From the sequence record OQ689735.1: a DNA stretch of 64,000 nucleotides; one strand, 5' to 3'. The stretch is from Escherichia phage 4E10. Both the position numbers and the translations under genes were made by a program. Position 1 is the first letter of the stretch. Every line of letters starts with the position of its first letter. Below are positions 1 to 64,000 of this stretch, in pieces. Under the pieces are notes generated by a model, which saw only the letters and a program-made list of their open reading frames with translations, did not search any database and was not told the DNA's origin.

Positions 1-360
1 ATTTAATTTTCCTACAATCACTCACAAACTCTTTCATTGATTCGTTTTCAATATAAGACATATAGCTATTATATTCCTTTAATTGTATTTTGTAATCCTT
101 TTTTCTTTGCCAATTTATTTTAAAATTATCATAATGAAAATATAGTATGGTGCCAAAGAATGAAAATAATGAAATCGCTATAGTATAATGAAGTTCACTC
201 CAAACCTCTGTTATAATTGCTGAACCATCGACGTTTAAAATAAAACAGTCAATCATTAATCCAATAAGACTACCCGCAAGAGCTGCAAATACTGACACGG
301 CAAGAATTAACAGTGCCTCAAGAAACGAATATTTGACTTTATTTAGTTTTGGCTTTTGCA
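1..360 (-). CDS. partial small membrane protein (N-terminal part in window, gene continues past position 1)
   Basis: ATG at 360-358 (MQKPKLNKVKYSFLEALLILAVSVF...), frame open to window edge; two hydrophobic segments; C-terminal region resembles the neighbouring 343-735 product. Confidence 0.4.
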
Positions 361-735
361 TCGTGATTCCTTAACAAATTTCATAATTTCATTAAATTCA
401 TACATATCTAGCTTAAGCTGGTGTTCCTTTTTAATCTTTTTACACCGGGCTTTCCAATCACGTACACGTTTACGATAGTGTCTTCCTTGATACCAGTATC
501 CTATCCAATTTACAGGTATTAATAAAAGCGGAACTACCAATGGAAGAATTAGTGTTGCTCCAAATATTACACCAGATTCAATATCAGTCATAACGTCTAT
601 AATCATTCCAGCAATCAGCAGAATCACAAATGATACAGCTACCACAGGACCTATTAACACATCAGTAGAAATTATCTGACGCTTTAATTCATACTTCAAC
701 GGTTTACTTGGAAGGTATAGTGATGGCTTTGACAT
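343..735 (-). CDS. small membrane protein, two predicted TM helices (hypothetical)
   Basis: six-frame ORF 343..756; track start is TTG, first ATG at 735 with AAGGA upstream; hydrophobic stretches VVAVSFVILLIAGMII and ATLILPLVVPLLLIPV. Confidence 0.5.
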   Translation of the reverse strand: MSKPSLYLPSKPLKYELKRQIISTDVLIGPVVAVSFVILLIAGMIIDVMTDIESGVIFGATLILPLVVPLLLIPVNWIGYWYQGRHYRKRVRDWKARCKKIKKEHQLKLDMYEFNEIMKFVKESRCKSQN

Positions 736-1312
736 ATTCTCTACATTCCTTAACAAATTTTTCTAATAATAAATCGCTTTCAAAATTGGGATTTTCTACG
801 AATTTATCAAAAAGATCATCAACAATAGTTAAGATATTCTTTTTACTAAGAATACGTTTATTTTCATGCTTCGTTTCAGAATCAACTATAAGAGTAAAGA
901 AATATTTCTTGCCCTGAAATTTTACAGTAGTATCAATATAGAATAAATTTGACTTTTGTAAATTACGTTTAAACCATTCATCACTTAAACTATAAACGCC
1001 AAGATAATCATAATTGTCGTTTAAATAACAGACCGTCCATTCAGGAGAAACAAAATCAGTAAATTCAACATCAAAATCGCATGTTAATAAATGAATTGAT
1101 TCAATACTGTTAATAAGTATTCCAGGACGTATTAAAGACTTTTTACCTCTAGAAAATCTTCCAGAAAGACTTTCATCAGTTTCATATGAAGAACCCCAAT
1201 AATAATTACGTCCTTCTGCCATACGTTTAAGAGCATTTAATAATTGGTCTGGAACATCAACCTGTCTTTGAAACTCTTCAAACATTGAATTGAAATCACT
1301 TTGCATTTTCAT
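704..1312 (-). CDS. hypothetical protein
   Basis: 202-aa ORF with ATG start, same strand as neighbours; overlaps next gene by about 30 nt. Confidence 0.55.
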   Translation of the reverse strand: MKMQSDFNSMFEEFQRQVDVPDQLLNALKRMAEGRNYYWGSSYETDESLSGRFSRGKKSLIRPGILINSIESIHLLTCDFDVEFTDFVSPEWTVCYLNDNYDYLGVYSLSDEWFKRNLQKSNLFYIDTTVKFQGKKYFFTLIVDSETKHENKRILSKKNILTIVDDLFDKFVENPNFESDLLLEKFVKECREYVKAITIPSK

Positions 1313-1333
1313 TCCTATTTACTCCAAGTAATA

Positions 1334-1347
1334 GGGGCCGAAGCCCC
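1334..1347. terminator. GGGGC-CGAA-GCCCC tetraloop hairpin between the PspA-like gene and the next gene (partial terminator or RNA stability element)
   Basis: perfect 5-bp GC stem with GNRA-type loop; only a weak U tract on the minus strand. Confidence 0.35.
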
Positions 1348-1353
1348 TTATCA

Positions 1354-1947
1354 TTATTTCAGAGAATTAATGTATTCCTGAACATCGGCAGAGGTAGTTT
1401 CAACCCCAGAAATATTACCGTTAAAGGTTTCAACTCGAGCAAGAGTATCTTCAATATCAACCTTAGTCAGTGCTGCAATTTCAACTACATCATCAGCAGT
1501 ACTAATTCCAAGGGCATTCGCGGCGCGAGTTTCACGGATATATTCCAATTTAACTGCAAGTTCTTGGCGAGCATCATCCAATTCAACTACTTTCTTAGCG
1601 ATTTCAATTCGCATTTCAGCATAACCATCAGCTTTAGTAGTCAACTGCTCAGCTGTTCGACGATATAGTAAACCGAGTTTAGCATGCATTGTTACATCTT
1701 GACCTTCGGAAAGAAGCTTGCGAATTTCACGCTCTTTTGATTCGGCCTGCTTATTCTTTTCGACAATAAGTTCACGAATACGCTTTTCTTCATTAATAGA
1801 TTTAACGGAAGCAGTTTTTAGATCTTTAATCTTATCAAGTAGTTTTGCTGCCGCAGCAGTATACTGTTCTTCGACAGATAGATTTTTAGCCATAGCAGAA
1901 CCAAGTTTAGTGCGAATAAACTCAACAATTTTCTTCAGTGTGTTCAT
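1354..1947 (-). CDS. coiled-coil protein, PspA/IM30 (phage-shock protein A / Vipp1)-like
   Basis: 197-aa ORF, ATG with AAGGAAA SD; helical Ala/Glu/Lys-rich sequence; [12 protein letters not shown] and [19 protein letters not shown] resemble conserved PspA_IM30 helices as remembered; assignment not search-verified. Confidence 0.5.
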
Positions 1948-2019
1948 AGTATTTCCTTAGGTTGATTAAGATTTAAAATCCGTGAGAGTATTATACCCTG
2001 TTATTTGAGAGATGTAAAC

Positions 2020-2355
2020 TTATTCTTCGTCTATTTCATCGATAAAGACATCAATGGCCTCGATAACGGCATCATTGATAACCAATAAAGTAAAATCATC
2101 GTCAGTGCCTTTAGAATATTCTAAAGCATTGATATATGCTTGGTTGGCAAGTTCCCAAGCCTTTTTAAAATAAGGAGCTTCATCATCAGGGCCAACGAAA
2201 CGTACACCTTCAAAGATACGGTTAGCATAATCTAATACCCATTGTACAGGCATGTTTTGAGAACGTTCGTTAAACTCTTCAAAGTCCTTAGATTCAAAAA
2301 GTTCTTCAGGGTAATTATTTCTATTACAAAAAGCTTTACTAAAGTTACGTTTCAT
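2020..2355 (-). CDS. hypothetical acidic protein
   Basis: 111-aa ORF, ATG with GAGGAGAA SD; acidic C-terminus. Confidence 0.55.
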   Translation of the reverse strand: MKRNFSKAFCNRNNYPEELFESKDFEEFNERSQNMPVQWVLDYANRIFEGVRFVGPDDEAPYFKKAWELANQAYINALEYSKGTDDDFTLLVINDAVIEAIDVFIDEIDEE

Positions 2356-2410
2356 AATGTTCTCCTCAAATTATGGGCTCATAATATCTCAATCATGAGC
2401 CCGTGTAAAC

Positions 2411-2674
2411 TTATTTCATATTATTGAAATATTCTTCTGCGATTTCGTCGTTATCATGGTAAACTTTAGAAGACAATTTAACATAACCTTCAGCAGTGAA
2501 CATGTTAATCACAACCTTTACAGTATACCACTGACCGTCTTCATTGCCCATTACCGCATAAGTTTCAAACATCGGATGATCAGGACCGATAACTTTAATA
2601 TCATTCACTGTACGACCGAAATCTTCTGAAACACATTTCATAAAGAAGTTGAACAGTTCGCCGTAATTATCCAT
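2411..2674 (-). CDS. hypothetical protein
   Basis: ORF 2411..2686; track start is TTG, first ATG at 2674 with GGAGA SD; first gene after early promoter at 2712-2750. Confidence 0.5.
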   Translation of the reverse strand: MDNYGELFNFFMKCVSEDFGRTVNDIKVIGPDHPMFETYAVMGNEDGQWYTVKVVINMFTAEGYVKLSSKVYHDNDEIAEEYFNNMK

Positions 2675-2711
2675 TTCGTTCTCCAAGTTGTTTTCTGTAT
2701 CAGTAGTTGAT

Positions 2712-2750
2712 AGTTGTATAGTACCATGGAAGAACGGGGATGTAAACAGT
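2712..2750 (-). promoter_or_regulatory. T4 early-type sigma70 promoter
   Basis: minus strand GTTTAC (-35), 18-bp spacer, TACTAT (-10), upstream of the gene starting at 2674. Confidence 0.45.
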
Positions 2751-2876
2751 TTTGTGAAAATTTTTTTAAAAAATTTTAGGGAATTCTAGGGTCAGGAGGG
2801 GCAATTAAAAGGTAGGATAATATATTATAAAGGGTATAAACTAAATGATGCCTAGAGAGGCCCGGAAAGGCCTAGA

Positions 2877-2911
2877 TACCAAAAAGCCCCAACCTTTCGG
2901 TCGGGGCTAAG
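2877..2911 (-). terminator. rho-independent terminator downstream of the internal-protein-like gene
   Basis: minus-strand RNA GCCCCGACC-GAAA-GGUUGGGGC followed by UUUUUGG; identical copy at 3436-3470. Confidence 0.6.
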
Positions 2912-2915
2912 AATG

Positions 2916-3389
2916 TTATTTGATTTGTTTAGCAGACCAAATGCGGTCTTTAATAATTTTTTGGATGTCTTCAACATACTCAAGAGAGTGAGCATGTGGG
3001 TTATCTTTGAAACTATAAGCACGAGCTAGCTTTTGGCCTTCAGTTTTGATTACTAAAAGCTCTTTAAGGATAGCTTCATATTTGGAGATAATTCCTTTAA
3101 CAATATTTTTTTCTTGTGCAGCTTTAGGATCTGCTTTAGGAGCAGGTTTACCCGAAGCCTTTGCAAAAGCAGCGCCAGTAGCAACTAGACTTTTCCAGGC
3201 CATACTAACCGCATTTCCTGTAAATCCTTCTGCTTTCATGTCGCGAGCAAATTGGAATCGCGATTCGTCAGAAGCATCTTTATAAGAATATTTACCCGCT
3301 GCAATGGCTGCTTTTGCAACAGCTTGAATTTCGGTGCTAGATGCTTCATTTAACACCGCTTCATTTAAAAATTGAGTATATGATTTCAT
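2916..3389 (-). CDS. internal-protein-like capsid-targeted protein (CTS-bearing)
   Basis: 157-aa ORF; N-terminus MKSYTQFLNE|A matches the T4 internal-protein capsid targeting sequence with L-x-E gp21 cleavage site; own SD; bracketed by identical terminator hairpins. Confidence 0.6.
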   Translation of the reverse strand: MKSYTQFLNEAVLNEASSTEIQAVAKAAIAAGKYSYKDASDESRFQFARDMKAEGFTGNAVSMAWKSLVATGAAFAKASGKPAPKADPKAAQEKNIVKGIISKYEAILKELLVIKTEGQKLARAYSFKDNPHAHSLEYVEDIQKIIKDRIWSAKQIK

Positions 3390-3435
3390 CTTATTTCCTG
3401 TTTTAATTCGTGGATTTAATATACTACTATATTTA

Positions 3436-3470
3436 TACCAAAAAGCCCCAACCTTTCGGTCGGGGCTAAG
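3436..3470 (-). terminator. rho-independent terminator at the end of the tRNA/stable-RNA operon
   Basis: 35-bp sequence identical to 2877-2911; hairpin plus U tract on the minus strand. Confidence 0.6.
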
Positions 3471-3518
3471 CCTTGCGGCAACCTTGTCGGGGTTCCACCT
3501 GCTAAGGCAAGTGTTTGT

Positions 3519-3610
3519 ACGAAACGCCGGGATTCGAACCCGGTTATTAAGCAGTTGACGCTACTCAATATTTTTAAAAGGCCATATCTCGACCATATCC
3601 GAACGTTCCG
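3519..3610 (-). ncRNA. tRNA-like stable RNA candidate at the distal end of the tRNA operon
   Basis: perfect T-arm (CCGGG-TTCGAAT-CCCGG) at 3527-3543 and a 7-bp acceptor-like pairing between 3604-3610 and 3520-3526, but no canonical D/anticodon arms; sits between the embedded ORF and the operon terminator. Confidence 0.3.
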
Positions 3611-3776
3611 TCAAAAACGCTACTCGACTTACGGCAAAGATATTTCCTCGAATCGATAATTCGGTGCGCCGTTTCTGCTGTGATGTAAGAGGGCATCAAT
3701 AAACGCAAAGATTATTAACGCAATTCCTTACTCAGGGAACATCAGTCCGACGACTTACCGGTAGCGACCCGGTTTC

Positions 3777-4127
3777 TTAATATTCTTTTAAAGCATCAAT
3801 CTGTTTACGGCGTTCACGCCATAAATCAATTGCTTCATACGCGGATTCAGCATTTCGAATTGGACGGCATTTATATAAAGACTTGTGATTTTGATATTGC
3901 GTAGATAACGGAATTTTATCTAAAAGGTCTTTACGTTCAAAGTATTCGTAACCATCTAAGCCAAATGAACGATTTTTGAGAAATTGCCAATGACCATATT
4001 CGTTTTCGACATAAACATAATCCGCGTGTTGATAAAGCAAATTAATTACACGTTCAGAAATAATAGTGTCATTGTGATTAAAATAAAATGTTAAATCATG
4101 AACTACTAAATAAACATTACCTTTCAT
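3777..4127 (-). CDS. hypothetical protein embedded in tRNA cluster
   Basis: 116-aa ORF, ATG 16 nt downstream of tRNA-Arg 3' end with GAGGAAAA SD. Confidence 0.5.
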   Translation of the reverse strand: MKGNVYLVVHDLTFYFNHNDTIISERVINLLYQHADYVYVENEYGHWQFLKNRSFGLDGYEYFERKDLLDKIPLSTQYQNHKSLYKCRPIRNAESAYEAIDLWRERRKQIDALKEY

Positions 4128-4143
4128 ATTTTCCTCACTTAAT

Positions 4144-4219
4144 TGGTCGAGGCAGTAGGGATCGAACCTACGACCTAGGACTTAGAAGGTCCTTGCTCTT
4201 CCTTCTGAGCTATGCCCCG
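4144..4219 (-). tRNA. tRNA-Arg (anticodon UCU)
   Basis: manual fold: 7-bp acceptor, D and T arms (GGTTCGATCC), anticodon loop CUUCUAA, CCA encoded. Confidence 0.8.
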
Positions 4220-4223
4220 TAAT

Positions 4224-4299
4224 TGGGGTGACCGATGGGAGTCGAACCCATGACTACGAGAATCACAATCTCGAGTTCTACCAACTGAACTACGGCCAC
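4224..4299 (-). tRNA. tRNA-His (anticodon GUG)
   Basis: manual fold: acceptor GUGGCCG/CGGUCAC, C73, anticodon loop UUGUGAU, T arm GGTTCGACTCC, CCA encoded; no encoded G-1. Confidence 0.7.
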
Positions 4300-4412
4300 A
4301 TTAATACCTACTCCAACAATCAAGATGTCTTCACACGAAATTAAGAGAAGAGTGATCAGTTCAACCCTATAATCGCGTCAAGTAGATATTAATGTGACAG
4401 TTGTCACAAATT

Positions 4413-4487
4413 TGGCGGACGTGATAGGATTCGAACCTATAACCAATCGCTTAACAGGCGATCGCTCTGCCATTGAGCTACACATCC
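4413..4487 (-). tRNA. tRNA-Asn (anticodon GUU)
   Basis: manual fold: anticodon stem ATCGC/GCGAT, loop CUGUUAA, T arm ATAGGTTCGAATCCTAT, CCA encoded. Confidence 0.8.
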
Positions 4488-4491
4488 AAAT

Positions 4492-4578
4492 TGGTGGGGA
4501 GTGATGGAGTCGAACCACCCGAGTCGCAATGACAATGAATTTACAGTCCACACCGCTACCTCTACGGGATAACTCCCC
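4492..4578 (-). tRNA. tRNA-Tyr (anticodon GUA), long variable arm
   Basis: manual fold: acceptor GGGGAGU/ACUCCCC, anticodon loop CUGUAAA, variable arm GUCAUUGCGAC, CCA encoded. Confidence 0.7.
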
Positions 4579-4591
4579 TTAATTCTTAATT

Positions 4592-4666
4592 TGGTGGCCC
4601 TGGGTGGAATTGAACCACCATCTGGCGATTATGAGTCGCTTGCTTGAACCTTCCAGCTACAGGGCC
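4592..4666 (-). tRNA. tRNA with CAU anticodon (Met, or lysidine-modified Ile as recalled for the T4 CAU tRNA)
   Basis: manual fold: acceptor GGCCCUG/CAGGGCC, anticodon loop CUCAUAA, T arm GGTGGTTCAATTCCACC, CCA encoded. Confidence 0.75.
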
Positions 4667-4667
4667 T

Positions 4668-4743
4668 TGGTGCTGATTGACGGAATCGAACCGCCGACCT
4701 TCTCATTACAAGTGAGTTGCTCTACCTACTGAGCTAAATCAGC
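4668..4743 (-). tRNA. tRNA-Thr (anticodon UGU)
   Basis: manual fold: acceptor GCUGAUU/AAUCAGC, anticodon loop CUUGUAA, CCA encoded. Confidence 0.8.
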
Positions 4744-4748
4744 AAAAC

Positions 4749-4838
4749 TGGCGGAGGCGATAGGATTTGAACCTATGAGTCGCCGGAGCGACTGCCGGTT
4801 TTCAAGACCGGTGCATTAAACCACTCTGCCACGCCTCC
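4749..4838 (-). tRNA. tRNA-Ser (anticodon UGA), long variable arm
   Basis: manual fold: anticodon stem CCGGU/ACCGG, loop CUUGAAA; 2 nt from tRNA-Pro, consistent with a dimeric precursor. Confidence 0.8.
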
Positions 4839-4840
4839 AG

Positions 4841-4914
4841 TCTCCATACAAGGATTTGAACCTTGGACCTCCTGATCCCAAATCAGGCGCTCTACCAAAC
4901 TGAGCTACACGGAG
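4841..4914 (-). tRNA. tRNA-Pro (anticodon UGG), CCA not encoded
   Basis: manual fold: anticodon stem CCUGA/UCAGG, loop UUUGGGA; 3' trailer is not CCA. Confidence 0.75.
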
Positions 4915-4924
4915 TAAATTAAAT

Positions 4925-4998
<74 letters not shown>

Positions 4999-5003
4999 AA
5001 ATT

Positions 5004-5090
5004 TGGTGCGAGAAGTGGGACTCGAACCCACAAGGAAATCATTCCGCAGCATTTTAAGTGCTGTGCCTTTACCAATTTGACCATTCTCGC
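5004..5090 (-). tRNA. tRNA-Leu (anticodon UAA), long variable arm
   Basis: manual fold: acceptor GCGAGAA/UUCUCGC, anticodon loop CUUAAAA, CCA encoded. Confidence 0.8.
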
Positions 5091-5091
5091 G

Positions 5092-5164
5092 CTGGGAATA
5101 AAGGACTCGAACCTTTGCATCCTGGAATCAAAATCCAGTGCCTTACCAACTTGGCTAATTCCCA
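5092..5164 (-). tRNA. tRNA-Gln (anticodon UUG), CCA not encoded
   Basis: manual fold: acceptor UGGGAAU/AUUCCCA, anticodon stem CUGGA/UCCAG, loop UUUUGAU. Confidence 0.75.
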
Positions 5165-5229
5165 ATTATTAACAAAGGCTCTCTAACAAGAACCCTTGAT
5201 GATAGAGGGTATTAATCAGTGCGATATGA

Positions 5230-5260
5230 GTTAATAATAACAAATAATTCTTAAAGCATA
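5230..5260 (-). promoter_or_regulatory. candidate middle (MotA-dependent) promoter for the tRNA operon
   Basis: minus strand ATGCTTTA (MotA box), 12 bp, TATTAT (-10), about 60 bp upstream of tRNA-Gln. Confidence 0.4.
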
Positions 5261-5261
5261 T

Positions 5262-5549
5262 TTACCATTTATGATGATACATACTTACGATGCATTCAAG
5301 ACCCAAAAGATTCTTGAAAATATCATATTCAAGAGGACCTTTTTCTGTTTCAATAAAGAAATCAAAATTTACTGTATTAAATTTACGGTCTTCCTTCACT
5401 AATTTAACCTGAGAAGATGAACGGTCAATGTAAACCTTTTCAACTTCAAAACATGTTAAAATGCCATAATCATCAATCAAGGCTTTAGCTGCTTCTTGAT
5501 CATATTTATATCCATTTTCAATGGATGATACTTTCGCATAAAGAATCAT
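5262..5549 (-). CDS. hypothetical protein
   Basis: ORF 5262..5555; track start is TTG, first ATG at 5549, immediately after the stop of the upstream gene. Confidence 0.5.
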   Translation of the reverse strand: MILYAKVSSIENGYKYDQEAAKALIDDYGILTCFEVEKVYIDRSSSQVKLVKEDRKFNTVNFDFFIETEKGPLEYDIFKNLLGLECIVSMYHHKW

Positions 5550-5551
5550 TA

Positions 5552-5932
5552 TCAACCTTCATCAACAATAGTGTGCGTATTGGCATTTACAATTTGCCAC
5601 CAATCAAAGCGATTAGAACCATAATCTGGTTTGTTTTCATTTTCTTTGATAATGTCACGGAGTTCATCTTCGGTAGCGGCTTTCGCTATTAAATCAGCAT
5701 ATCCACCACGAGGATAATAATTATCACCTGCAAAAAGTAAAAAGTTTGGTTTAATGTTATTGAACTCTTCAAGAGTAATAACTTTTCCTGACGGTTGAAC
5801 AATCTCTACATATTTATATCCCAATTTTTGAGCAGCATCTACTGCTTCAAGCAAAGTATCATGAGCCCATCCAATTTGACAACCTGGCTTTTCAGATGGA
5901 TTAGCCTGATAATCCGCATACACTTTGTACAT
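5552..5932 (-). CDS. hypothetical protein
   Basis: ORF 5552..5971; likely start is ATG at 5932 (MYKVYADYQ...) with AAAGGTGA SD, 1 nt after the upstream stop. Confidence 0.5.
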   Translation of the reverse strand: MYKVYADYQANPSEKPGCQIGWAHDTLLEAVDAAQKLGYKYVEIVQPSGKVITLEEFNNIKPNFLLFAGDNYYPRGGYADLIAKAATEDELRDIIKENENKPDYGSNRFDWWQIVNANTHTIVDEG

Positions 5933-5933
5933 T

Positions 5934-6119
5934 CTATTCACCTTTAGAAATTTTATCCATAACGATAGCAATTAAACCAATTAAAAATGCTACTACAAGT
6001 GAAAACACATTTTCTGCTGTAGTCAATAATCCGCATATAAATCCAACAAACATTGAAAAACTAAAAGCAGAAGCAGAAATTGCAATAGCAACATTTCGAA
6101 TTAATTCACAACGTTTCAT
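5934..6119 (-). CDS. small hydrophobic membrane protein (hypothetical)
   Basis: 61-aa ORF, almost entirely hydrophobic; directly downstream of early promoter 6142-6180. Confidence 0.45.
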   Translation of the reverse strand: MKRCELIRNVAIAISASAFSFSMFVGFICGLLTTAENVFSLVVAFLIGLIAIVMDKISKGE

Positions 6120-6141
6120 TTTATTCTCCTCGGTAGTTGAT

Positions 6142-6180
6142 AGGGTAATAGTATCACAACTAAAACCCTATGTAAACAAC
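6142..6180 (-). promoter_or_regulatory. T4 early-type promoter
   Basis: minus strand GTTTACA (-35), 18 bp, TGaTACTAT extended -10; upstream of the 61-aa membrane ORF. Confidence 0.5.
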
Positions 6181-6195
6181 TTTGTGAAATATTTA

Positions 6196-6483
6196 TTACA
6201 AAAGATTTTTAGCAATAATCTTGAGATGTGCCGCAGAAATGTGTTTAGCTTTAAACAACGCAGTTTCTTCAGCAGGAGAGATAATGATTGTAGCACCATC
6301 CTTTTTAGCAGACCACCCATCACCTAGGTAAACAGTACCTTTGATTTCTTCGCCATCAACCAAGCTAATCATTGGTTTACCTTCTCGTCCTTTATTTGCT
6401 TTAATAACTTCAGAAGTAAGAGTAGCTTCAGTAATAGTAGAAACCGGGGTAGTTGTAGAAGTAAACTCTTTGAAAGTTTTCAT
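6196..6483 (-). CDS. ipI: internal protein I (capsid-packaged, injected; T4 IPI inhibits GmrSD-type restriction)
   Basis: 95-aa ORF; N-terminus MKTFKEFTSTTTPVSTITE|A gives a 19-aa propeptide and 76-aa mature product, matching T4 IPI/IPI* sizes; lies immediately upstream of 57B as in T4. Confidence 0.75.
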   Translation of the reverse strand: MKTFKEFTSTTTPVSTITEATLTSEVIKANKGREGKPMISLVDGEEIKGTVYLGDGWSAKKDGATIIISPAEETALFKAKHISAAHLKIIAKNLL

Positions 6484-6507
6484 TTTATTTTCCTAATTAA
6501 TTTTGAT

Positions 6508-6546
6508 GAGATAATAGTATCACTACCTCATCAGCATGTAAACAAC
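6508..6546 (-). promoter_or_regulatory. T4 early-type promoter for ipI
   Basis: near-duplicate of the 6142-6180 promoter (GTTTACA ... TGaTACTAT) in the 57B-ipI intergenic region. Confidence 0.5.
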
Positions 6547-6555
6547 TTTGTGAAA

Positions 6556-7240
<685 letters not shown>

Positions 7241-7241
<1 letters not shown>

Positions 7242-7966
7242 TATAGTACCTTTAGTGTATTTTTAATTTTAGAAAAAAGTTCTTCAAGAGAACCATCGTT
7301 TGTAATTACTAAATCGCCATCACGAATTGGCAATCCAGCTTCTGTAATATGTGTATCATTGGATTTTTGACCAGGACGAACTACATGAATTACTGTAGCA
7401 CCCATCGCCCTAGCCGCATCCATTTCATGATCTTGACGAGTATCAGGAACGATATAATAATCATAACCTGAGTTAAATTTATCAAGATAATCTAAAGCAA
7501 ATAATTTTACCCAGTACATGCGGTCGAAGTTATTAACAATCAAATCCGTACCTAGGGCTTGCATCAGACGACGGACTGACCATTGATCTTCAATATTATT
7601 TATAACGTCAATAATCTTGTTAAATGCTACGGAATTAACTGATTCTTGTCCTTCGTCATCAAAAACAAACACACCTTTAATTGGGCTTTTACCATTAAGA
7701 TAGCAAAATGCTTGTTCCATAATCGTGATTACTTCTGATTTAGTCAGATTTAAATTAGTCTCACGATCATAGTCAATTCCTTCAAACTCTTTACGAGTTA
7801 AGCAAGGATAGTCGGTGTTTACTGCAAATACTCCCCATGCATAAGCCAATGCATCCTTAATAGGACCAGCAAGTTGGTATTTAACTGCAGAATAATTGCT
7901 CATGATAAAATCAGCAGTAGTATCTTTTCCACTACGCTTTACACCGCTTAAAAAGATTAGTTTCAT
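7241..7966 (-). CDS. 1: deoxynucleoside monophosphate kinase
   Basis: 241 aa from ATG 7966 (MKLIFLSGVKRSGKDT, P-loop); track ORF has an upstream in-frame extension. Confidence 0.9.
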
Positions 7967-8015
7967 GTGTTTCTCCTCAAATTTAATTAAGATTATAACA
8001 CACAAAACTGAAGCA

Positions 8016-8546
8016 TTAAACTTCTGCTATAATTTTGCCATCTTTTTCTACTTGAAAATACGTATAAGGAATCGTTGCTGTGCATACTAAAGCTGGATCT
8101 GAATCTTCCGTATAGCTAAATTCTACTTCAGACAAGTCAGAAACCCAAGGCTTATAAAAATTTATTGACATCACGATTTCAGTTTTGCTATTATCTAAGA
8201 TGTAAAGCGTAATGTATTCAGGACCTGTTTTTTGAGCAGTATTTTCACCTGTAAGATAGTTGCTAGTTCCTAGCATCCATTCATACATTCCTATCCACGA
8301 CTTAAGTTCTTCATCAACTATAAATCTCACGATGAGTGGATCGTACTCAAATGTAGCACCTGGACGTTGTGCTCGGCCCAGTCCAAACGGCCCAGTCACG
8401 GTATCAGTAACAGGTATTCTAATTCCTGGAATAGGAACTGACTGAGCATTTAAAGTAAAAGCAGATGTAGTATTACTATGTGGTATTGATACTACAAAGT
8501 TAGTTGTATTTGCTTGGTTAAAAATTTGTTGCAGTGCTTGCGACAT
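8016..8546 (-). CDS. 3: tail completion / sheath stabiliser protein
   Basis: 176 aa from ATG 8546 (MSQALQQIFNQ...); size and position match T4 gp3. Confidence 0.8.
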   Translation of the reverse strand: MSQALQQIFNQANTTNFVVSIPHSNTTSAFTLNAQSVPIPGIRIPVTDTVTGPFGLGRAQRPGATFEYDPLIVRFIVDEELKSWIGMYEWMLGTSNYLTGENTAQKTGPEYITLYILDNSKTEIVMSINFYKPWVSDLSEVEFSYTEDSDPALVCTATIPYTYFQVEKDGKIIAEV

Positions 8547-8652
8547 ATATTCCTCATAATGCTTTATAAATGTTGGTGGTATAATGGGTCTAAGTCCCTT
8601 CCATTCAATTCCAATTAGAACAAACAACAGAAAAGAATGGAAGATAATAGAA

Positions 8653-9477
8653 TTAGATATTTGACCAGACTTTGTTTGCAGAGAAACGTTTTCCTTTTGA
8701 AACGAACTGCTGAAGTGGCATCAACACAACGTTCGCCCAGTCTTTCGGGGCGATTTCAACAAGGCTACCCATAATATTACCAGGTATATATGCCTTAATC
8801 ATTTGGTCTGCACCCCTAAATCCTTTCACTTGACTCCAATCAATTTTTAATTTCGTTTTATTAGTAATAGTAGGTGTATTTGAATATTGCTTTAAAAGCT
8901 CTTCTAGAAATTGCTGACGAGCTTTAGGTGGAATATAGTGCAAGTTTAATCCATACATTAAATTATGCTTACCTAAACCAAGGTAAATTATTAAAGGAAA
9001 TTTATCCCAGTAAGGAAGAGTTTCCTTGTGTTTAGCATCATAAGCAAAAGCATATATTCGTCCCGGCTGCGGGCGAACAACTTTATGTCCTTTTACTTGC
9101 TTAATAGTTTCGGCAAACCACTTTCTGGTTTTATTATTAATTGCTGCGCCTTCATTACGAATTTTATCACGCAATGTTTGTCTGAATGAATTTATCATAA
9201 GCAGTTGTCTTTCTTGCTTATTGAGTTTATTCATTGGTTTTGATTCAAGCTTTTGAATCTTTTCAGCCGTTTTAATTCCCGAAGCATATTTTGACATTGC
9301 TGAAGTAAACGTAGAGTATTTGATTCCTCTTTCTTCAGCAAATTGCTTTCCTGTCATTCCTTTTGCTTTGGCCTTTTTATATTCAAGACCTATCTGAATC
9401 CATTTCTTTTCGTTTAATGATTGCTTAACCTTTGGAACTTGGGGAGTGCTTTCATTAATTATTTGAAAAATAGCCAT
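8653..9477 (-). CDS. 2: DNA end protector protein
   Basis: 274 aa; size and synteny with T4 gp2. Confidence 0.8.
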
Positions 9478-9929
9478 TATGCCCCCTTAAAGCCAAGAGC
9501 TCGTAATCCATCTTCTGTTAGAATTCTAAATTTTATTCCACGCTTTTCAGCTAAAGATTGCGCTGCTTTCCATTTGTCAGTATTAACTGAATATGTATAA
9601 ATTTCATTCATAAATCTTTTCTTCGCTGCGGTTGTTAGATGTGCTGGTTTAACTGGTGGTTGTGTTTCTTTTTTAGGTTTTATTTCAATAAAAAATTCTT
9701 GTCCAGAAGAATCTTTCATCCAAATATCCATGAAGTATCTACGTTTTTTCCCTTCTGCATTACAAAAATAAGGAATTACTGCTGTTTCACTACCCCATGC
9801 AATAATTTCTGGATTTTTATCTAACCATTCAAAAAAGAATTTTTCCCAATTTGATCTATACGTAATTTTTTTAGGGTCACCTCTATACTTTGATATATTT
9901 TTAGGAACCCATTTTCCAGAATATGCCAT
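9477..9929 (-). CDS. 4: head completion protein
   Basis: 150 aa; stop/start overlap with gene 2; size and synteny with T4 gp4. Confidence 0.8.
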
Positions 9930-9940
9930 TGGATTCTCCT

Positions 9941-9948
9941 TATAAATA
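9941..9948 (+). promoter_or_regulatory. late promoter (TATAAATA) for gene 53
   Basis: exact TATAAATA 29 bp upstream of the ATG. Confidence 0.6.
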
Positions 9949-9955
9949 GATAATA

Positions 9956-9963
9956 TATTTATA
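9956..9963 (-). promoter_or_regulatory. late promoter (TATAAATA) for gene 4, divergent from the gene 53 promoter
   Basis: exact TATAAATA on the minus strand about 27 bp upstream of the gene 4 ATG. Confidence 0.55.
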
Positions 9964-9976
9964 AACAGGAGGGCCC

Positions 9977-10567
9977 ATGCTCTTTACATTTTTTGATCCG
10001 ATTGAATATGCGGCCAAAACGGTGAATAAAAACGCGCCGACTATTCCTATGACAGATATTTTTAGAAACTATAAAGACTATTTTAAACGCGCTCTTGCGG
10101 GATACCGCTTACGTACTTATTATATCAAAGGTTCACCACGCCCGGAAGAATTAGCAAATACTATATATGGAAATCCACAGTTGTATTGGGTTTTATTGAT
10201 GTGTAATGATAATTATGATCCGTATTATGGATGGATTACTTCACAAGAAGCAGCTTATCAAGCATCTATACAAAAATACAAAAATGTAGGTGGAGACCAA
10301 ATAGTATATCATGTGAATGAGAACGGTGAAAAATTTTATAATTTAATATCATACGATGATAATCCATATGTTTGGTATGATAAAGGCGATAAAGCTAGAA
10401 AATATCCTCAATATGAAGGAGCACTTGCTGCGGTCGATACGTATGAAGCTGCTGTTCTTGAAAATGAAAAACTTCGTCAAATAAAAATAATAGCAAAATC
10501 AGACATCAATTCATTTATGAACGACCTTATACGTATAATGGAGAAATCTTATGGAAATGATAAGTAA
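9977..10567 (+). CDS. 53: baseplate wedge subunit
   Basis: 196 aa; TATAAATA late promoter 29 bp upstream; synteny. Confidence 0.85.
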   Translation: MLFTFFDPIEYAAKTVNKNAPTIPMTDIFRNYKDYFKRALAGYRLRTYYIKGSPRPEELANTIYGNPQLYWVLLMCNDNYDPYYGWITSQEAAYQASIQKYKNVGGDQIVYHVNENGEKFYNLISYDDNPYVWYDKGDKARKYPQYEGALAAVDTYEAAVLENEKLRQIKIIAKSDINSFMNDLIRIMEKSYGNDK

Positions 10568-12278
10568 TAACCTTAATTGGTTTGTCGGTGTTGTTGAAGA
10601 TAGAATGGACCCATTAAAATTAGGTCGTGTTCGTGTTCGTGTGGTTGGTCTACATCCACCTCAAAGAGCACAAGGTGATGTAATGGGTATTCCAACTGAA
10701 AAATTACCATGGATGTCAGTTATTCAACCTATAACTTCTGCAGCAATGTCTGGAATTGGAGGTTCTGTTACTGGACCGGTAGAAGGAACTAGAGTTTATG
10801 GTCATTTTTTAGACAAATGGAAAACTAACGGAATTGTCCTTGGCACATATGGTGGAATAGTTCGCGAAAAACCGAATAGACTTGAAGGATTTTCTGATCC
10901 AACTGGACAGTATCCTAGACGTTTAGGAAATGATACTAACGTATTAAACCAAGGCGGAGAAGTAGGATATGATTCGTCTTCTAATATTATCCAAGATAGT
11001 AATCTAGACACTGCAATAAATCCCGATGATAGACCACTATCAGAGATTCCAACCGATGATAATCCAAATATGTCAATGGCTGAAATGCTTCGCCGTGATG
11101 AAGGATTAAGACTAAAAGTTTATTGGGATACCGAAGGATATCCGACAATTGGTATTGGTCATCTTATCATGAAACAGCCAGTTCGTGATATGGCTCAAAT
11201 TAATAAAGTTTTATCAAAACAAGTTGGTCGTGAAATTACTGGAAACCCAGGTTCTATTACAATGGAAGAAGCGACGACTTTATTTGAGCGTGATTTGGCT
11301 GATATGCAACGTGACATTAAATCACATTCTAAAGTAGGACCAGTCTGGCAAGCTGTCAACCGTTCTCGTCAAATGGCGTTAGAAAATATGGCATTTCAGA
11401 TGGGTGTTGGTGGTGTAGCTAAATTTAACACAATGTTAACTGCTATGTTAGCAGGAGATTGGGAAAAAGCATATAAAGCTGGTCGTGATTCATTGTGGTA
11501 TCAACAAACAAAAGGCCGTGCATCCCGTGTTACCATGATTATTCTTACGGGAAATTTGGAATCATATGGTGTTGAAGTGAAAACCCCAGCTAGGTCTCTA
11601 TCAGCAATGGCTGCTACTGTAGCTAAATCTTCTGACCCTGCTGACCCTCCTATTCCAAATGACTCGAGAATTTTATTCAAAGAACCAGTTTCTTCATATA
11701 AAGGTGAGTATCCTTATGTGCATACGATGGAAACTGAAAGTGGGCATATCCAAGAATTTGATGATACTCCTGGGCAAGAACGATATAGATTAGTTCATCC
11801 AACTGGAACTTATGAAGAAGTATCACCATCAGGAAGAAGAACAAGAAAAACTGTTGATAATTTGTATGATATAACCAACGCTGATGGTAATTTTTTGGTA
11901 GCCGGTGATAAAAAGACTAACGTCGGTGGGTCAGAAATTTATTACAACATGGATAATCGTCTTCACCAAATAGATGGAAGCAATACAATATTTGTACGTG
12001 GCGATGAAACTAAGACGGTTGAAGGTAATGGAACTATCCTAGTTAAAGGTAATGTTACTATTGTAGTTGAAGGTAATGCTGACATTACAGTTAAAGGAGA
12101 TGCTACCACTTTAGTTGAAGGTAATCAAACCAATACAGTAAATGGAAATCTTTCTTGGAAAGTTGCCGGGACAGTTGATTGGGACGTTGGTGGTGATTGG
12201 ACAGAAAAAATGGCATCTATGAGTTCTATTTCATCTGGTCAATACACAATTGATGGATCGAGGATTGACATTGGCTAA
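10551..12278 (+). CDS. 5: baseplate hub subunit and tail lysozyme (cell-puncturing device)
   Basis: 575 aa; N-terminus MEMISNNLNWFVGVVED; internal T4-lysozyme-like domain (EGLRLKVYWDTEGYPTIGIGHLI); C-terminal VxGxxxxx beta-helix repeats. Confidence 0.95.
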   Translation: MEMISNNLNWFVGVVEDRMDPLKLGRVRVRVVGLHPPQRAQGDVMGIPTEKLPWMSVIQPITSAAMSGIGGSVTGPVEGTRVYGHFLDKWKTNGIVLGTYGGIVREKPNRLEGFSDPTGQYPRRLGNDTNVLNQGGEVGYDSSSNIIQDSNLDTAINPDDRPLSEIPTDDNPNMSMAEMLRRDEGLRLKVYWDTEGYPTIGIGHLIMKQPVRDMAQINKVLSKQVGREITGNPGSITMEEATTLFERDLADMQRDIKSHSKVGPVWQAVNRSRQMALENMAFQMGVGGVAKFNTMLTAMLAGDWEKAYKAGRDSLWYQQTKGRASRVTMIILTGNLESYGVEVKTPARSLSAMAATVAKSSDPADPPIPNDSRILFKEPVSSYKGEYPYVHTMETESGHIQEFDDTPGQERYRLVHPTGTYEEVSPSGRRTRKTVDNLYDITNADGNFLVAGDKKTNVGGSEIYYNMDNRLHQIDGSNTIFVRGDETKTVEGNGTILVKGNVTIVVEGNADITVKGDATTLVEGNQTNTVNGNLSWKVAGTVDWDVGGDWTEKMASMSSISSGQYTIDGSRIDIG

Positions 12279-12312
12279 TATACTTCCAATGAGCGCTGAT
12301 TTAGGAGAATCC

Positions 12313-12807
12313 ATGGAAGGTTCTTCTATCGACGTCACCTTTACCGCTCAATTAGAAACAGGTGAAACGTTAGTATCTATAAATATAACTAGTTATGAAG
12401 AAACTCCTGGGGTTTTAGTAGAAGAAAATCGCTTATATGGAACATATGAATCTGTATTTGGTTTCGGAAATGACGCGTTGAAATATCGTTTAGGCGATGA
12501 ATTTAAAACTGCTGCTTCATGGGAAGAACTTCCTACTGATTCTGATACTCAGTTGTATTTGTGGAAAGCTCCTCAAAACCTCCAGAAGACATTCACTTAC
12601 GAAGTAACATTAATATATGACTACCAAGAACAAAGTGAATCTGGGGGTTCTGGCAGTAATTCTAGGTCATCTTCTGATACTACTGAACCGACAGATCCTC
12701 CTGCTCCAGTAAGAAAAACTCTAGTTAAAAATTACACAAAAACTATAGTTGGAAATTGGAGTCGTTGGGCTAATAAATTGAGAAGCTATGTGTATGAGAG
12801 GCCATAA
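12313..12807 (+). CDS. 5.1: hypothetical protein (T4 5.1 position)
   Basis: ORF 12250..12807; most plausible start is ATG 12313 with AGGAGA SD downstream of the gene 5 stop. Confidence 0.6.
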
Positions 12808-13101
12808 ATGTCAGGATTAAGTTATGATAAGTGTGTTACTGCTGGCCATGAAGCGTGGCCTCCAACAGTTGTGAATGCCACACAAAGTAAAGTATTCACT
12901 GGAGGAATTGCTGTTCTAGTAGCAGGCGATCCAATTACAGAACATACAGAAATTAAAAAGCCGTATGAAACACATGGCGGAGTGACACAACCTAGAACTT
13001 CTAAGGTATATGTCACTGGAAAGAAAGCTGTTCAAATGGCTGATCCAATATCATGCGGTGATACTGTGGCTCAGGCATCATCTAAAGTATTCATTAAATA
13101 G
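12808..13101 (+). CDS. 5.4: PAAR-repeat spike tip protein
   Basis: 97 aa, size and position match T4 gp5.4. Confidence 0.8.
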
Positions 13102-13109
13102 GATTTAAA

Positions 13110-15092
13110 ATGGCAAATACCCCTGTAAATTATCAATTAACAAGAACAGCAAATGCTATTCCCGAGATATTCGTCGGGGGTACGTTTGCTGAAATAAAAC
13201 AAAACCTCATTGAATGGCTTAATGGCCAAAATGAATTTTTGGATTATGATTTTGAAGGCTCAAGATTAAACGTTCTGTGTGACCTTTTGGCTTATAATAC
13301 GCTGTACATTCAACAGTTTGGTAATGCTGCTGTGTATGAAAGCTTTATGCGTACTGCTAACTTACGAAGTTCAGTTGTTCAAGCTGCACAAGATAACGGA
13401 TATTTACCTACTTCAAAATCAGCTGCTCAAACTGAAATTATGCTAACTTGTACAGACGCATTGAATAGAAATTACATTACAATTCCTCGCGGAACTCGCT
13501 TTTTAGCATATGCAAAAGATACTTCTGTTAATCCATATAACTTCGTTTCTACTGAAGACGTTATTGCTATTCGTGATAAAAATAACCAATATTTTCCGCG
13601 TTTAAAATTAGCCCAGGGACGTATAGTAAGAACTGAAATCATTTATGATAAATTAACGCCTATTATCATTTATGATAAAAATATTGATAGAAACCAGGTT
13701 AAATTATATGTTGATGGAGCGGAATGGATTAACTGGACGAGAAAGTCAATGGTTCATGCTGGTTCTACATCAACAATTTATTATATGCGTGAAACTATTG
13801 ATGGAAACACTGAATTCTATTTTGGCGAAGGTGAAATTTCTGTTAATGCTTCTGAAGGAGCTTTGACTGCTAATTATATTGGAGGTCTTAAACCTACTCA
13901 GAACTCTACGATTGTTATTGAGTACATCAGTACTAATGGTGCTGACGCGAATGGCGCAGTCGGATTTTCATACGCAGATACATTAACAAATATAACTGTC
14001 ATCAATATTAATGAAAATCCAAACGATGACCCAGATTTTGTTGGGGCAGATGGCGGCGGTGATCCAGAAGATATTGAACGTATTCGTGAATTGGGTACTA
14101 TTAAACGCGAGACCCAGCAACGCTGCGTAACTGCGACGGATTATGATACATTCGTTTCAGAGAGATTTGGTTCTATTATTCAAGCAGTTCAGACTTTCAC
14201 TGATTCTACTAAACCTGGTTATGCATTTATTGCTGCTAAACCTAAATCAGGGCTATATTTAACTACTGTACAGCGCGAAGATATTAAAAATTATCTCAAA
14301 GACTATAATTTAGCTCCTATTACACCGTCAATTATTTCTCCTAATTATCTTTTTATTAAGACTAATTTAAAAGTCACATATGCTTTAAATAAGCTGCAAG
14401 AATCCGAACAGTGGCTCGAAGGTCAAATAATTGATAAAATTGATCGTTATTATACCGAAGATGTAGAAATTTTTAACTCATCTTTCGCTAAATCTAAGAT
14501 GTTGACATATGTAGATGATGCAGACCATTCTATCATTGGTTCATCAGCGACAATTCAAATTGTTCGTGAAGTACAAAACTTCTATAAAACGCCTGAAGCA
14601 GGTATTAAATACAATAATCAAATAAAAGATCGTTCTATGGAATCTAATACGTTTTCATTTAATTCCGGACGAAAGGTTGTAAATCCTGACACTGGTTTAG
14701 AAGAAGATGTATTATATGACGTTCGCATAGTATCAACAGACCGAGATTCTAAAGGAATTGGTAAAGTTATTATTGGTCCATTTGCTTCTGGCGATGTTAC
14801 AGAAAATGAAAACATTCAGCCATATTCAGGCAACGATTTTAACAAATTAGCAAATTCTGATGGACGCGACAAATACTATGTTATCGGTGAAATAAATTAT
14901 CCAGCTGATGTGATTTATTGGAATATCGCTAAAATTAATTTAACATCTGAAAAATTTGAAGTTCAGACTATTGAATTATATTCTGATCCAACCGATGATG
15001 TTATCTTTACTCGCGATGGTTCACTGATTGTATTTGAAAATGACTTACGTCCACAATACTTAACTATCGATTTGGAGCCTATATCACAATGA
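13110..15092 (+). CDS. 6: baseplate wedge subunit
   Basis: 660 aa; size and synteny with T4 gp6. Confidence 0.9.
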   Translation: MANTPVNYQLTRTANAIPEIFVGGTFAEIKQNLIEWLNGQNEFLDYDFEGSRLNVLCDLLAYNTLYIQQFGNAAVYESFMRTANLRSSVVQAAQDNGYLPTSKSAAQTEIMLTCTDALNRNYITIPRGTRFLAYAKDTSVNPYNFVSTEDVIAIRDKNNQYFPRLKLAQGRIVRTEIIYDKLTPIIIYDKNIDRNQVKLYVDGAEWINWTRKSMVHAGSTSTIYYMRETIDGNTEFYFGEGEISVNASEGALTANYIGGLKPTQNSTIVIEYISTNGADANGAVGFSYADTLTNITVININENPNDDPDFVGADGGGDPEDIERIRELGTIKRETQQRCVTATDYDTFVSERFGSIIQAVQTFTDSTKPGYAFIAAKPKSGLYLTTVQREDIKNYLKDYNLAPITPSIISPNYLFIKTNLKVTYALNKLQESEQWLEGQIIDKIDRYYTEDVEIFNSSFAKSKMLTYVDDADHSIIGSSATIQIVREVQNFYKTPEAGIKYNNQIKDRSMESNTFSFNSGRKVVNPDTGLEEDVLYDVRIVSTDRDSKGIGKVIIGPFASGDVTENENIQPYSGNDFNKLANSDGRDKYYVIGEINYPADVIYWNIAKINLTSEKFEVQTIELYSDPTDDVIFTRDGSLIVFENDLRPQYLTIDLEPISQ

Positions 15093-18000
15093 CAGTAAAA
15101 GCACCTTCAGTCACTAGTCTCAGAATTTCCAAGTTATCCGCAAATCAGGTGCAAGTACGCTGGGATGACGTTGGTGCTAATTTCTACTATTTTGTAGAAA
15201 TCGCTGAGACAAAAACAAACTCGGGGGAAAATCTCCCGAGTAATCAATACAGATGGATTAACTTAGGATATACTGCAAATAACAGCTTCTTTTTTGATGA
15301 TGCTGACCCGTTGACATCATACGTTATTAGAGTAGCTACAGCTGCACAAGATTTTGAGCAGTCTGATTGGATTTATACCGAAGAGTTTGAAACTTTTGCT
15401 ACAAATGCTTATACATTTCAAAACATGATTGAAATGCAATTAGCCAATAAATTCATTCAGGAAAAATTTACTCTTAATAATTCTGATTATGTTAATTTTA
15501 ACAATGACACTATAATGGCTGCATTGATGAATGAATCATTTCAATTCAGCCCATCATATGTTGATGTTTCATCAATAAGCAATTTTATTATTGGCGAAAA
15601 TGAGTATCATGAAATACAAGGTTCTATTCAGCAAGTATGTAAGGATATTAACCGAGTTTATTTGATGGAATCAGAAGGGATTTTATACCTTTTTGAGCGT
15701 TATCAACCTGTAGTTAAAGTATCCAATGATAAAGGACAAACTTGGAAAGCTGTAAAGCTCTTCAATGACCGCGTAGGATATCCTTTATCTAAGACAGTAT
15801 ATTACCAATCTGCGAACACAACATACGTTCTAGGATACGACAAGATTTTCTATGGCCGCAAATCTACTGATGTCAGATGGTCAGCTGACGATGTCAGATT
15901 TAGTTCGCAGGATATAACATTCGCTAAACTTGGCGATCAATTACATTTAGGATTTGATGTAGAAATTTTTGCCACTTACGCGACTTTACCAGCGAATGTA
16001 TATCGCATTGCAGAAGCTATTACTTGCACCGATGATTACATTTACGTTGTCGCCAGAGACAAAGTTAGATACATAAAAACGAGTAATGCACCTATAGATT
16101 CTGATCCATTATCTCCAACATATTCGGAAAGGCTTTTTGAACCTGATACTATGACTATAACTGGAAATCCTAAAGCAGTATGCTATAAAATGGATTCTAT
16201 CGGTGATAAAGTTTTTGCTCTTATTATTGGCGAAGTTGAAACATTAAATGCTAATCCTAGAACATCAAAAATAATTGATTCTGCTGATAAAGGAATATAT
16301 GTTTTAAATCATGACACAAAAACATGGAAAAGAGTTTTTGGCAACACTGAAGAAGAAAGAAGACGTATTCAACCAGGGTATGCGAATATGTCAACTGACG
16401 GTAAATTAGTTTCGCTATCTTCGAGTAATTTTAAATTTTTAAGTGATAATATTGTTAATGACCCTGAAACTGCATCAAAATACCAGTTAATCGGTGCCGT
16501 TAAATATGAATTTCCTCGTGAATGGTTAGCTGATAAGCATTATCATATGATGGCATTTATAGCAGATGAAAAATCTGATTGGGAAACTTTTACACCTCAG
16601 CCAATGAAATACTATGCAGAACCATTCTTTAACTGGTCTAAAAAATCTAACACACGTTGTTGGATAAACAACTCTGATAGAGCTGTAGTAGTTTATGCTG
16701 ATTTAAAATACACTAAAGTTATTGAAAATTTTCCAGAAACATCTCCAGACAGATTAGTTCATGAATACTGGGATGACGGCGATTGCACTATAGTAATGCC
16801 AAATGTTAAATTCACTGGATTTAAAAAATATGCATCTGGGATGCTTTTTTATAAAGCCTCCGGTGAAATTATTTCTTACTATGATTTTAATTATCGTGTT
16901 AGAGATACAGTAGAAATTATTTGGAAGCCAACTGGAGTATTTTTAAAGGCATTTTTACAAAACCAAGAACATGAAACTCCTTGGTCGCCTGAAGAAGAGC
17001 GTGGATTAGCTGACCCTGATTTAAGACCATTAATTGGCACAATGATGCCTGATTCTTATTTGTTGCAGGATTCGAATTTTGAAGCATTTTGCGAAGCATA
17101 TATTCAATATCTTTCTGATGGATATGGAACTCAGTATAACAATTTACGAAATTTAATTCGTAACAAATATCCACGAGAAGAGCATGCATGGGAATATTTG
17201 TGGTCAGAGATATATAAAAGAAACATTTATTTAAATGCTGACAAACGTGATGCTGTTGCAAGATTTTTCGAATCACGTAGCTATGATTTTTATTCTACTA
17301 AAGGAATTGAAGCATCATACAAATTTCTTTTTAAAGTTCTTTATAATGAAGAGGTTGAAATTGAAATTGAATCTGGGGCTGGTACTGAATATGATATAAT
17401 TGTTCAATCTGATTCTTTGACCGAAGACTTAGTAGGGCAAACGATTTATACAGCTACAGGAAGATGTAATGTTACTTATATAGAAAGAAGCTATTCTAAT
17501 GGTAAATTGCAATGGACCGTAACTATTCATAATCTTTTGGGAAGATTAATTGCTGGTCAAGAAGTTAAAGCAGAAAGACTTCCTAGTTTTGAAGGCGAAA
17601 TTATTCGTGGAGTTAAAGGAAAGGATTTGCTTCAAAATAATATAGACTATATTAATAGAAGTCGATCATATTATGTAATGAAAATTAAATCCAATTTGCC
17701 TTCTTCCCGCTGGAAATCTGACGTTATTCGTTTTGTTCATCCAGTAGGATTTGGATTTATAGCAATTACCCTTTTAACGATGTTTATTAATGTTGGTTTA
17801 ACTCTTAAACATACAGAGACTATAATTAATAAATACAAAAACTACAAATGGGATTCTGGATTGCCTACTGAATATGCTGATAGAGTAGCTAAATTGACTC
17901 CGACTGGTGAAATTGAGCATGATTCGGTAACAGGCGAAGCAATTTATGAACCTGGCCCAATGGCTGGCGTAGAATATCCTCTTCCTGATGACTATAATGC

Positions 18001-18187
18001 TGAAAATAACAATTCAATATTTCAAGGTCAATTGCCGTCTGAACGACGCAAATTAATGAGTCCTCTATTTGACGCATCTGGAACAACATTTGCGCAATTT
18101 AGAGATTTAGTTAATAAACGTCTAAAAGATAATATAGGAAATCCAAGAGACCCTGAAAATCCAACACAGGTTAAAATAGATGAATGA
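15089..18187 (+). CDS. 7: baseplate wedge initiator
   Basis: 1032 aa; size and synteny with T4 gp7. Confidence 0.9.
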   Translation: MTVKAPSVTSLRISKLSANQVQVRWDDVGANFYYFVEIAETKTNSGENLPSNQYRWINLGYTANNSFFFDDADPLTSYVIRVATAAQDFEQSDWIYTEEFETFATNAYTFQNMIEMQLANKFIQEKFTLNNSDYVNFNNDTIMAALMNESFQFSPSYVDVSSISNFIIGENEYHEIQGSIQQVCKDINRVYLMESEGILYLFERYQPVVKVSNDKGQTWKAVKLFNDRVGYPLSKTVYYQSANTTYVLGYDKIFYGRKSTDVRWSADDVRFSSQDITFAKLGDQLHLGFDVEIFATYATLPANVYRIAEAITCTDDYIYVVARDKVRYIKTSNAPIDSDPLSPTYSERLFEPDTMTITGNPKAVCYKMDSIGDKVFALIIGEVETLNANPRTSKIIDSADKGIYVLNHDTKTWKRVFGNTEEERRRIQPGYANMSTDGKLVSLSSSNFKFLSDNIVNDPETASKYQLIGAVKYEFPREWLADKHYHMMAFIADEKSDWETFTPQPMKYYAEPFFNWSKKSNTRCWINNSDRAVVVYADLKYTKVIENFPETSPDRLVHEYWDDGDCTIVMPNVKFTGFKKYASGMLFYKASGEIISYYDFNYRVRDTVEIIWKPTGVFLKAFLQNQEHETPWSPEEERGLADPDLRPLIGTMMPDSYLLQDSNFEAFCEAYIQYLSDGYGTQYNNLRNLIRNKYPREEHAWEYLWSEIYKRNIYLNADKRDAVARFFESRSYDFYSTKGIEASYKFLFKVLYNEEVEIEIESGAGTEYDIIVQSDSLTEDLVGQTIYTATGRCNVTYIERSYSNGKLQWTVTIHNLLGRLIAGQEVKAERLPSFEGEIIRGVKGKDLLQNNIDYINRSRSYYVMKIKSNLPSSRWKSDVIRFVHPVGFGFIAITLLTMFINVGLTLKHTETIINKYKNYKWDSGLPTEYADRVAKLTPTGEIEHDSVTGEAIYEPGPMAGVEYPLPDDYNAENNNSIFQGQLPSERRKLMSPLFDASGTTFAQFRDLVNKRLKDNIGNPRDPENPTQVKIDE

Positions 18188-19184
18188 TTCAAGTGTTATC
18201 TATCGTGCGATAGTTACTTCAAAATTTAGAACAGAAAAAATGTTGAATTTTTATAATTCAATTGGAAGTGGTCCGGATAAAAACACTATCTTTATCACAT
18301 TTGGAAGATCAGAACCGTGGTCATCAAATGAAAATGAGGTGGGCTTTGCTCCACCTTATCCAACTGATTCTGTATTGGGTGTAACTGACATGTGGACTCA
18401 TATGATGGGAACTGTAAAGGTTCTTCCATCTATGCTTGATGCAGTTATTCCTCGTAGAGATTGGGGAGATACTAGATATCCGGATCCATACACATTTAGA
18501 ATTAACGATATTGTAGTGTGTAACTCAGCTCCTTACAATGCTACTGAATCAGGCGCAGGCTGGTTAGTATATCGTTGTTTAGATGTTCCTGATACCGGAA
18601 CGTGTTCAATAGCATCTTTAACTAATAAGGATGAATGTCTTAAGTTAGGTGGAAAATGGACTCCTTCTGTTAGGTCAATGACTCCTCCTGAAGGTCGAGG
18701 AGACGCTGAAGGAACAATCGAACCCGGCGACGGTTATGTTTGGGAATATCTTTTTGAGATTCCGCCTGATGTATCTATAAATAGATGCACGAATGAATAT
18801 ATCGTAGTTCCTTGGCCTGAGGAATTAAAAGAAGACCCGGCTAGATGGGGGTATGAAGATAATCTCACTTGGCAACAAGATGATTTTGGATTAATTTACC
18901 GTGTTAAGGCAAATACTATCCGTTTTAAAGCATATTTAGATTCAGTTTACTTTCCTGATGCTGCATTACCGGGAAATAAAGGATTTAGACAAATATCAAT
19001 AATCACCAATCCTCTTGAAGCTAAAGTTCATCCAAATGACCCAAACGTTAAAGCTGAAAAGGATTATTATGATCCGGAAGATTTAATGAGGCATTCGGGC
19101 GAAATGATTTATATGGAAAATAGGCCACCTATTATCATGGCAATGGATCAAACAGAAGAAATCAATATTCTGTTTACATTTTAA
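18180..19184 (+). CDS. 8: baseplate wedge subunit
   Basis: 334 aa; size and synteny with T4 gp8. Confidence 0.9.
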   Translation: MNDSSVIYRAIVTSKFRTEKMLNFYNSIGSGPDKNTIFITFGRSEPWSSNENEVGFAPPYPTDSVLGVTDMWTHMMGTVKVLPSMLDAVIPRRDWGDTRYPDPYTFRINDIVVCNSAPYNATESGAGWLVYRCLDVPDTGTCSIASLTNKDECLKLGGKWTPSVRSMTPPEGRGDAEGTIEPGDGYVWEYLFEIPPDVSINRCTNEYIVVPWPEELKEDPARWGYEDNLTWQQDDFGLIYRVKANTIRFKAYLDSVYFPDAALPGNKGFRQISIITNPLEAKVHPNDPNVKAEKDYYDPEDLMRHSGEMIYMENRPPIIMAMDQTEEINILFTF

Positions 19185-19189
19185 CTTAA

Positions 19190-19212
19190 GGGAGCCCATG
19201 GGCTCCCTTTTT
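19190..19212 (+). terminator. terminator after gene 8
   Basis: GGGAGCC-CAUG-GGCUCCC hairpin followed by UUUUU. Confidence 0.6.
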
Positions 19213-19215
19213 CTT

Positions 19216-19223
19216 TATAAATA
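19216..19223 (+). promoter_or_regulatory. late promoter for gene 9
   Basis: TATAAATA directly after the gene 8 terminator. Confidence 0.6.
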
Positions 19224-19247
19224 CTATAAACTCATAAGGAAACCGCT

Positions 19248-20114
19248 ATGTTCATTCAAGAACCAAAGAAATTGATTGATACCGGCGAAATTGGTAACGC
19301 TTCTACTGGTGATATCTTATTCGACGGTGGTAATAAAATTAATAGTGATTTTAACGCAATTTATAATGCGTTTGGCGATCAGCGCAAAATGGCAGTAGCA
19401 AATGGCACTGGAGCAGATGGCCAAATTATTCATGCTACGGGATATTATCAAAAACATTCTATAGCAGAGTACGCAACTCCAGTAAAAGTTGGCACTAGGC
19501 ATGATATTGATACCTCTACTGTAGGTGTTAAAGTTATCATTGAAAGAGGCGAACTTGGTGACTGCGTTGAATTTATTAACTCAAATGGATCTATATCAGT
19601 TACTAATCCTTTAACGATTCAAGCAATTGATTCAATTAAAGGTGTTTCAGGCAATTTAGTAGTAACTAGCCCATATAGTAAAGTAACTTTACGCTGTATT
19701 TCATCTGATAATTCTACGTCTGTTTGGAATTATTCTATTGAAAGTATGTTTGGACAAAAGGAATCACCAGCTGAAGGTACATGGAATATTTCTACATCCG
19801 GGTCAGTTGATATTCCACTATTTCATCGTACTGAATACAATATGGCTAAATTGCTAGTTACATGCCAATCGGTAGATGGAAGAAAAATTAAAACAGCAGA
19901 AATAAATATTCTTGTAGATACTGTTAATTCAGAGGTAATTTCTTCTGAATATGCTGTCATGCGGGTTGGAAATGAAACCGAAGAAGACGAAATCGCTAAT
20001 ATTGCATTTAGTATTAAAACAAATTATGTAACAGCGACTGTAAGTTCTTCTATTGTTGGCATGAGAGCGGCAGTTAAAGTTATCGCTACGCAGAAAATCG
20101 GGGTGGCTCAATAA
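19248..20114 (+). CDS. 9: baseplate wedge tail-fibre connector
   Basis: 288 aa; terminator plus TATAAATA upstream; synteny. Confidence 0.9.
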   Translation: MFIQEPKKLIDTGEIGNASTGDILFDGGNKINSDFNAIYNAFGDQRKMAVANGTGADGQIIHATGYYQKHSIAEYATPVKVGTRHDIDTSTVGVKVIIERGELGDCVEFINSNGSISVTNPLTIQAIDSIKGVSGNLVVTSPYSKVTLRCISSDNSTSVWNYSIESMFGQKESPAEGTWNISTSGSVDIPLFHRTEYNMAKLLVTCQSVDGRKIKTAEINILVDTVNSEVISSEYAVMRVGNETEEDEIANIAFSIKTNYVTATVSSSIVGMRAAVKVIATQKIGVAQ

Positions 20115-21919
20115 TGAAACAAAATATTAATATCGGTAATGTTGTAGATGATGGTACCGGTGACTACCTGCGTAAAGGTGGTATAAAAATAAATGAAAAC
20201 TTTGATGAGCTTTATTATGAACTCGGTGATGGTGATGTTCCATATTCAGCCGGTGCCTGGAAAACTTATAACGCTTCATCTGGGCAAACATTAACAGCAG
20301 AATGGGGAAAATCATACGCTATTAATACTTCGTCTGGGAGAGTAACACTACAACTTCCTAAAGGAACTGTTAATGATTACAACAAGGTAATTAGAGCTAG
20401 AGACGTATTCGCTACATGGAACATCAATCCAGTTACGCTAGTAGCTGCTTCTGGCGATACGATTAAAGGGTCGTCATCATCGGTTGAAATTAATATTCAA
20501 TTCAGTGATTTGGAGTTAGTTTATTGTGCTCCAGGACGCTGGGAATATGTCAAAAATAAGCAAATTGACAAAATTACCAGTTCAGACATTAGTAATGTAG
20601 CTCGTAAAGAATTTTTAGTTGAAGTTCAAGGACAAACTGACTTTTTAGATGTTTTCAATGGAACTAGTTATAATGTTAATAACATCCGAGTAAAACACCG
20701 CGGTAATGAATTATATTATGGCGATGTATTTAGTGAAAACAGTGACTTTGGCTCTCCTGGGGAAAATGAAGGAGAATTGATTCCTCTTGATGGATTTAAT
20801 ATTAGGTTAAGACAGCCTTGTAATATTGGTGACACTGTTCAAATTGAAACATTTATGGATGGTGTATCACAATGGAGAAGTTCATATACAAGACGCCAAA
20901 TAAAAGTATTAGATTCAAAATTAACGTCAAAAACTTCTTTAGAAGGAAGCATTTATGTTACTGATTTATCGGCGATGAAATCAATTCCATTCTCCGCATT
21001 TGGATTAATTCCTGGTGAACCAATTAATCCGAACTCTCTTGAGGTTCGTTTTAATGGAATTTTGCAGCAGCAGGCTGGAACAGCTGGATATCCTCTGTTT
21101 TTGTGTGAAGGCGCTAATTCAGATACGCAAGAAGGATGTATATCTCTTGGTGGCGAATGGAAAGAATCAAACACCGATTATTCTATAGAATATGAAGACG
21201 GAAAACCTATCAGTCTTTTATTTGATAGAAAATTTGAATCCGGTGACATTATCGTTATAACATGGTTCAATAATGATTTAGGAACTCTTTTAGAAAAAGA
21301 TGACATTATTGAATTGACTGATGACCGTTATGTTAGTAAAGGATCATCTACTGAAGTTACTGGTGATGTGGCCTTAACAGATTTTGATAAAATCGGTTGG
21401 CCAAATGTTGAAAAAGTTGATTCTTATACTAGAACGTATAATTCAATATCATCTATTTTCGACAGCATTTATCCTGTTGGTTCAATTTATGAAAATGCTA
21501 TAAACCCAAATAATCCGGTGACTTATATGGGATTTGGTTCATGGAAATTATTTGGTAAAGGACAAGTTTTAGTAGGATGGAATGATGATGTTACGGATCC
21601 AAACTTTGCTTTAAACAATAATGATTTAGATTCTAGCGGAAATCCTTCACATACGGCAGGTGGAACGGTTGGAACAACATCAGTAACGCTTGAAAACGCA
21701 AATCTTCCTGCAACTAAAACCGACGAAAGAGTTTTAATTGAAGACGAAAATGGATCGGTTATTATTGGAGGTTGCCAATATGACCCAGATGAAACTGGTC
21801 CTATATATACAAAATATCGTGAAGATTACGCAACAACAAACTCTTCACATACTCCTCCTGCTAATATTAGTAATATTCAACCGTCTATTACTGTATACCG
21901 TTGGATAAGGATTGCATAA
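20114..21919 (+). CDS. 10: baseplate wedge subunit and tail pin
   Basis: 601 aa; synteny. Confidence 0.9.
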
Positions 21920-22578
21920 TGAGTTTACTTAATAATAAAGCGGGAGTTATTTCCCGCTTAGCAGATTTTCTTGGTTTTAGAACTAAGAAAAATGATATTT
22001 CGGTTATGAATAATCAGCCAGTAGGTGCTGTAACAATTTCACAAATAGCAAAAGGGTTTTATGACCCAAATGTAGAATCTGCTATTAATGATGTTAGAAA
22101 TATGGCAGAGCAACAGGTTGGAGCTGTATTAGTTAATATAAGTGGCGTATCTCCTACTGGCGTGCAGCAAACAGACTATTGGTCATTTGAAGGAACTGTC
22201 AATGATACTTCAGCCAAACCAGGTGACCCGGTTATTGTTAACATGTTTGGCATTCCTGTTAAAGCTACTAATGGAATGACTTCAATCGAATTTACTAGTG
22301 CCGTTAGAACAGCTCTGCAGGAAATGGTTGCAAAATTTATTGCAATTGATTCATTTGAAGACCATCCTACCATAGGAAATAAAATACAAGTTAAGTATTT
22401 AGATAATCAAGAACATATCTTAGAACAATACTCTGATAAAGGAATTACTTTCAAACAAGAAATAATTTCTCCTTCTAAACCTGGGTATGGAACTTGGCAA
22501 TTATTAGGTGCGCAAACTGTTACGCTAGATAGTCACACACAACCTACAGTATTTTATTATTTTGAGAGAATAGCATGA
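21919..22578 (+). CDS. 11: baseplate wedge subunit and tail pin
   Basis: 219 aa from ATG 21919 (MSLLNNKAG...), TAATG overlap with the gene 10 stop. Confidence 0.9.
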
Positions 22579-24125
22579 GTAACAATACATATCAGCACGT
22601 ATCAAATGAATCAAAATATGTTAAATTCGATCCTACTGGATCGAATTTTCCTGACACTGTCACGACAGTGCAGTCTGCATTATCAAAAATAAGTAATATC
22701 GGCGTAAATGGTATTCCTGATGCAACTATGGAAGTTAAAGGAATAGCAATGATTGCGTCAGAGCAAGAGGTTTTAGATGGAACTAATAATTCTAAAATCG
22801 TTACACCCGCTACATTAGCAACAAGATTATTGTATCCAAATGCTACTGAAACTAAATATGGTTTAACGCGCTATTCAACAAATGAAGAAACATTAGAAGG
22901 CTCAGATAATAATTCATCAATAACGCCGCAAAAACTGAAATACCATACTGACGATGTGTTCCAAAATAGATATTCGTCTGAGTCATCAAATGGAGTTATT
23001 AAAATATCATCTACACCTGCAGCTTTAGCTGGAGTTGATGATACTACGGCAATGACTCCATTAAAAACGCAAAAACTTGCAATAAAATTAATTTCACAAA
23101 TAGCTCCTTCCGAAGATACTGCATCAGAATCTGTGAGAGGTGTAGTTCAATTATCTACTGTTGCGCAAACTCGTCAAGGAACTCTCCGCGAAGGATATGC
23201 AATTTCTCCGTATACCTTTATGAATTCTGTTGCAACACAAGAATATAAGGGTGTTATACGTTTAGGAACACAATCGGAAATTAACAGTAATTTAGGAGAT
23301 GTTGCAGTAACAGGCGAAACATTAAATGGTCGAGGAGCTACTGGTTCTATGCGCGGTGTAGTAAAATTAACGACGCAAGCCGGTATTGCCCCCGAGGGTG
23401 ATGGCTCTGGAGCATTAGCATGGAACGCAGATGTAATTAATACACGCGGTGGACAAACTATTAATGGTTCTTTAAATTTAGACCATCTTACAGCAAATGG
23501 AATTTGGTCGCGCGGCGGTATGTGGAAAAATGGTGATCAACCTGTTGCCACTGAAAGATATGCGTCTGAAAGGGTTCCAGTTGGAACTATTATGATGTTT
23601 GCGGGTGATTCTGCACCTCCAGGTTGGATTATGTGCCATGGTGGAACCGTGTCAGGAGATCAATATCCTGATTATAGAAACACAGTTGGAACAAGATTTG
23701 GTGGTGATTGGAATAACCCTGGCATTCCTGATATGCGAGGTCTTTTCGTCAGAGGAGCTGGCACAGGAGGTCATATTTTAAATCAACGAGGACAAGATGG
23801 TTATGGAAAGGATAGACTTGGCGTAGGATGTGACGGAATGCATGTTGGCGGTGTTCAAGCACAACAAATGTCATACCATAAACATGCTGGTGGCTGGGGA
23901 GAATACCAAAGACATGAAGCTCCATTTGGCGCGTCCGTTTATCAAGGATATCTTGGAACTAGAAAATATGCCGACTGGGATAACGCTTCATACTTCACTA
24001 ATGATGGATTTGAATTAGGTGGACCGAGAGATGCCCTTGGTACACTTAATCGTGAAGGATTAATTGGTTATGAAACTAGACCATGGAATATATCATTAAA
24101 CTATATTATTAAAATTCATTACTAA
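22575..24125 (+). CDS. 12: short tail fibre protein
   Basis: 516 aa; synteny and size near T4 gp12. Confidence 0.85.
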
Positions 24126-24134
24126 GGATTACAA

Positions 24135-25592
24135 ATGATTGAATTAAAAGAGTTACCTTTTGTTGATAGCGTTCCTGGCGAAGGTCAGGAACGTATTTCA
24201 TGGATTAAAAATGGTGAAGAAATATTAGGAGCTAGTACTAAGTATGGAAACGATGGGTCAATGAATAGACCAACTGTTTCCGTGTTTAAAAACGTCGAGG
24301 TTCTCGACGAAAATGTAGGAATTCTTAAAACTGCCATTGAAACATCTCAGGAAGATATTAAAACTATTCAAGGCATTTTAGATGTATCAGGAGATATAGA
24401 AGCGCTATCACAGATCAGCGTTAATAAAAATGATATATCAAGTTTAAAGACGCTCACAAGTGAACATACTGATATATTAAATGGTACAAATACTACGGTT
24501 GATAATATTCTTTCTGATATTGGTCCATTTAATTCGCAAGCAAATTCAGTTTATAGAACGATTAGAAATGATTTGCTGTGGATTAAAAGGGAACTAGGAC
24601 AATATGCTGGACAAGATATTAATGGTCTTCCTGTTGTAGGAAATAGCAGCACGGGGATGAAGCACCGTATCATTAATAATACAGATGCTATAACTTCCCA
24701 AGGAATACGTCTAAGTGATTTGGAAGAAAAATTTATTGAATCTGATGTAGGTTCGCTTACAATCGAAGTAGGAAATCTTAGACAGGAATTAGGACAAAGA
24801 CCGCCTTCATTTAGTGAAAGTATATATTCGCGTGTGCATAATTTAGATCAATCACAAATTAATCTTAATTCCGAAATTAAATCTATCAAAACTTCTATTG
24901 GATATCCAGGAAATACTTCAATAATCACAGATGTTAACACTAATACACGAGAAATTTCAGCTTTAACTGATGAGCTAAATAAAAGCGGAGGTGTTAAACA
25001 GCGATTAACTGTCATTGAAACATCAATTGGCTCAGATGATATTCCTTCTAGTATTAAAGGTAAAATTAAAGATAATACAACATCTATTGAGTTTTTAAAT
25101 GGAATTGTTGGTGAAAACACTTCATCTGGACTACGAGCAAACGTTTCGTGGTTAAACCAAATTGTTGGAACTGATTCTAGCGGTGGACAACCTTCTCCTC
25201 CTGGGTCTCTTTTAAATAGAGTTTCAACTGTTGAAACTTCCGTTAATAGACTGAATAATGATGTTCAAAACTTGCAAGTTGAAATTGGTAATAACAATTC
25301 CGGAATTAAAGGACAGGTTGTAACATTAAATAAATTAGTAAATGGAACAAATCCAAATGGTTCAACTGTCGAAGAACGTGGATTAACTAATTCAATAAAA
25401 GCTAATGAAACTAACATTTCTTCTATTAATCAAGAAATGCGTAGTATTAAAAGTAATGTATCTTCATTACAGGCGGATGTTCAGACTTTACAGGAAGCAG
25501 GTTATATTCCTGAAGCTCCAAAAGATGGTCAAGCTTACGTTCGTAAAGACGGCGAATGGGTATTACTTTCTACCTTTTTATCACCAGCATAA
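24135..25592 (+). CDS. wac: fibritin (neck whiskers)
   Basis: 485 aa; coiled-coil segments; C-terminal foldon [27 protein letters not shown]. Confidence 0.95.
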
Positions 25593-25595
25593 CAT

Positions 25596-25620
25596 GGGGC
25601 CGCAAGGCCCCAAAGGATTT
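25596..25620 (+). terminator. hairpin after wac (weak terminator or RNA stability element)
   Basis: GGGGCC-GCAA-GGCCCC followed by AAAGGAUUUUU. Confidence 0.35.
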
Positions 25621-25624
25621 TTAA

Positions 25625-27326
<1,702 letters not shown>

Positions 27327-27367
27327 TAAATATTATAAACTAATTAAAGCCCAGATTAGGAGAAATC

Positions 27368-30508
<3,141 letters not shown>

Positions 30509-30536
30509 TATTAAAGCATATTAAAGAGGATTAAAA

Positions 30537-32516
30537 ATGACTTTATTATCTCCGGGCATTGAGCTCAAAGAAACTACGGTTCAAAGCACCGTGGTTAATA
30601 ACTCTACTGGTACAGCAGCTTTGGCCGGTAAATTCCAGTGGGGTCCTGCTTTTCAAATTAAACAGGTTACAAATGAAGTAGATTTAGTTAATACTTTTGG
30701 TCAACCTACAGCTGAAACTGCTGACTATTTTATGTCTGCAATGAATTTCTTACAATACGGAAATGATTTGCGAGTTGTGCGTGCTGTCGATAGAGATACC
30801 GCTAAAAACTCATCTCCGATTGCCGGTAATATTGAATACACTATTTCTACCCCAGGTAGTAACTACGCGGTTGGAGATAAAATCACGGTTAAGTATGTTT
30901 CAGAAGATGTTGAAACAGAATGTAAAGTTACCGAAGTAGATGCTGATGGAAAAATTAAGAAAATTAATATTCCTACCGCAAAAATTATCGCTAAAGCGAA
31001 AGAAGTAGGCGAATATCCAGCATTAGGTTCTAACTGGACCGCGGAAATTTCTTCGTCTTCATCTGGTTTAGCTGCAGTAATAACTCTTGGAAAAATTATT
31101 ACTGATTCTGGTATTTTATTAGCTGAAATTGAAAATGCCGAAGCTGCCATGACAGCTGTTGACTTTCAAGCAAATCTCGAAAAATATGGAATTCCAGGAG
31201 TAGTAGCTCTTTATCCAGGCGAGTTGGGCGATAAAATCGAAATTGAAATCGTATCTAAAGCTGACTACGCAAAAGGTGCTTCTGCATTACTTCCAATTTA
31301 TCCAGGCGGCGGAACACGCGCATCTACTGCCAAAGCAGTGTTTGGGTATGGACCACAAACTGATTCACAATACGCTATTATAGTTCGTCGCAATGATGCT
31401 ATTGTTCAAAGCGTTGTTCTTTCAACGAAGCGTGGTGAAAAAGATATTTACGATAGTAACATCTATATTGACGACTTTTTCGCAAAAGGTGGTTCAGAAT
31501 ATATTTTCGCAACTGCACAAAACTGGCCAGAAGGCTTCTCTGGAATTTTAACTCTGTCTGGTGGATTATCATCAAATGCTGAAGTAACAGCAGGAGATTT
31601 GATGGAAGCTTGGGACTTCTTTGCTGACCGTGAATCTGTTGATGTTCAGTTGTTTATTGCGGGTTCTTGTGCCGGTGAATCTTTAGAAACAGCATCTACT
31701 GTCCAAAAACACGTCGTTTCAATTGGGGATGCTCGCCAAGATTGCTTAGTACTGTGCTCGCCACCGCGTGAAACTGTAGTTGGAATTCCTGTAACTCGTG
31801 CTGTTGATAACTTAGTCAATTGGAGAACTGCAGCAGGTTCATACACTGATAATAACTTTAATATCAGTTCAACCTACGCAGCAATTGATGGTAACTACAA
31901 GTATCAGTATGACAAATATAATGATGTAAATCGTTGGGTTCCATTAGCAGCTGATATTGCTGGTTTATGCGCGAGAACCGATAACGTTTCTCAGACTTGG
32001 ATGTCTCCAGCTGGTTATAATCGCGGCCAGATTTTGAACGTTATTAAACTTGCTATTGAAACTCGCCAGGCGCAGCGCGACCGTTTATATCAAGAAGCTA
32101 TCAACCCAGTAACTGGTACAGGTGGTGATGGTTACGTATTGTATGGTGATAAAACAGCTACTTCTGTTCCTTCTCCATTTGATCGTATTAACGTTCGTCG
32201 TCTGTTTAATATGTTGAAAACGAATATCGGACGTAGTTCAAAATATCGTTTGTTCGAATTAAACAACGCGTTTACTCGTTCATCGTTCCGCACAGAAACT
32301 TCCCAGTACTTGCAGGGAATTAAAGCTCTCGGTGGAATTTATGAATATCGTGTAGTTTGCGATACAACAAATAACACTCCGTCAGTAATTGATAGAAATG
32401 AGTTTGTTGCAACATTCTACATCCAACCGGCTAGAAGCATTAACTACATTACCTTAAACTTCGTAGCAACTGCTACTGGCGCAGATTTCGATGAGTTAAC
32501 TGGTCTTGCAGGTTAA
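30537..32516 (+). CDS. 18: tail sheath protein
   Basis: 659 aa; TATAAATA at 30501; synteny. Confidence 0.95.
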   Translation: MTLLSPGIELKETTVQSTVVNNSTGTAALAGKFQWGPAFQIKQVTNEVDLVNTFGQPTAETADYFMSAMNFLQYGNDLRVVRAVDRDTAKNSSPIAGNIEYTISTPGSNYAVGDKITVKYVSEDVETECKVTEVDADGKIKKINIPTAKIIAKAKEVGEYPALGSNWTAEISSSSSGLAAVITLGKIITDSGILLAEIENAEAAMTAVDFQANLEKYGIPGVVALYPGELGDKIEIEIVSKADYAKGASALLPIYPGGGTRASTAKAVFGYGPQTDSQYAIIVRRNDAIVQSVVLSTKRGEKDIYDSNIYIDDFFAKGGSEYIFATAQNWPEGFSGILTLSGGLSSNAEVTAGDLMEAWDFFADRESVDVQLFIAGSCAGESLETASTVQKHVVSIGDARQDCLVLCSPPRETVVGIPVTRAVDNLVNWRTAAGSYTDNNFNISSTYAAIDGNYKYQYDKYNDVNRWVPLAADIAGLCARTDNVSQTWMSPAGYNRGQILNVIKLAIETRQAQRDRLYQEAINPVTGTGGDGYVLYGDKTATSVPSPFDRINVRRLFNMLKTNIGRSSKYRLFELNNAFTRSSFRTETSQYLQGIKALGGIYEYRVVCDTTNNTPSVIDRNEFVATFYIQPARSINYITLNFVATATGADFDELTGLAG

Positions 32517-32551
32517 TACGGTGCATTCTAAAGGCCTGTTTCGGCAGGCCA

Positions 32552-32559
32552 TATAAATA
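32552..32559 (+). promoter_or_regulatory. late promoter (distal) for gene 19
   Basis: TATAAATA following the GGCCUG..CAGGCC hairpin at 32533-32550. Confidence 0.5.
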
Positions 32560-32610
32560 CACTATATCCTTAATTCTTTAATTCTATATGCCCTAGGTTA
32601 AACATAGGGA

Positions 32611-32618
32611 TATAAATA
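32611..32618 (+). promoter_or_regulatory. late promoter (proximal) for gene 19
   Basis: TATAAATA 15 bp upstream of the ATG; CCCTAGG..TAGGG hairpin at 32591-32609 lies between the two promoters. Confidence 0.55.
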
Positions 32619-32632
32619 CTACAGAGGCTAAT

Positions 32633-33124
32633 ATGTTTGTAGATGATGTAACACGAGCGTTTGAATCTGGTGATTTTGCTCGACCTAACTTATTCCAAGT
32701 AGAAATTTCTTATCTTGGACAAAATTTTACGTTTCAATGCAAAGCCACTGCTTTACCAGCTGGTATTGTAGAAAAAATTCCAGTCGGATTTATGAACCGT
32801 AAAATTAACGTAGCAGGCGATCGTACATTCGATGACTGGACTGTTACAGTAATGAACGATGAGGCACATGATGCTCGCCAGAAGTTTGTTGATTGGCAAA
32901 GCATTGCTGCTGGGCAAGGGAACGAAATTACTGGTGGAAAACCAGCAGAGTATAAAAAGAGCGCTGTTGTTCGCCAATACGCTCGTGATGCTAAAACTGT
33001 AACAAAAGAAGTCGAAATTAAAGGCCTGTGGCCTACTAACGTGGGTGAACTTCAATTAGATTGGGATTCAAACAATGAAATCCAAACCTTTGAAGTAACT
33101 CTTGCTCTCGATTATTGGGAATAA
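32633..33124 (+). CDS. 19: tail tube protein
   Basis: 163 aa; two TATAAATA elements upstream. Confidence 0.95.
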   Translation: MFVDDVTRAFESGDFARPNLFQVEISYLGQNFTFQCKATALPAGIVEKIPVGFMNRKINVAGDRTFDDWTVTVMNDEAHDARQKFVDWQSIAAGQGNEITGGKPAEYKKSAVVRQYARDAKTVTKEVEIKGLWPTNVGELQLDWDSNNEIQTFEVTLALDYWE

Positions 33125-33156
33125 AATGAATGGGGAGAAATCCCCATCCTGCTTAA

Positions 33157-34781
<1,625 letters not shown>

Positions 34782-34782
<1 letters not shown>

Positions 34783-35030
34783 TGGAAGGTTTAATTGAAG
34801 CTATTAAATCAAACGACCTCGTAGCCGCTCGTAAATTATTTGCTGAAGCCATGGCTGCAAGAACGATTGATTTAATTAAAGAAGAAAAAATCGCTATCGC
34901 TCGTAATTTCTTAATCGAAGGTGAAGAACCTGATGACGAGGATGATGACGAAGACGAAGATAGTGATGATAAAGACGACAAAAAAGACAAAGACTCTGAT
35001 GAAGATGACGAAGACGAGGATGATGAATAA
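34782..35030 (+). CDS. 67: prohead core protein
   Basis: 82 aa with poly-acidic C-terminus; position between 20 and 68. Confidence 0.85.
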
Positions 35031-35455
35031 TGCTTCTGATCCCTGAAACTCATGAATTAGTTCTCGAGAATGTCGAAGCACTTATTCCTGAAGCACAGGG
35101 TCGCTTTGACGAATTGTCTTCTGCTTTAAATAAAGACGATATAAATACAATTGTCGAGAATATGCTTGATGATGAAACTGATTTAGCGGTTGCATTAGCT
35201 TCTATTAATGAAAATATGCCGCTAAATGAATTTATCGTTAAACATGTTTCCGCCCGTGGTGAAATTACACGTACTAAAGACCGCAAGACGCGTGAACGTA
35301 ATGCATTTCAAACCACCGGGCTGTCTAAAGCAAAACGTAGACAAATTGCTCGTAAAGCTACCAAAACGAAGATTGCCAATCCAGCAGGTCAATCTCGTGC
35401 TCAGCGTAAGCGTAAAAAAGCTCTTAAACGCCGTAAAGCATTAGGATTAAGCTAA
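35030..35455 (+). CDS. 68: prohead core protein
   Basis: 141 aa; synteny. Confidence 0.85.
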
Positions 35456-36093
35456 TGAATGAACCCCAATTACTAATTGAAACTTGGGGTCAACCTGGCG
35501 AAATTATTGATGGCGTACCAATGCTTGAATCTCATGATGGAAAAGACCTCGGTTTAAAACCTGGTTTATACATCGAAGGAATATTCATGCAAGCGGAAGT
35601 CGTCAATAGAAATAAACGTCTTTATCCAAAACGCATATTAGAAAAAGCGGTAAAAGACTATATCAATGAGCAAGTTTTAACAAAACAAGCTCTCGGAGAA
35701 TTAAATCATCCTCCACGCGCTAATGTTGACCCGATGCAAGCCGCTATCATTATAGAAGATATGTGGTGGAAAGGAAATGACGTATACGGACGAGCTCGTG
35801 TTATTGAAGGTGACCATGGTCCTGGAGATAAATTAGCAGCTAATATTCGTGCCGGATGGATTCCAGGAGTTTCTTCTCGTGGATTAGGTTCATTGACTGA
35901 CACAAATAAAGGTTATCGTATCGTAAACGAAGGATTCAAATTAACTGTAGGTGTTGATGCAGTATGGGGTCCAAGTGCTCCAGATGCATGGGTAACTCCT
36001 AAGGAAATTACCGAATCACAGACGGCGGAAGCCGATACAAGTGCCGATGACGCCTATATGGCTCTCGCAGAGGCCATGAAAAAAGCGTTATAA
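35455..36093 (+). CDS. 21: prohead core scaffold protein and protease
   Basis: 212 aa; synteny. Confidence 0.9.
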   Translation: MNEPQLLIETWGQPGEIIDGVPMLESHDGKDLGLKPGLYIEGIFMQAEVVNRNKRLYPKRILEKAVKDYINEQVLTKQALGELNHPPRANVDPMQAAIIIEDMWWKGNDVYGRARVIEGDHGPGDKLAANIRAGWIPGVSSRGLGSLTDTNKGYRIVNEGFKLTVGVDAVWGPSAPDAWVTPKEITESQTAEADTSADDAYMALAEAMKKAL

Positions 36094-36096
36094 ATA
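36089..36096 (+). promoter_or_regulatory. late promoter for gene 22
   Basis: TATAAATA overlapping the gene 21 stop, 28 bp upstream of the ATG. Confidence 0.6.
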
Positions 36097-36123
36097 TTAT
36101 TATCTAAACAACAGGACTACAAA

Positions 36124-36933
36124 ATGCTTAAAGAACAACTGATTGCTGAAGCGCAAAAAATTGATGCTTCCGTTGCTCTTGATAGTATTTTCGAATCAGT
36201 TAATATTTCTCCGGAAGCAAAAGAAACTTTCGGCACTGTATTCGAAGCTACCGTCAAGCAGCACGCCGTTAAATTAGCTGAATCTCATATCGCTAAAATT
36301 GCTGAAAAAGCAGAAGAAGAAGTAGAAAAAAATAAAGAAGAAGCCGAAGAAAAAGCTGAGAAGAAAATCGCTGAGCAAGCTTCTAAATTCATCGACCATC
36401 TTGCGAAAGAATGGCTCGCTGAAAATAAATTAGCAGTTGATAAAGGCATCAAAGCCGAACTGTTTGAATCCATGCTTGGTGGATTAAAAGAGCTCTTTGT
36501 TGAACACAACGTCGTTGTTCCAGAAGAATCAGTTGATGTTGTAGCTGAAATGGAAGAAGAGCTGCAAGAACATAAAGAAGAATCAGCTCGTCTGTTCGAA
36601 GAACTCAATATGCGCGACGCATATATCAATTATGTGCAGCGTGAAGTGGCATTGAGCGAAAGTACTAAAGATCTGACTGAGTCTCAAAAAGAAAAAGTCT
36701 CTGCTCTGGTCGAAGGTATGGATTATTCAGATGCATTCTCAAGTAAATTGAGTGCCATCGTAGAAATGGTGAAGAAGTCTAATAAAGATGAAAGCACTAT
36801 TACTGAGGGTATAAATACTCCTGATACTGAAGCAGCCGGACTGAATTTCGTCACTGAAGCTGTAGAAGATAAAGCTGCACCTGGTGCAGAAGATATTGTA
36901 AGTGTATATGCGAAAGTCGCATCTCGTTTCTAA
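36124..36933 (+). CDS. 22: prohead core scaffold protein
   Basis: 269 aa, acidic helical; TATAAATA at 36089. Confidence 0.9.
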   Translation: MLKEQLIAEAQKIDASVALDSIFESVNISPEAKETFGTVFEATVKQHAVKLAESHIAKIAEKAEEEVEKNKEEAEEKAEKKIAEQASKFIDHLAKEWLAENKLAVDKGIKAELFESMLGGLKELFVEHNVVVPEESVDVVAEMEEELQEHKEESARLFEELNMRDAYINYVQREVALSESTKDLTESQKEKVSALVEGMDYSDAFSSKLSAIVEMVKKSNKDESTITEGINTPDTEAAGLNFVTEAVEDKAAPGAEDIVSVYAKVASRF

Positions 36934-36951
36934 TTTTAAAGGTTAACACAA

Positions 36952-38517
36952 ATGACTATCAAAACTAAAGCTGAACTTTTGAACAAATGGAAGCCATTAC
37001 TGGAAGGTGAAGGTTTACCGGAAATTGCTAATAGCAAACAAGCGATTATCGCTAAAATCTTTGAAAACCAGGAAAAAGATTTCCAGACAGCTCCAGAATA
37101 CAAAGACGAAAAAATCGCTCAGGCGTTCGGTTCTTTCTTAACAGAAGCTGAAATCGGTGGTGACCACGGTTACAACGCTACTAACATCGCTGCTGGTCAA
37201 ACTTCTGGCGCAGTAACTCAGATTGGCCCAGCTGTTATGGGTATGGTACGTCGTGCTATTCCTAACCTGATTGCTTTCGATATTTGCGGTGTTCAGCCGA
37301 TGAACAGCCCGACTGGTCAGGTATTCGCACTGCGCGCAGTATATGGTAAAGACCCAATCGCTGCCGGCGCTAAAGAAGCATTCCACCCAATGTATGGTCC
37401 AGATGCAATGTTCTCTGGTCATGGTGCTGCTAAGAAATTCCCAGCTTTGGCTGCTAATACCACTACAGTCGTAGGTGACATTTATTCTCACTTCTTCCAG
37501 GAAACTGGTACCGTATATCTGCAAGCTTCTGCTGTCGTAACACTTGATTCTAGTGCGACTGATGCTGCTAAATTAGATGCCGAAGTTAAGAAACAAATGG
37601 AAGCTGGTGCACTGGTAGAAATCGCTGAAGGTATGGCTACTTCTATCGCTGAACTTCAGGAAGGTTTCAATGGTTCTACTGATAACCCATGGAATGAAAT
37701 GGGCTTCCGTATCGATAAACAAGTTATCGAAGCTAAATCTCGTCAGCTGAAAGCTGCTTACTCTATCGAATTAGCACAAGACCTCCGCGCTGTTCACGGC
37801 ATGGATGCTGATGCTGAACTGTCTGGTATTCTGGCTACCGAAATCATGCTGGAAATCAACCGTGAAGTTGTTGATTGGATTAACTACTCAGCTCAGGTTG
37901 GTAAATCTGGTATGACCCTGACTCCGGGTTCTAAAGCTGGTGTATTTGACTTCCAGGATCCGATTGATATTCGTGGTGCTCGCTGGGCGGGTGAATCCTT
38001 TAAAGCTCTGTTGTTCCAGATTGACAAAGAAGCAGTTGAAATTGCTCGTCAGACCGGTCGTGGTGAAGGTAACTTCATTATCGCTTCCCGTAACGTAGTT
38101 AACGTTCTGGCTTCAGTTGATACTGGCATTTCTTATGCTGCACAGGGTCTGGCTACCGGCTTTAACACTGATACTACCAAGTCAGTATTTGCTGGTGTTC
38201 TGGGTGGTAAATACCGTGTATATATCGACCAGTATGCTAAACAGGATTATTTCACTGTAGGTTATAAAGGTCCGAACGAAATGGATGCTGGTATTTACTA
38301 TGCTCCATATGTAGCTCTGACTCCGCTGCGTGGTTCCGATCCGAAGAACTTCCAACCAGTAATGGGATTCAAAACTCGTTACGGTATCGGTATCAACCCA
38401 TTTGCAGAATCCGCTGCTCAGGCTCCGGCTTCTCGCATCCAGAGCGGTATGCCTTCTATTCTGAATAGCCTTGGTAAAAACGCTTACTTCCGCCGTGTAT
38501 ATGTTAAAGGTATCTAA
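36952..38517 (+). CDS. 23: major capsid protein
   Basis: 521 aa, MTIKTKAELLNKWKPLLEGEG...; strong terminator after the stop. Confidence 0.95.
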   Translation: MTIKTKAELLNKWKPLLEGEGLPEIANSKQAIIAKIFENQEKDFQTAPEYKDEKIAQAFGSFLTEAEIGGDHGYNATNIAAGQTSGAVTQIGPAVMGMVRRAIPNLIAFDICGVQPMNSPTGQVFALRAVYGKDPIAAGAKEAFHPMYGPDAMFSGHGAAKKFPALAANTTTVVGDIYSHFFQETGTVYLQASAVVTLDSSATDAAKLDAEVKKQMEAGALVEIAEGMATSIAELQEGFNGSTDNPWNEMGFRIDKQVIEAKSRQLKAAYSIELAQDLRAVHGMDADAELSGILATEIMLEINREVVDWINYSAQVGKSGMTLTPGSKAGVFDFQDPIDIRGARWAGESFKALLFQIDKEAVEIARQTGRGEGNFIIASRNVVNVLASVDTGISYAAQGLATGFNTDTTKSVFAGVLGGKYRVYIDQYAKQDYFTVGYKGPNEMDAGIYYAPYVALTPLRGSDPKNFQPVMGFKTRYGIGINPFAESAAQAPASRIQSGMPSILNSLGKNAYFRRVYVKGI

Positions 38518-38530
38518 TCTTTGACGATTT

Positions 38531-38560
38531 AAGGGACCTTCGGGTCCCTTTAGTTGTTTT
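38531..38560 (+). terminator. terminator after gene 23
   Basis: AAGGGACC-UUCG-GGUCCCUU hairpin followed by a U-rich tract. Confidence 0.6.
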
Positions 38561-38565
38561 TATGG

Positions 38566-38573
38566 TATAAATA
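38566..38573 (+). promoter_or_regulatory. late promoter for gene 24
   Basis: TATAAATA after the gene 23 terminator. Confidence 0.6.
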
Positions 38574-38600
38574 AATCATATAAACCAAAAGGAAAGCGCA

Positions 38601-39884
38601 ATGGCTAAAATCAACGAACTTCTGCGCGAATCAACCACAACGAATAGCAACTCAATCGGTCGCCCAAATCTCGTTGCTTTGACTCGCGCTACCACTAAAT
38701 TAATATATTCTGACATTGTAGCAACGCAAAGAACTAATCAACCTGTTGCTGCTTTTTATGGTATCAAATACCTTAACCCAGATAACGAATTTACATTTAA
38801 AACTGGTGCTACTTACGCCGGCGAAGCTGGGTATGTAGACCGAGAACAAATCACAGAATTAACAGAAGAGTCTAAATTAACTCTCAATAAAGGCGATTTA
38901 TTCAAATATAATAATATCGTTTATAAAGTATTAGAAGATACACCATTTGCTGATATTGAAGAAAGCGATTTAGAATTAGCTCTTCAGATTGCAATCGTTC
39001 TTTTAAAGGTTCGTCTATTTTCTGATGCTGCAGTAACAAGCAAATTTGAAAGCTCTGATAGTGAAATTGCGGATGCTAGATTCCAGATTAATAAATGGCA
39101 AACCGCAGTTAAATCTCGTAAACTTAAAACTGGCATCACAGTTGAATTAGCACAAGATTTAGAAGCAAATGGATTCGATGCTCCTAATTTCTTGGAAGAT
39201 TTGCTTGCAACCGAAATGGCGGATGAAATCAATAAAGATATTCTGCAGTCTTTGATTACAGTATCAAAACGCTATAAAGTTACAGGAATTACTGATACTG
39301 GATTCATTGATTTGAGTTATGCATCTGCACCTGAAGCTGGTCGTTCATTATACCGAATGGTGTGTGAAATGGTTTCACATATCCAGAAAGAATCAACTTA
39401 TACAGCAACGTTCTGTGTTGCTTCAGCTCGCGCCGCTGCGATTCTTGCTGCATCAGGTTGGTTAAAACATAAACCAGAAGATGACAAATATCTTTCACAA
39501 AATGCCTACGGGTTCTTAGCTAATGGTTTACCGCTTTATTGCGATACCAACAGCCCATTGGATTATGTAATCGTGGGTGTAGTAGAAAATATTGGTGAAA
39601 AAGAAATTGTTGGATCAATTTTCTATGCTCCGTATACAGAAGGCCTTGACTTAGATGACCCTGAACATGTAGGTGCATTTAAAGTTGTAGTTGATCCAGA
39701 AAGTTTGCAGCCATCTATCGGTTTATTAGTTAGATATGCTTTATCTGCAAATCCTTACACTGTAGCAAAAGATGAAAAAGAAGCAAGAGTAATTGACGGT
39801 GGAGACATGGATAAAATGGCGGGTCGTTCAGATTTGTCTGTTTTATTAGGTGTTAAGCTACCAAAAATTATCATTGATGAATAA
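38601..39884 (+). CDS. 24: capsid vertex protein
   Basis: 427 aa; TATAAATA at 38566; similar to gp23. Confidence 0.9.
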   Translation: MAKINELLRESTTTNSNSIGRPNLVALTRATTKLIYSDIVATQRTNQPVAAFYGIKYLNPDNEFTFKTGATYAGEAGYVDREQITELTEESKLTLNKGDLFKYNNIVYKVLEDTPFADIEESDLELALQIAIVLLKVRLFSDAAVTSKFESSDSEIADARFQINKWQTAVKSRKLKTGITVELAQDLEANGFDAPNFLEDLLATEMADEINKDILQSLITVSKRYKVTGITDTGFIDLSYASAPEAGRSLYRMVCEMVSHIQKESTYTATFCVASARAAAILAASGWLKHKPEDDKYLSQNAYGFLANGLPLYCDTNSPLDYVIVGVVENIGEKEIVGSIFYAPYTEGLDLDDPEHVGAFKVVVDPESLQPSIGLLVRYALSANPYTVAKDEKEARVIDGGDMDKMAGRSDLSVLLGVKLPKIIIDE

Positions 39885-39912
39885 AACAAAGGGACCTTTC
39901 GGTCCCTTTTTA
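39883..39912. terminator. bidirectional terminator between convergent genes 24 and rnlB
   Basis: GGGACC-UUUC-GGUCCC hairpin flanked by an A-run upstream and a T-run downstream. Confidence 0.65.
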
Positions 39913-39913
39913 T

Positions 39914-40918
39914 TTAACTTACCAATTCAATCCAAGCCGGACGAAGTACATCTTGTACCATTTTAACTAATTCCTTTTTAACCAAAGAAGGACTATCCGC
40001 TTGAGTTAGAGTAATACCTTCACGAGAAGTTTCTTCCAAAATATCTTGAACAGTTAGTCCCATCACCTTTCCAAAATCTTTTGGACCAATTTCGCCAATT
40101 TTAGAAATAACGTTATTTACTCGGTTCAGTGTAACGTAACAAGCTAAAATTCCCACCAATTTGTTATCAGCTTCTGACAGTTCAACTTTAGCTTTAATAG
40201 GCTTATCAGACTTTTTCTTTTCACTAAATTTAGAGTTCTTGCATTTGATGGCTACACGATTGCGATTAGGCAGCCAAGAAGGATAACAAGGTTTCAATAC
40301 ATATCCTTCAGCGGTAAATACTTCGCCTTTTGCTTCGGCATTCCAAACGCATTTATTTGCATCAACTAATCCAGCGTGGTCTGCTGCAAAATTATAATCT
40401 TGGACGACAGAATCTAAATCATTTGGCAATTTAATAAGTTCTTCAAATTTACCGCGACCTAAAAGTGGAGCCATTTTAAATTTAAATGTATTACAGAATG
40501 ATTCCATCATATAATCATCGACATAAGTCACATCACCACTTTCTGTAGTAACAATAATGTCAAATACATAAAAATCTTTATCGCCATAATCGACATTCTT
40601 CTGAATGCCAGGTCCGGCGAATTCACCGAAGACTTGATAAGATACAACCGCTGAAGTTTCCATAATATCTTGTACTGCTTTAATGGAATCAGCGTAATTC
40701 TTCAAAATAATTTCATACCCAAAGAAATCTTCAGCAGGAAGAATAGGACCAGTACGTTTAGCGCAAGTTACTTTATCACGCTCAATAATCAATGAGAAAT
40801 TTGTGCCGTGAATTTTTTCACGAGCTACCCACTCCCCACCAGTCAATCCCAAGCTATAAAGTTTTTCAATAAATTTAGAGTTGTAATGATTTTCAAGACT
40901 GCTATACTTTTTAAACAT
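39914..40918 (-). CDS. rnlB: RNA ligase 2
   Basis: 334 aa; nucleotidyltransferase motif KIHGTN; position after gene 24. Confidence 0.9.
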
Positions 40919-40927
40919 AATTAATCC

Positions 40928-41206
40928 TCAAAATGTAATTTCTAACCAATCACCATCACGCTGATCACTATTGACTTTAAAGCTAAATCCTTCTTTTCTC
41001 AGCCAATCACCAATTTCTTCAGTAATCAATTTATCACGAGCAATACAATAATAACTAAAATGCGTTTTACCTCGTTCAGCTGCTTTATTAGCAAGTTCCG
41101 AAAAATCTTTAATAAAACATTCTAGCTTAAACTGTTTACTTTTGAATGCTTTTTCGCGTAATTGATTAGCAAAAGATTCATTTTCATAAAGATCATACTG
41201 TTCCAT
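40928..41206 (-). CDS. hypothetical protein
   Basis: 92-aa ORF between rnlB and hoc. Confidence 0.55.
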   Translation of the reverse strand: MEQYDLYENESFANQLREKAFKSKQFKLECFIKDFSELANKAAERGKTHFSYYCIARDKLITEEIGDWLRKEGFSFKVNSDQRDGDWLEITF

Positions 41207-41408
41207 TTTTCACCTTTTTATTGATATGTCTTTTTCTATAGACAACTTTTTCTCGAGTTTCAAATTTATTCTTAGCAGTCATAGCTCGAGCCCATAATAC
41301 AGCCACTTCTTTTGCCTGTAAGTTTAATTCACGAGCAATTTCAATGAATGACTTTCCAGACTCATGAAGAGTAAACACCACAACCTCAGTTCTCATAATC
41401 AATCTCAT
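41193..41408 (-). CDS. hypothetical small basic protein, possible helix-turn-helix
   Basis: 71-aa ORF; SGKSFIEIARELNL resembles an HTH. Confidence 0.5.
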   Translation of the reverse strand: MRLIMRTEVVVFTLHESGKSFIEIARELNLQAKEVAVLWARAMTAKNKFETREKVVYRKRHINKKVKNGTV

Positions 41409-41469
41409 GTTATCGAGTTGGTACCATTATATACATCATTTTCTGATTGTGTTTTGTGTGCTTTCAAAA

Positions 41470-41491
41470 TGAAGAAAGGGGCCGAAGCCCC
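41470..41491 (-). terminator. terminator after hoc
   Basis: minus-strand GGGGCUUCGGCCCC hairpin followed by UUUCUUCAUUUUG. Confidence 0.5.
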
Positions 41492-41497
41492 TTATGA

Positions 41498-42916
41498 TTA
41501 TGGATAGGTATAGATGATACCAGTTTCTAAAGCAGTTTTATGAATGATATATCCATTACGCGATTCTTGGACATCAACTTCTGGATAGTCTTTCATCATC
41601 TTCTGAAGAGTGTAACGATGCAGGTAGTATTTACTATCTGAATCTTCAGTTTTCCAATCTTTACCTTCTTCAGTCATTTTTTGAATTTCATCCATAACCC
41701 ACCAACCGCACCAGATATAAGCTGAGCTACGATGTGGAAGAGGATGAACATAAGGTAATTCACCTTCTGGTTCCGGAGCAACTTTATCAGTCACTTGAAC
41801 TTGACCTGTGGCTTTAACTGTTTTACTATCATAGTCAGTTGCTGTAACGACAGCAGTAACTTCAATAGTTTGACTTCCAATAGATGAGGTATCAACAGTA
41901 TATACGTTAGTTGACCCTTCCACAGGAGAAGAATCTTTCTTCCATGAGTAAGTAATTTGTGCTGCTTCAGGTGCGCCAGTAACATTAGCAGTAAATGTAG
42001 CCGAAGCATCTTGCTGAACATTAATAGAAGGAGGAGTCAATGTAACCTGTGGATTCATTGTCTTCTTATTAACTGTCAATGATACTTCATTGGAAGTAAC
42101 TGTTTTTGCGTCATAATCCGTTGCTGTTACTTGGGCTACGCATTTAATTCTTTTTACTCCACTTGTAGTTGGAGTATAGTTAAATGTAGAGTTAGTTTCT
42201 CCACCAACTTGTGAATCATCTACATACCACTGATACGTGGCAGACGCTCCATCAGGTTGAGAAACTAAAGCAGCAGTAAATTGAACCGGGGTTCCAATTA
42301 CTCCAACAGCAGGACTAGCAGGAGTTACTGCTAAGGTAGTTGTCTGTGTCTTTTTATTAACCGTCAATGATACTTCATTAGAAGTAACTTCCTTTGCATC
42401 ATAATCTGTCGCGGTTACTTGAGCTACACACTTAATTTTTTTAACTCCGCTTGTGGAAGGAGTGTAATTGAATGTAGCAGAAGTTGCTTCGCCCACAGGA
42501 GAACCGTCAACGTACCATTGATACGTAGCAGATGCACCTGATGGCTGTGAAGCTAAGGCAGCGGTAAATTCAACAGCTGTTCCGATTACTCCTTCTGGAG
42601 GACTATTAGGAGTTACTGCTAAGGTAGTTGTCTGTGTCTTATTTTGAACTGTGATAGTTGTAGTAACTGTAGCTGTTTCAGCTTCAGCTTCTGGAACTGG
42701 GTTTGTTGCAACTACTTTAATAGTCTTTTGACCGGCAGGTCCTTTTAGTACATAGCTAAAAGTTGCTGACGTTTCTTCCTGCGGAGCGTCGTCTACAGTC
42801 CAAGCATATGTAATAGGTCCATCTCCAGTTTGACCACTGGGTGTAGCAGTAAACTGCTGAGTCTGATCTATAACTCCAGTAGGTGTTTTAGGAGTTATAT
42901 CAACGGTAAAAGCCAT
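41498..42916 (-). CDS. hoc: highly immunogenic outer capsid protein with an extra duplicated Ig-like domain
   Basis: 472 aa (T4 Hoc recalled as 376 aa); tandem Ig-like repeats with a 96-aa unit duplicated; terminator after the stop. Confidence 0.85.
   Translation of the reverse strand: MAFTVDITPKTPTGVIDQTQQFTATPSGQTGDGPITYAWTVDDAPQEETSATFSYVLKGPAGQKTIKVVATNPVPEAEAETATVTTTITVQNKTQTTTLAVTPNSPPEGVIGTAVEFTAALASQPSGASATYQWYVDGSPVGEATSATFNYTPSTSGVKKIKCVAQVTATDYDAKEVTSNEVSLTVNKKTQTTTLAVTPASPAVGVIGTPVQFTAALVSQPDGASATYQWYVDDSQVGGETNSTFNYTPTTSGVKRIKCVAQVTATDYDAKTVTSNEVSLTVNKKTMNPQVTLTPPSINVQQDASATFTANVTGAPEAAQITYSWKKDSSPVEGSTNVYTVDTSSIGSQTIEVTAVVTATDYDSKTVKATGQVQVTDKVAPEPEGELPYVHPLPHRSSAYIWCGWWVMDEIQKMTEEGKDWKTEDSDSKYYLHRYTLQKMMKDYPEVDVQESRNGYIIHKTALETGIIYTYP
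42061..42636. repeat. tandem direct repeat, 2 x 288 bp, inside hoc (duplicated Ig-like domain)
   Basis: unit 42061-42348 and unit 42349-42636 align along their length with scattered substitutions, in frame (96 codons each). Confidence 0.8.
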
Positions 42917-42925
42917 AAGTTATCC

Positions 42926-43606
42926 TTATTTTAATGTTACGAAAGAAGAATTGCGTGTTTCACGAATTAGAACTGATCCGTCACGATTAATGTAGTAAAT
43001 TAAGCTAAATAAAGTTTGGTGTGCCGACGCGTGTTCAAAACTAGTTGGGTGAGATTTCCAATCCGGAGTTTCAGCAATCCACTGGTAAATCCACCAAGGA
43101 ACAGTGCAAAATCCTGGATTTTTTCCAATCAGCTGAAGATTCGGGCTAAAGTTTTCCGGAAGAGTAAATACAGACGGCTTTTCAGATTCAATAATCTCAG
43201 CTACAGCCTGTTCGAATTTTTCTTCAACGAAAGGAGTATCTTCAATCAAAATATTGGTATTTTCAGGAATTTTATCCGTTTCTACGACTTCAATTTTAAT
43301 GTCAGATTTAACCGGAGAATCAATCAGAAGTGCTGCTTCTGGATTGACTTCTTCATCGTCATTTTTTAACCCCTCTGCAGCATCAGCAGCATCGATTAAG
43401 TCTTTAATAGATAACCCATCAGTCTCTGGCATAGGTTCACTAGCGAGCTTCTGGAGGGCTTCTTCAATATCAACAACGATATTATCAAAAGATTTATTCT
43501 TTTTGACTTTTATACCAAACTGTTCAGCATATTCAGCTAATTTAGCTTTAGCTTCTTTATTATCATCAAGAGCCTTCAGCTCTGCAATATAATCTTTATC
43601 TATCAT
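42926..43606 (-). CDS. inh: prohead protease inhibitor-like protein
   Basis: 226 aa; position between hoc and uvsW as in T4. Confidence 0.7.
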   Translation of the reverse strand: MIDKDYIAELKALDDNKEAKAKLAEYAEQFGIKVKKNKSFDNIVVDIEEALQKLASEPMPETDGLSIKDLIDAADAAEGLKNDDEEVNPEAALLIDSPVKSDIKIEVVETDKIPENTNILIEDTPFVEEKFEQAVAEIIESEKPSVFTLPENFSPNLQLIGKNPGFCTVPWWIYQWIAETPDWKSHPTSFEHASAHQTLFSLIYYINRDGSVLIRETRNSSFVTLK

Positions 43607-43619
43607 AATATTTCCTCAG

Positions 43620-43627
43620 TATAAATA
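43620..43627 (+). promoter_or_regulatory. late promoter for uvsW
   Basis: TATAAATA 30 bp upstream of the ATG in the inh-uvsW divergent region. Confidence 0.55.
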
Positions 43628-43656
43628 TAGATATATTTATTACATGGTATTTAGAC

Positions 43657-45168
43657 ATGACTGACATTAAAGTACATTTTTATGATTTTAGTCACGTGAG
43701 AATTGATTGTGAAGAAAGTACATTTCATGAACTCCGTGATTTCTTTAGCTTTGAAGCTGATGGGTATCGTTTTAATCCGAAATACAAATATGGTCACTGG
43801 GATGGACGAATCCGTCTTTTAGATTATAATCGTCTTCTTCCATTCGGCTTAGTCGGGCAAATTAAAAAGTTCTGTGATAACTTTGGCTATAAAGCCTGGA
43901 TTGACCCACAAATTAACGAAAAAGAAGAATTATCAAGAAAAGATTTTGATGAATGGATTTCTAAATTAGAAATCTATTCAGGAAATAAAAGAATTGAACC
44001 ACACTGGTATCAAAAAGATGCAGTGTTCGAAGGATTAGTTAATCGTCGTAGAATTCTTAATCTTCCAACATCCGCAGGTAAATCTTTAATTCAAGCTTTG
44101 CTTGCTCGATATTATTTGGAAAATTATGAAGGTAAAATTCTTATCATTGTTCCAACAACTGCTCTGACAACTCAGATGGCTGATGACTTTGTTGACTATC
44201 GTTTATTCAGTCATGCAATGATAAAGAAAATCGGCGGTGGAGCATCAAAAGATGATAAATATAAAAATGATGCACCAGTCGTTGTTGGTACATGGCAAAC
44301 TGTAGTAAAACAACCGAAAGAATGGTTCTCACAGTTTGGAATGATGATGAATGATGAATGTCATCTTGCTACAGGAAAAAGTATTTCATCTATCATATCA
44401 GGTTTAAATAACTGTATGTTTAAATTTGGTTTGTCTGGTTCATTACGTGATGGCAAAGCTAATATCATGCAGTATGTTGGAATGTTTGGTGAAATATTTA
44501 AGCCAGTAACGACTTCTAAATTAATGGAAGATGGACAAGTAACTGAGTTAAAAATTAATAGTATTTTTCTTCGCTATCCCGATGAGTTCACTACTAAATT
44601 AAAGGGAAAAACTTACCAAGAAGAAATAAAAATTATTACTGGACTCAGTAAAAGAAATAAATGGATCGCTAAATTAGCTATTAAGCTTGCGCAAAAAGAT
44701 GAAAACGCTTTTGTCATGTTTAAGCATGTATCACATGGTAAAGCTATTTTCGATTTAATTAAAAATGAATACGATAAAGTTTATTACGTATCAGGGGAAG
44801 TTGATACCGAAACCCGCAATGTAATGAAAACCTTAGCTGAAAACGGTAAAGGAATAATTATAGTAGCTAGTTATGGTGTATTTTCTACTGGTATTTCAGT
44901 TAAAAATCTGCATCACGTTGTTTTAGCACACGGTGTTAAATCTAAAATTATTGTATTGCAAACAATAGGTCGCGTATTACGTAAGCATGGTTCTAAAACA
45001 ATCGCAACAGTCTGGGATCTTATAGATGATTGCGGTGTTAAGCCAAAATCTGCTAATACGAAAAAGAAATACGTTCATTTGAACTATCTTTTAAAACACG
45101 GCATTGATCGTATTCAGCGCTACGCAGATGAAAAATTTAATTACGTAATGAAAACAGTTAATTTATAA
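43657..45168 (+). CDS. uvsW: RNA-DNA and DNA-DNA helicase
   Basis: 503 aa; SF2 helicase DECH box (MMNDECHLATG); late promoter upstream. Confidence 0.95.
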   Translation: MTDIKVHFYDFSHVRIDCEESTFHELRDFFSFEADGYRFNPKYKYGHWDGRIRLLDYNRLLPFGLVGQIKKFCDNFGYKAWIDPQINEKEELSRKDFDEWISKLEIYSGNKRIEPHWYQKDAVFEGLVNRRRILNLPTSAGKSLIQALLARYYLENYEGKILIIVPTTALTTQMADDFVDYRLFSHAMIKKIGGGASKDDKYKNDAPVVVGTWQTVVKQPKEWFSQFGMMMNDECHLATGKSISSIISGLNNCMFKFGLSGSLRDGKANIMQYVGMFGEIFKPVTTSKLMEDGQVTELKINSIFLRYPDEFTTKLKGKTYQEEIKIITGLSKRNKWIAKLAIKLAQKDENAFVMFKHVSHGKAIFDLIKNEYDKVYYVSGEVDTETRNVMKTLAENGKGIIIVASYGVFSTGISVKNLHHVVLAHGVKSKIIVLQTIGRVLRKHGSKTIATVWDLIDDCGVKPKSANTKKKYVHLNYLLKHGIDRIQRYADEKFNYVMKTVNL

Positions 45169-45193
45169 GGGCTTCGGCCCTTTGGAGAAAAAG

Positions 45194-45424
45194 ATGTTAC
45201 TAGAATTTAAACAATTTCTTTATGAAGCTTCTATTGATGAATTTATGGGTAAAATTGCCTCTTGTCAAACGATAGAAGGTCTAGAAGAACTTGAAGCTTA
45301 TTATAAGAAAAGAGTTAAAGAAACTGAATTAAAAGATACTGATGACATCTCAGTCAGAGATGCTTTGGCAGGAAAAAGAGCTGAATTAGAAGATTCAGAC
45401 GATGAAGTAGAAGAAAGCTTTTAA
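45194..45424 (+). CDS. uvsW.1: UvsW.1 small protein
   Basis: 76 aa from ATG 45194 (track ORF starts at TTG 45182). Confidence 0.7.
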   Translation: MLLEFKQFLYEASIDEFMGKIASCQTIEGLEELEAYYKKRVKETELKDTDDISVRDALAGKRAELEDSDDEVEESF

Positions 45425-45479
45425 ATTAAAAAAGGCCCAACCAAAAAGGAAGGGCCAAAACTATAGACTAAAGGTCACA

Positions 45480-45647
45480 CTATAGCAAAAGTTGTGTTTC
45501 ATTTAATTGTTCTTCCGAACTTTCTGAAACTGGTAGTTCTTTAATGTAATTATAGCAAGGCCCAGGATGTACAGGACCTTTGTCTGTTTCAACAACCAAT
45601 GCAGAATCGATTGGAGTTTTACAGACAACGCAAATCTTATCTGACAT
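45480..45647 (-). CDS. small Cys-containing protein, possible zinc ribbon (not in ORF track, below 60 aa)
   Basis: 55-aa ORF MSDKICVVCKTPID...HPGPC with AGGAGA SD; TATAAATA late promoter on minus strand about 25 bp upstream. Confidence 0.55.
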   Translation of the reverse strand: MSDKICVVCKTPIDSALVVETDKGPVHPGPCYNYIKELPVSESSEEQLNETQLLL

Positions 45648-45672
45648 GATTGTCTCCTCTAAATTATATATC

Positions 45673-45680
45673 TATTTATA
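45673..45680 (-). promoter_or_regulatory. late promoter for the 55-aa Cys-containing ORF
   Basis: TATAAATA on the minus strand about 26 bp upstream of ATG 45647. Confidence 0.5.
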
Positions 45681-45900
45681 TAACTCTCATATGCATATCA
45701 ATGCCCATATCTTTAGAATAAAAATATTCATCAAGATATCCAGCAAATTTTCCTTTAACATAAAGTACATCTTCACCGCATGGGTGGTCGGTCAGGATAC
45801 GAATATCCTGACGCTTGAGATTGTACTTTTTCATTAAGAATTGAATTTCCGTTTCAAATTCTTCTTCATAATTAAAAGCATCATCAATGCTATATTTCAT
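45676..45900 (-). CDS. hypothetical protein
   Basis: 74-aa ORF; TAATG coupling with the uvsY stop. Confidence 0.55.
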   Translation of the reverse strand: MKYSIDDAFNYEEEFETEIQFLMKKYNLKRQDIRILTDHPCGEDVLYVKGKFAGYLDEYFYSKDMGIDMHMRVI

Positions 45901-46313
45901 TATTTTCCAGCCTCAAATGCTCGCATGTCTTGAATATGCTTAATAGCAAATCCGCGTGATTTAATAGCATCAAGAGCTCCGCTACAGAAATCCAATAAAA
46001 TTCCCCAATATTGTAATGAAGTATCAACTTTTAAAACATCCTTATCAGCTGATAGAACTGTCTTCATTTCTGATTTCTCATAACGGTCCATACTAAATTC
46101 ATCACCATCTCCTCGTCCCGAGTAGTAGTCTAATTTAGCTTTAAGAGCAACTTTTTTCTGCGCATCAATTCTAAGCATTTCCTTTTTAATACTTGAATGC
46201 TTATTGAGCCATTTACTATATAACATCACATTATTAGCTGCTTCATACTGTAATTTAGTCGAATCTATAAACACATCTTTCTTCAATTCTTCTTGAAGAT
46301 CTTCTAATCTCAT
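45900..46313 (-). CDS. uvsY: recombination mediator protein
   Basis: 137 aa; size and position match T4 UvsY; middle-type promoter upstream. Confidence 0.9.
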   Translation of the reverse strand: MRLEDLQEELKKDVFIDSTKLQYEAANNVMLYSKWLNKHSSIKKEMLRIDAQKKVALKAKLDYYSGRGDGDEFSMDRYEKSEMKTVLSADKDVLKVDTSLQYWGILLDFCSGALDAIKSRGFAIKHIQDMRAFEAGK

Positions 46314-46349
46314 ATTGTTCTCTATTCAATTGTTATTGGATGGACTTAG

Positions 46350-46380
46350 ATTCATTATACCACGTTTATACGTGAAGCAT
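46350..46380 (-). promoter_or_regulatory. candidate middle (MotA-dependent) promoter for uvsY
   Basis: minus strand TGCTTCA (MotA box), 13 bp, TATAAT, 35-65 bp upstream of the uvsY ATG. Confidence 0.45.
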
Positions 46381-46778
46381 TATACTCTGTTACTGGAAGC
46401 CAGTTGTAGTTTTATCTGCTCAATATCATCAGGGTTATCGATGACTGAAAAGCGTATTTCTACTATCAGAGTATAATCATCATAAACCGGTATTACATTA
46501 ACTGCTAATTTATCAATACGTGGCTCGTAGTTTCTTACTGCGCTTTCAATGTTACGCTCAACGGTATCAGCAGTAAGAGGAGTCATATTCTCAAAAAGCT
46601 GATCAGATAAATCGCATCCAAATTCTGGGTCAAATGGCCTTGACCCTTTCCTGGTTGTAATAATTCCTAAAAGGCTATTTTTAATTGACCTTAATCCAAG
46701 AGATCTTGAAACATCTTTGTCCCAATCCATTTTCATTTCTGGGTCAATGTCAGAATAAAGCTTATTAATATTTGCCAT
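46380..46778 (-). CDS. 25: baseplate wedge subunit
   Basis: 132 aa; synteny. Confidence 0.9.
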   Translation of the reverse strand: MANINKLYSDIDPEMKMDWDKDVSRSLGLRSIKNSLLGIITTRKGSRPFDPEFGCDLSDQLFENMTPLTADTVERNIESAVRNYEPRIDKLAVNVIPVYDDYTLIVEIRFSVIDNPDDIEQIKLQLASSNRV

Positions 46779-47404
46779 TACAATAGCTCAAAGAATTCTT
46801 TGAGCCCTCTTATTACATGAGCGTGAGTTTTTCCACACTCTGGACACTTAATTGGAACAGCCAAATAAACAGTAGGCTTTAAAAGCATATCTTTTATAGC
46901 TACAATATCTGACTCTGTGATGATAGAGTATAAATCTTCCAGTTCTTTTTCATTTAAGTCTTCAACTGGAATGCTTTCACCATTAGCATGAATCGTTTCT
47001 ATGCATGATACTATCATGTGGGCTATATTTTTATCATCAAAAATTTTAGGGTAATGGAACTTAATTTTAATGTCACCCAGTGTATACCAGAGGTCTTCTG
47101 GTGCATCTATTTGTGTATGTAATAGATTTATATGGGTTGGTATTTCAGTTCCACAGGTGCACTTCCAGGAGTTTTCGTGATTAACTTCTCCAAGAGAATG
47201 CGCCCATAAATGAATCAACAGTAGTTCTGATTCTTGACGGTTTAAATCTTTTGCATTTGTACAGTCTTTAATTAGCTTTTTAACGATCTCTTCTACTGAA
47301 CCGTTCTTTTTAGCAGTAATAAGTTCTAGATATTCTTTAAGAGTAAATGCGCGGCAGTTGATTATTTTAGAACCAACTCTCACGTCAAATTTGTATTCAT
47401 ACAT
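46778..47404 (-). CDS. 26: baseplate hub subunit
   Basis: 208 aa; divergent late promoter shared with gene 51. Confidence 0.9.
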
Positions 47405-47425
47405 ATTTAGCTCCTTTATTTATCA

Positions 47426-47433
47426 TATTTATA
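47426..47433 (-). promoter_or_regulatory. late promoter for gene 26
   Basis: TATAAATA on the minus strand overlapping the plus-strand copy. Confidence 0.55.
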
Positions 47434-47437
47434 AATA
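47430..47437 (+). promoter_or_regulatory. late promoter for gene 51
   Basis: TATAAATA 18 bp upstream of the ATG; overlaps the divergent gene 26 promoter. Confidence 0.55.
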
Positions 47438-47454
47438 GAATAAAAGGAGCATCT

Positions 47455-48204
47455 ATGGCAAACATTATTCGTTGTAAATTACCAGATGGTGTTCATCGTT
47501 TTAAACCATTTACGGTAGAAGATTATCGAGATTTTTTGTTAGTTCGAAACGATATAGAACATCGGTCACCACAAGAACAAAAAGAAATAATTGCTGATTT
47601 AATTGCTGATTATTTTGGAGACTATCCGAAGACTTGGCAACCATTTATATTTTTGCAGGTATTTGTAGGGTCAATAGGTAAAACTAAAGTACCGGTCACA
47701 TTTGTGTGTCCAAAATGTAAAAAAGAAAAGACAGTTCCATTTGAAATATATCAAAAAGAATTAAAGGAACCTGTTTTTGATGTAGCTAATGTTAAAATTA
47801 AATTAAAGTTTCCTTCTGAGTTTTATGAAAATAAAGCAAAGATGATTACTGAAAATATTCATTCTGTTCAAGTAGATGAAATATGGTATGATTGGAAGGA
47901 AATTAGCGAATCGAGTCAAATAGAACTTGTTGATGCCATCGAGATAGAAACATTAGAAAAAATTCTCGATGCAATGAATCCTATTAATTTAACATTGCAT
48001 ATGTCATGTTGTAATAAGTATGTAAAAAAATACACTGATATAGTAGATGTGTTTAAGCTATTAGTTAACCCAGATGAAATATTTACTTTTTATCAAATCA
48101 ATCACACGCTCGTAAAAAGTAATTATAGCTTAAATTCAATAATGAAAATGATTCCTGCTGAGCGCGGATTCGTATTAAAACTGATTGAGAAGGATAAACA
48201 ATAA
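47455..48204 (+). CDS. 51: baseplate hub assembly protein
   Basis: 249 aa; synteny. Confidence 0.9.
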
Positions 48205-49379
48205 TGAGTATGTTGCAACGCCCAGGATATCCAAATCTCAGCGTTAAATTATTTGATAGCTACGACGCTTGGAGTAATAATAGATTTGTTGAATTAGCTG
48301 CTACTATTACCACATTAACTATGCGGGATTCTCTTTATGGCCGAAATGAAGGAATGCTGCAGTTTTATGATTCTAAAAATATCCATACAAAAATGGATGG
48401 AAATGAAATAATTCAGATTTCTGTAGCTAATGCAAACGATATTAATAATGTTAAAACACGAATTTATGGATGTAAGCATTTTTCCGTGTCAGTAGATTCA
48501 AAGGGTGATAACATCATTGCTATTGAATTGGGAACTATTCATTCTATAGAAAATCTTAAATTTGGCAGACCGTTTTTCTCTGATGCAGGTGAATCTATAA
48601 AGGAAATGCTTGGTGTCATTTATCAGGATCGCACGTTATTAACTCCAGCAATAAATGCTATAAATGCTTATGTTCCTGATATTCCATGGACTAGCACATT
48701 TGAAAACTATTTGTCGTATGTCAGAGAAGTTGCTCTAGCTGTAGGAAGTGACAAATTTGTATTTGTGTGGCAAGACATCATGGGAGTTAACATGATGGAC
48801 TATGATATGATGATAAATCAAGAACCATATCCAATGATTGTCGGTGAGCCATCTTTAATAGGTCAATTCATCCAAGAATTAAAATATCCATTAGCATATG
48901 ATTTCGTTTGGTTGACTAAATCGAATCCTCACAAACGCGACCCAATGAAAAATGCTACTATTTATGCTCATTCATTTTTAGATTCTTCATTGCCAATGAT
49001 TACTACAGGAAAGGGAGAAAACTCTATTGTAGTATCAAGGTCAGGTGCTTATTCTGAAATGACTTATAGGAATGGCTATGAAGAAGCTATTCGTCTTCAA
49101 ACTATGGCGCAATATGACGGCTATGCTAAATGTTCTACTGTCGGTAATTTTAACTTGACTCCTGGCGTTAAAATTATTTTTAATGATAGTAAAAACCAAT
49201 TTAAAACAGAATTTTACGTTGATGAAGTTATCCATGAATTATCCAATAATAATTCAGTAACTCATCTATATATGTTCACTAATGCAACGAAACTGGAAAC
49301 AATAGACCCAGTTAAGGTTAAAAATGAATTTAAATCTGATACTACCACTGAAGAAAGTAGTTCTTCCAATAAGCAATAA
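48204..49379 (+). CDS. 27: baseplate hub subunit
   Basis: 391 aa; synteny. Confidence 0.9.
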
Positions 49380-49857
49380 AGAAGTTTCTATTCCTAAAAT
49401 GGGTCTTAAACATTATAACATTTTAAAAGATGTTAAAGGTCCTGATGAAAATTTAAAACTTCTTATTGATTCTATTTGTCCGAATTTATCACCAGCAGAA
49501 GTTGATTTTGTTTCTATTCATTTATTGGAATTTAATGGAAAGATTAAATCTCGTAAAGAAATAGATGGTTATACTTATGACATTAATGATGTTTATGTGT
49601 GCCAAAGATTAGAATTTCAATACCAAGGAAATACATTTTATTTTAGACCTCCTGGAAAATTTGAACAATTTTTAACAGTGAGCGATATGTTATCCAAATG
49701 CTTGCTTAAGGTCAATGATGAAGTTAAAGAAATTAATTTTCTTGAGATGCCAGCATTCGTTTTAAAATGGGCAAATGATATTTTTACAACTTTAGCAATT
49801 CCTGGCCCTAATGGTCCAATAACTGGAATTGGTAATATTATTGGATTATTTGAATGA
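49324..49857 (+). CDS. 28: baseplate distal hub subunit
   Basis: 177 aa; overlaps the gene 27 end. Confidence 0.85.
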
Positions 49858-51626
49858 AAAAGCCACAAGAAATGCAAACGATGCGTAGAAAAGTTATTTC
49901 AGATAATAAACCAACACAGGAAGCGGCTAAATCCGCTTCCAATACTCTATCTGGACTTAACGATATATCTACGAAATTGGATGATGCTCAAGCTGCTTCT
50001 GAATTAATTGCTCAAACTGTCGAAGAAAAATCGAATGAAATAATTGGAGCAATTGACAATGTAGAAAGCGCAGTGAGTGATACTACTGCTGGTTCTGAGT
50101 TAATTGCTGAAACTGTCGAAATTGGCAATAATATTAATAAAGAAATCGGTGAATCGCTCGGAAGTAAATTAGATAAATTAACGAGTTTACTCGAGCAAAA
50201 AATCCAGACAGCCGGAATTCAACAAACAGGAACTAGTTTAGCTACGGTTGAAAGCGCTATTCCTGTTAAAGTTGTTGAGGACGATACAGCTGAATCTGTG
50301 GGTCCTTTATTACCAGCTCCTGAAGCAGTTAATAATGATCCTGATGCTGATTTTTTCCCTACCCCTCAACCAGTTGAACCCAAACAAGAATCGCCAGAAG
50401 AAAAACAGAAAAAAGAAGCATTTAACTTAAAATTATCTCAAGCTTTAGATAAATTAACAAAGACTGTTGATTTCGGATTTAAGAAATCCATTTCAATTAC
50501 TGATAAAATATCAAGCATGCTATTTAAGTATACCGTCAGTGCTGCTATTGAAGCTGCTAAAATGACTGCAATGATATTGGCTGTTGTTGTTGGAATAGAC
50601 CTGTTGATGGTTCATTTCAAATATTGGTCAGATAAATTTTCACAGGCATGGGATTTATTTAGTACAGACTTTACTAAATTCTCTAGTGAAACGGGAACAT
50701 GGGGTCCTTTATTACAGAGCATCTTTAGTTCTATCGATGAAATTAAAAAATTCTGGGAAGCGGGAGATTGGGGTGGTTTGACGGTAGCTATTGTAGAAGG
50801 GCTTGGAAAGGTTCTTTATAATTTAGGAGAACTTATTCAGCTTGGAATGGCTAAATTATCAGCAGCAATTCTTCGAGTTATTCCTGGTATGAAGGATACC
50901 GCTGATGAAGTAGAAGGAAGAGCGCTGGAAAATTTCCAAAATTCTACTGGAGCATCTCTCAATAAAGAAGACCAAGAAAAAGTAGCAAATTATCAAGATA
51001 AACGAATGAATGACGATCTTGGTCCAATAGCAAAAGGATTAGATAAAATTGCTAATTGGAAAACCCGTGCATCTAACTGGATTCGTGGCGTTGATAATAA
51101 AGAAGCATTGACAACCGATGAAGAACGCGCAGCAGAAGAAGAAAAATTAAAGCAACTTTCACCTGAAGAAAGAAAAAATGCTTTAATGAAAGCTAATGAA
51201 GCTCGTGCCGCGATGATTCGTTTTGAAAAATACGCTGATTCGGCTGATATGAGTAAAGACTCAACGGTTAAATCAGTTGAAGCTGCCTATGAAGACCTTA
51301 AAAAACGAATGGATGACCCGGATTTAAATAATTCACCGGCAGTTAAAAAAGAACTTGCTGCTAGATTTTCTAAAATTGATGCTACTTATCAAGAGCTCAA
51401 GAAAAATCAGCCTAATGCCAAGCCTGAAACTTCTGCTAAATCACCAGAAGCAAAACAAGTCCAGGTAATAGAAAAGAACAAAGCACAGCAAGCTCCTGTT
51501 CAACAAGCATCTCCTTCGATCAATAATACTAATAATGTTGTTAAGAAAAATACTGTCGTTCATAATATGACACCCGTAACGAGCACGACTGCTCCTGGTG
51601 TATTTGATGCGACTGGAGTTAATTAA
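49854..51626 (+). CDS. 29: baseplate hub / tail length determinator
   Basis: 590 aa, long helical regions. Confidence 0.9.
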   Translation: MKKPQEMQTMRRKVISDNKPTQEAAKSASNTLSGLNDISTKLDDAQAASELIAQTVEEKSNEIIGAIDNVESAVSDTTAGSELIAETVEIGNNINKEIGESLGSKLDKLTSLLEQKIQTAGIQQTGTSLATVESAIPVKVVEDDTAESVGPLLPAPEAVNNDPDADFFPTPQPVEPKQESPEEKQKKEAFNLKLSQALDKLTKTVDFGFKKSISITDKISSMLFKYTVSAAIEAAKMTAMILAVVVGIDLLMVHFKYWSDKFSQAWDLFSTDFTKFSSETGTWGPLLQSIFSSIDEIKKFWEAGDWGGLTVAIVEGLGKVLYNLGELIQLGMAKLSAAILRVIPGMKDTADEVEGRALENFQNSTGASLNKEDQEKVANYQDKRMNDDLGPIAKGLDKIANWKTRASNWIRGVDNKEALTTDEERAAEEEKLKQLSPEERKNALMKANEARAAMIRFEKYADSADMSKDSTVKSVEAAYEDLKKRMDDPDLNNSPAVKKELAARFSKIDATYQELKKNQPNAKPETSAKSPEAKQVQVIEKNKAQQAPVQQASPSINNTNNVVKKNTVVHNMTPVTSTTAPGVFDATGVN

Positions 51627-51634
51627 GGAATAAT

Positions 51635-52729
51635 ATGGCAATTGTTAAAGAAATAACTGCTGATTTAATTAAAAAGTCCGGCGAGAAAATTTCAGCCGGA
51701 CAGAGTACTAAATCAGAAGTAGCAACTAAAACATACACCGCCCAGTTTCCAACTGGGCGTGCTAGTGGTAATGACACTACAGGGGACTTCCAGGTAACAG
51801 ATCTATATAAGAATGGATTATTATTTACTGCATACAATATGTCATCTAGGGATTCTGGAAGTCTTAGATCGATGAGATCTAACTACTCTTCTTCATCTTC
51901 GAGTATTTTAAGTACAGCTAGAAACACTATTAGTAGTACAGTATCAAAACTATCAAATGGATTAATATCAAACAATAATTCAGGAACAATAAGTAAAGCT
52001 CCTGTCGCAAACATTCTTTTACCGAGATCTAAATCTGACGTTGATACATCATCACATAGATTTAATGATGTTCAAGAAAGTCTTATCAGCAGAGGCGGAG
52101 GTACTGCTACTGGTGTGTTAAGTAATATTGCTTCAACTGCAGTATTTGGGGCACTGGAAAGTATAACACAAGGTATAATGGCTGATAATAATGAACAGAT
52201 TTATACGACAGCCAGAAGTATGTATGGTGGTGCTGAGAATAGAACTAAAGTGTTTACATGGGATTTGACTCCACGTTCAACAGAAGATTTGATGGCTATT
52301 ATCAATATCTATCAATATTTTAACTATTTTTCTTATGGTGAAACGGGCAAATCTCAATATGCTGCTGAAATAAAGGGGTATTTAGATGATTGGTATCGTT
52401 CTACGTTAATTGAACCTTTATCTCCGGAAGACGCAGCTAAAAATAAAACACTATTTGAGAAAATGACATCGAGTTTAACTAACGTTCTAGTAGTTTCAAA
52501 CCCGACAATTTGGATGGTGAAAAACTTTGGTGCAACGTCTAAGTTTGATGGAAAAACGGAAATATTTGGCCCATGCCAAATACAGAGCATCAGATTTGAT
52601 AAAACACCTAATGGTAACTTTAACGGATTAGCTATTGCTCCAAACCTCCCTAGTACATTTACTCTTGAGATTACTATGAGAGAAATTATCACGTTAAACC
52701 GTGCTTCTTTATATGCGGGGACTTTTTAA
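51635..52729 (+). CDS. 48: baseplate tail-tube junction protein
   Basis: 364 aa; synteny. Confidence 0.9.
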   Translation: MAIVKEITADLIKKSGEKISAGQSTKSEVATKTYTAQFPTGRASGNDTTGDFQVTDLYKNGLLFTAYNMSSRDSGSLRSMRSNYSSSSSSILSTARNTISSTVSKLSNGLISNNNSGTISKAPVANILLPRSKSDVDTSSHRFNDVQESLISRGGGTATGVLSNIASTAVFGALESITQGIMADNNEQIYTTARSMYGGAENRTKVFTWDLTPRSTEDLMAIINIYQYFNYFSYGETGKSQYAAEIKGYLDDWYRSTLIEPLSPEDAAKNKTLFEKMTSSLTNVLVVSNPTIWMVKNFGATSKFDGKTEIFGPCQIQSIRFDKTPNGNFNGLAIAPNLPSTFTLEITMREIITLNRASLYAGTF

Positions 52730-53694
52730 TGTATTCTTTAGAGGAATTTAATAATCAAGCAATAAACGCAGATTTTCAACGTAATAATATGTTTAGCTGC
52801 GTTTTTGCGACAACTCCATCAACTAAAAGCTCTTCGTTGATAAGTTCAATTAGCAACTTTTCTTATAATAACTTGGGTCTAAATTCAGACTGGTTAGGAT
52901 TGTCTCAAGGCGATATTAATCAGGGAATTACCACGCTAATTACTGCTGGCACACAAAAACTGATAAGAAAATCAGGTGTTAGTAAATATCTTATTGGTGC
53001 CATGAGTCAACGCACAGTTCAAAGTTTATTGGGCTCATTTACAGTTGGTACATATTTAATTGACTTCTTTAATATGGCATATAACTCATCTGGGTTGATG
53101 ATATATTCTGTAAAAATGCCAGAGAATAGATTATCCTATGAAACTGACTGGAACTATAACTCTCCTAATATTCGTATAACTGGGAGAGAATTAGACCCTT
53201 TGGTTATTTCATTTAGAATGGATTCAGAAGCTTGTAACTATCGTGCAATGCAAGACTGGGTTAACGCTGTTCAAGACCCAGTAACTGGACTGCGTGCTTT
53301 GCCACAAGATGTCGAGGCAGATATTCAGGTTAATCTTCATGCTCGTAATGGATTACCTCATACTGCAGTGATGTTCACCGGATGCATTCCAGTGTCAGTG
53401 AGCGCTCCTGAGTTATCATATGATGGAGATAACCAAATAACTACATTTGATGTTACTTTTGCGTATAGAGTCATGCAGGCTGGGTCGGTTGATAGACAAG
53501 CTGCGCTTGAGTGGCTTGAATCTGCTGCTATAAATGGCATTCAAAGCGTTCTCGGAAATAGCGGAGGTGTTACTGGATTATCTAATTCGCTTTCACGACT
53601 TAGTAGATTAGGGGGAACTGCTGGAAGCATTTCAAACATTAATACTATGACAGGAATTGTCAACTCGCAAAGTAAAATATTAGGAGCAATATAA
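52729..53694 (+). CDS. 54: baseplate tail-tube initiator
   Basis: 321 aa; terminator after the stop. Confidence 0.9.
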   Translation: MYSLEEFNNQAINADFQRNNMFSCVFATTPSTKSSSLISSISNFSYNNLGLNSDWLGLSQGDINQGITTLITAGTQKLIRKSGVSKYLIGAMSQRTVQSLLGSFTVGTYLIDFFNMAYNSSGLMIYSVKMPENRLSYETDWNYNSPNIRITGRELDPLVISFRMDSEACNYRAMQDWVNAVQDPVTGLRALPQDVEADIQVNLHARNGLPHTAVMFTGCIPVSVSAPELSYDGDNQITTFDVTFAYRVMQAGSVDRQAALEWLESAAINGIQSVLGNSGGVTGLSNSLSRLSRLGGTAGSISNINTMTGIVNSQSKILGAI

Positions 53695-53698
53695 CAAT

Positions 53699-53728
53699 GG
53701 GGACCGAAAGGTCCCCATATTTTTATTT
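53699..53728 (+). terminator. terminator after gene 54
   Basis: GGGGACC-GAAA-GGUCCCC hairpin followed by AUAUUUUUAUUU. Confidence 0.55.
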
Positions 53729-54013
53729 ACGGAATGAAATAAAAGCAGCAACTGAAGCAACTAAACTGTCTTCAATATAAACTTCAATTTTTACCGGAGC
53801 TTCTGACTCAAATTTACCTGTTACTACACCTTGGAAAATGCTTTCAGTCTGTTCTGGCTTTGAAAAATTTTCAGAAGGAAAAATTCCAAACTTTTTATCT
53901 GTTCCAAAAATTTTGATAAATTCATCATAAACTGCTTCATTAAAAGCGTTATCAGCAGGAATAACGCCTTCAACTACAAGTTCTTGACCTAAAAAGCGTA
54001 AAGAAGATTTCAT
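53723..54013 (-). CDS. hypothetical protein
   Basis: 96-aa ORF preceded by an early-type promoter at 54040-54076. Confidence 0.55.
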   Translation of the reverse strand: MKSSLRFLGQELVVEGVIPADNAFNEAVYDEFIKIFGTDKKFGIFPSENFSKPEQTESIFQGVVTGKFESEAPVKIEVYIEDSLVASVAAFISFRK

Positions 54014-54039
54014 TTTGTGTTCCTCATGTTATGTCAGTA

Positions 54040-54076
54040 AGATTATTATAACACAACACGAGGGACTTGTAAACTA
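54040..54076 (-). promoter_or_regulatory. T4 early-type promoter
   Basis: minus strand GTTTAC, 18 bp, TATAAT, upstream of the 96-aa ORF. Confidence 0.45.
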
Positions 54077-56131
54077 CATCTTGAACTTTTTAGACATTCC
54101 GTTGATGTTAACCAAAGAAGCCAAGATTTGAGAAACTTCGTTTTCCTCTTCTTTTGATTCTTCTACAAGGAATTGATTAAACCCAGCCATTGGACGAACT
54201 TCGCCAGTTTCCATTAGATGATCGCCATCATATACCGATTCTTCTAATTGTTCAGAAGGAGGAACGATTGTGCCTTCGATTAGATACTTGTTATAAGCAG
54301 TTTCTTTCATCATGTACGTGCTTACTTTATTAATCTTCAACAAAATTCCACGCGGTAGAATAACTTCAGCTTCTGATGGAAATCCCGATAAATGACCTGG
54401 AACGATAACTTTGATTCGCTCAGCCCCTTTAATTACCATACCTACGCTAGTTTCAGCATCTTCATTCGCATAAGCAGAATGACTACCCATATGCATCAAA
54501 TCTTCTGCATCAACAGAACCTTCTCCTTCGCCAGAAAATACTGCACCGGAATCATCTAGAGCCATATAGTTTTTACCATGCTCACCGAAGATATTTGGTT
54601 TAAGCGATGTGGATACGAAGTTCTTGAAATAGAACATTTTGTTTTCAATGTTATGACGCAAAGTTTTAAAGGTAACTTCTTGTCCACGATAAAGCGTAGT
54701 TCCTGGAGGAAGAACTGATCCTTTGGCGAATGCAGAATCCAGAGTCTCGATGTGCTTAATAGCTCTTTCCATGTATTCTTCACGGGTAGAATCTGGTTTA
54801 CCCAAAAGGAACGAGTTCATTTCAACATATGAATCTGCACAATAATCTTCAATTACATCAGATTCAGCCTGAGTCAGTCCTTTTGGAGTTACTTCGGTGC
54901 TTGCGTATTCATATGCCTGAGCAGCAGATTCATTAATCAATTTATAAATGCCATTCATGACAAATTGAATAATAGCTACCTTTTCGTCTGGTGTGGCTTT
55001 AGAACCTTTAACTAAATCATTGATAATTTTCTTAATAACATCAAAGCTATTAGAAATATTAATGTCAGCTAGATCGCTCAAAATTTTATCGGTTTTATAA
55101 TCAAAAAATTCTTTATTCTTTAAATATTCTTGAGAACCTTGATGTGTTATATCGCTCTGCAGTCTGATAGACGGATCACGTAAACGTGCATGGGCCAATG
55201 CAATATGATTTCGGAAGCTTTCTAGTTCATAATCGTTAGATTTAAAACGAGAAGCACTTCTCATACCACCGATAGCTCCTTTGCCGAAGTTTGAACCAAT
55301 CTGAATAACGCCAGAGTTCATTGGTCCTTCTGCTTTATATACCGGAACTTTAGATTCAAACTCTTGATATTTCTTAGCGGCGAAGCTATCACCCTGTAGC
55401 GAAGCATCGACAGTAGAATATTGAGCTTGTGCTGCTAATCGACGACTAATTTTAGTTTTCTGAATAACAGCTTGATCCGTGCGCTTATCATTTTCTAAAG
55501 CAATAGAAGCAGCAACAGCAACAGCTTTAGGAACAGCATTACCTGTTTTAACGTCTACATAAACATCACCAACCTTTGATTCAACTTTTGTGAATAACTC
55601 AGTTGAAATAGGAGGTACACCTGGAATGTCTTCTAAATTGGCATTTTTACGGTAAACCATAATATATGCATACTTTTTATCATAGTCCCAGATTTCCTTT
55701 AAAAGAACATATCGACCTGCTCCTTTAGTACGTACTAAACGGTCAGCAATAACTTGCATTTGACGAGCTGCGCCATTTGTTTTACTTTTTAGTACGCGGA
55801 ATAAGCATGCGTCGATTTTATACTGCTTCATTGTTTGAAGAGCAGTATCAAAAACCGCATTAATGACGCCAATTGGATTTCCACCCAAGTTTCTAAGTTT
55901 AACCAGCGATAATTTCTCGTTGACACCTATCATTACGATATGCATCATTTTATCGCCTGGCTTAACGTTTTTATTTGTATCACCACCAGAGGTGTATGTA
56001 CAAAATCTAAATCCAGGAAGCACACTTTCTTCGCCGGCTTGAATAGCAAAAATTTGTGGTATTTTATGCTTAGGATTTAAGTTAACAACCGGCGCCGAAG
56101 CGCCGTCAAATAATTCTGTAATAAGTTCCAT
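54074..56131 (-). CDS. alt: Alt-like ADP-ribosyltransferase, downstream paralog
   Basis: 685 aa; C-terminal ART R-S-E triad (YRGQ, FVSTSL, EAEVILPRG); N-terminus MELITELFD shared with its neighbour. Confidence 0.85.
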   Translation of the reverse strand: MELITELFDGASAPVVNLNPKHKIPQIFAIQAGEESVLPGFRFCTYTSGGDTNKNVKPGDKMMHIVMIGVNEKLSLVKLRNLGGNPIGVINAVFDTALQTMKQYKIDACLFRVLKSKTNGAARQMQVIADRLVRTKGAGRYVLLKEIWDYDKKYAYIMVYRKNANLEDIPGVPPISTELFTKVESKVGDVYVDVKTGNAVPKAVAVAASIALENDKRTDQAVIQKTKISRRLAAQAQYSTVDASLQGDSFAAKKYQEFESKVPVYKAEGPMNSGVIQIGSNFGKGAIGGMRSASRFKSNDYELESFRNHIALAHARLRDPSIRLQSDITHQGSQEYLKNKEFFDYKTDKILSDLADINISNSFDVIKKIINDLVKGSKATPDEKVAIIQFVMNGIYKLINESAAQAYEYASTEVTPKGLTQAESDVIEDYCADSYVEMNSFLLGKPDSTREEYMERAIKHIETLDSAFAKGSVLPPGTTLYRGQEVTFKTLRHNIENKMFYFKNFVSTSLKPNIFGEHGKNYMALDDSGAVFSGEGEGSVDAEDLMHMGSHSAYANEDAETSVGMVIKGAERIKVIVPGHLSGFPSEAEVILPRGILLKINKVSTYMMKETAYNKYLIEGTIVPPSEQLEESVYDGDHLMETGEVRPMAGFNQFLVEESKEEENEVSQILASLVNINGMSKKFKM

Positions 56132-56134
56132 GAT

Positions 56135-58222
56135 TTATCCTTGAACGAACTTGTAAGGCATGTTTGTAATATCTATGCAAGACGCAATAATTCCAAGAGA
56201 TGATTCGACTTTCTGTTTAACATTTGATGAAACAAATGACGCAAAATCAACTCTGTCTTCTATATCACCTGTCATTGTAACCAATTCACCAGTTTCCATT
56301 AAATGGTCTCCGTCATAGATTACCGATTCGGTGAGTTCTTCTGTGGTCATAACTTCAGCTTGAATGAGTTTTGTATTATTAGATGTTGTTCCGTCATTAT
56401 TAGAAGCATCAGTTATTTTATTAACTTTGACCATCAATCCACGCGGTAGAATAACTTCAGCTTCTGTTGCTATTCCGAGACTTCCTGGATATACAACATT
56501 AACTTTATGAGCTCCATCAATTGCCCATCCTATTTGAACTTTAACGTATTCAGGATTTTCTTTATACGCTCTTATTTCGTTTGGATTAATAGTTATTCCT
56601 TCTTCATTTTTATCAACTGTTAATTCATTACGAGCTTCTGGTTCTAAAAGACCAATACCAGCATGTGTGATTCCAAAACGTCCAAAAATGATAGGAGTTA
56701 AAGAAGTAGATACAAAATTTCTGAAGTAGAACACTTTATTTTTAACTAACGCTTCATATATAGGAGCAGTCATACTTTGAGCACGATAAACTGTAATGCC
56801 TTCTGGTATACGGTCACCATTTTCAAAAGCTGAATCTAAGTTATTTATAGCAGATTCAATTTCTTTTTCACTCATTACATCATATCGTTCTGGATTGTAG
56901 CGGCCTAAAAGAAGATTATTGATGTCAGTATATCCTGAACCGCAATATTCTCTAATGCCACGCTTTTGCGATGGAGTATATTTAGAACCATCACGGGCAA
57001 TAGTAATATCAATCATTGGACCTGCACCAATTCCGGAAAAGCTATAAATCATTCGTTTGAGGAATTTAGTTTTTGCTGCGTTCCAAGAATTTTTAGTTAT
57101 TTCTTCCCAGACTTCATCTGGCTGCCCTTTACGAGTTTTATTATGTTTATCAAGCCAATTATCTTTATATTCTTCAAAGAATTGATTAACAGCTGCTGCG
57201 TATTTCTCTAAACATTTTATTGAAGTAGTTGGTTCATTTTTAATCGCATTAAGAATTACATCTTTAATTTTTTCAGAAACTTCATTAACCTCACTTTTTG
57301 AAAAGAATTTATAGTCATAGTGAAGTTCATCTGCGGTTCCTTCGGCAATGATTTTTGCTGCCTTAGTTTTAGAAGCTAATGAATTAATTCCAAGCTTCAT
57401 TTCTTCTGCTTCGGGAATTAAAGGAGCGGTAGCAGGTTTATTGAAATTAGCTGCGGTAGATTCATACTTCTGGAATAATTCACTTTCAAATCTAGAAGAT
57501 TCCAACGACTGACTTTGCGCAATTGCTCTACGTGAAATTTTAACTTTAACGATTACCGCTTGGTCAGAACGTTTATCATTTTCTTGCGCAATAGATGCTG
57601 CAATTGCCTCATTTTTAGTTACTTGGGCTCCAGTATCTTTATTGATATAAACATCACCGACCTTCGATTCAACTTTAGTAAAGAGCTCGGTACTAATTTC
57701 CGGAACTCCTGGAATGTCTTCTAGTGATACATTTTTGCGATGTATAAGAATATATGCATACTTTTTATCATAATCCCAGAGTTCCTTGAGAAGGACGTAT
57801 CTGCCACCTGAACGACTACGGATAAGTCTATCAGCAATAACTTGAATTTGTCGAGCTTGTCCAGCAGTTTTAGACTTAAGAATACGAAGCATACAAGCAT
57901 CAATTTTATATTGACGCATTGTTTGCATTGCAACAGTAAAAACTGAATTGATATAATTAATTGGGCTTGGACCAAGACCTTTTAATTTAGCAATTGAACC
58001 TTTAGCAGTTAATGTAAAAGGAACAATGTGCATCATTTTGTCGCCCATTTTTAAATCGCGATTAGTATCACCTCCAGATGTATATGTACATAAACGAAAG
58101 CCTGGTTGTTCAATTGCATCATCAACATGAACTGAAAAAATTTGTGGTATTTTCTTCTTTGGATTTAAGTTTGTAATCGGAAGAGTAGTATCTTCGTCAA
58201 ATAATTCTGTAATAAGTTCCAT
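56135..58222 (-). CDS. alt: Alt-like ADP-ribosyltransferase, upstream paralog
   Basis: 695 aa from the second Met (MELITELFD); ART triad (YRAQ, FVSTSL, EAEVILPRG); TATAAATA late promoter about 25 bp upstream; stop 3 nt before the next alt start. Confidence 0.85.
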   Translation of the reverse strand: MELITELFDEDTTLPITNLNPKKKIPQIFSVHVDDAIEQPGFRLCTYTSGGDTNRDLKMGDKMMHIVPFTLTAKGSIAKLKGLGPSPINYINSVFTVAMQTMRQYKIDACMLRILKSKTAGQARQIQVIADRLIRSRSGGRYVLLKELWDYDKKYAYILIHRKNVSLEDIPGVPEISTELFTKVESKVGDVYINKDTGAQVTKNEAIAASIAQENDKRSDQAVIVKVKISRRAIAQSQSLESSRFESELFQKYESTAANFNKPATAPLIPEAEEMKLGINSLASKTKAAKIIAEGTADELHYDYKFFSKSEVNEVSEKIKDVILNAIKNEPTTSIKCLEKYAAAVNQFFEEYKDNWLDKHNKTRKGQPDEVWEEITKNSWNAAKTKFLKRMIYSFSGIGAGPMIDITIARDGSKYTPSQKRGIREYCGSGYTDINNLLLGRYNPERYDVMSEKEIESAINNLDSAFENGDRIPEGITVYRAQSMTAPIYEALVKNKVFYFRNFVSTSLTPIIFGRFGITHAGIGLLEPEARNELTVDKNEEGITINPNEIRAYKENPEYVKVQIGWAIDGAHKVNVVYPGSLGIATEAEVILPRGLMVKVNKITDASNNDGTTSNNTKLIQAEVMTTEELTESVIYDGDHLMETGELVTMTGDIEDRVDFASFVSSNVKQKVESSLGIIASCIDITNMPYKFVQG

Positions 58223-58245
58223 CATAGCCTCTCTAGTGTTTATTC

Positions 58246-58253
58246 TATTTATA
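58246..58253 (-). promoter_or_regulatory. late promoter for the upstream alt paralog
   Basis: TATAAATA on the minus strand about 21 bp upstream of ATG 58222/58225. Confidence 0.55.
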
Positions 58254-58258
58254 AAATT

Positions 58259-58276
58259 AAAGGCCCGAAGGCCTTT
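58259..58276 (-). terminator. hairpin overlapping the stop of the 62-aa ORF, upstream of the alt late promoter
   Basis: AAAGGCC-CGAA-GGCCUUU followed on the minus strand by AAUUUUAU. Confidence 0.4.
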
Positions 58277-58463
58277 AGTAATCTAGTGGTAAGAGAGTAC
58301 GATATATTTCAAACTTTGGTCCTTTTTCATAGGCATCAAATGTTTCTGTAAATTTATTGTAAGCATATGCATCTACAAATTCGAGAATGACTTGTGATAC
58401 AGAAGTAGAAACATCTCCACCTTCTTTTTGAGCAATGACAATTGTTTCTAAGTAAGCTTTCAT
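58275..58463 (-). CDS. hypothetical small protein
   Basis: 62-aa ORF overlapping the ligase stop. Confidence 0.5.
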   Translation of the reverse strand: MKAYLETIVIAQKEGGDVSTSVSQVILEFVDAYAYNKFTETFDAYEKGPKFEIYRTLLPLDY

Positions 58464-59923
58464 AAACCAGTTACCTCATGAAAATCGCCAAATACATCCT
58501 CGAATGTATTAGCTTTAGTTTTATCTTCACGTAAACGAATCGCAATCGGAAGAAATAATTTAACGTAATCAGTGCGGCCATCAGATTTTAACCAACCGTT
58601 GCATTCGCACTCTAGAATTTTTCCAATATAATAATTTTGGTTTTCCATAATGCGAGTACGGTCAAGTTCATGCGATTTTACACCAGCTTTATCTTTTAAG
58701 CCTGAACCAGCATTTACTTTAATTTTTCCACACTCTGACTCAAGAATAAATCCACCCGCTTTAGTAGGGTCTTTACGGTGAGGATAAATTCCTACAATTT
58801 TTAAATCAACATCAATTATTTCTTTAAATTTATAAAGATTTTTTGAACGAGCATTTTCCCATAATCCATCGATATTTTTGAGAATAATACCTTCAAGACC
58901 TTGGTCAATATACTTTTTATAAATTACCTTAGCTTCATCTAGGTTATTTACTACCTGGTTTTCAATTAAAATTACTTTATCATAACCTGATGTCATTTGT
59001 TCTAGTTTAGAAAAACGTACATCATATTTCAAACGAAATGCAGGAAGACCGTATATTTCTACCAACGGGACATAATCCCAGACCTGAAACTTCATGCATT
59101 GAGCTTCTTTTTCAGAAATGGTTCCCTTTAAAGATTTATTAGCGATTCCATTAGAAGTAGTACGTGATTCAGCTACTTCGGCGAATTCTTTAGCTTTACT
59201 AATTTCAGGATAAGCATCAAAAAGAAAATCTAGGCCTTCTGGTTCCTTTTCAACTTGCTCATGGTATACCAATTCGCCATCAATTAACACACCTTCTGGA
59301 TGAATCTGGCGAGCTTCTGCAGTCATTTTGATTAACTCTTCCTTGAGAAGATCTAATCCTAGATATTCATTACCAGCTCGTGATAAAAGACGAACATCAT
59401 CTAATTCATCACCTCTGACTTCAGCAAAGCACCGAGCTCCATCAGCTTTTAATTGGGCAAAGGCTGGAAATTTGATATTCTTATTAATGCCTTTTTCATC
59501 ATAAGAACTTGCCAGCATTTGAGGTTGTTCAGGAATTAAACCTGGCCAAACTTTGTTTGCAATAGATACTGATGCACCACATTCAAGGTCTCGCATCATC
59601 ACCCGACGCAAAACTTCAACATCATCTTTTTTACCGTCAGCAATATATCCAGTTAATTCCTCAATTGCCGCATTTCCGGTCAATTTCCGAGTAGCTAACG
59701 TGAATTCAATGAAGTCAAGCATATCGGTAAGAGTCAACATTCCAAAACTCTGGGTAGCAATACCAGGTTTAGGCCATTTCTTGATATAATACTGTAACCC
59801 ACGAGAATAAGTCAGACGATATACTCGTTTAAGTAATTCATTATCTTTATTCTTTTCAAGAATTGCTTGCTTCTGCTTAGTTGAACCAATAGATGCTATT
59901 TCGTTCAGAATTTTAAGAATCAT
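58460..59923 (-). CDS. 30: ATP-dependent DNA ligase
   Basis: 487 aa; adenylation motif KADGAR; size matches T4 gp30. Confidence 0.95.
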   Translation of the reverse strand: MILKILNEIASIGSTKQKQAILEKNKDNELLKRVYRLTYSRGLQYYIKKWPKPGIATQSFGMLTLTDMLDFIEFTLATRKLTGNAAIEELTGYIADGKKDDVEVLRRVMMRDLECGASVSIANKVWPGLIPEQPQMLASSYDEKGINKNIKFPAFAQLKADGARCFAEVRGDELDDVRLLSRAGNEYLGLDLLKEELIKMTAEARQIHPEGVLIDGELVYHEQVEKEPEGLDFLFDAYPEISKAKEFAEVAESRTTSNGIANKSLKGTISEKEAQCMKFQVWDYVPLVEIYGLPAFRLKYDVRFSKLEQMTSGYDKVILIENQVVNNLDEAKVIYKKYIDQGLEGIILKNIDGLWENARSKNLYKFKEIIDVDLKIVGIYPHRKDPTKAGGFILESECGKIKVNAGSGLKDKAGVKSHELDRTRIMENQNYYIGKILECECNGWLKSDGRTDYVKLFLPIAIRLREDKTKANTFEDVFGDFHEVTGL

Positions 59924-60189
59924 TGTTCATCCTTTAGAGTTTGGTTTACAGCTCTATTATAAATCAATTCATCATTAAGCTCAGTCAAAGACCTGTGGTA
60001 CGTGGTTCTAACTTTATTTCCTTGCATCCAGTGCTTGACGTAAATGAAACCTTGCTCTACACATTTTTTAAAAATTCGTTCGTCTTTTTGAGCTCGAAAT
60101 TCTGGATTGCATCTAAAAAATTGATTTACGTGACCGTAATCACGTGTAGTATTACCTTCATTTTCATAAATAGTGTGAACGACAAACAT
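59920..60189 (-). CDS. hypothetical protein
   Basis: 89-aa ORF, translationally coupled to neighbours. Confidence 0.55.
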   Translation of the reverse strand: MFVVHTIYENEGNTTRDYGHVNQFFRCNPEFRAQKDERIFKKCVEQGFIYVKHWMQGNKVRTTYHRSLTELNDELIYNRAVNQTLKDEQ

Positions 60190-61025
60190 TAGAATGCTCC
60201 TTGGAAAATATTATCACCACCAGTAGGTCTATTATACAAATACTCTATGCCACCAGGTTTAATATAGTTCCATGTCTGAAACGGATGTGTCTGATATGGA
60301 TGATATAGATTATAAGGATTAAATCCAGGAGTTCTCCAGGTAGTGTTCCAAGGAAAAGAATCATTTTTAATCATCTTTTCAATTACATCTTTTATAGCTT
60401 TTTCACTATCAAAACTTTCTTTATTTTCCTTCGATGGAAAAAGCTTATTCTCTACATCATTCCATGTATAAACTCGCTGCGCAGTTTTTGGAATACTGTC
60501 ACGCTCCCCTCGAGCCATCCAATAAACAGGAACATTTAATATTTCACTCGCGTGATCGCAGTGGTGAGCGAGATCGTCAATATAACAAATTACGTTATAT
60601 TTCTCTTTTGCCTTTTTGAACAACTCTTCTTTTGAAGAATCATGACCACACATCAATACTTCTGAGAAGGCACCAGGAAAAAGAGCATTCAAATTAAATT
60701 GACGATTTAGCAGAGCGTCAATAGAATCACCCAATGCTGTAACAGCTACAAAATTATAATCTTCTTTTAATTTGTTAATTACACACAGGGCATCTTTATA
60801 CGGAGACAAGTAACGAATAAAATCTGAACGATTGTATTTTTCAATTAACTTGACACCAAGTTCTTCATCGCAATTAAAGAGCTTACCAGGAGAAATAAAT
60901 TTTTCGTCCTGAATCATTTTTAAAATATGTTCCAACGGAAGATTATATTTTTGGGCAAAATAAGGAAGACCTGATTGCCAGCTTAAACATACACCATCAA
61001 TATCAGTTAAAATAGTAGGCTTCAT
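60189..61025 (-). CDS. HAD-superfamily hydrolase-like protein
   Basis: 278 aa; N-terminal DIDGV motif typical of HAD motif I; otherwise unverified. Confidence 0.5.
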   Translation of the reverse strand: MKPTILTDIDGVCLSWQSGLPYFAQKYNLPLEHILKMIQDEKFISPGKLFNCDEELGVKLIEKYNRSDFIRYLSPYKDALCVINKLKEDYNFVAVTALGDSIDALLNRQFNLNALFPGAFSEVLMCGHDSSKEELFKKAKEKYNVICYIDDLAHHCDHASEILNVPVYWMARGERDSIPKTAQRVYTWNDVENKLFPSKENKESFDSEKAIKDVIEKMIKNDSFPWNTTWRTPGFNPYNLYHPYQTHPFQTWNYIKPGGIEYLYNRPTGGDNIFQGAF

Positions 61026-61486
61026 AGAGAGTCTCTTAATAGGTTTAACACATCAATAAATTCAGCTTCAGTTAGTATTGTATCATCTTTTGTTAGACCA
61101 CTAGCCATGCTGTGCTTCAAAACTTTTCCTTTCGAGGCTTGTAATGCATCACGAAAGCCCTTGTTTTGGATCGCTGCCTCAAAATACGCATTTGTGTATA
61201 ATTCTTTCCAGGCTGGGGAGTATCTTGAAAACGGAACTCCAAGCCAGAAGAGGGTCCCACGGTCCTGAGCTCTAGCATAAGACCTTCCAGCTTGTTGGGC
61301 GGCAAGCCCGGATAACCCAAATATACGTCTTTGCTGTTCAACATTTTTCACCTTACATCCTTGGAGGAATCCTTCGAGACCTCCAAATTGAATGCCATCC
61401 ATAACGAAAGGCCAATAGGCGAAATTACTTAATGCACATGATGGCCACCTAAAATTACTTCTAATCTCTAACTCAGACATTTTCAA
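61022..61486 (-). CDS. NADAR (YbiA/DUF1768)-like protein, candidate ADP-ribose-processing enzyme
   Basis: 154 aa; N-terminal SCALSNFAYWPFVMDGIQFGGLEGFLQGCKV resembles the NADAR signature as remembered. Confidence 0.45.
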   Translation of the reverse strand: MKMSELEIRSNFRWPSCALSNFAYWPFVMDGIQFGGLEGFLQGCKVKNVEQQRRIFGLSGLAAQQAGRSYARAQDRGTLFWLGVPFSRYSPAWKELYTNAYFEAAIQNKGFRDALQASKGKVLKHSMASGLTKDDTILTEAEFIDVLNLLRDSL

Positions 61487-61679
61487 TGCTTATAATTTCA
61501 ACATCAGCCCAATGACCATAGTTTGGTAGACGAAATTCAACTGGCCAGTCACTGCCTTTTTCTAATATAATAGACTCAACTTGCGGTTCTTCATGTTCAT
61601 CAGTATATGGATTTTTATCTGTTACTTTATATGTGACCTTAATGTACTGAATTCCAAAAATCTTATTAATTATATTCAT
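61473..61679 (-). CDS. hypothetical small protein
   Basis: 68-aa ORF. Confidence 0.5.
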   Translation of the reverse strand: MNIINKIFGIQYIKVTYKVTDKNPYTDEHEEPQVESIILEKGSDWPVEFRLPNYGHWADVEIISIENV

Positions 61680-61873
61680 ACTAATTCCTTTAATCCGTAA
61701 ATAGGAGATAATTCATCACCCATACGAAGGTCTTCATTTCCATCTACCCAGGAAACAATATAAGCCTCTTTTATTTGAACACCACTCCATTTAAATGGAG
61801 GTAGAACCTTAGAAATTAATCCAGGTATACCAACTTCCTTTAATTCAACAGTTTGACCTAAAAAGAATTTCAT
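61676..61873 (-). CDS. hypothetical small protein
   Basis: 65-aa ORF. Confidence 0.5.
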   Translation of the reverse strand: MKFFLGQTVELKEVGIPGLISKVLPPFKWSGVQIKEAYIVSWVDGNEDLRMGDELSPIYGLKELV

Positions 61874-62160
61874 CAGAACCTCATCTGAAAGCCGTGTGAT
61901 TTAACATTACCGCCGCCAATATCAGAAATATTAATTTCACACGCAATTGAAGGGTCAATGTCAATTTCACGATTAAGTTTAGCGATAGCTAAAGTATCAC
62001 GCCCATTTACTGTACGGAATTCTAAAGGACAAACCACATCAACATAATTTTTAATCGATTCACTGGTAGGTTGCAAATGAGCAGGAAGGTCTTTAGGCGC
62101 CTTAGAGAAAACAACTTCACAGAAATTTTTGCGGGTATCAAAATAAGTAGTCATAAACAT
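61873..62160 (-). CDS. hypothetical protein
   Basis: ORF 61873..62211; likely start ATG 62160 (MFMTTYFD) with GAGGAAAA SD; the track's 5' extension runs through an intergenic hairpin. Confidence 0.5.
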   Translation of the reverse strand: MFMTTYFDTRKNFCEVVFSKAPKDLPAHLQPTSESIKNYVDVVCPLEFRTVNGRDTLAIAKLNREIDIDPSIACEINISDIGGGNVKSHGFQMRF

Positions 62161-62177
62161 AGTATTTTCCTCAGTAA

Positions 62178-62200
62178 GGGGCCGAAGCCCCTGTTTTATT
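62178..62200. terminator. intergenic GGGGCCGAAGCCCC hairpin (terminator-like on the plus strand, stability element on the minus strand)
   Basis: perfect hairpin; the T-run follows on the plus strand only, although flanking genes are minus-strand. Confidence 0.35.
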
Positions 62201-62566
62201 TTAAATATCAAATTCGTTAAGAACTACATCAAAGATTGCTTCAAGATGCTCAGGTTTAGCTCTGTTACTCAAAATATGACGAATCCAAGTTTTAACCAGA
62301 AGCTTACGATTAGCGCCATTCCAGCAAGGATGGGTCCCTAAATCGCGTTGACGAAAATCATCATCCAGAGCGATTTTAAAGTTGGAACCTTCCATTGTGA
62401 TTGAAACCGTGATGCCATTTTCAAATCGCATATAAACGTAATTAGGAGTCATATACTGTTCAATTTCGCATACTGATCCATTTTGATGTTTCCAAAGGCA
62501 AATAGTATCAATAGAACCTGCAATACCATTAGAAACATATTTACGTTCAAAGTTGATGTAGTTCAT
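62201..62566 (-). CDS. hypothetical protein
   Basis: 121-aa ORF with SD; early promoter with inverted repeat upstream. Confidence 0.55.
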   Translation of the reverse strand: MNYINFERKYVSNGIAGSIDTICLWKHQNGSVCEIEQYMTPNYVYMRFENGITVSITMEGSNFKIALDDDFRQRDLGTHPCWNGANRKLLVKTWIRHILSNRAKPEHLEAIFDVVLNEFDI

Positions 62567-62599
62567 TTTTATTCTCCGAGATGTTTAATTGCGGTACAG

Positions 62600-62634
62600 G
62601 TATATAATATCATATCCTGTACCAAAGTAAACAA
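62600..62634 (-). promoter_or_regulatory. T4 early-type promoter embedded in an inverted repeat
   Basis: minus strand GTTTAC, 17 bp, TATTAT; inverted repeat GGTACAGG (62593-62600) / CCTGTACC (62616-62623) flanks the -10 region. Confidence 0.45.
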
Positions 62635-62967
62635 TTATTTTACTACTTTCCAGTGCTTCATGTCAAGTTTACCAACTTTTTTCATCTTCTCAATCAAACG
62701 TTCGGCACGTTGGCGAGCTGTAACATAATACCATTCGCCTAATTCATTTTGTTCAATTTTTCCAACGATTACTGTATTCAATTCATAAATCCAACCAGTA
62801 AAGAAATTATGAACTTGAATTGTAAAGGTGAAATCTGTTCCCATACCTTCTGTTGTTTCTACTTCAATAATATCACCTTCAACTGCCATTAAGAACCACA
62901 TAGTTTCATCATATTTACCATTGAAGCATTTAGTTTTAACTGCAGCGTTCAGATTAATCGTTTTCAT
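62635..62967 (-). CDS. hypothetical protein
   Basis: 110-aa ORF with AAAGGAGAA SD; early promoter 62990-63026 upstream. Confidence 0.55.
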   Translation of the reverse strand: MKTINLNAAVKTKCFNGKYDETMWFLMAVEGDIIEVETTEGMGTDFTFTIQVHNFFTGWIYELNTVIVGKIEQNELGEWYYVTARQRAERLIEKMKKVGKLDMKHWKVVK

Positions 62968-62989
62968 TTTATTCTCCTTTGTTTGTGTA

Positions 62990-63026
62990 AGATAATACTA
63001 TCACAAAGGAACCATACTGTAAACAA
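62990..63026 (-). promoter_or_regulatory. T4 early-type promoter
   Basis: minus strand GTTTACA, 18 bp, TGaTAGTAT; same motif family as the 6142 and 6508 promoters. Confidence 0.5.
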
Positions 63027-63041
63027 CTTTGTGCAATCTTT

Positions 63042-63073
63042 GGAAAATAAAAAAGGACTCCCGAAGGAGTCCT
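63042..63073 (-). terminator. terminator after the small basic-protein gene
   Basis: minus-strand AGGACUCC-UUCG-GGAGUCCU hairpin followed by UUUUUUAUUUU. Confidence 0.6.
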
Positions 63074-63077
63074 TAAC

Positions 63078-63254
63078 TTATGCTTTCTGCTTACCAAAAC
63101 GAGAAGCATCATCTCTAAGAACCGCACGTGCTCGGCGCATGATCTTCTCAACAGTTTGATTGATACGAGAGTTCGACCCACGCTTGTAGCCAGCGCGTTT
63201 AGAATCACCAACTTTCTTTTCAACTGCTTTCTTTGCTTTAGCTTGTTTTGCCAT
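63078..63254 (-). CDS. small basic protein
   Basis: 58 aa from ATG 63254 (MAKQAKAKKAVEKK...); terminator directly after the stop. Confidence 0.5.
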   Translation of the reverse strand: MAKQAKAKKAVEKKVGDSKRAGYKRGSNSRINQTVEKIMRRARAVLRDDASRFGKQKA

Positions 63255-63498
63255 TATAAATTCTCTTTTAAATGAAAATGCAGGACTTATTGGCATTGCC
63301 TGCGCAAGCCCTCAAGGGGAACGTAGGTTTTTGGATATTTAACGACAGGATAACCATAAACCCGTCATCATTCACATTCAAGAGGTACACCATAAAACTG
63401 CCGGGGTCTTAAAACTATAATGATTCGCAAATCATTAATCAGACAGTTCGATGGCTCCTCGATTTTAGCTCACACTAAGGCAGTGAATCTCCAATAAA

Positions 63499-63747
63499 TT
63501 ACTTCAGTGTTACCACAAAGTGACGAACTGCTTTTCGTGCAGCAGAAGCCAGAGGCTTAGCATACTTAAGTTCATCTTTTTCCTGAAGCTCAGCAGCTAA
63601 TGCAGTTTGAGCAGGATTCAGATGTTTGAAATAACGCAGGATTTCAAGAGCTTCGGCTTCAACATCAATAGATGCGCCATAGTTTTCGTGACCATTATTC
63701 CATGCGTTTCGTTGCAGTTCAAGAGCGTGTTGTAATTGTTTAATCAT
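63499..63747 (-). CDS. rIII: lysis-inhibition accessory protein rIII-like
   Basis: 82 aa, size and position (between gene 30 block and gene 31) match T4 rIII; assignment from memory. Confidence 0.6.
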   Translation of the reverse strand: MIKQLQHALELQRNAWNNGHENYGASIDVEAEALEILRYFKHLNPAQTALAAELQEKDELKYAKPLASAARKAVRHFVVTLK

Positions 63748-63886
63748 TTAAAAATTCTCGTTAGAGATTAAAACTCGGTAGTCACGTTCTTCTGAATTTC
63801 ATCTTCTTTCGACAGATCTCTCAGTTGTAGACTACCACATAGAATTGTTCGGTTAACTTATTATTCCGACACCCAATTCATATTAT

Positions 63887-63894
63887 TATTTATA
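63887..63894 (-). promoter_or_regulatory. late promoter-like element upstream of rIII
   Basis: TATAAATA on the minus strand abutting the stop of the partial gene 31, 140 bp upstream of rIII. Confidence 0.4.
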
Positions 63895-64000
63895 TCACTT
63901 ATAAAGACACGGAATAGCTTTATAGTGACAAGTAACGAATTTTTGTTTAATTTCTTTTGGCTGCTTAAGACCCAGAGCTACAAAAGGATGCGGAACATTT
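63895..64000 (-). CDS. 31: 3' end of a gene running off the window, probably co-chaperonin gene 31
   Basis: open minus-strand frame from the window edge to TGA at 63897-63895 (...[34 protein letters not shown]); position corresponds to T4 gene 31. Confidence 0.4.

Follow-up and report, generated by a model that had tools for sequence, protein, structure and literature searches.

Two adjacent, strongly diverged alt-type ADP-ribosyltransferase genes in Escherichia phage 4E10 and related phages

The window analyzed here is a stretch of 64,000 nucleotides from Escherichia phage 4E10 (OQ689735.1), which belongs to Tequatrovirus. Between gene 30/alt.1 and alt.-3/gene 54, it encodes two genes that we denote UP (upstream alt gene) and DN (downstream alt paralogue). 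The locus is composed of the following features:

58258 to 58277, minus strand: terminator-like hairpin (AAAGGCC-TTCG-GGCCTTT plus T-run), ending the alt.1/gene 30 transcript just ahead of the alt late promoter
58246 to 58253, minus strand: late promoter box of the T4 type, TATAAATA; the first ATG of UP follows 21 nt downstream
56135 to 58225, minus strand: UP, 696 aa (first ATG) or 695 aa (second ATG, 58222); position of T4 alt
56842 to 56849, minus strand: second perfect TATAAATA, within UP (codons 458-460, A-I-N-N), 711 nt before the start of DN
56132 to 56142, minus strand: UP/DN junction with an AAGGA Shine-Dalgarno sequence (56142-56138) in the 3' end of UP, the UP stop codon TAA (56137-56135) and the spacer atc
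54074 to 56131, minus strand: DN, 685 aa; intact counterpart of the T4 fragments alt.-1/alt.-2

The preliminary description had reported two adjacent minus-strand genes of 685 and 695 aa, 3 nt apart, which share the start MELITELFD and differ through much of the remainder. Both open reading frames were confirmed, with UP reaching 696 aa if the first ATG is counted. The start MELITELFD of UP belongs to the second ATG (58222); T4 alt has the same ATGATG, and both residue numberings are in use in the literature. The MELITE propeptide is also present in DN. The intergenic gap is indeed 3 nt (TAA-atc-ATG), no terminator was seen at the junction, and this layout suggests co-transcription and possibly coupled translation. 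UP and DN share 41% identity (BLASTP, E = 6e-163), far above chance; identity falls to about 15% in the helical middle region, to 36% in the ADP-ribosyltransferase (ART) domain, and to almost nothing in the stretch inserted between STS and ExE. Rather than one gene split by a frameshift, they are separate, positionally conserved paralogues.

A single late promoter had also been proposed. The box at 58253-58246 does head the pair, and it coincides with the feature end given in that description (58253); the terminator upstream of alt is conserved (PMC1524935). The promoter is not the only candidate, since the same strand carries a further perfect TATAAATA inside UP. This internal copy is allele-specific: it is present in ime09, which carries the same UP allele, and was absent from T4, JS10 and contig L003 in a sequence comparison, and hence it may be a coding coincidence rather than an extra late promoter for DN. 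Expression of DN would proceed via read-through from UP or via the internal box.

The domains and motifs of the two proteins map as follows (a slash denotes the cleavage point):

55412 to 56131, minus strand: DN N-terminal domain, aa 1-240, including the MELITE/L propeptide (gp21 motif ITE-6)
54902 to 55411, minus strand: DN helical middle region, aa 241-410
54239 to 54901, minus strand: DN ART domain, aa 411-631, ending at the predicted gp21 site L-E-E631/S
54688-54686, minus strand: DN R482, catalytic Arg
54613-54605, minus strand: DN S507/S509, STS motif
54373-54365, minus strand: DN E587/E589, ExE motif
54077 to 54238, minus strand: DN predicted acidic C-terminal propeptide, 54 residues, aa 632-685
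56327 to 56785, minus strand: UP catalytic core and processing site (R480, STS, ExE, gp21 site)
56785-56783, minus strand: UP R480, catalytic Arg
56464-56456, minus strand: UP E587/E589, ExE motif
56329-56327, minus strand: UP gp21 site L-T-E632/S, a sequence motif

That both proteins are Alt-like ADP-ribosyltransferases, as had been proposed, is confirmed at the sequence level; they belong to the R-S-E clade of mono-ADP-ribosyltransferases and to the T4 Alt family. Pfam PF03496 (ADPrib_exo_Tox) scores 72.7 bits for DN and 129 bits for UP at a curated cut-off of 23.4 bits, and PHROG 802 (Alt) covers both in full length (DN residues 1-685, E = 1.9e-255; UP residues 1-695, E = 9.2e-274). The catalytic triad, claimed earlier for both genes, is intact in both: LYR482GQ, S507-T508-S509 and E587-A-E589 in DN, and VYR480AQ, S505-T506-S507 and E587-A-E589 in UP; these five residues (R, S, S, E, E) do not vary across an alignment of 19 homologues. 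In a profile alignment with solved ARTs of the C3 and iota types, the Alt ExE pairs with QYE (C3cer) and EYE (BECa), and the arginine of the NAD-binding aromatic-Arg motif (Y481-R482 in DN, Y479-R480 in UP) with YR(G) of C3cer 4xsg and BECa 5gtt. For DN, the ART fold was confirmed as well. ExE on the ARTT loop marks the arginine-specific type, and we infer arginine specificity for UP and DN. The second Glu of ExE corresponds to E577 of T4 Alt, whose E577A variant is inactive (PMC11404850).

Among the toxins of the R-S-E clade (PF03496), the C3 exoenzymes, Vis, VIP2, iota/CDTa and Certhrax share 14-26% sequence identity with the Alt proteins. The latter differ by an insert of about 50 residues between STS and ExE, by a phage-specific N-domain, and by protease-removed propeptides where the toxins have a secretion signal or binding component. 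An identity with ModA or ModB was rejected on the grounds of size and expression class: these T4 enzymes are single-domain proteins of about 200 aa, early-expressed and not packaged, while UP and DN comprise about 690 aa with the Alt N-domain and a late promoter.

The closest known system is T4 Alt (gpAlt, NP_049811), a head-packaged, injected NAD+:arginine mono-ADP-ribosyltransferase of which about 40 copies reside in the virion head and are ejected into the host. Its classical target is Arg265 of RNA polymerase alpha, besides other host proteins, and these targets are known only for T4 Alt. The locus, the late promoter and the upstream hairpin are common to T4 and the window, and UP and DN show the same four-part architecture, with R/STS/ExE and both gp21 sites retained. 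Differences lie in the central cassette of UP and in DN, which overall shares 41% identity and lacks a functional counterpart in T4. The N-domain is 99-100% (UP, aa 1-240) and 67-68% (DN) identical to that of T4 Alt. Its assignment to PF26846 (Tevenvirinae_ADPRT) is taken from near-identical proteins: precomputed annotation places this family on protein P0001, which is 99% identical, and on the two genes at each of the loci L003 and L004. A predicted model of the DN N-domain folds as an alpha/beta sandwich, for which no confident relative was found in the PDB. The helical middle region of DN, which shares 44-58% identity with the downstream genes in JS10 and contig L003, is a candidate substrate-recognition module.

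T4 Alt is cleaved at ITE-6 and LTE-619, the latter removing a C-terminal propeptide of 63 residues (PMC5694885); the mass calculated for its mature form, 68.2 kDa, equals the published value. Corresponding gp21 motifs are found at both ends of UP (ITE-6 and LTE-632) and DN (ITE-6 and LEE-631), and all seven Alt proteins compared retain the (L/I)xE/SV..YDGD site. Predicted mature forms are residues 7-632 (70.1 kDa) for UP and 7-631 (69.1 kDa) for DN. The DN model is disordered at the C-terminus, with pLDDT below 50 from residue 629, and this onset together with the LEE-631 motif supports C-terminal processing. Since both motifs are kept, DN is probably packaged in the head and injected like T4 Alt. 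A literature search for proteomic or biochemical work on DN, including virion proteomics, found none.

The tandem pair is already known and represents the usual arrangement in the genus. As a genomic observation it is routine: it is annotated in hundreds of records, T2 and T6 included, and was remarked on in print for phages 6phi13 (PMC13600099, 2026) and 44RR (PMC1524935, 2006). Second alt genes appear in T6 (alt.-2, AXN58232), T2 (EcT2_00208), ime09 (alt.-2), RB3, Kha5h and others, where DN is labelled 'alt.-2' or 'Alt-like RNA polymerase ADP-ribosyltransferase'. The pairs of these relatives, with genes of 2,094 or 2,091 nt and 2,058 nt, a 3-nt gap and 97-98% nucleotide identity to the window, differ in nothing substantive. 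The T6 record enters the gene as an 'apparent insertion in alt.-2' and thereby takes the event in the wrong direction. New in this study are the selection estimates, the gp21 motifs in both genes, the JS10 pair with the age of the duplication, and the modular grouping of the domains.

Both genes are under strong purifying selection with dN/dS of about 0.01; between the window and ime09 it is 0.007 for DN and 0.011 for UP (dS 0.09-0.17). In 358 phage records the effector region of DN is conserved at 95% identity or more. The central cassette of UP departs from T4 Alt in the middle (32% identity) and ART (65% identity) parts, with a C-tail 99-100% identical. This cassette is the more frequent allele, with 316 records matching it at 95% identity or more, versus 174 for the T4 type. 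The UP ART domain is 94% identical to that of the upstream Alt of Dhakavirus JS10. The tandem pair with the same 3-nt gap is found in JS10 and in a divergent metagenome contig, which argues that the duplication is old and that the single gene of T4 reflects a loss. For middle, ART and tail, the window and JS10 share 44/57/61% in DN and 67/94/53% in UP. Overall, N-domains cluster by genome, and effectors (helical region plus ART) by slot.

The T4 fragments alt.-1/alt.-2 (NP_049810, NP_049809) are annotated as 'an old duplication of the first part of gene alt'. The first 348 nt of DN match them at 94.7% nucleotide identity, and beyond the junction the T4 sequence corresponds to the final 20 nt of DN and to alt.-3. 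The T4 counterpart is disrupted twice: the frame shifts near codon 55, and 1,699 bp are deleted between 9-bp direct repeats, located in the window at

55784 to 55792, minus strand: left repeat copy CTAAAAAGT, 9 bp, end point of the deletion creating T4 alt.-2
54085 to 54093, minus strand: right repeat copy CTAAAAAGT, 9 bp, the other end point

Given the relatives with an intact gene, the sequence comparison identifies alt.-1/alt.-2 as the deletion remnant of a full-length gene, not as a partial duplication. The deletion junction occurs in 91 of 498 records (T4 and 90 others), natural isolates included, while the UP effector is lost in apparent hybrid alleles. Thus, neither gene is indispensable, and an overlap of function is possible.

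Taken as a whole, we assign a probability of roughly three in four to the following reading: the locus holds two functional paralogous alt genes, co-transcribed late from the TATAAATA at 58253, whose products are packaged and injected, with DN acting on different or partly overlapping targets. UP, in the slot of T4 alt, and DN would be transcribed together late in infection. Each product would consist of the short N-terminal propeptide MELITE/L, the conserved Tevenvirinae Alt N-domain of about 235 aa that presumably directs the protein to the prohead core and anchors it there, a variable effector made up of the helical region and a C3/VIP2/Vis-type R-S-ExE mono-ADP-ribosyltransferase domain, and an acidic disordered C-terminal propeptide. 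Packaging, processing and injection are argued by analogy to T4 Alt: both proteins would be incorporated into the core of the prohead, lose their two ends to the gp21 protease and leave the head together with the DNA. Arginines of host proteins would then be ADP-ribosylated at the expense of NAD+. Considering the unrelated helical region and strongly diverged ART surface of DN, the host proteins that it modifies most likely differ from those of UP or overlap with them only in part. The preliminary suggestion of different target specificities is therefore plausible, and a 2026 paper (PMC13600099) likewise inferred diverged targets. Divergent recognition surfaces are as such no proof of different targets.

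A special case of this reading, unlikely but to be taken seriously, is that injected DN inactivates a host immunity or toxin protein by ADP-ribosylation, its presence or absence tracking the defence repertoire of the hosts. The presence/absence polymorphism of DN with clean deletions and the apparent exchange of effector cassettes on a constant N-domain are consistent with such a role, as are the adjoining gene alt.-3, site of CmdTAC escape mutations in T4 (PMC11618068), and the head-internal IPI, a known injected anti-restriction factor. However, the extreme conservation of DN within its class is unusual for an arms-race protein. We consider it improbable that DN is merely a second copy raising the same activity per virion on RNA polymerase alpha Arg265 and the usual Alt targets. 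Architecture, the arginine-type ExE motif and processing motifs are alike in both genes, and either slot can be lost in nature, but the low identities of the helical region, ART domain and STS-ExE insert speak against mere dosage; likewise, each class is nearly invariant and the classes are kept apart across genera, which fits two conserved jobs better. More doubtful still is a DN that is not virion-delivered and acts late in the producing cell, or on a non-protein acceptor such as RNA, DNA or NAD-capped RNA. ModB of T4, which reportedly performs an unexpected chemistry (RNAylation with NAD-capped RNA), sets a precedent for the latter, yet DN keeps the exact MELITE/L propeptide, the Alt N-domain and the C-terminal gp21 site, all tied to head incorporation and processing in T4 Alt, and would be expressed with UP from a late promoter. 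Finally, a decaying duplicate on the way to a pseudogene, as suggested by the remnants in T4 and the 90 other records, is effectively refuted by the intact frame of 685 codons with all catalytic residues, the dN/dS of 0.007, the conservation in 358 records and the orthologues in the same slot of another genus.

Hybrid single-gene alleles and the sharing of cassettes across genera point to cassette exchange. We tentatively propose, at somewhat less than even odds, that the alt locus is a two-slot, cassette-exchanging system of injected effectors: a genus-specific N-domain that targets the head and the two propeptides cut off by the protease would stay constant, effectors would be swapped between phages and slots, and DN would have targets beyond the classical ones of Alt, possibly defence or translation proteins. 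It resembles the polymorphic-toxin-like, MuF-fused head-packaged effectors (Iyer et al. 2017, 2022), in which a constant delivery module is combined with variable enzymatic effectors co-ejected with the DNA. In contrast to these, Alt has no MuF domain and is delivered via the T4 prohead core and gp21 processing, and Alt is expressly left out of the polyvalent proteins.

Phage ARTs are of high current interest, owing to RNAylation by ModB and to ART-based defence and counter-defence. Almost all knowledge about injected phage ADP-ribosyltransferases comes from T4, which has one working alt gene, while most of its relatives, including T2 and T6, appear to deliver a second enzyme that is strongly diverged and strongly conserved. 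DN is thus a cheap and well-defined candidate for target discovery, with T2 and T6 as ready-made experimental systems. If the two-slot reading is true, the activity of DN would have escaped notice for fifty years owing to the 1.7-kb deletion of the gene in T4, the model phage.

The window is part of a Tequatrovirus (T4-like) genome; a 5-kb region shares 97-98% identity with numerous phages of Escherichia and Shigella, and the last 24 kb give a similar picture. UP and DN denote the upstream alt gene, at the position of T4 alt, and its downstream paralogue, respectively, as well as their proteins.

56135..58225, minus strand: UP, ORF of 696 aa from the first ATG or 695 aa from the second ATG (58222)
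54074..56131, minus strand: DN, ORF of 685 aa
54073-54045, minus strand: predicted strong sigma-70/T4-early-type promoter of alt.-3 (TTTACA-17-TATAAT with TG), in the 60-nt gap after DN
53723..54013, minus strand: alt.-3, 96 aa, Pfam DUF5498

The preliminary description of two adjacent minus-strand genes of 685 and 695 aa, separated by 3 nt, is confirmed by these ORFs and by the junction, which reads ...GGA TAA atc ATG GAA..., with an AGGA Shine-Dalgarno motif for DN lying within the 3' end of UP; the interpretation given there is essentially right. As also proposed, the proteins are related yet diverged (41% identity, E = 6e-163 in pairwise BLASTP). UP is preceded, in this order, by a hairpin (58277-58258), the T4-type late promoter box TATAAATA (58253-58246), GAGAGG, and an ATGATG start that is also found in T4 alt. 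Both numberings of T4 Alt occur in the literature, with ITE-6 and LTE-619 counted from MELITE (PMC5694885) and E577 from MMELITE (PMC11404850). Further upstream, alt.1 (58275..58463, minus strand, 62 aa) has a match to Pfam PF24647 'Phage blade protein' (E = 2e-29), and it shares 4 nt with the end of DNA ligase gene 30.

The notion of a single late promoter heading the pair holds for the box before UP, but a second perfect TATAAATA lies inside UP (56849-56842, minus strand), 711 nt before the DN start. This internal box is present in the relative ime09, which carries the same UP allele, and absent from T4, from the Dhakavirus phage JS10 and from the divergent metagenome contig L003. It was therefore rejected as a conserved DN promoter, and its role as a promoter appears doubtful. 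No terminator was found between UP and DN, and a strong sigma-70-type early promoter is predicted only after DN, before alt.-3, which suggests that UP and DN form a late two-gene unit. Between the converging gene 54 and alt.-3, a hairpin at 53697-53718 with a perfect 9-bp stem (ATGGGGACC-GAAA-GGTCCCCAT) and T-runs on both strands looks like a bidirectional terminator 3' of alt.-3.

Both proteins score well above the threshold for Pfam ADPrib_exo_Tox, and the Alt-like PHROG 802 covers each of them over its whole length. The catalytic triad noted in each gene is borne out by an alignment of 19 sequences, in which five residues never vary: the Arg of Y-R, the two Ser of S-T-S and the two Glu of E-x-E. 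With the DN sequence alone as query, PDB sequences gave no match at E <= 0.01, and relatives of DN there were reached by profile search only: the profile of the 19-sequence alignment matches the solved structures of C3cer (4xsg, E = 3e-8), BECa/CPILE-a, Certhrax, Vis and CDTa, with the catalytic Arg and (Q/E)xE lining up. No Alt structure is deposited in PDB. Among the toxins of this clade (C3 versus iota/Vis), arginine specificity goes with ExE rather than QxE. The second Glu of ExE in UP and DN corresponds to E577 of T4 Alt, whose E577A mutant loses all ADP-ribosylation (PMC11404850).

Sliding-window identity between UP and DN, combined with a structure model of DN, divides the proteins into four parts.

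aa 1-240: N-domain, UP/DN identity 52-82%
aa about 245-410: helical middle region, UP/DN identity about 15%
aa about 415-625: ART domain, UP/DN identity 25-48%, with almost no identity in the STS-ExE insert
from residue 629: tail, disordered in the model

For the N-domain, proteins nearly identical to these carry a precomputed match to Pfam PF26846 (Tevenvirinae_ADPRT). Our own search of N-domains and middle regions against Pfam at E <= 10 returned sub-threshold noise only (YpM, CesA, YtxC, GHL6). Since the helical region and the ART surface have diverged, the most likely reading (probability about 0.6) is that the target set of DN differs from that of UP. A role in counter-defence would be an attractive special case of such different targets. 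Mere dosage, or partial overlap with the targets of UP, retains some probability. As to the neighboring gene, T4 mutants in which Alt.-3 is extended at its C-terminus evade the defence system CmdTAC (PMC11618068).

The prohead core contains about 40 copies of T4 Alt, which the prohead protease gp21 trims after ITE-6 and after LTE-619 to 68.2 kDa (PMC5694885, PMC9958956); the mass that we computed from these two sites, 68.2 kDa, matches the published value. Predicted gp21 motifs are ITE-6 and LTE-632 in UP (mature mass 70.1 kDa), and ITE-6 and LEE-631 in DN (69.1 kDa). The (L/I)xE|SV..YDGD site is conserved in all seven Alt proteins compared, which represent three phage lineages, and the predicted C-terminal site of DN falls at the onset of model disorder. 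Because the motifs are kept and the site is placed in this way, we infer that DN, like T4 Alt, would be packaged in the head, processed at its two termini and ejected together with the DNA.

In T4, the gene order is gene 30, alt.1, alt, alt.-1, alt.-2, alt.-3, gene 54, and the T4 record states that alt.-1 and alt.-2 resemble a duplication of the alt start. Aligned to the window, T4 follows the first 348 nt of DN at 94.7% and then jumps to its last 20 nt. The jump is flanked by two copies of the 9-bp direct repeat CTAAAAAGT (window 55792-55784 and 54093-54085), which are the exact end points of a 1,699-bp deletion giving T4 alt.-2. What is left of the gene is further interrupted by a frameshift near codon 55, which separates alt.-1 from alt.-2. 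Deletion and frameshift together mark DN as the intact form of a gene lost by T4. Of 498 matching phage records, 91 have the T4-type junction, among them the natural isolates RB55, RB59 and HY03. The alt.-2 remnant of T4 reads through the region of the alt.-3 promoter.

Tandem pairs are also found in JS10 (694 and 707 aa, 3-nt gap) and in the divergent metagenome contig (697 and 694 aa). A domain-by-domain comparison is incongruent: N-domains cluster by genome (identity 68% between UP and DN of the window, 65% within the JS10 pair, 42-46% across genera), effector parts by upstream or downstream slot. For middle, ART and tail, respectively, identities to the JS10 counterparts are 44, 57 and 61% for DN, and 67, 94 and 53% for UP. 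These pairs and the slot-wise grouping of effectors argue that the duplication is older than the split of these genera and that the single gene of T4 reflects a secondary loss. Recent gene conversion between the N-domains of UP and DN was rejected, because their nucleotide identity is about 66-68% and no exact 31-mer is common to both. A decaying duplicate is likewise ruled out for DN: comparison with ime09 yields dN/dS values of 0.007 (DN) and 0.011 (UP) at a dS of 0.09-0.17, so that both genes are under strong purifying selection.

UP and T4 Alt are 99-100% identical in the N-domain and C-tail, whereas the central part (56363..57490, minus strand) is a different allele, with identities of 32% (middle region) and 65% (ART domain); by domain-wise comparison, the N-domain reaches 100%. 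At least two central-cassette alleles circulate in the upstream slot within the genus, the window type in 316 records (at least 95% identity) and the T4 type in 174 (at least 90%). The ART domain of UP shares 94% of its amino acids but only 77% of its nucleotides with that of the upstream JS10 Alt; this argues for an old, strongly constrained class of cassette and against recent transfer from Dhakavirus.

Three database proteins (P0004, P0005, P0007) are hybrids in which a UP-type N-terminus continues as DN; their crossovers lie around residues 108, 190 and 222. The hybrid is the sole alt gene between alt.1 and alt.-3 in its contig, as in the following cases.

L007:4001-6055: hybrid alt, Logan contig SRR24155011_2765
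L008:4001-6061: hybrid alt, Logan contig SRR19633722_48321

The nucleotide switch from UP-like to DN-like is sharp, and the hybrids, each seen in only one or two short-read contigs, resemble products of unequal crossover between UP and DN. Assembly chimeras, a concern especially for single Logan contigs, are unlikely because no 31-mers are shared at the crossover points.

In the phage collection, 358 records match the DN effector region at 95% identity or more. An intact second alt gene is present in T6 (L005, MH550421, 3302-5359) and T2 (L006, AP018813, 3737-5794). Its label in the T6 record, 'apparent insertion in alt.-2', reverses the direction of the event; in T2, as in many other records, it is a 'hypothetical protein'. 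[quoted passage not shown] Thus, the finding of a tandem pair is correct but already known, and such a pair is what Tequatrovirus genomes normally carry and what their annotations already show. Its value lies mainly in the second enzyme, which studies of T4 would have missed because T4 is without it.

Follow-up and report, generated by a model that had tools for sequence, protein, structure and literature searches.

Escherichia phage 4E10 carries a full-length, presumably active allele of adfN, the NADAR-fold gene 30.3 of T4-type phages

A minus-strand open reading frame at positions 61022–61486 of the Escherichia phage 4E10 sequence (record OQ689735.1; the 64,000-nucleotide stretch analyzed here is referred to as the window) raises the question of whether the phage encodes an enzyme that removes ADP-ribose from nucleic acid bases, and whether such an enzyme would serve to counter an ADP-ribosylating toxin of the host. 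The reading frame, which includes the stretch LSNFAYWPFVMDGIQFGGLEGFLQGCKV quoted in the initial annotation, is confirmed as a real gene. It has 154 amino acids if counted from a TTG at 61486, as was done there; this TTG is in frame and lies two codons upstream of an ATG at 61480, which begins a protein of 152 residues (MSELEIR...) and is the start in T4 and in all full-length orthologs. Because the more distant full-length orthologs have equal N-terminal length, the ATG rather than the TTG is the likely start, giving a predicted coding sequence at 61022–61480 on the minus strand. Its product shares 150 of its 152 residues with T4 gp30.3 (99% identity), with equal length and no frameshift, and the two substitutions, Q22Y and I125M, both fall in variable columns of the alignment. 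The surrounding DNA (60000–62000) matches 695 phage records, mostly from Escherichia and Shigella T4-type phages, the best being Shigella phage SH7 at 99.3%. Judged by sequence, the gene is the ortholog of adfN (T4 gene 30.3) in a T4-type phage (Tequatrovirus). The best explanation of the locus as a whole, to which we assign a probability of roughly 93%, is that it is adfN of such a phage, encoding a NADAR-fold guanine-ADP-ribose N-glycosidase that counters DarTG1. The function of gene 30.3 is thus already known, having been published in 2024–2025, and the window holds an ordinary, intact allele.

The gene belongs to a single, tightly packed minus-strand block in which starts and stops overlap. 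The order in T4 (NC_000866) is alt, alt.1, 30 (ligase), 30.1, 30.2, 30.3, and 30.4, and the order alt-30-30.1-30.2-30.3-30.4 is conserved in 4E10. The block 30.4-30.3-30.2-30.1-ligase that marks the AdfN of T-even phages is present, and the neighbors are 93–97% identical to those of T4. Gene 30, the ATP-dependent DNA ligase, is located downstream in the block at 58460–59923 (minus strand; PF01068, E = 1.6e-32, and T4 synteny). The gene had been described as adjacent to DNA ligase, which is correct in that both belong to one block but holds only loosely, since 30.2 and 30.1 intervene. The accompanying assertion that the phage has an ADP-ribosyltransferase is borne out by alt, which encodes the virion-packaged enzyme at 56135–58225 (minus strand; PF03496, E = 1.8e-37, and T4 synteny) and is considered here as context. 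The Alt reading frame is 696 amino acids long in 4E10 versus 682 annotated in T4 (2049 nucleotides), a difference of 14 residues.

The gene 30.3 product matches the Pfam family PF08010 (Phage_30_3) over its whole length (E = 1.5e-69; 232.6 bits against a bit-score cutoff of 36; profile positions 1–138 of 138). The NADAR family PF08719 is not matched by the protein in the Pfam scan at E values up to 1, the NCBIfam scan finds no family, and the sole match in the PHROGs scan is a family of unknown function. Searching PDB sequences by phmmer with the protein alone returned only a spurious hit (E = 0.62), and a profile was therefore needed. Profile searching retrieved more than 6000 clusters of relatives, some bearing both Pfam labels and some named YbiA or DUF1768 in their source, and 24 of 52 diverse PF08010 relatives individually match PF08719, with a best E value of 2.8e-7. 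The profile built from these 52 sequences finds E. coli YbiA (2b3w) among PDB sequences with an E value of 0.0024, in an alignment that pairs SNF with SNF and EGFLQxxK with EHYFQAQK, and hhalign comparison of the family profile with YbiA gives a probability of 93.6% (E = 2e-7) over 133 columns. The family alignment also served to build an AlphaFold2 model (pLDDT 93.9, pTM 0.89), which has the YbiA-like alpha+beta fold, in which two small beta sheets flank a helical core. As judged from these comparisons, the resemblance to NADAR proteins is far beyond chance, in agreement with the NADAR/YbiA-like fold originally proposed for this product. Because the PF08719 and single-sequence PDB searches yielded no meaningful match, the assignment rests on profiles and fold, and the link to PF08719 is at the level of the superfamily rather than direct.

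The residues expected of a NADAR enzyme are in place. The SNF motif of the core (codons Ser18-Asn19-Phe20, 61421–61429, minus strand) has Ser18 and Asn19 invariant and Phe20 nearly invariant among the 52 family members. It is followed by the catalytic stretch EGFLQGCK (codons Glu36 to Lys43, 61352–61375, minus strand), in which Glu36 is invariant and Lys43 nearly invariant in both alignments of the family, the larger having 52 sequences; the two residues lie seven apart on the core helix, as in NADAR proteins. Both the NADAR homology and the catalytic residues, whose absence had been named as grounds for refuting the annotation, consequently speak in its favor. The counterparts of Glu36 and Lys43 in the published structure of Phytophthora NADAR are E43 and K50, and mutants E36A and K43A of T4 AdfN are impaired (PMC11825919). 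His123 (codon 61112–61114, minus strand), which follows strand 120–122 in the model, is invariant in both alignments, including all 52 sequences of the larger. In NADARs of the gp30.3 type a histidine of the last strand stands where the YbiA family has Glu and the DarG1/BC4488 family has Asp, and hhalign places His123 opposite the His that follows the YbiA Glu, an ambiguity of one residue. With its full-length PF08010 match and its His for the last-strand Glu/Asp, the 4E10 protein falls in this phage-type clade. The C-terminal helix (residues 138–151, codons 61028–61069, minus strand) is modeled with high confidence and is covered by the full-length alignment with T4, so that the 152-residue allele lacks the frameshift of the RB69 type. 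The frameshifted RB69 allele loses this helix and RB69 is sensitive to DarTG1, and the truncated protein has reduced activity (PMC11825919). The 4E10 allele, known here from its sequence, thus has the length, neighborhood, catalytic residues, and C-terminal helix of T4 AdfN, from which it differs by the two substitutions given above. Because Glu36, Lys43, His123, and helix 138–151 are all retained and both substitutions are at variable columns, the allele is expected to be active.

Evidence for protection against DarTG1 and for glycohydrolase activity comes from the literature on the T4 and T2 alleles. Johannesman et al. (2025) identified gene 30.3, which they renamed adfN, as the source of DarTG1 resistance in T2 and T4 and showed T4 AdfN to be a guanine-ADP-ribose DNA glycohydrolase, both required and sufficient for this resistance (PMC11825919). 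Upon deletion of adfN, T4 and T2 no longer plaque on DarTG1, ectopic expression of adfN rescues RB69, and purified T4 AdfN strips ADP-ribose from DarT1-modified DNA (PMC11825919). Purified T4 gp30.3 hydrolyzes guanosine-ADP-ribose on DNA in vitro but not thymidine-ADP-ribose (PMC11125620), and the T4 protein has no activity against DarTG2. In an independent transposon-sequencing experiment with T4 on DarTG1, insertions in gene 30.3 have a log2 fold change of −7.25 with an adjusted p of 0, and comparative genomics indicates that T4-like phages express NADAR genes early, alongside their ADP-ribosyltransferases. The role initially put forward for this gene, removal of ADP-ribose from nucleic acid bases as a counter-defense against a DarT-type toxin, has thus been demonstrated experimentally for T4 AdfN, which is 99% identical (PMC11825919, PMC11125620). 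We infer that the 4E10 allele with Q22Y and I125M behaves like T4 AdfN. The 152-residue protein would then be a stand-alone NADAR-fold N-glycosidase acting early in infection, hydrolyzing the linkage by which the DarT1 toxin of the host attaches ADP-ribose to guanine in single-stranded phage DNA. Free ADP-ribose would be released and the unmodified template restored, allowing replication to proceed in DarTG1 cells. Catalysis would proceed via Glu36 and Lys43 on the central helix together with the clade-specific His123, and the C-terminal helix would be required for full activity.

T4 AdfN fails to neutralize DarT1 in uninfected E. coli and rescues phages outside the T-even group poorly (PMC11825919, PMC11125620). 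The weak activity outside T-even infection makes the picture of AdfN acting alone incomplete, and a T-even factor needed for full activity of T4 AdfN has been postulated (PMC11825919). Gene 30.4 (61473–61679, minus strand) encodes an acidic protein of 68 amino acids, with 12 acidic and 6 basic residues, that is 93% identical to T4 gp30.4. Its last 8 nucleotides overlap the start of adfN, with the ATG at 61480 and the 30.4 stop at 61473–61475, an arrangement that suggests translational coupling. Apart from 30.3, the one gene significantly depleted when T4 transposon insertions were screened on DarTG1 is 30.4 (log2 fold change −1.79, adjusted p 0.014), a result that goes unmentioned in the text of the paper reporting the screen. 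Given the overlap of 30.4 with the adfN start, the depletion is most simply explained by polarity or by a loss of translational coupling to adfN. That gp30.4 is itself the postulated factor is unlikely, and in the loci examined 30.4 is not detectable beside the more distant 30.3 orthologs.

The gene immediately downstream of adfN is 30.2 (60189–61025, minus strand), whose ATG overlaps the stop of 30.3 as ATGA. Its product begins MKPTILTDIDGV and is 97% identical to T4 gp30.2. The predicted structure has a Rossmannoid HAD core spanning about residues 1–220, with all four motifs (DxD, S/T, K, and DD) at the ends of core strands, as expected of a HAD-fold phosphatase-like protein and as proposed in the initial annotation. 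Scans of Pfam and NCBIfam assign gp30.2 to no HAD family, and a weak match is found only to PHROG 415 (polynucleotide kinase; E = 0.004). Relatives of gp30.2 are confined to T4-type phages and constitute a divergent HAD lineage, and a literature search for "gp30.2" found nothing. The last ~55 residues, from about 223, are rich in Pro, Asn, Tyr, and Trp; the model has low confidence there, and the length of this tail differs from relative to relative.

The explanations that compete with the DarTG1 reading differ mainly in the substrate assigned to the enzyme. The fold and the Glu/Lys motif are shared with E. coli YbiA, which has published activity on riboflavin-pathway intermediates, and gene 30.3 might accordingly encode a housekeeping N-glycosidase that destroys these reactive intermediates and has no role in defense. 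However, the Glu that defines YbiA is replaced by the invariant His in the gene 30.3 family, the published phylogeny places the gp30.3 clade nearest to the DarG1 NADARs, and according to the literature the T4 ortholog is dispensable on K-12 and essential on DarTG1, so a YbiA-type role is scarcely credible. The location of 30.3 in one early block with alt would also fit an enzyme whose main substrates are soluble immune signals derived from ADP-ribose, or the ADP-ribose marks made by Alt, ModA, and ModB, in the latter case tuning the modification program of the phage itself; soluble ADP-ribose derivatives have indeed been proposed from comparative genomics as the preferred targets of phage NADARs. 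Against this, the selective value of the gene is accounted for by the direct DNA de-ADP-ribosylation assay and the DarTG1-specific phenotype of T4, and in every reported assay NADARs are N-glycosidases specific for guanine-linked ADP-ribose. We consider such substrates very unlikely to be the main ones, and AdfN may have an additional, secondary substrate.

A further possibility, raised when the locus was first annotated, is that 30.3 and 30.2 supply successive enzymes of one pathway, with the HAD protein processing the product released by the NADAR enzyme. The ATGA overlap, the 4-nucleotide overlap also present in a phage with a 30.3 of just 46% identity, and the bona fide HAD fold with intact motifs are all compatible with this proposal. 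It is opposed by the transposon data for T4 on DarTG1, where insertions in 30.2 (71 sites) are not depleted (log2 fold change −0.12, p 0.61) and the gene is dispensable, and by its distribution. Of 80 viral loci carrying a 30.3 homolog, just 20 have a 30.2 homolog within 4 kb, among them all the close relatives but few of those that are roughly 40% identical. With the exception of L037, every such locus that extends far enough downstream has 30.2 directly adjoining the ligase gene, and other genes sometimes separate it from 30.3. On chemical grounds, ADP-ribose is a pyrophosphate diester offering no phosphomonoester to a HAD phosphatase, so that a Nudix step would be required before any such enzyme could act. 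The pathway therefore has a very low probability, comparable to that of the soluble signals or Alt, ModA, and ModB marks as main substrates, and the suggested coupling of 30.2 to the NADAR gene is not supported, although the HAD fold itself is. The transposon data, together with the weak linkage outside close relatives, also led us to reject 30.2 as a partner or potentiating factor of AdfN. The position of 30.2 directly upstream of the ligase gene persists even in distant T4-type phages (loci L015–L017, L042, L043, and L050), where 30.1 is absent or other genes lie between 30.2 and 30.3. The gene neighborhoods hint at a function for 30.2 tied to ligase, DNA ends, or nucleotides rather than to AdfN.

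Returning to AdfN as a guanine-ADP-ribose N-glycosidase directed against DarTG1, comparison with characterized proteins indicates how the phage enzyme differs from its relatives. DarG1, the NADAR antitoxin of DarTG1 (E. coli C7; G. lovleyi 8bat), has a basic N-terminal extension that is absent from the phage protein and an Asp where the phage protein has His, and, unlike DarG1, the phage protein is an orphan without a cognate toxin. In YbiA and in Phytophthora NADAR (8bau), the position of the phage His is occupied by the last-strand Glu of the YbiA family, and YbiA, unlike AdfN, is a housekeeping N-glycosidase of riboflavin intermediates encoded in a LexA-controlled operon. The AdfN proteins of Bas32 and Bas60 and the T4 macrodomain protein AdfM (Tk.4) are likewise phage-encoded orphan enzymes that reverse DNA ADP-ribosylation of the DarT type. 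The NADARs of Bas32 and Bas60 fall into different NADAR clades and do not depend on T-even factors, whereas AdfM, with its unrelated macrodomain fold, is directed against the thymidine-modifying DarTG2.

Most GenBank records label adfN as a hypothetical protein; the annotation here can be adfN, a full-length and presumably active allele, and its presence predicts that 4E10 is resistant to DarTG1. The case also has value for calibration, in that a reader given the raw sequence alone recovered the correct fold and biological role.

Scans of positions 58000–64000 for transcription signals gave 22 sigma-70 promoter sites versus 21.0 ± 4.3 in shuffled sequence and 4 terminator sites versus 3.4 ± 1.8. 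These counts are no higher than shuffled, and therefore nothing firm can be concluded about transcription units. A near-consensus sigma-70-like site (TTGACA-18-TAAAAT, 11/12) lies at 62637–62666 on the minus strand upstream of gene 30.7, and GC-rich hairpins with a T-run lie on the same strand at 58258–58277, just after alt.1, and at 63053–63074, just after 30.9. Subject to the same comparison with shuffled sequence, these three sites could bracket a transcription unit extending from 30.7 to alt.1.

The frame annotated in T4 as 30.3' (75 amino acids, in another frame inside 30.3) is open in 4E10 as well, at 61117–61344 on the minus strand. Its candidacy as a real gene was rejected: each of the nine nucleotide differences from T4 within the overlap leaves the 30.3 protein unchanged but alters an amino acid of 30.3', and relatives often lose its ATG or its frame, one having an internal stop. 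Such a pattern looks like that of a frame under no constraint, not of a gene.

NADARs of the His type (PF08010) also occur outside phages (loci L083, L084, and L086). A 995-kb contig from Bacteroides and a 290-kb contig from Limnocylindrales each have a lone PF08010 gene in a housekeeping neighborhood that lacks an ADP-ribosyltransferase. There are also PF08010 forms of ~286–301 amino acids, one of them on a 364-kb contig that also carries RecA and an RNA-polymerase subunit and may represent a jumbo phage.
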